Below are positions 1-18,576 of a stretch of DNA of 18,576 nt, in pieces; the stretch's first letter is position 1, and each line of letters starts with the position of its first letter. The notes under the pieces were generated by a model. The model saw only the letters and a program-made list of their open reading frames with translations. It was not told the DNA's origin and ran no database searches. The stretch comes from a bacterium (lineage in GTDB: Bacteria; Hinthialibacterota; Hinthialibacteria; Hinthialibacterales; Hinthialibacteraceae), in contig CAXXSM010000087.1 in NCBI GenBank assembly GCA_963663405.2, forward strand, positions 1 to 18,576, given 5' to 3'. A program made the position numbers and the translations under genes.

Positions 1-3000
1 TCCTTCGATCCATCATTCGCCCAGGGATCGAGTTGATTGGGATCTTTCAGCTGCTGACCCCGCAAGCGGGGGACGACGATGTAGAAGCAGGACGCGTCTC
101 GAAGGGATGAAATATCCCCCCACAATTTTTCAAACTGCGCGACGGGGTATACATCTTCCTGCCCCTGCCCCCACCGGCGTTTCACGTCTTTAATCGTCAC
201 GTATGTCGGCACACGCGCGGCCATTGAACGCACCGCTTCCGCCAGCGATTCGGGAGGGCCGTATAAAATCTTCCCTGCGCAGGTTGAATAATCCCAATAA
301 GCGATCGATATCAATCCACGTCGTCAGTGAGTTGTAATAGCGAAGTTTGAATTCATCAGATTCATTTGGTTGAGCCAAACCTTCGAGAATACGGACCTGC
401 CCATTCACCCTCGCCAATCCGCCTCCCCGGTCCTCCAGGCGGCGGGGGATCATTTCAAAACTGAGTGTATTTTTAGATTGAATATGCAGGCCCGAGAATT
501 CCCGGATCCAAGTTCGCGCCGAGTGTGTCGATATTGTGAAGCATCAAATATTTAAGAGAGGGTTGTCCTTGCAGAAGTTTCGCAAGAACTCCGTTCAAGA
601 TCATGTTGGGCGTTTCATAAAAATGGCCGGGAGGGTTTAAACCGCTGAATCGGCACGTTATCGACATATAAACTTCCTTCCCCCATCTCTTGCGCCCAAT
701 TTTTCAGCGCTTCCCGAACAGCGTCACGGACTTTCTGTTTTGTTTTCGTCCAAAGTCTCCTGCGGCATTTCTTCCCATAAGAACATCAAATCCCGGACCA
801 TGGGAATCAAACGATGCCCGATCGACCGGCCCGGTGAGAGATGCAATGGCCCTTTATAGGTATACCCGTCGTTCCGATCGAGATGTTTTTGAATCGGCTC
901 GTGGGTCAGGTAGCTGGTGGTGAAGATATGAGGAACAACAGTTCGAAACTGGTTCATCACGCGGCGGCTTTTGGCGAGGTGTATTTCCATGAAACTGCGA
1001 TGACAGCCCGCCATGTTGACAAACGGATTGGCCGCTTTAACAACACCGGCGCCGGAGGTCCAGCGGCTGCCCATTCCAGCGGCGAGAGAGATCACCGCTA
1101 CCTCTCCGGCTTCGATAGAATGCCGCCCGGCCTGAACCGCCGTCTCTGAAATCCCATTTTCGGCGATGTACACATCACCGTCTTCCACATCCGTAATTTC
1201 CGCATCAATCGGAAGCCGGTTCCGCGCCAGGCCGATCCGCCCATGACGCAGGTCCGCGCATAATTGCTCTTGTTGAACGGGATCGTATCCATTCTCTTTC
1301 ATTAGCCGTTCCGCTTCTTGATCCCAATCCAAGCGATCTTGCCCCGCGCGGCCTCCTGACAGAGGAAACAGATGATTCACCATTGTCCGAAGCGTATGAA
1401 TCAATTGGCCAGTCTCTCGACAATGGGTCGTGAAATGTTCTAAATCAAGGCTGCGGGTTGCAGTGATCTCTTTTGCGGGTGTCTTCACCATTGCGGGAAC
1501 ATGCAAAGCGTAGTACGGTACCGGCATCATAGCTTCATCACCGATATGGAGAGACGCGGTGGAGCCATATTCGTTAATCTGGAAATCGTAAACAACCGGA
1601 TCGATCGACGAAAGGAAGCGTAATCCTGTAATTCCTGCTTGGTTGTAAGCATGATTTGATGGATATCTTCCACAAAGGTATCCCGCCGTTCGGGAGCCAC
1701 AAACATCGCCATCCCACCACCCGACATCCCACCGAGCATGAGAAATCCCCAAGAAATCAGAACCATACGACTGTCGCGCGCGGTTCGATAATGGTCTCGG
1801 TAAAATGATTCGTGACCCAGGGGATAATTGTTTTTAACGGTCCGTTCCAGTTCTGCGTAGTCAGCGACGCGAGTTGTTTGACATCGCCTTCTTCAAGGGA
1901 TTGGCAAATCCGATCAAAGATACCATGCATCTCCTGCCGGGCGATCCATTCCTCCTTCGAACGCAGAAGATACTTCTCCGTGACCATTTCAAGAATCGGC
2001 CCGACATTCTGCGCCATCCCTCCGTGGATTAACACCAACGAGCGCGCCAGCTGATCCCGCAGTTCTGCAGGCGCGCGGTTTTGATCCCATACATCATGCT
2101 GCGGCAAGAGACGGCCACGGCTGATTCCATATTCCGGGTCGTCTTCCTGCGCTTCCACGCCGTATATTTTCTTGATCCCTGGCCAGATACCTCCAGAATC
2201 CTGCCATCCGCCGCCTGAACCGCCAAGCCACTCACCAAGTATCGCGCGTGAGGCGACGAGGACGCCGGGCGTCTTCATCCAAGGGACCGGTAAGACGAGC
2301 CGTCTGCCCCGTGGCGCGCATTAACAGCGCGATAATCGACGCCAGCAGGTTCGTTGATACCGCCAGCCTCGAACCTTTTGGAATGTTATTCACCTTTGCC
2401 ACGAGTTCGATCCCCATCCGTTGGCCCACAACTTGAGAGAGGATTTTCCTCAAAGATTGGCCCGTCCCTTCAAAGGAGGGAGGAATCAAACCGGACGCGA
2501 TCACACCCGCCTTGAGAAGCCCCAAGTAATCATTTCCAAAGTTGAATAAATCCTCCAAGTCATAGATATCTTTGGTGGCTTCTAAATCAACGCTGGTGAG
2601 CCGGAGGATGGGTTCTCCGATGACACGCGTATACGTTTCGATGGGTGGAGATGTAGCGTTATCCCGGTTGTGAACGCCTAAATCAACCGATATGTTCAAC
2701 ACCCCGCGCGCCTTCGGGATAATCCATTCCCAAGAAAAAAATATCCGACCACCCACTGTGGGAAAGATCCAACCGGACAGGTGTCTTCTCACAAAGAATC
2801 GGATAATAGGGGGAGCCGTCTATACGGCTGGTCAGTTCCCGCCGGATGCGAACGGAATGATCGATGGCGTTTCCAACCCGGAACATCCATTGATTGCCCC
2901 GCGACGCCCGCACCGACCGGCGCACTTGATCCGTCAGCGTTTCAAAAGCTAAGTCCCGGTAACATTGAGCGATCGCGCTGAAGAGCGTTCCACTCGGGCC

Positions 3001-3322
3001 GTTCCGCCGGACCGCGTCCTGCAGCCGCTCCAACGCTTCTTCAAACCGCCGGTCAAGCAGATCTTCATACGCCCGGTAAGGAATATACCCCGCCCGCGAA
3101 ACCTGCCCCGCTTCCATTAAGTAAAACCGGTAAATGTGAAAAAGAAACAAACAGGTGCGAACCCGTTCATACAGATTGCCGCTCGCACGGCGGAAAGTCT
3201 CGAGTTCCGCGCAGGAATCAAGGAGTACTTCATATGGCGCGCCATCCACCAATTCATCGAGAGAACAATTCCGGATAGTGGGATCAGCCGCTTGTGATGG
3301 TATGTAAAAATGGATTCGTCAT
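1..3322 (-). CDS. Bifunctional GHMP-family sugar kinase / UDP-sugar pyrophosphorylase (UDPGP-like) fusion, ~1100 aa; split by multiple frameshifts; 3' end runs off the window
   Basis: Consecutive minus-strand ORF pieces (2683-3252, 2232-2792, 1757-2278, 1527-1766, 724-1752, 473-667, 190-453 and a frame running to base 1) join into one protein starting [11 protein letters not shown] at ATG 3322. Kinase motifs: [52 protein letters not shown]. Pyrophosphorylase motifs: [50 protein letters not shown]. The breaks I traced are single-base indels, mostly in A or G runs. Confidence 0.85.
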
Positions 3323-3365
3323 TCCGTTATATATGAACGTTCAATTTAGTTCAGCCGTAAATTCT

Positions 3366-4335
3366 CTAATCGTTCCCCATTTTCCGCTGCTCTTGCCGAA
3401 GGAGAATCTCGACGAGATCGGCGAGCATCTGCTCCCGGTCGGCGCCAGCCAGCGCCAACGCGATCTGCGCCTCCACAAATCCGTAGGGAACGCCGATATC
3501 GTACCGCCGCCCACAAGTCTCCAACGCGAGGTATTTCTCCCGCCGGGAGAGTTCCTGCAACGCGGGAGTCAACTGGATCTCTCCCTTTTCCCTTCGGTCT
3601 TGCCGGATATGCTCGTCAAGAATCTCAAAGATCGCGTGGTGTCAACACATGCATCCCAAAGAAACAGAGATAATGACCCAACCGCAGCCCCGGAACCTGC
3701 AGTTTACATTCCGCCACGCTGAGCGTCGGTTTTTCGATCATCTCTTCGATCTGATAGACTTGAGGTTTGCCGGGAACGCGTTTTCCCCCGACGGTTCCAT
3801 ACAAGCGGATAAGGTGTTCCCGCGTCGCCTGGACGGCGGACGACGGCGCATTCCATCTCCTGCGCCAGATCCATGATCTGAGCCGCGCAACGGCGGCTTT
3901 CGTCAGAGATATAGAGATGATCGCCCCAACAATAATAGAATCGGCTCATCCCCCAGCGAACTCTTTCGCGCACCAGACAGCGTGCCCGTATCCTTCCGGT
4001 GAGGTTTGGGGAATAAAACAGAACCGTTTTTTCGAGTTCTTTGAGCCGCTGCGCCCTGTTCCCGCGCCCACTCCGTGTCTTTGTAGGCCGCAAGAAGGTT
4101 CTCCGACAGCCCACGGAACTGCGCGCGGTAGTGTTCTTCATCCCCGGGCGCCGAGATGACCGCGATCGACTCGATTCCGCTATCCAACGCTTCCTCGCCA
4201 ATGATCTGGATCACGGGTTTCGTCAATCCATCCCGGTCAACGAGAGGAAAGCATCGCTTTCTGGACCGTGCTCGAAGCCGGATACTGCCGAACCCCGCGC
4301 CCAGCCGCCGTAATCACCGCTTTTCGAATTTGCAT
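3366..4335 (-). CDS. galU: GalU-like sugar-phosphate nucleotidyltransferase (NTP_transferase family), frameshifted
   Basis: From ATG 4335: [29 protein letters not shown](fs)[26 protein letters not shown], then GDEP..L.GDHLY, and a C-terminal [19 protein letters not shown]. These are GalU/RmlA-type signature motifs spread over ORF pieces 3903-4226, 3704-4201 and 3366-3572. The sugar and nucleotide specificity are inferred. Confidence 0.75.
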
Positions 4336-4568
4336 GGAATCTTAAACACCTTACTAGACTACGCTGGAATACTGATCCTATGTAACCAAAAAGATAATCC
4401 AGCGGAACAATTCAATTGGATTACACTATATTATAGGAAGAAGTGGATGCGAAAAAGGTTTTTCCAAAAAAAGGGGGCAAATATTCACCTTAATTCAAAA
4501 AAATCATATAAATAGAATTCCCATTTGCTAATGGATATCACACAGATCGAACAAATACCAGGTAAGTA

Positions 4569-4611
4569 ATCCTGAACATCTTATCCATCTTGTCCATCCT
4601 AATTCAGACAA
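4569..4611. repeat. Degenerate 9-bp tandem repeat (ATCCTGAAC ATCTTATCC ATCTTGTCC ATCCTAATT) followed by CAGACAA
   Basis: Four 9-nt-periodic ATC(C/T)T units are directly visible in the intergenic region just past the stop codon of the 4625-5113 gene. Confidence 0.6.
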
Positions 4612-4624
4612 AGAAAAACCAACC

Positions 4625-5113
4625 TCATTCCATCTCCACCCCCGCATGAAACGAACGAGCCATTGGTTTCGCATAGGCCAGAATTCCGAGTCCGAATAAG
4701 AGTTGAGCGCCGGGTTTAATCATAAAACGAAAATCTTGAGGCCACACAAATTTGGGCAAACTGGCTCCACCTTGAAACACAAGAGCATGTTGAGCAAAGG
4801 AATTCATATTATCCACAACAGAAAGACCAATAAAATAGACTCCCAAGACCGAAAAGGCGATAATATGCAATTGCCGCGCCGAAATCCCCGTCACGGTCTC
4901 TTCCTGATCCATACCCGCGGTGATCTGATTCGCCAGCGGTTCAGCAAATATCCACAAGAGAACCGCGCCAAGAACAGCCCCGGTCATTGAAATTATCGAA
5001 TGCACAGACATATTCGGACTACCAAATAACGTTGGTAAATACGCAAAAATCGGATACAAAAAGTATAAAGCCATTATTCTACACACCAACACACCAATCT
5101 CTTTTTTGCTCAT
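4625..5113 (-). CDS. Hypothetical integral membrane protein (~4 TM helices)
   Basis: 162-aa ORF with four hydrophobic segments arranged as two similar halves. A GGAGG ribosome-binding site lies 8 nt upstream of the ATG. Confidence 0.8.
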   Translation of the reverse strand: MSKKEIGVLVCRIMALYFLYPIFAYLPTLFGSPNMSVHSIISMTGAVLGAVLLWIFAEPLANQITAGMDQEETVTGISARQLHIIAFSVLGVYFIGLSVVDNMNSFAQHALVFQGGASLPKFVWPQDFRFMIKPGAQLLFGLGILAYAKPMARSFHAGVEME

Positions 5114-5234
5114 TAGAAATACCTCCCGATCAAGGTTATTAGACCAATATATTACTATAGAACAGATAACAACAAATATAAAGATATGATTTAATTTTAT
5201 TCAATCACCACAAGAACGAAAGTTTCAATTTTTC

Positions 5235-5263
5235 TTGATTTTCAAACAAATCAACATTATACT
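5235..5263 (+). promoter_or_regulatory. Sigma-70-type promoter of the HD cassette, overlapped by an inverted repeat
   Basis: TTGATT (5235-5240), 17 nt, TATACT (5258-5263). The inverted repeat TTGATTT-N6-AAATCAA spans 5235-5254. Confidence 0.55.
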
Positions 5264-5321
5264 TTGTGTAATTTGAACACCCCACCAAAATTCACATCGC
5301 AACGATAAGGAGAAAAGAGGA

Positions 5322-6605
5322 ATGGCGAATTCAAATCGTTTGTATGAATTTCGGTGTCCTGTTTTCGGCTTTATTGAATTAAACGATTGGGAAAGGGACA
5401 TTATTTCAGAACCAGCATTTCAGCGACTTCGCCGGATTCGCCAGCTTGCCCTGACTGATTATGTCTATCCAGGAGCCATGCACACTCGTTTCGAACATTC
5501 TCTTGGCGTGATGCACATGGCGACGCTGTTATTTGATGGAATCACCCAGCGATCAAAGGAAATTCTTGAAAATGATTATGGATTTAATCGCGATGGATTA
5601 AAACGAAGCCGAGTGATTGTTCGTATCGCCGCTCTCTTGCATGATGTAGGGCATCCACCATTCTCTCATGCGAGTGAAGAATTGTTTCCTTTAAAAAAGA
5701 ACAAAGGATCAACGGTTCACTATAAACATGAGGATTATTCCGCAGCGATTGTCCGCTATAAATTTAAATCCATTATTGAGGACCACAAAATCAACAAAAA
5801 TTATGACATCAAAGCAGATGATATTGCTAATTTTCTTGAAGGAGATCAAAATACAGGAGAAATTTTATTTTGGCGCAATCTTATCTCTGGCCAATTGGAT
5901 GCGGATAGAATCGATTATTTGCTCCGTGATTCACACCACACAGGTGTAAGTTATGGAAAATTCGATTGGCAACGTCTTGTTAACACCGTGGAAATAATTC
6001 CTATTAAATATGATTCTTCGATGAATTTCATTGGAGTCAATGAAAGCGGTTTACATGCTGCGGAAGCGTTGATCTTGGCTCGATTTTTCATGTTCACCCA
6101 AGTTTATTTTCATAAGACACGTGTAGCATACGATTTTCATCTTCGTAAAGCGATGAAAAAAATACTCTCGAATAAAAAGTTACCCTCTCCTAAAGAAAAA
6201 AATCTTGATACATTCTTAGAATGGGACGATTGGAAAGTGCTTGGATTTCTCTCACAAGGAGAAGGAGGGGAACACGGACAACGAATTAGAGAAAGAAATC
6301 ACTATCGGGAAATCCGACATACTCCAGAGACACCTGTTCAACATGATTTAGAAATACTTGAAAAATGGCGTGATGCTTTAGGAAAATTATTAATGGCAGA
6401 AGAACTAGCAAGTAAATCTTGGTACAAATTAAAAGAAGAAGATATTCCTATAATCACAGAAACGAAAGTAAGATCGGTGATTCCATTGTCCAATCTTTCA
6501 ACCATAGTATCAAAGATTAGCGCAACAAAGAAAGTATCACTCTATGTAAAAAAAGAAGATGTTGATGAGGCGGAAAACAAACTACAGAGAATCGGGGAAA
6601 ATTGA
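5322..6605 (+). CDS. HD-superfamily metal-dependent phosphohydrolase (SAMHD1/YwfO/COG1078-like, putative dNTP triphosphohydrolase)
   Basis: 427 aa with RCPVFGFI, FQRLRRIRQL, VYPGAMHTRFEHSLGVMH, AALLHDVGHPPFSH, LDADRIDYLLRDSHHTG and ARFFMFTQVYFHK. AAGGAG/GAGG ribosome-binding site upstream. Confidence 0.93.
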   Translation: MANSNRLYEFRCPVFGFIELNDWERDIISEPAFQRLRRIRQLALTDYVYPGAMHTRFEHSLGVMHMATLLFDGITQRSKEILENDYGFNRDGLKRSRVIVRIAALLHDVGHPPFSHASEELFPLKKNKGSTVHYKHEDYSAAIVRYKFKSIIEDHKINKNYDIKADDIANFLEGDQNTGEILFWRNLISGQLDADRIDYLLRDSHHTGVSYGKFDWQRLVNTVEIIPIKYDSSMNFIGVNESGLHAAEALILARFFMFTQVYFHKTRVAYDFHLRKAMKKILSNKKLPSPKEKNLDTFLEWDDWKVLGFLSQGEGGEHGQRIRERNHYREIRHTPETPVQHDLEILEKWRDALGKLLMAEELASKSWYKLKEEDIPIITETKVRSVIPLSNLSTIVSKISATKKVSLYVKKEDVDEAENKLQRIGEN

Positions 6606-6606
6606 A

Positions 6607-7170
6607 ATGGATTATTTTGATCAAATGTGGAGTCGTTTGGCGACACTTGGGAAACTGGTCGGAAAAGCGCCGAATCAATATTTGGGCCATACAGCCATTA
6701 TGAAACTAACCTATTTTCTTCAAGTTCTAAAAAAAGTTCCTCTTGGCTATGATTTCAGATTTTATTATTATGGTCCCTATGATTCGGATGTATTGGGTGA
6801 TTTAAACTACGCCGAATGTTTAGGCGTTGTGAATAGTGAAGTAGAATATTATCCAAAAGGAGGATACGGATACAGAGTAAGCCGTGGGAAAGCAGCGGAT
6901 GAAATCGACGAAAAGGCAAAAGATTTCCTAAAAAAATATGAAGATGATATTAATTGGGTAATCCAAAAATTTGGGAATCGAAATGCGTCACAACTTGAAT
7001 TGGTTAGTTCAATCATTGGCATGTCTTTGGATAGGAGGAAAGACGGCAATCCTTTTTCTTTGGACTCAATAGTGAAAAAAGTAAAAAAAATTAAACCGCA
7101 TTTTGAAATACAACAAATCAAAGAAGAAGCGCAAAGTTTACTTGATGCCAAGATAATTCTTTCAAAATAG
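6607..7170 (+). CDS. YwgA-family / Panacea (DUF4065, SocA)-like winged-helix protein, putative antitoxin or regulator
   Basis: 187 aa from ATG 6607, 1 nt after the HD stop (TGA-A-ATG). Motifs GHTAIMKLTYFLQ, LGYDFRFYYYGPYDSDV and NASQLELVSSI are typical of the YwgA/DUF4065 group. Confidence 0.75.
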   Translation: MDYFDQMWSRLATLGKLVGKAPNQYLGHTAIMKLTYFLQVLKKVPLGYDFRFYYYGPYDSDVLGDLNYAECLGVVNSEVEYYPKGGYGYRVSRGKAADEIDEKAKDFLKKYEDDINWVIQKFGNRNASQLELVSSIIGMSLDRRKDGNPFSLDSIVKKVKKIKPHFEIQQIKEEAQSLLDAKIILSK

Positions 7171-7194
7171 GATAATCCCTCTCATCAATCGTCC

Positions 7195-9426
7195 CTAAGG
7201 CAGCCCCTGCCGCCAGCGGATATACCATTCCACACATAAAAACAATATCAACGCTAACACGTACCACCATTTCTCTCCCAAAAACAGTTGTGTCTGTTCT
7301 TCGAAGATTTCAGTTGATTTTGGAATTTTTTCGGCGAGGTGTTTCCAGGCGGGTTGATTGGCGTACTCTCCGCCGGCGAGTTCCGCGATTTGGCGCAGAT
7401 CGTTGATATTCTGGCTAAGATTATGCGTCTCTTTGGCCGTCGTCACGACTCGAAAATCCGCTGTGGCGTCTTTTATTTCCGTTGTGATCCGATAATCCCC
7501 AGGATTGACTGGCGTGTATTTGGCTTTAAAGACGCCGGGTTCTCCTTCGTCCATTTCCAGCCAGAGCCGTTCGTTCCGCTCCGGTCCGTTCACGTAGACG
7601 GTCTTACCCACCATCGACGCGTCTTGGATCTCTCCGGGGGAAACATATGTGACCAACACGGGAGTGAACGCGTCATAGAGAAAACCGTCCGTGTAGAGTT
7701 TCCCCGGCTCCGCATGCAACCGGGGCTGACATTCATACACCAAACCAAGCCAGAACGGAGTGAGAATATCCCGCCCAGTCAATAAATACCAACGCCAGAA
7801 GGACGGGCTCAACATACTCACAATACGGCCGAGTCCAAAACGGCGCAAAATAACCAAATCCACATTCCGGCTATTCGTTTCCACTCCTTCCAAAAGAACT
7901 TGCCCCCCAGAAGCTCGTGTCCGCGCAAGAGAGAATGAATCCAACGGCGGCAATTCATCCCTGGGAATCATTTTCAACGCTTCCCGGATCGCCGCGGAGG
8001 AAGAACCATCCGGCTGCGCAAGAACGGGTCTTGGTATCATGTTAAAGGTTTGCGCAAGCGGCGCGGGGAGAACACCACGCAGATCCAGCGAAGGCGCCTT
8101 CCGGTTTTGAGAACCGGGAATAAAAAGAACGCCCCCTCCATCTTCGATATAAGAACGCAGTTCTTGCGTGAAAGAGACCGGCGTTTCCGCAAAGGAATAA
8201 TTATAGAGAATGACGGCGGAAAAGTCTTTCATTCGCTCTTGAATCTCATCCAATGTCTTCGCCGGTTCAACATCGTATCGCTCTGGAGATGGCTCCTCCA
8301 TTCGTTCCCTCACCCAGGTACGGTCTCCAAGTAATGAAACCCGGTCTTTCATAACCAAGTACGATTGAAGATCAAAGGATTTTCGATCCTCAAACACACG
8401 TTTAAGAAACTTTAATCCCCAATTGGGCGCTCCGCAGAGTAGCAGAATCCGGTCTTTTTCCTTCAGAACACGGACGCCCCGCGTGATCGTGTTGTTGTGA
8501 GTAAAGAGTTCACCGTTGAGCGGTGTAATTTCCGCGGTGAATTTATAATTCCCCTCAGCAAGATAGGGAATGGAGAACGAGAGCGCCGTTTCTCTTTCCG
8601 TTTCCGTAAATTGTATCTTCCGTTCTTGATAGAATGTTTCCGTTCCTTCGTCAGGGCCTCCGCGCAGCTGGATTGTCACCTCTTCCGGCATAACATCTCC
8701 ACCAGCGGCGGCGTGAAGTACCAGTTCCAGTGGATCCCCTGCACGGATGAAAGCGGGCATTTCGATCGATTCAATATAGAGATCAAAGATCCGTTCCAAA
8801 GTCCCGATTCCAAATGTAAAGATCCGCTCATCCACGAGTCCGAATTCAGAATCACCTGCGCCGATTCGATCTCCTGCGGCCGTAAGAGGATTTTCTCCAT
8901 GATTCCATTGACCGTCAGTGAACAGAAGCAGGTAGGCGGATTCATCCCTTTTCCGGGCGATTTGAAAGGCGCGGATCACTGTAGCCAGATCCGTGCGTGT
9001 AAACGCAGGAGTGGCGGATTCGGGAAGCGCCGCGCGCCAAGGCGATTCATTCCGGGCGGCCATAGCGCACGCCGAAAAGAGCCCATAGCGCGCCGGAAAT
9101 CCATTCGCCTTCCAATACGAAAGAAGCCCCCCCTCCTTGAGCGTTTGGATCGTGGTTTTCCATCGGGAAAGGCCGTTCGTTTTAGGATCAATGGGAAACG
9201 ACATGCTTTGGGAATCATCCAGCGCAATATAAAGGCTAGGCGCTTGGGTAAAACGCTGGGTTTGAAGGACCATTGGCCGGAAAAACAAGACCATTAACGC
9301 GATCAGAAAAAGAAGCCTGCAAATCGTAAGAAGAGTCCGGATTCCCGGTGAGATAGGCGCGTCCAGACGCTTTATGGAGTAGAGATAGATCGTCAGACCG
9401 ATAATGAAGATAAAAAAGATCAACAA
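7195..9426 (-). CDS. Membrane-anchored vWA-domain protein with a GATase-like domain
   Basis: 743 aa. Two N-terminal TM helices, a MIDAS motif ALDDSQSM with TDL and LFTDGQWN, an Ig/CARDB-like segment (GELFTHNN), a GATase-like segment (YIEDGGGVLFIPG, GLGRIV..SFWRW) and a C-terminal TM ending CVEWYIRWRQGLP. The start codon (TTG) is uncertain. Confidence 0.8.
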   Translation of the reverse strand: MLIFFIFIIGLTIYLYSIKRLDAPISPGIRTLLTICRLLFLIALMVLFFRPMVLQTQRFTQAPSLYIALDDSQSMSFPIDPKTNGLSRWKTTIQTLKEGGLLSYWKANGFPARYGLFSACAMAARNESPWRAALPESATPAFTRTDLATVIRAFQIARKRDESAYLLLFTDGQWNHGENPLTAAGDRIGAGDSEFGLVDERIFTFGIGTLERIFDLYIESIEMPAFIRAGDPLELVLHAAAGGDVMPEEVTIQLRGGPDEGTETFYQERKIQFTETERETALSFSIPYLAEGNYKFTAEITPLNGELFTHNNTITRGVRVLKEKDRILLLCGAPNWGLKFLKRVFEDRKSFDLQSYLVMKDRVSLLGDRTWVRERMEEPSPERYDVEPAKTLDEIQERMKDFSAVILYNYSFAETPVSFTQELRSYIEDGGGVLFIPGSQNRKAPSLDLRGVLPAPLAQTFNMIPRPVLAQPDGSSSAAIREALKMIPRDELPPLDSFSLARTRASGGQVLLEGVETNSRNVDLVILRRFGLGRIVSMLSPSFWRWYLLTGRDILTPFWLGLVYECQPRLHAEPGKLYTDGFLYDAFTPVLVTYVSPGEIQDASMVGKTVYVNGPERNERLWLEMDEGEPGVFKAKYTPVNPGDYRITTEIKDATADFRVVTTAKETHNLSQNINDLRQIAELAGGEYANQPAWKHLAEKIPKSTEIFEEQTQLFLGEKWWYVLALILFLCVEWYIRWRQGLP

Positions 9427-9687
9427 CGACGATATCCTTTCACTTGACTTTGTACAGAGTCGAACGCGCCTTTTTCCCGCGCGGGTATGTCAATTCGATC
9501 ACCTTGGGGTATCATTATATAAGAGAATGTGGATAAAATAAGACGCTGACCCGGTTTTACATTCATCTCCCGGCGTACACTGTCGCTTTGTTTTAACTGA
9601 ATATCCACGATTCGATTTGTCTGAGAGTGTCATAGCGGTGAAATTATCTTCCACTCAATAAAATCGAATGTATGACGTTTCAATGAA

Positions 9688-10296
9688 GTGAGAACGATGG
9701 AAACCAAACAACCTGAATCGCATGGAATTCTCTTCGTCCGATTTCGAGATGAAGGCGATATGGCGGCTATGGAGGCGATCATGAATCATTACTATCGTCC
9801 CTTGTTCACATATCTTATGCGGATGTTGAAAAGCCGGGAAGATGCGGAAGATTCTCTTCAGGAAGTCTGGTTAAAAGTAATCCATCAGAGAAAAACCTAT
9901 AAAGATCAAGGCCAGTTCTCTTCCTGGTTATACCGGATCGCTCATAATTACTGTCTGGATCTGTACCGGAAGCGAAATCGACGCCCGTTTCTTGCGCAAG
10001 AAACAGAATGTGAAGACGGGACCGGGCTGCTCGACCTGCTTCCAAGCGCGGAACAAACCCCGTTTGAAATCGCTGTCGATAATGAAAACATGATCCGATT
10101 GGAAGAACTGGTGGACCAATTGCCGGAACCGATCCGCGAGGTGTATCTTTTACGAAGCGTACATGAAATTCCGTTCAAAGAAATTGCGGAAATTCAAGAG
10201 TGCCCGATAGGGACCGTGCTTTCCAGAATGCATCAAGCGGTGAAACGATTGCAACAGGGGATGACGGCCAGTCAACCCGCGCATGAATCCGCGTAA
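9688..10296 (+). CDS. ECF (sigma-70 group 4) RNA polymerase sigma factor
   Basis: Region 2 is DAEDSLQEVWLK...FSSWLYRIAHNYCLDLYRK. Region 4 is LPEPIREVYLL...FKEIAEIQECPIGTVLSRMHQA. The true start may be ATG 9697. Confidence 0.95.
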   Translation: MRTMETKQPESHGILFVRFRDEGDMAAMEAIMNHYYRPLFTYLMRMLKSREDAEDSLQEVWLKVIHQRKTYKDQGQFSSWLYRIAHNYCLDLYRKRNRRPFLAQETECEDGTGLLDLLPSAEQTPFEIAVDNENMIRLEELVDQLPEPIREVYLLRSVHEIPFKEIAEIQECPIGTVLSRMHQAVKRLQQGMTASQPAHESA

Positions 10297-10316
10297 TTGC
10301 GATTGGAGATGATCGA

Positions 10317-10835
10317 ATGAAACCCAAAATAGCCCCTCTATTTCAGTCTTCCGGGAAAGAGGGATGCCCCTCAAAAGAACAGATGGTCCTCTTCCTGGAT
10401 GAAACCAGCGAAGCGCCCGAAAAGAAGGCGTTCCTGAATCATACCGCTCTTTGTGAATCGTGCCGCCGGGAATGGCAAACGATCAATTATTTCACCGGCG
10501 CGGGCGCTTCACTGCCCATGTATGAACCGGATCCAGCCATTCGGGATCGTGTGCTTAAAGTCGCGTCCTCCGCTGGGAACTCAGAACCATTGCCCACCAA
10601 CAAAAAAACACGGTATTATCTACGTTCTCCCGGCTGGCGTTTGACGTGGGCGGCTCTCTTTCTAGCGATTAGCTGGGTCGGAATCTCGCAGTTCCATACG
10701 ACGGAAGTCACCTCGATTCCGATTGAGCAACTCGATAGCGAAATGCTAACTCTCGAACAAGATCTGGAAGAACTCCAGTTCGAACTCGGGATGGATGTTT
10801 CTGGATACTTTACGCTTACGGATGAAAGAGCATGA
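10317..10835 (+). CDS. Zinc-binding (zf-HC2/ZAS) transmembrane anti-sigma factor
   Basis: HxxxCxxC motif (HTALCESC) with an upstream Cys, one TM helix (WRLTWAALFLAISWVGI) and a short acidic C-terminal tail. Lies directly after the ECF sigma gene. Confidence 0.85.
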   Translation: MKPKIAPLFQSSGKEGCPSKEQMVLFLDETSEAPEKKAFLNHTALCESCRREWQTINYFTGAGASLPMYEPDPAIRDRVLKVASSAGNSEPLPTNKKTRYYLRSPGWRLTWAALFLAISWVGISQFHTTEVTSIPIEQLDSEMLTLEQDLEELQFELGMDVSGYFTLTDERA

Positions 10836-11584
10836 AGAATCGACGAAAGACGTTCACATTCTGTTTCTTGACAATCACAGTTCTCTTTTCCGCGTTTCTT
10901 TTTTCTACCAGCTTGGTTTTATCGGAAGAAAAGAAAGCGGATTCCAACGTGGAAAACGCTACACAGGAAGTAAAGAAATCGGGGGATGAACGTTCGGATG
11001 AAAGAATTGAATGGAGCGAACGGCGTTCATTTCGAGATAATGATCAAGAAGAAGGCCGTGGATTTGGCCCCCCTAATGGAGAACGCAGGGGCCGTAGATT
11101 CGGCCCTCCGGAGAGACCTGGTCCGGGTCCAGGATTTGGTCCACCAGGGGGAGAATTCGGATTCGACCGGGGACCTTTCCACCGGCCGCCGCGAAGTTTT
11201 CTCACTCCCGACCGGCTCGAAAAAATAAAAGAAGATTTTCCGGATCTGGCGGAAGCCATCGAACAAACACACAGTATTTTCGAAAAAATCAAACAAACTG
11301 TGCATGAATATCACGACGAAACGGACTCTGCGATCCGTGAAGAAAAAGAAACCGAATTGAAAGAGATGTTAGAGAAGCAATTTGATTATGAATTGAAAAG
11401 ACAGAGATTGGAAATTGAAATGATGGAAAAGCGCCTTAAACAGATAAAAGGCGCTCTCGATCAACGAGAGAAATATAAAGAGAAAATTCTTGAGTCAAGA
11501 CTCAAAGAAGCGCTTGATACAAAGCCTTCCACCCGCGAGGATCGCAACAACGAGTCAACATCCTTTCCAAAAAAAGAAGAATAA
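10832..11584 (+). CDS. Exported helical protein (Spy/CpxP-like accessory of the ECF operon) with a GPP-rich low-complexity linker
   Basis: N-terminal signal peptide, a GFGPP/PGPGP repeat tract and a highly charged coiled-coil C-terminal half. ATGA overlap with the anti-sigma stop. The Spy/CpxP assignment is inferred from context. Confidence 0.7.
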   Translation: MKNRRKTFTFCFLTITVLFSAFLFSTSLVLSEEKKADSNVENATQEVKKSGDERSDERIEWSERRSFRDNDQEEGRGFGPPNGERRGRRFGPPERPGPGPGFGPPGGEFGFDRGPFHRPPRSFLTPDRLEKIKEDFPDLAEAIEQTHSIFEKIKQTVHEYHDETDSAIREEKETELKEMLEKQFDYELKRQRLEIEMMEKRLKQIKGALDQREKYKEKILESRLKEALDTKPSTREDRNNESTSFPKKEE

Positions 11585-11715
11585 ACCAATCTTTAAAAAT
11601 ATTTGATTCAGGCTCCCACACTTTATTCTAAACAAAGCGTTTCTCATGCCTCCCAGCCTTCACGTTAACCTACATAGATCTTCTAACTTCTACGATCATA
11701 ATTTGTCGCATGAAT

Positions 11716-11750
11716 ACAATATGTCCTATTTATTTAATGAGACATATTGT
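11716..11750. repeat. Imperfect inverted repeat ACAATATGTCCTATT-N5-AATGAGACATATTGT (candidate activator site)
   Basis: 13 of 15 arm positions are complementary. It shares the TGTC(TC)A...TGAGACA core with the palindrome at 11858-11892. Confidence 0.6.
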
Positions 11751-11857
11751 CATAAACAGAATCTTGCCCCCCTTTTATATAAAACACAATATATTTTAAG
11801 ATAATCCTCCCTATCCAACGATTTCTTCTATCTTTCATATTCAATTGAATAATCAAT

Positions 11858-11892
11858 ATGTGTCTCACATAAATCCCATTTATGAGACACAT
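11858..11892. repeat. Inverted repeat ATGTGTCTCACATAAAT-CCC-ATTTATGAGACACAT (candidate activator site)
   Basis: The arms are perfectly complementary apart from a 2-nt bulge. Confidence 0.65.
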
Positions 11893-11988
11893 TAATCAAC
11901 CTGGAAACAATGGAAATAAGAAGAATGAAATACTATAAGTTTAAATTAATGAGCATGTTGAACAATTTTTTAATCGCAGGTCATTCTT

Positions 11989-12004
11989 TGGAATGGATCA
12001 TGCG
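11989..12004 (+). promoter_or_regulatory. Putative sigma-54 (-24/-12) promoter
   Basis: TGGAATG-GATC-ATGCG has GG-N10-GC spacing and resembles TGGCACG-N4-TTGC. It lies ~40 nt upstream of the GGAGG site and ATG 12046. Confidence 0.45.
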
Positions 12005-12045
12005 ACTATTAACCAATACTAATTAATGGATAGGGAGGTAAATTA

Positions 12046-12558
12046 ATGAATTCTCGATCCTTAGTGGCATATATAAAAGACAACAAATTTATTTATAAGA
12101 ATAAATTGATCCGTTGGCCCCATTACACAGGAATGGGCTATTTTAAATTTTCCCTGGAAACTCTATTCGGCGAAACATTGTGGAGCAACGATGGAACGAC
12201 TGGAAGGAACGTGGAACCTTCTCGAGTGATTCCACTAGCGGTAAAAAAAGGCTTCTTCTCAATCCGGCTGGGCGACAAAAAATTTAAAAATATGATGTCA
12301 GAGATCCATTCGTCCATTCTAGAACATACTGATGTCTATCTGCGAGTCTGGTTTAGCGCGGATAAAGTCACATTTATCCGTTGGGCGCACCACGCGCATG
12401 ACCTGTTCAATACGAATAAGAATGAGAAAAAACAATCCGAAGTGATCACACTTGTTTTAGAAGACAACTACGGCCTGCCTTCTCAATCCACCAATCCAAT
12501 CAAACCAACAGGAACGGAAGCATACATTCGTCGATACGCGTACGGAAAAGTTGTATAG
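12046..12558 (+). CDS. Hypothetical protein resembling the N-terminal module of large secreted fibre/collagen-like proteins (FKF.L...WSNDGT...EP...LGD...YLRVWF); possibly a remnant
   Basis: 170-aa ORF with a good GGAGG ribosome-binding site. The motif string GYFKFSL-TLWSNDGTT-VEPS-LAVKKGFFSIRLGD-VYLRVWFS is recognised from recall only. No signal peptide. Confidence 0.6.
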   Translation: MNSRSLVAYIKDNKFIYKNKLIRWPHYTGMGYFKFSLETLFGETLWSNDGTTGRNVEPSRVIPLAVKKGFFSIRLGDKKFKNMMSEIHSSILEHTDVYLRVWFSADKVTFIRWAHHAHDLFNTNKNEKKQSEVITLVLEDNYGLPSQSTNPIKPTGTEAYIRRYAYGKVV

Positions 12559-12724
12559 ATTTCGAATCCTACTTTACTAGTTTCCTTGATCATCATCATC
12601 CAAAGTCAAGCAAATCTACTTGATACCTTCCTCTTTTTTTATCTCAAATGAATAAGATTGATGCAACAAAACATTGCACCATCCTACTAAAAATAACAAA
12701 AAAACATTGTAACCCAAAATTCTA

Positions 12725-12753
12725 TTGACAAATTTTATATATATTCTTATAAT
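12725..12753 (+). promoter_or_regulatory. Perfect-consensus sigma-70 promoter
   Basis: TTGACA (12725-12730), 17 nt, TATAAT (12748-12753), with A-tracts upstream. It lies ~117 nt before ATG 12871. Confidence 0.8.
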
Positions 12754-12870
12754 GAATTCGATTTTCCCATCCTATATTTTACATTCCTTATGCCATGAAT
12801 CATAATGAGGGCGCTGAGAAGCGAAATTCCAACCTACTCACAATTGGAGTAAAACTGAGGGAGAGAAACC

Positions 12871-15800
12871 ATGAGAAAGAATCGTATCTTAAAAAGCCTT
12901 ATCTTCATCAGCGCGATTCTATTGATCGGAGCCTTGCCCAACATCTCTTATTCCGCCTTGTTTACCATTAGTGGCGGAACGATTTCATCAAACACAACGT
13001 GGGGACCAAATACGAACGACACCTACCATGTAACTGGAAACATCACAATTAACGATGGTATAACCCTACAAATCAACCCAGGAACCACAGTCAAATTTGT
13101 TCTCGGCGTACAAATGACTGTATATGGAACGTTAGACGCGAATGGGATTGAAAGCAACAAGGTTGTCTTCACGTCCGTGAATGACGACAGTTATGGAGAT
13201 ATCATTTCTGGCTCCTCTTCCACTCCCACGGCAGGGGATTGGGATGGGATTTTCTTGAATGGTGGGGGCAATTACGATGGCATTGGACAATTCGACTATT
13301 GTATCCTCCGCTACGGTGGAACCGCCACCACAGGCTCCGACCCCGACGCCAATGTGTATTTTTATTATTCCGATTCGGGGTATTTCAACTACAGCGTAAG
13401 TGAATATAGCAGCCAACATGGAGTGAAGATTAATAATTGCTCACCCTCACTGACAAATAGCGCATTCCAGAATAATGGAACGGCGGCGACCCACGATGGG
13501 ATCTATGCTTCAGGCACAAGCGCCGCGCCCACTATTACAGACAATGAATTTCACAATAATCTAGGCTATGGAGCCTACATGAACAATATCTCTTTAACCA
13601 GTTATTCGGGGAACACAGGCAGTGGAAATGGGATCAACGGTTTTGGTGTCATTGGCACAATCAAAGCCAATCGTACGTGGTCCAGTTCCAGCGCATTTCC
13701 CTTCGTGATTCCCGGCGCCGTAACCGTAAATGATAATCTTACTCTTACGATCGATGCAGGGACGATTCTTAAGGGGAATTCATCCGGTCAATTGACAGTT
13801 TACGGAACGTTGGACGTGAATGGAACTTCTGGTATTGGCAACAATGTAGTCTTCACTTCGTTGAAAGATGACAACTATGGTGGTAACACGGACGGCGACA
13901 ATGGAGACGCCTCTCCCGGCGATTGGCGTGGGATTTTCTTGAATGGTGGAGGCAATTACGATGGCATTGGACAATTCGACTATTGCATCCTCCGCTACGG
14001 TGGAATCGCCACCACAGGCTCCGACCCCGACGCCAATGTGTATTTTTATTATTCCGATTCGGGGTATTTCAACTACAGCGTAAGTGAATATAGCAGCCAA
14101 CATGGAGTGAAGATTAATAATTGCTCACCCTCACTGACAAATAGCATATTCCAGAATAATGACAACCATGGGATCTATGCGTCAAACACCAGTTCCGCGC
14201 CTATCATTACAAATAATCAATTTCACAATAATCTAGGCTATGGAGCCTACATGAATAATATCTCTTTAACCAGTTATTCGGGGAACACAGGCAGTGGAAA
14301 TGGGATCAACGGTTTTGGTGTCATTGGCACAATCAAAGCCAATCGTACCTGGTCCAGTTCCAGCGCATTTCCCTTCGTGATTCCCGGCGCTGTAACCGTA
14401 AATGATAATCTAACTCTTACGATCGATGCAGGGACGATTCTTAAGGGGAATTCATCCGGTCAATTGACAGTTTACGGAACGTTGGACGTGAATGGAACTT
14501 CTGGTATTGGCAACAATGTAGTCTTCACTTCGTTGAAAGATGACAACTATGGTGGTAACACGGACGGCGACAATGGAGACGCCTCTCCCGGCGATTGGCG
14601 CGGGATTTTCTTGAATGGTGGAGGCAATGACGATGGCATCGGACGATTCGACTATTGCATCCTCCGCTACGGTGGAACCGCCACCACGGGCGACGACCCC
14701 GACGCCAATTTGTATTTTTATTATTCCGATTCAGGGTATTTCAACTACAGCGTAAGTGAATATAGCAGCCAACATGGAGTGAAGATTCACTATTGCTCAC
14801 CCTCACTGACGAATAGCATATTCCAGAATAATAATAACCATGGGATCTATGCGTCAAACACCAGCTCCGCGCCTACCATTACAAACAATGAATTTCACAA
14901 TAATCTAGGCTATGGAGCCTACATGAACAATATCTCTTTGACCAGTTATTCGGGGAACACGGGCAGTGGAAATGGGATCAACGGTTTTGGTGTCATTGGC
15001 ACAATCAAAGCCAATCGTACGTGGTCCAGTTCCAGCACATTTCCTTTCGTGATTCCCGGCGTTGTAACCGTAAATGATAATCTTACTCTTACGATCGATG
15101 CAGGGACGATTCTTAAGGGGAATTCGTCCGGTCAATTGACAGTTTACGGAACGTTGGACGTGAATGGCGCTTCTGGTATTGGCAACAATGTAGTCTTCAC
15201 TTCATTGAAAGATGACAACTATGGTGGTAACACGGACGGCGACAATGGAGACGCCTCTCCCGGCGATTGGCGCGGGATTTTCTTGAATGGTGGAGGTAAT
15301 GACGATGGCATCGGACGATTTGATTATAGCATCCTCCGTTACGGTGGAAATGGAACCACGGGCGCCGACGCCGACGCTAATGTTTATTTTTATTATTCCG
15401 ATTCGGGGTATTTCAACTACAGCGTAAGTGAATACAGTTACCAAGATGGAATCCGTGTCTATAATTCATCCCCCTCGTTTGTGAATGCAGTTATTCGTCG
15501 AAACGCGACTCCGTCTAGCACAGGAGGAGGATTTTATTTCTCTGGTTCCAGTTCCACATTAATGAATACTACAGTCGCAAATAATTCGTGCGCATCAAGT
15601 GGAAATGGTGGAGGACTATATTGCACTTCAAGTTCCAATATAACCATTACAAACTCCATCTTTTGGGACAACAGCCCGTATCAGATTTATCAAGCAGGCT
15701 CCGGCGTCAGTATTTATTATTCGGACATCCAAGGAGGACCGGGGGGAATCGCCGGAACCGGCTCTCTCTTCTATTCCCCAACCAACATCAACTTAGATCC

Positions 15801-16612
15801 ACTATTCGCCGATCCCAGCAATAATAACTACCGCTTGCAATTTGGCAGTCCATGCTTGAACCGTGGAACGCCATCCGGCGCGCCTGTCGTCGATATCGAC
15901 GGCAATCCCCGCCCAGATCCAGCCGGGTCCTCACCCGACATGGGCGCATATGAAAGCGCGCTGGGGTGGCAATCGTACTTAGTCAATGGTGACGGCGCCG
16001 GAGGAGGCAGCGGCCGATACTGGTTACCCGGCGGTGTTGACGGCTATTTCGACGCACGGTTAATCGCCGCGCAACAGATTGTCGGGGGGCGTCCCAACCT
16101 TTCCATCTTGGTGCGCCGATCGCGACACAACGATCAAACTCGCCATTTGGTATCCTCACGTGAGTCTCTACGACGCCATCACGGCCGAGTCTTCCGGTTG
16201 CTCCCTAATTGGAAATCCAGAAAACTTAGATTTAGTCATGTTCCTATTAGTGTTGTACCGGGATGGTTATTTTGTGGACATTGATATTGGTGGAACGTTG
16301 TATACCGCCACAAATAACGAAATCCAAGCGGCGATCTGGAAACTTCTATTCAATGGTAATGTGCCTTCGATAGGCGGTGATGGAATCGCCAGCGGAGGCT
16401 TCATATCCTGGAATCCAATTCTCGCCGATTGGTTGTATGATTACGCGCTGACACATGGAACGCTTCCTGACTATACCACATATCCAAATTTACCGATTGT
16501 AGTCATCATCGACTGCGGCGACCAAGTCAATCTACTCGAAATCCCCTATTGGCTCTATCAAGAATTGGATAATCTAGGCATCGTTACAAGTTGTCCAGTT
16601 TCAACACCATAA
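12871..16612 (+). CDS. Large secreted right-handed beta-helix repeat protein with a choice-of-anchor-Q-like module and a C-terminal thioester-domain-like region (~1246 aa after removing one G at 16084-16089)
   Basis: Signal peptide (MRKNRILKSLIFISAILLIGALPNISYSA), N/G/S/T-rich beta-helix repeats and NINLDPLFADP..NYRLQFGSPCLNRG..DIDGNPRP...DMGAYE. Deleting one G in a G6 run joins ORF 12871-16284 to ORF 16079-16612 (..QQIVGGVPTFPSWCAD..). A terminator follows 16612. Confidence 0.85.
13237..15438 (+). repeat. Intragenic tandem repeat, ~3.3 copies of a 672-684 bp (224-228 aa) unit
   Basis: GGGATTTTCTTGAATGGTGG recurs at 13246, 13930, 14602 and 15274 (spacings 684, 672, 672). The units are near-identical at the DNA level. 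Confidence 0.95.
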
Positions 16613-16636
16613 CCATTTTCCTTCGTTCCATTACTC

Positions 16637-16664
16637 AGGGCGCTCGATTCAGAGCGCCCTTTTT
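16637..16664 (+). terminator. Rho-independent terminator
   Basis: AGGGCGCTC-GATTCA-GAGCGCCCT followed by TTTT, 25 nt after stop 16612. Confidence 0.8.
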
Positions 16665-16726
16665 CATCCTCCCAATCTATATGATAATACATCGAATCGA
16701 ATCCCATTTTCGAATTAAGGGAGGAT

Positions 16727-18493
16727 ATGATGAGCCGGTTTGGTTTATCGAAAGTAATTCCACTTTGGTTAATCATTCCCATAATCTGTTTTCCAAGCCC
16801 TGGTTTCACCGCTGAAGACAATTTTCAAACAATAGCAAATCGAGCGCATGAAGTCAGCGAGTCGTTGGAGAATGATATACCGCTGTGTCAATCCGCCGTT
16901 CTCGAGAGGATGAAGAACGGCGCCGAATGGCTCACGGCCTTGGATCGGTGTACATCAAAGCGGAAATTAGAAGAAGCGCAGCAAGGAAATAAAGCAGGGC
17001 AATTCGTGGGAAAACTCATAGGTGTTGAGAAAACCTATGAATCACTGCAATTCGCTGCTTTCGCCTTGCACTGGGAATCAATTTTACAAAGAAATGCGCC
17101 TTTATCATTGCGGACAGAGCGCTCTCTTGAACTGCAGCGGGTGATTGCCAACGATCAAACCAATCCCGAAGAACAGCGCCGTCAATTAAATTCCCTTCAA
17201 CAACTCGCGGAAGAAGCTCTTCTTGAAATAGAGGCCCTCGACCGGATTGAACGCTTCCGCCGCAAAAACTGTACGATTGTCGTCACAGATAAATCCGGCT
17301 CGCCAGTGGCGAATGTCAGCGTTCAGCTGCGTCAGACACGCCATGCGTTCCTGTTCGGATGCAATATCTTCACGTGGAGCGGGGGGGATGGTGAAACCGA
17401 ACGCCTCTATCGAGATCAATTCGCCGATTTATTAAATTTCGCCACCCTCGGTTTCTACTGGGCGGGATACGAACGCCGCCCCGGAACGACGATGGAAAAA
17501 CACCGGCGCGATATAGCGGAATGGTGCAAAAACAATGGGATTCTCTGCAAAGGTCATCCACTCGTATGGAACTACGCCGATCCCCACTGGGCGCCGGATG
17601 ATCCAGATGAACTCTACCGGCTGCAAATGGAGCGGATCACGCGGGAAATGACTGCGTTTGCTGGATTGATCGATATCTGGGATGTCGTAAATGAGGTTAC
17701 CGCGTTTCGACCGGAAATCCTTTATAGAGAAAGCGCCGAAAATGACCGCGATGTGGGCAAAACATGGGCAGATGGAAATGCCCCGCAAAGCGTTCCAAAT
17801 TGCCCGGAAAGCGAATCCCAACGCGACTCTCTTGATCAACGATTACTACTATAAAACACAGGAAGAAGCCAACCGGGACAATTCGATCGCCGGAGATAAA
17901 CACGAGATTTATGAAGACGTGATCGAAGCGCTCGTGAATAAAAACGGAAAGAGATTATACGATGCGATCGGGCTTCAATCCCACATGCACGGAGGCCCCT
18001 GGAAAACAGAGAAAATCCTATCGCTTGTCAAACGGTTCGCGAAGTACGGCGTTCCCCTTCATTTCACGGAAACAACTATCGTCTCCGGACCTCGTGATGG
18101 AAGAAACTGGGGAGAAACCACGCCGGAAGGGGAGAAGACACAAGCCGATGAAGTGGAGCGATTCTACCGGACCGTATTCTCCTGCCCTGAAGTCGAAGCG
18201 CTCACCTGGTGGGATTTCTCGGACCGTTACGCATGGCAACAGGCTCCATCCGGTCTGCTGCGCAAGGACATGACCCCCAAACCAGCGTATTCACGCCTTC
18301 ATAAATTAATCAAAGAAGAATGGTGGACAAATGAAACGGAAAAGACGGACGCGCAGGGAACGGCGTGTCTACGTGGATTCATGGAGATTATCAAATTACC
18401 GTCACGACAGAAGATGGAAAAACCATCGAAACAGAGATTCGTCTCACTAAAGATGGAAAAGACACTGCGCGCGTTGAGATTGTTCTTGAATAA
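16727..18493 (+). CDS. Secreted glycoside hydrolase family 10 (endo-1,4-beta-xylanase-like), two frameshifts
   Basis: Signal peptide, then QTRHAFLFGCN, LNFATLGFYW..YE, KGHPLVW, WDVVNE (acid/base), LLINDY, IGLQSHMH, LHFTE (nucleophile), TWWDF and GLLRKDMTPKPAY. There is an extra T at ~17705-17707. A base is missing at ~18380; restoring it gives RGF.GDYQITVT...VEIVLE with the stop at 18493. Confidence 0.88.
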
Positions 18494-18530
18494 ACCTAGC
18501 TATATATAAAAAAATCGGCTCAGATTGAAT

Positions 18531-18562
18531 GAAAAATCTCCATCCTTGGATGGAGATTTTTC
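18531..18562. terminator. Perfect inverted repeat, likely bidirectional intrinsic terminator
   Basis: GAAAAATCTCCATCC-TT-GGATGGAGATTTTTC has 15-bp arms with A and T tracts at the ends and lies just downstream of the GH10 gene. Confidence 0.8.
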
Positions 18563-18576
18563 TATTTCTCACGCAC

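Follow-up and report, generated by a model that had tools for sequence, protein, structure and literature searches.

According to the papers cited here and below, thioester domains (TEDs) are domains of Gram-positive adhesins and are nearly always N-terminal (PMC4450167). Folding forms a thioester between a Cys and a Gln residue, and the amine of a target then yields an amide on the Gln (PMC4450167; 10.1101/743393). TIE proteins combine a TED with an isopeptide or ester stalk and an LPXTG motif (PMC4450167; PMC6194298). The physiological target is known for just two TEDs (PMC13685950), and for almost half of the fibrillar-adhesin-like proteins, no anchor is known (PMC8286594). The "C-terminal TED" in PMC6194298 is the second TED of Cpa, which lies inside a CnaB domain, and the archaeal TEDs in PMC8416519 are of the unrelated alpha-2-macroglobulin type. 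No TED acting as the terminal module of diverse secreted proteins was found in the accessible portion of the literature; the supplements of PMC9210967, PMC8286594, and PMC12617251 could list such proteins.

We analyzed a window of 18,576 nucleotides (the whole stretch of DNA under study) encoding a TED-like domain that resembles class I TEDs (CpTIE, 5A0G; Cpa, 4C0Z/2XI9; SfbI, 5A0L; PnTIE, 5A0N; FNE, 5DCQ; PF08341) in predicted fold, the strand bearing the Cys, the QxxIW helix, the Gln on the last strand, and a short linker that lacks the class II beta-sandwich. On the other hand, it shares only 6-13% identity with them, carries the variants WCAD and DQVNLL, scores under the Pfam threshold, and differs in an extra C-terminal helix, a probable disulfide, and its extreme C-terminal place. 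The window protein is, like TIE proteins, secreted and elongated with a single TED, but the order is reversed, a beta-helix takes the place of the CnaB/ester stalk, LPXTG is absent, and TEDs of the window type are common to unrelated passengers, enzymes included. The window protein is not a TIE protein. As some TEDs outside the TIE architecture are already picked up by Pfam (for instance, in the homologue P0024), a wider occurrence is not new by itself; what is new here is an architectural variant of TED and a candidate covalent anchor module.

Gene layout and the break in the reading frame

The long ORF (12871-16284) spans the signal peptide, beta-helix, and choice-of-anchor Q module, and the whole gene, if ending at 16612, is flanked by a promoter-like site and a terminator-like hairpin. 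The features are as follows.

12725..12753 (+), sigma-70-type promoter-like site, TTGACA-17-TATAAT, called from a 12/12 consensus match only
12871..12957 (+), Sec-type signal peptide with a basic N-region and a hydrophobic core, without a lipobox; cleavage site placed by eye
12958..15822 (+), passenger, right-handed beta-helix (PF13229, E 1.2e-18)
15823..15957 (+), choice-of-anchor Q module (NF041518, residues 985-1029, E 1e-9, above the cut-off)
15976..16083 (+), predicted TED-fold domain, N-terminal part, in the frame of the long ORF
16084..16089 (+), run of six G (G6), at or near the +1 frameshift
16085..16612 (+), predicted TED-fold domain, main part, class-I-like, ending in a C-terminal helix and then the stop
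16112..16114 (+), predicted thioester Cys (WCAD), TGC, kept in 22/23 relatives, in register with CpTIE Cys138 and SfbI Cys109
16199..16201 and 16592..16594 (+), Cys pair, the latter the terminal Cys; probable, clade-specific disulfide
16325..16339 (+), QxxIW of the central helix (TQxx-hydrophobic-W motif), Q in 22/23 and W in 23/23 relatives, helix 76-87 of the model
16523..16525 (+), predicted thioester Gln (DQVNLL), CAA, kept in 23/23 relatives, in register with CpTIE Gln267 and SfbI Gln261
16637..16660 (+), intrinsic terminator-like hairpin, 25 nt past the stop at 16612

The beta-helix is made of about 3.5 tandem units of ~225 aa (starts near 13111, 13789, 14461, and 15133), which share 76-92% DNA identity with one another. 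The frame with all three TED motifs is open at 16064-16612 and lies +1 relative to the long ORF. In tblastn, all 11 homologues matched the +1 frame at 16076/16100-16597, and nine of the 11 also matched the frame of the long ORF at ~15940/16015-16071/16098. As the homologues match both frames, the break falls within one ~210-aa domain near the G6 run. The gene is deposited only in broken forms, namely P0032 (1137 aa) and P0013, a 124-aa fragment without the Cys.

We regard a single gene with an assembly error as likely, since the adjoining GH10 gene is likewise divided between frames. Were the frameshift real, the gene would be a pseudogene or would carry a slipped-strand switch at G6, and the strain would make the beta-helix without the TED or toggle the TED; this possibility is independent of the function of the TED domain. 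The position of the break at a G run is consistent with a real frameshift, as is the failure to find an intact copy of the gene, but the GH10 gene is split as well (Pfam positions 62-141 and 149-308), the region 724-4226 is in several overlapping pieces, so that the contig seems indel-prone, and the sequence downstream of the break is unbroken and shares 51-57% identity with homologues. We consider a real frameshift unlikely. Returning to the assembly error, the likely product of the gene is a single protein of ~1,246 aa, exported by Sec and comprising the signal peptide, the beta-helix, the choice-of-anchor Q module, and a C-terminal class-I-like TED, with a one-base error in the assembly splitting the gene.

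Neither LPxTG, a PEP/PEF motif, a basic tail, nor a strongly hydrophobic C-terminal stretch was found on the window protein, and the C-terminal piece had no match in NCBIfam, hence no recognized T9SS, PEP-CTERM, or dockerin sorting domain. The Rfam search found nothing, and no partner or target gene was evident near the TED gene. Altogether, these results agree with an earlier note on this DNA, which had claimed a C-terminal domain hidden by a frameshift and missed by annotation, a beta-helix followed by a choice-of-anchor Q-like module, and the absence of sorting tails.

The predicted fold and its putative reactive residues

AlphaFold models of the truncated window piece (pLDDT 86) and of an intact homologue, P0015 (pLDDT 79), were compared with 48,161 chains by VIA-align. 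For either model, all eight chains with Z of at least 5 were TEDs: the Z values, which are middling, ranged from 7.7 to 5.5 for the window piece (next 3.5; top match with an rmsd of 4.0 over 145 residues) and from 9.7 to 7.1 for P0015 (next 4.0; rmsd 3.7 over 149). In Foldseek, the P0015 model matched the N-terminal TED of Cpa with an E of 2.1e-4, while the truncated window-piece model matched nothing at E<=0.001 (best 0.1), although ranks 1-11 were TEDs. The TED-like fold that the earlier note had suggested is borne out by both models in VIA-align. Judging from these models, the domain almost certainly has the TED fold.

The Cys/Gln registers were taken from the ends of the aligned ranges only, assuming ungapped ends. 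Residues 1-154 of the window-piece model were aligned to 130-275 of CpTIE (5A0G), placing Cys9 on Cys138 and Gln146 on Gln267, and residues 1-155 to 101-270 of SfbI (5A0L), placing Cys9 on Cys109 and Gln146 on Gln261; both are the published thioester pairs. With PnTIE (5A0N), the range end 154<->255 sets Gln146 on Gln247, and the Cys is one residue off, again assuming ungapped ends. In the model, WCAD lies on the strand 7-9 and IQAAIW on the helix 76-87, and the Gln starts the last strand of a hairpin. Class I TEDs have a linker of ~10 residues where class II TEDs have a beta-sandwich insertion (PMC6194298). In the window-piece model, 12 residues separate the helix 110-123 from the strand 136-142, and so short a linker ahead of the last hairpin marks the domain as class-I-like.

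The motif coordinates in the earlier note were correct: SWCAD, EIQAAIWKL (Gln codon CAA at 16325-16327), and GDQVNLL lie in one frame with 137 residues from Cys to Gln. Among 23 aligned relatives of ~30-60% identity, the Cys and the helix Gln were each kept in 22, and the Trp and the distal Gln in all 23. The Cys-Gln spacing in relatives is 125-152. The choice of the Cys and Gln made in the note is sustained by both this conservation and the CpTIE/SfbI registers. A pattern of the three motifs matched 11 of 200,000 shuffles, but it was devised after inspection of the sequence and loosened for W and one additional residue; the conservation among homologues is the stronger evidence.

The motifs depart from those published. 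The W before the Cys is outside [YFL]C, with YC being present in P0020 and P0024; I replaces T of TQxx-hydrophobic-W in IQAAIW; and DQVNL does not fit the weak hydrophobic-Q-polar motif. Not one residue of the TQxx-hydrophobic-W motif is fully conserved (PMC4450167). A profile match to the TED family was not obtained for the window domain itself: neither Pfam nor NCBIfam gave a family, the gathering cut-off of PF08341 was not reached, and searching the PDB sequences with the domain alone, with two profiles, or with P0024 retrieved no TED chain. Among 26 homologue representatives, P0024 (two TEDs, E 4.9e-15) and P0023 exceeded the Pfam TED cut-off, and P0027 scored under it. P0023 and P0024 thus provide a sequence bridge from the window domain to TEDs.

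By analogy with characterized TEDs, the thioester is likely to form. A TED fold lacking a working thioester, which would serve as a non-covalent binding module or as an export tag for an unrecognized secretion route, appears quite improbable to us. It would accommodate the deviant motifs, the missing Pfam/NCBIfam match of the window domain, the additional C-terminal helix common to C-terminal members, and a Cys-less copy, but the Cys in 22/23 and the Gln in 23/23 relatives at ~30-60% identity, exactly at the thioester registers, speak against it. The copy in question, the LRR protein P0016, keeps the terminal domain with the thioester Cys changed to Arg, and represents either a natural inactive copy or a sequencing error. 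Besides the predicted reactive residues, a second Cys pair was found, with both Cys present in 15/15 close and 0/8 distant relatives; from this pattern, the pair is a probable, clade-specific disulfide.

Terminal position, passengers, and a possible anchoring role

The TED was at the C-terminus in 21 of 27 relatives with the whole domain, excluding the fragments P0013 (self), P0018, P0026, P0029, and P0031 and the repeat artefact P0019. The 15 close members end 0-3 residues past the TED and the six distant ones 0-31 residues past; the window TED ends 4 residues ahead of the stop, in keeping with the C-terminal position given in the earlier note. In the remaining six (P0023, P0024, P0027, L001, L002, and L003), the TED was not C-terminal. 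The extra C-terminal helix is common to the C-terminal members. The close TEDs formed a 100/99 clade of 15 rows in a tree that omits P0017 and contains one P0027 row as a duplicate artefact. As the deep branches were not supported, we claim no order of events.

The passengers of the close group (the window and 14 others) fell into eight unrelated clusters, namely beta-helix, PKD, LRR, subtilase, GEVED, propeller, a 2,904-aa multidomain protein, and an orphan, although these 15 may derive from a small number of genomes, the contigs of P0004 and P0005, for instance, being of equal length. No LPxTG or PEP/PEF tail was found among the C-terminal TED members, and a lipobox-like motif occurred in only 1/22 N-termini, probably by chance.

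None of the 119 homologues of the window's passenger carried a TED. By a crude pattern, 27 of their tails were T9SS-like and 16 dockerin-like, and 76 had no recognized tail; a tail is thus not obligatory. Among the top 40 of the 119, NCBIfam matched TIGR04183 in five and dockerin_GC in five (E<=0.001), of which four and two, respectively, were above the cut-off. In P0062 and P0066, a DxGAYE-type motif is followed by a dockerin, and the same motif precedes the TED in the window protein. The sorting and anchoring modules (T9SS type A tail TIGR04183, GC-type dockerin NF041540, and PEP/PEF-CTERM) share with the window TED the terminal slot behind choice-of-anchor modules and the swapping between unrelated passengers. 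In contrast to them, the TED is larger (~210 aa), is not homologous to any of them, and would bring its own reactive bond with no need for sortase or cohesin.

Because it caps unrelated passengers and takes the position where relatives of this passenger have T9SS or dockerin tails, the TED looks more like an anchor than a tip, and the subtilase among the passengers would fit a tether better than a distal adhesin tip. By analogy with these modules, we lean towards an anchoring role. From known TED chemistry, the Cys would attack the Gln on folding, with ammonia leaving and a buried thioester resulting, and the primary amine of a target would then attack the thioester to give a Gln-amide link. 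Considering the architecture, this link would hold the passenger in place, and the TED would act as a portable C-terminal tether, working without an enzyme, that fastens proteins to the envelope of their own cell or to a common extracellular matrix. A C-terminal TED would be loaded at its N-terminal side, with the force passing through most of the domain; speculatively, the disulfide may shorten the route of the force between passenger and Gln after the thioester opens.

The earlier note had envisaged a covalent adhesin of reversed architecture. Such a protein would be fixed to its cell through the N-terminal part or the passenger, leaving the TED at the far C-terminal end free to attach to foreign surfaces or partner cells. 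Every characterized TED binds external ligands (PMC4450167; PMC13685950), the repeated beta-helix could act as a stalk, and the LRR, PKD, and Big passengers are stalk-like. Such an adhesin requires an N-terminal anchor, but 21/22 N-termini lack a lipobox, the hydrophobic N-termini read as cleavable signals, and no N-terminal anchor is common to the unrelated passengers, which include enzymes. The reversed adhesin is therefore less well supported than the note had it, and we find it rather doubtful.

Going back to the anchor, we tentatively put forward a broader possibility: in an uncultured, probably Gram-negative lineage, the TED might serve as a general sortase-free, self-ligating C-terminal anchor on many secreted enzymes and binding proteins, tying them covalently, perhaps pH-reversibly, to amines of the lineage's own envelope or matrix. 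The nine passenger homologues named to lineage are all from groups that we take to be Gram-negative/diderm, which is weak evidence on the host. If true, proteins would be displayed by a new route, and the domain would be a natural covalent tag that is genetically encoded and disulfide-braced for loading from the N-terminal side. A TED as a swappable terminal tether would be a new means of keeping secreted proteins on cells or the biofilm matrix, and TED chemistry would be extended to environmental bacteria and, in the N-terminal form, to archaea. The domain is small, and its chemistry can be tested in days.

As a separate observation, several passenger homologues (P0034, P0037, P0040, P0045, P0047, P0056, and others) share another unannotated C-terminal tail ending in W-x-x-P...Y-x-[VI]-x-A, possibly a further terminal module.

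Distribution and other genes in the window

A scan of GTDB representatives with the alignment of the close relatives gave 125 pattern matches, none of which was confirmed as a close relative. A looser motif scan, with gap limits that leave out some known members, yielded three loci, two in metagenome-assembled genomes (MAGs) of the methanogenic archaea Methanomicrobiaceae (L001 and L003) and one in a Syntrophobacteraceae MAG (L002). No match was found by tblastn against plasmids and phages, and a homologue search from the distant member P0021 recovered only P0021 itself.

The N-terminal TEDs of L001, L003, L002, and P0024 belong to the subfamily of the window domain and share with it the pattern of WC[AV]D or YCxD, VN, QxAxW, and a terminal Gln, and matched the domain HMM with E of 4e-23 to 1e-11, whereas they have the conventional N-terminal order. 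L001 and L003 differ further from the window domain in the lack of the C-terminal helix and in a PEF-CTERM-like tail (E 0.1, below the cut-off). The two Methanomicrobiaceae proteins (L001:599-1303, +; L003:4451-5155, -) consist only of a signal peptide, a TED-like domain, and that tail; they escape Pfam and are candidates for thioester surface proteins of archaea. The TED-like domain of the L002 protein (3946-6207, -) is N-terminal; this protein also shows a weak match to DUF7507 and a long tail rich in Cys, Gly, and Gln, and a PEP-CTERM gene lies upstream of its gene.

Other genes were recognized in the window. The GH10 glycoside hydrolase gene (16727-18509, +) is split between two frames near 17700-17850. 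The overlapping ORF pieces at 724-4226 (-) had only a weak UDPGP match (E 0.03), and are probably fragments, created by frameshifts, of one or two genes for a sugar kinase or nucleotidyltransferase. A 170-aa ORF at 12046-12558 (+), directly upstream of the promoter of the TED gene, had no match in Pfam, NCBIfam, or PADLOC. The region 9688-11584 (+) encodes an ECF sigma factor, a zf-HC2 anti-sigma factor, and a coiled-coil exported protein. Finally, a gene pair of low GC content (~36%) at 5322-7170 (+) comprises an HD-domain protein (PF01966 and PF19276; PADLOC dGTPase, E 1e-10) overlapping a SocA/Panacea-like protein (PADLOC DarG, E 3e-8), and resembles a defence or toxin-antitoxin module that has been acquired.
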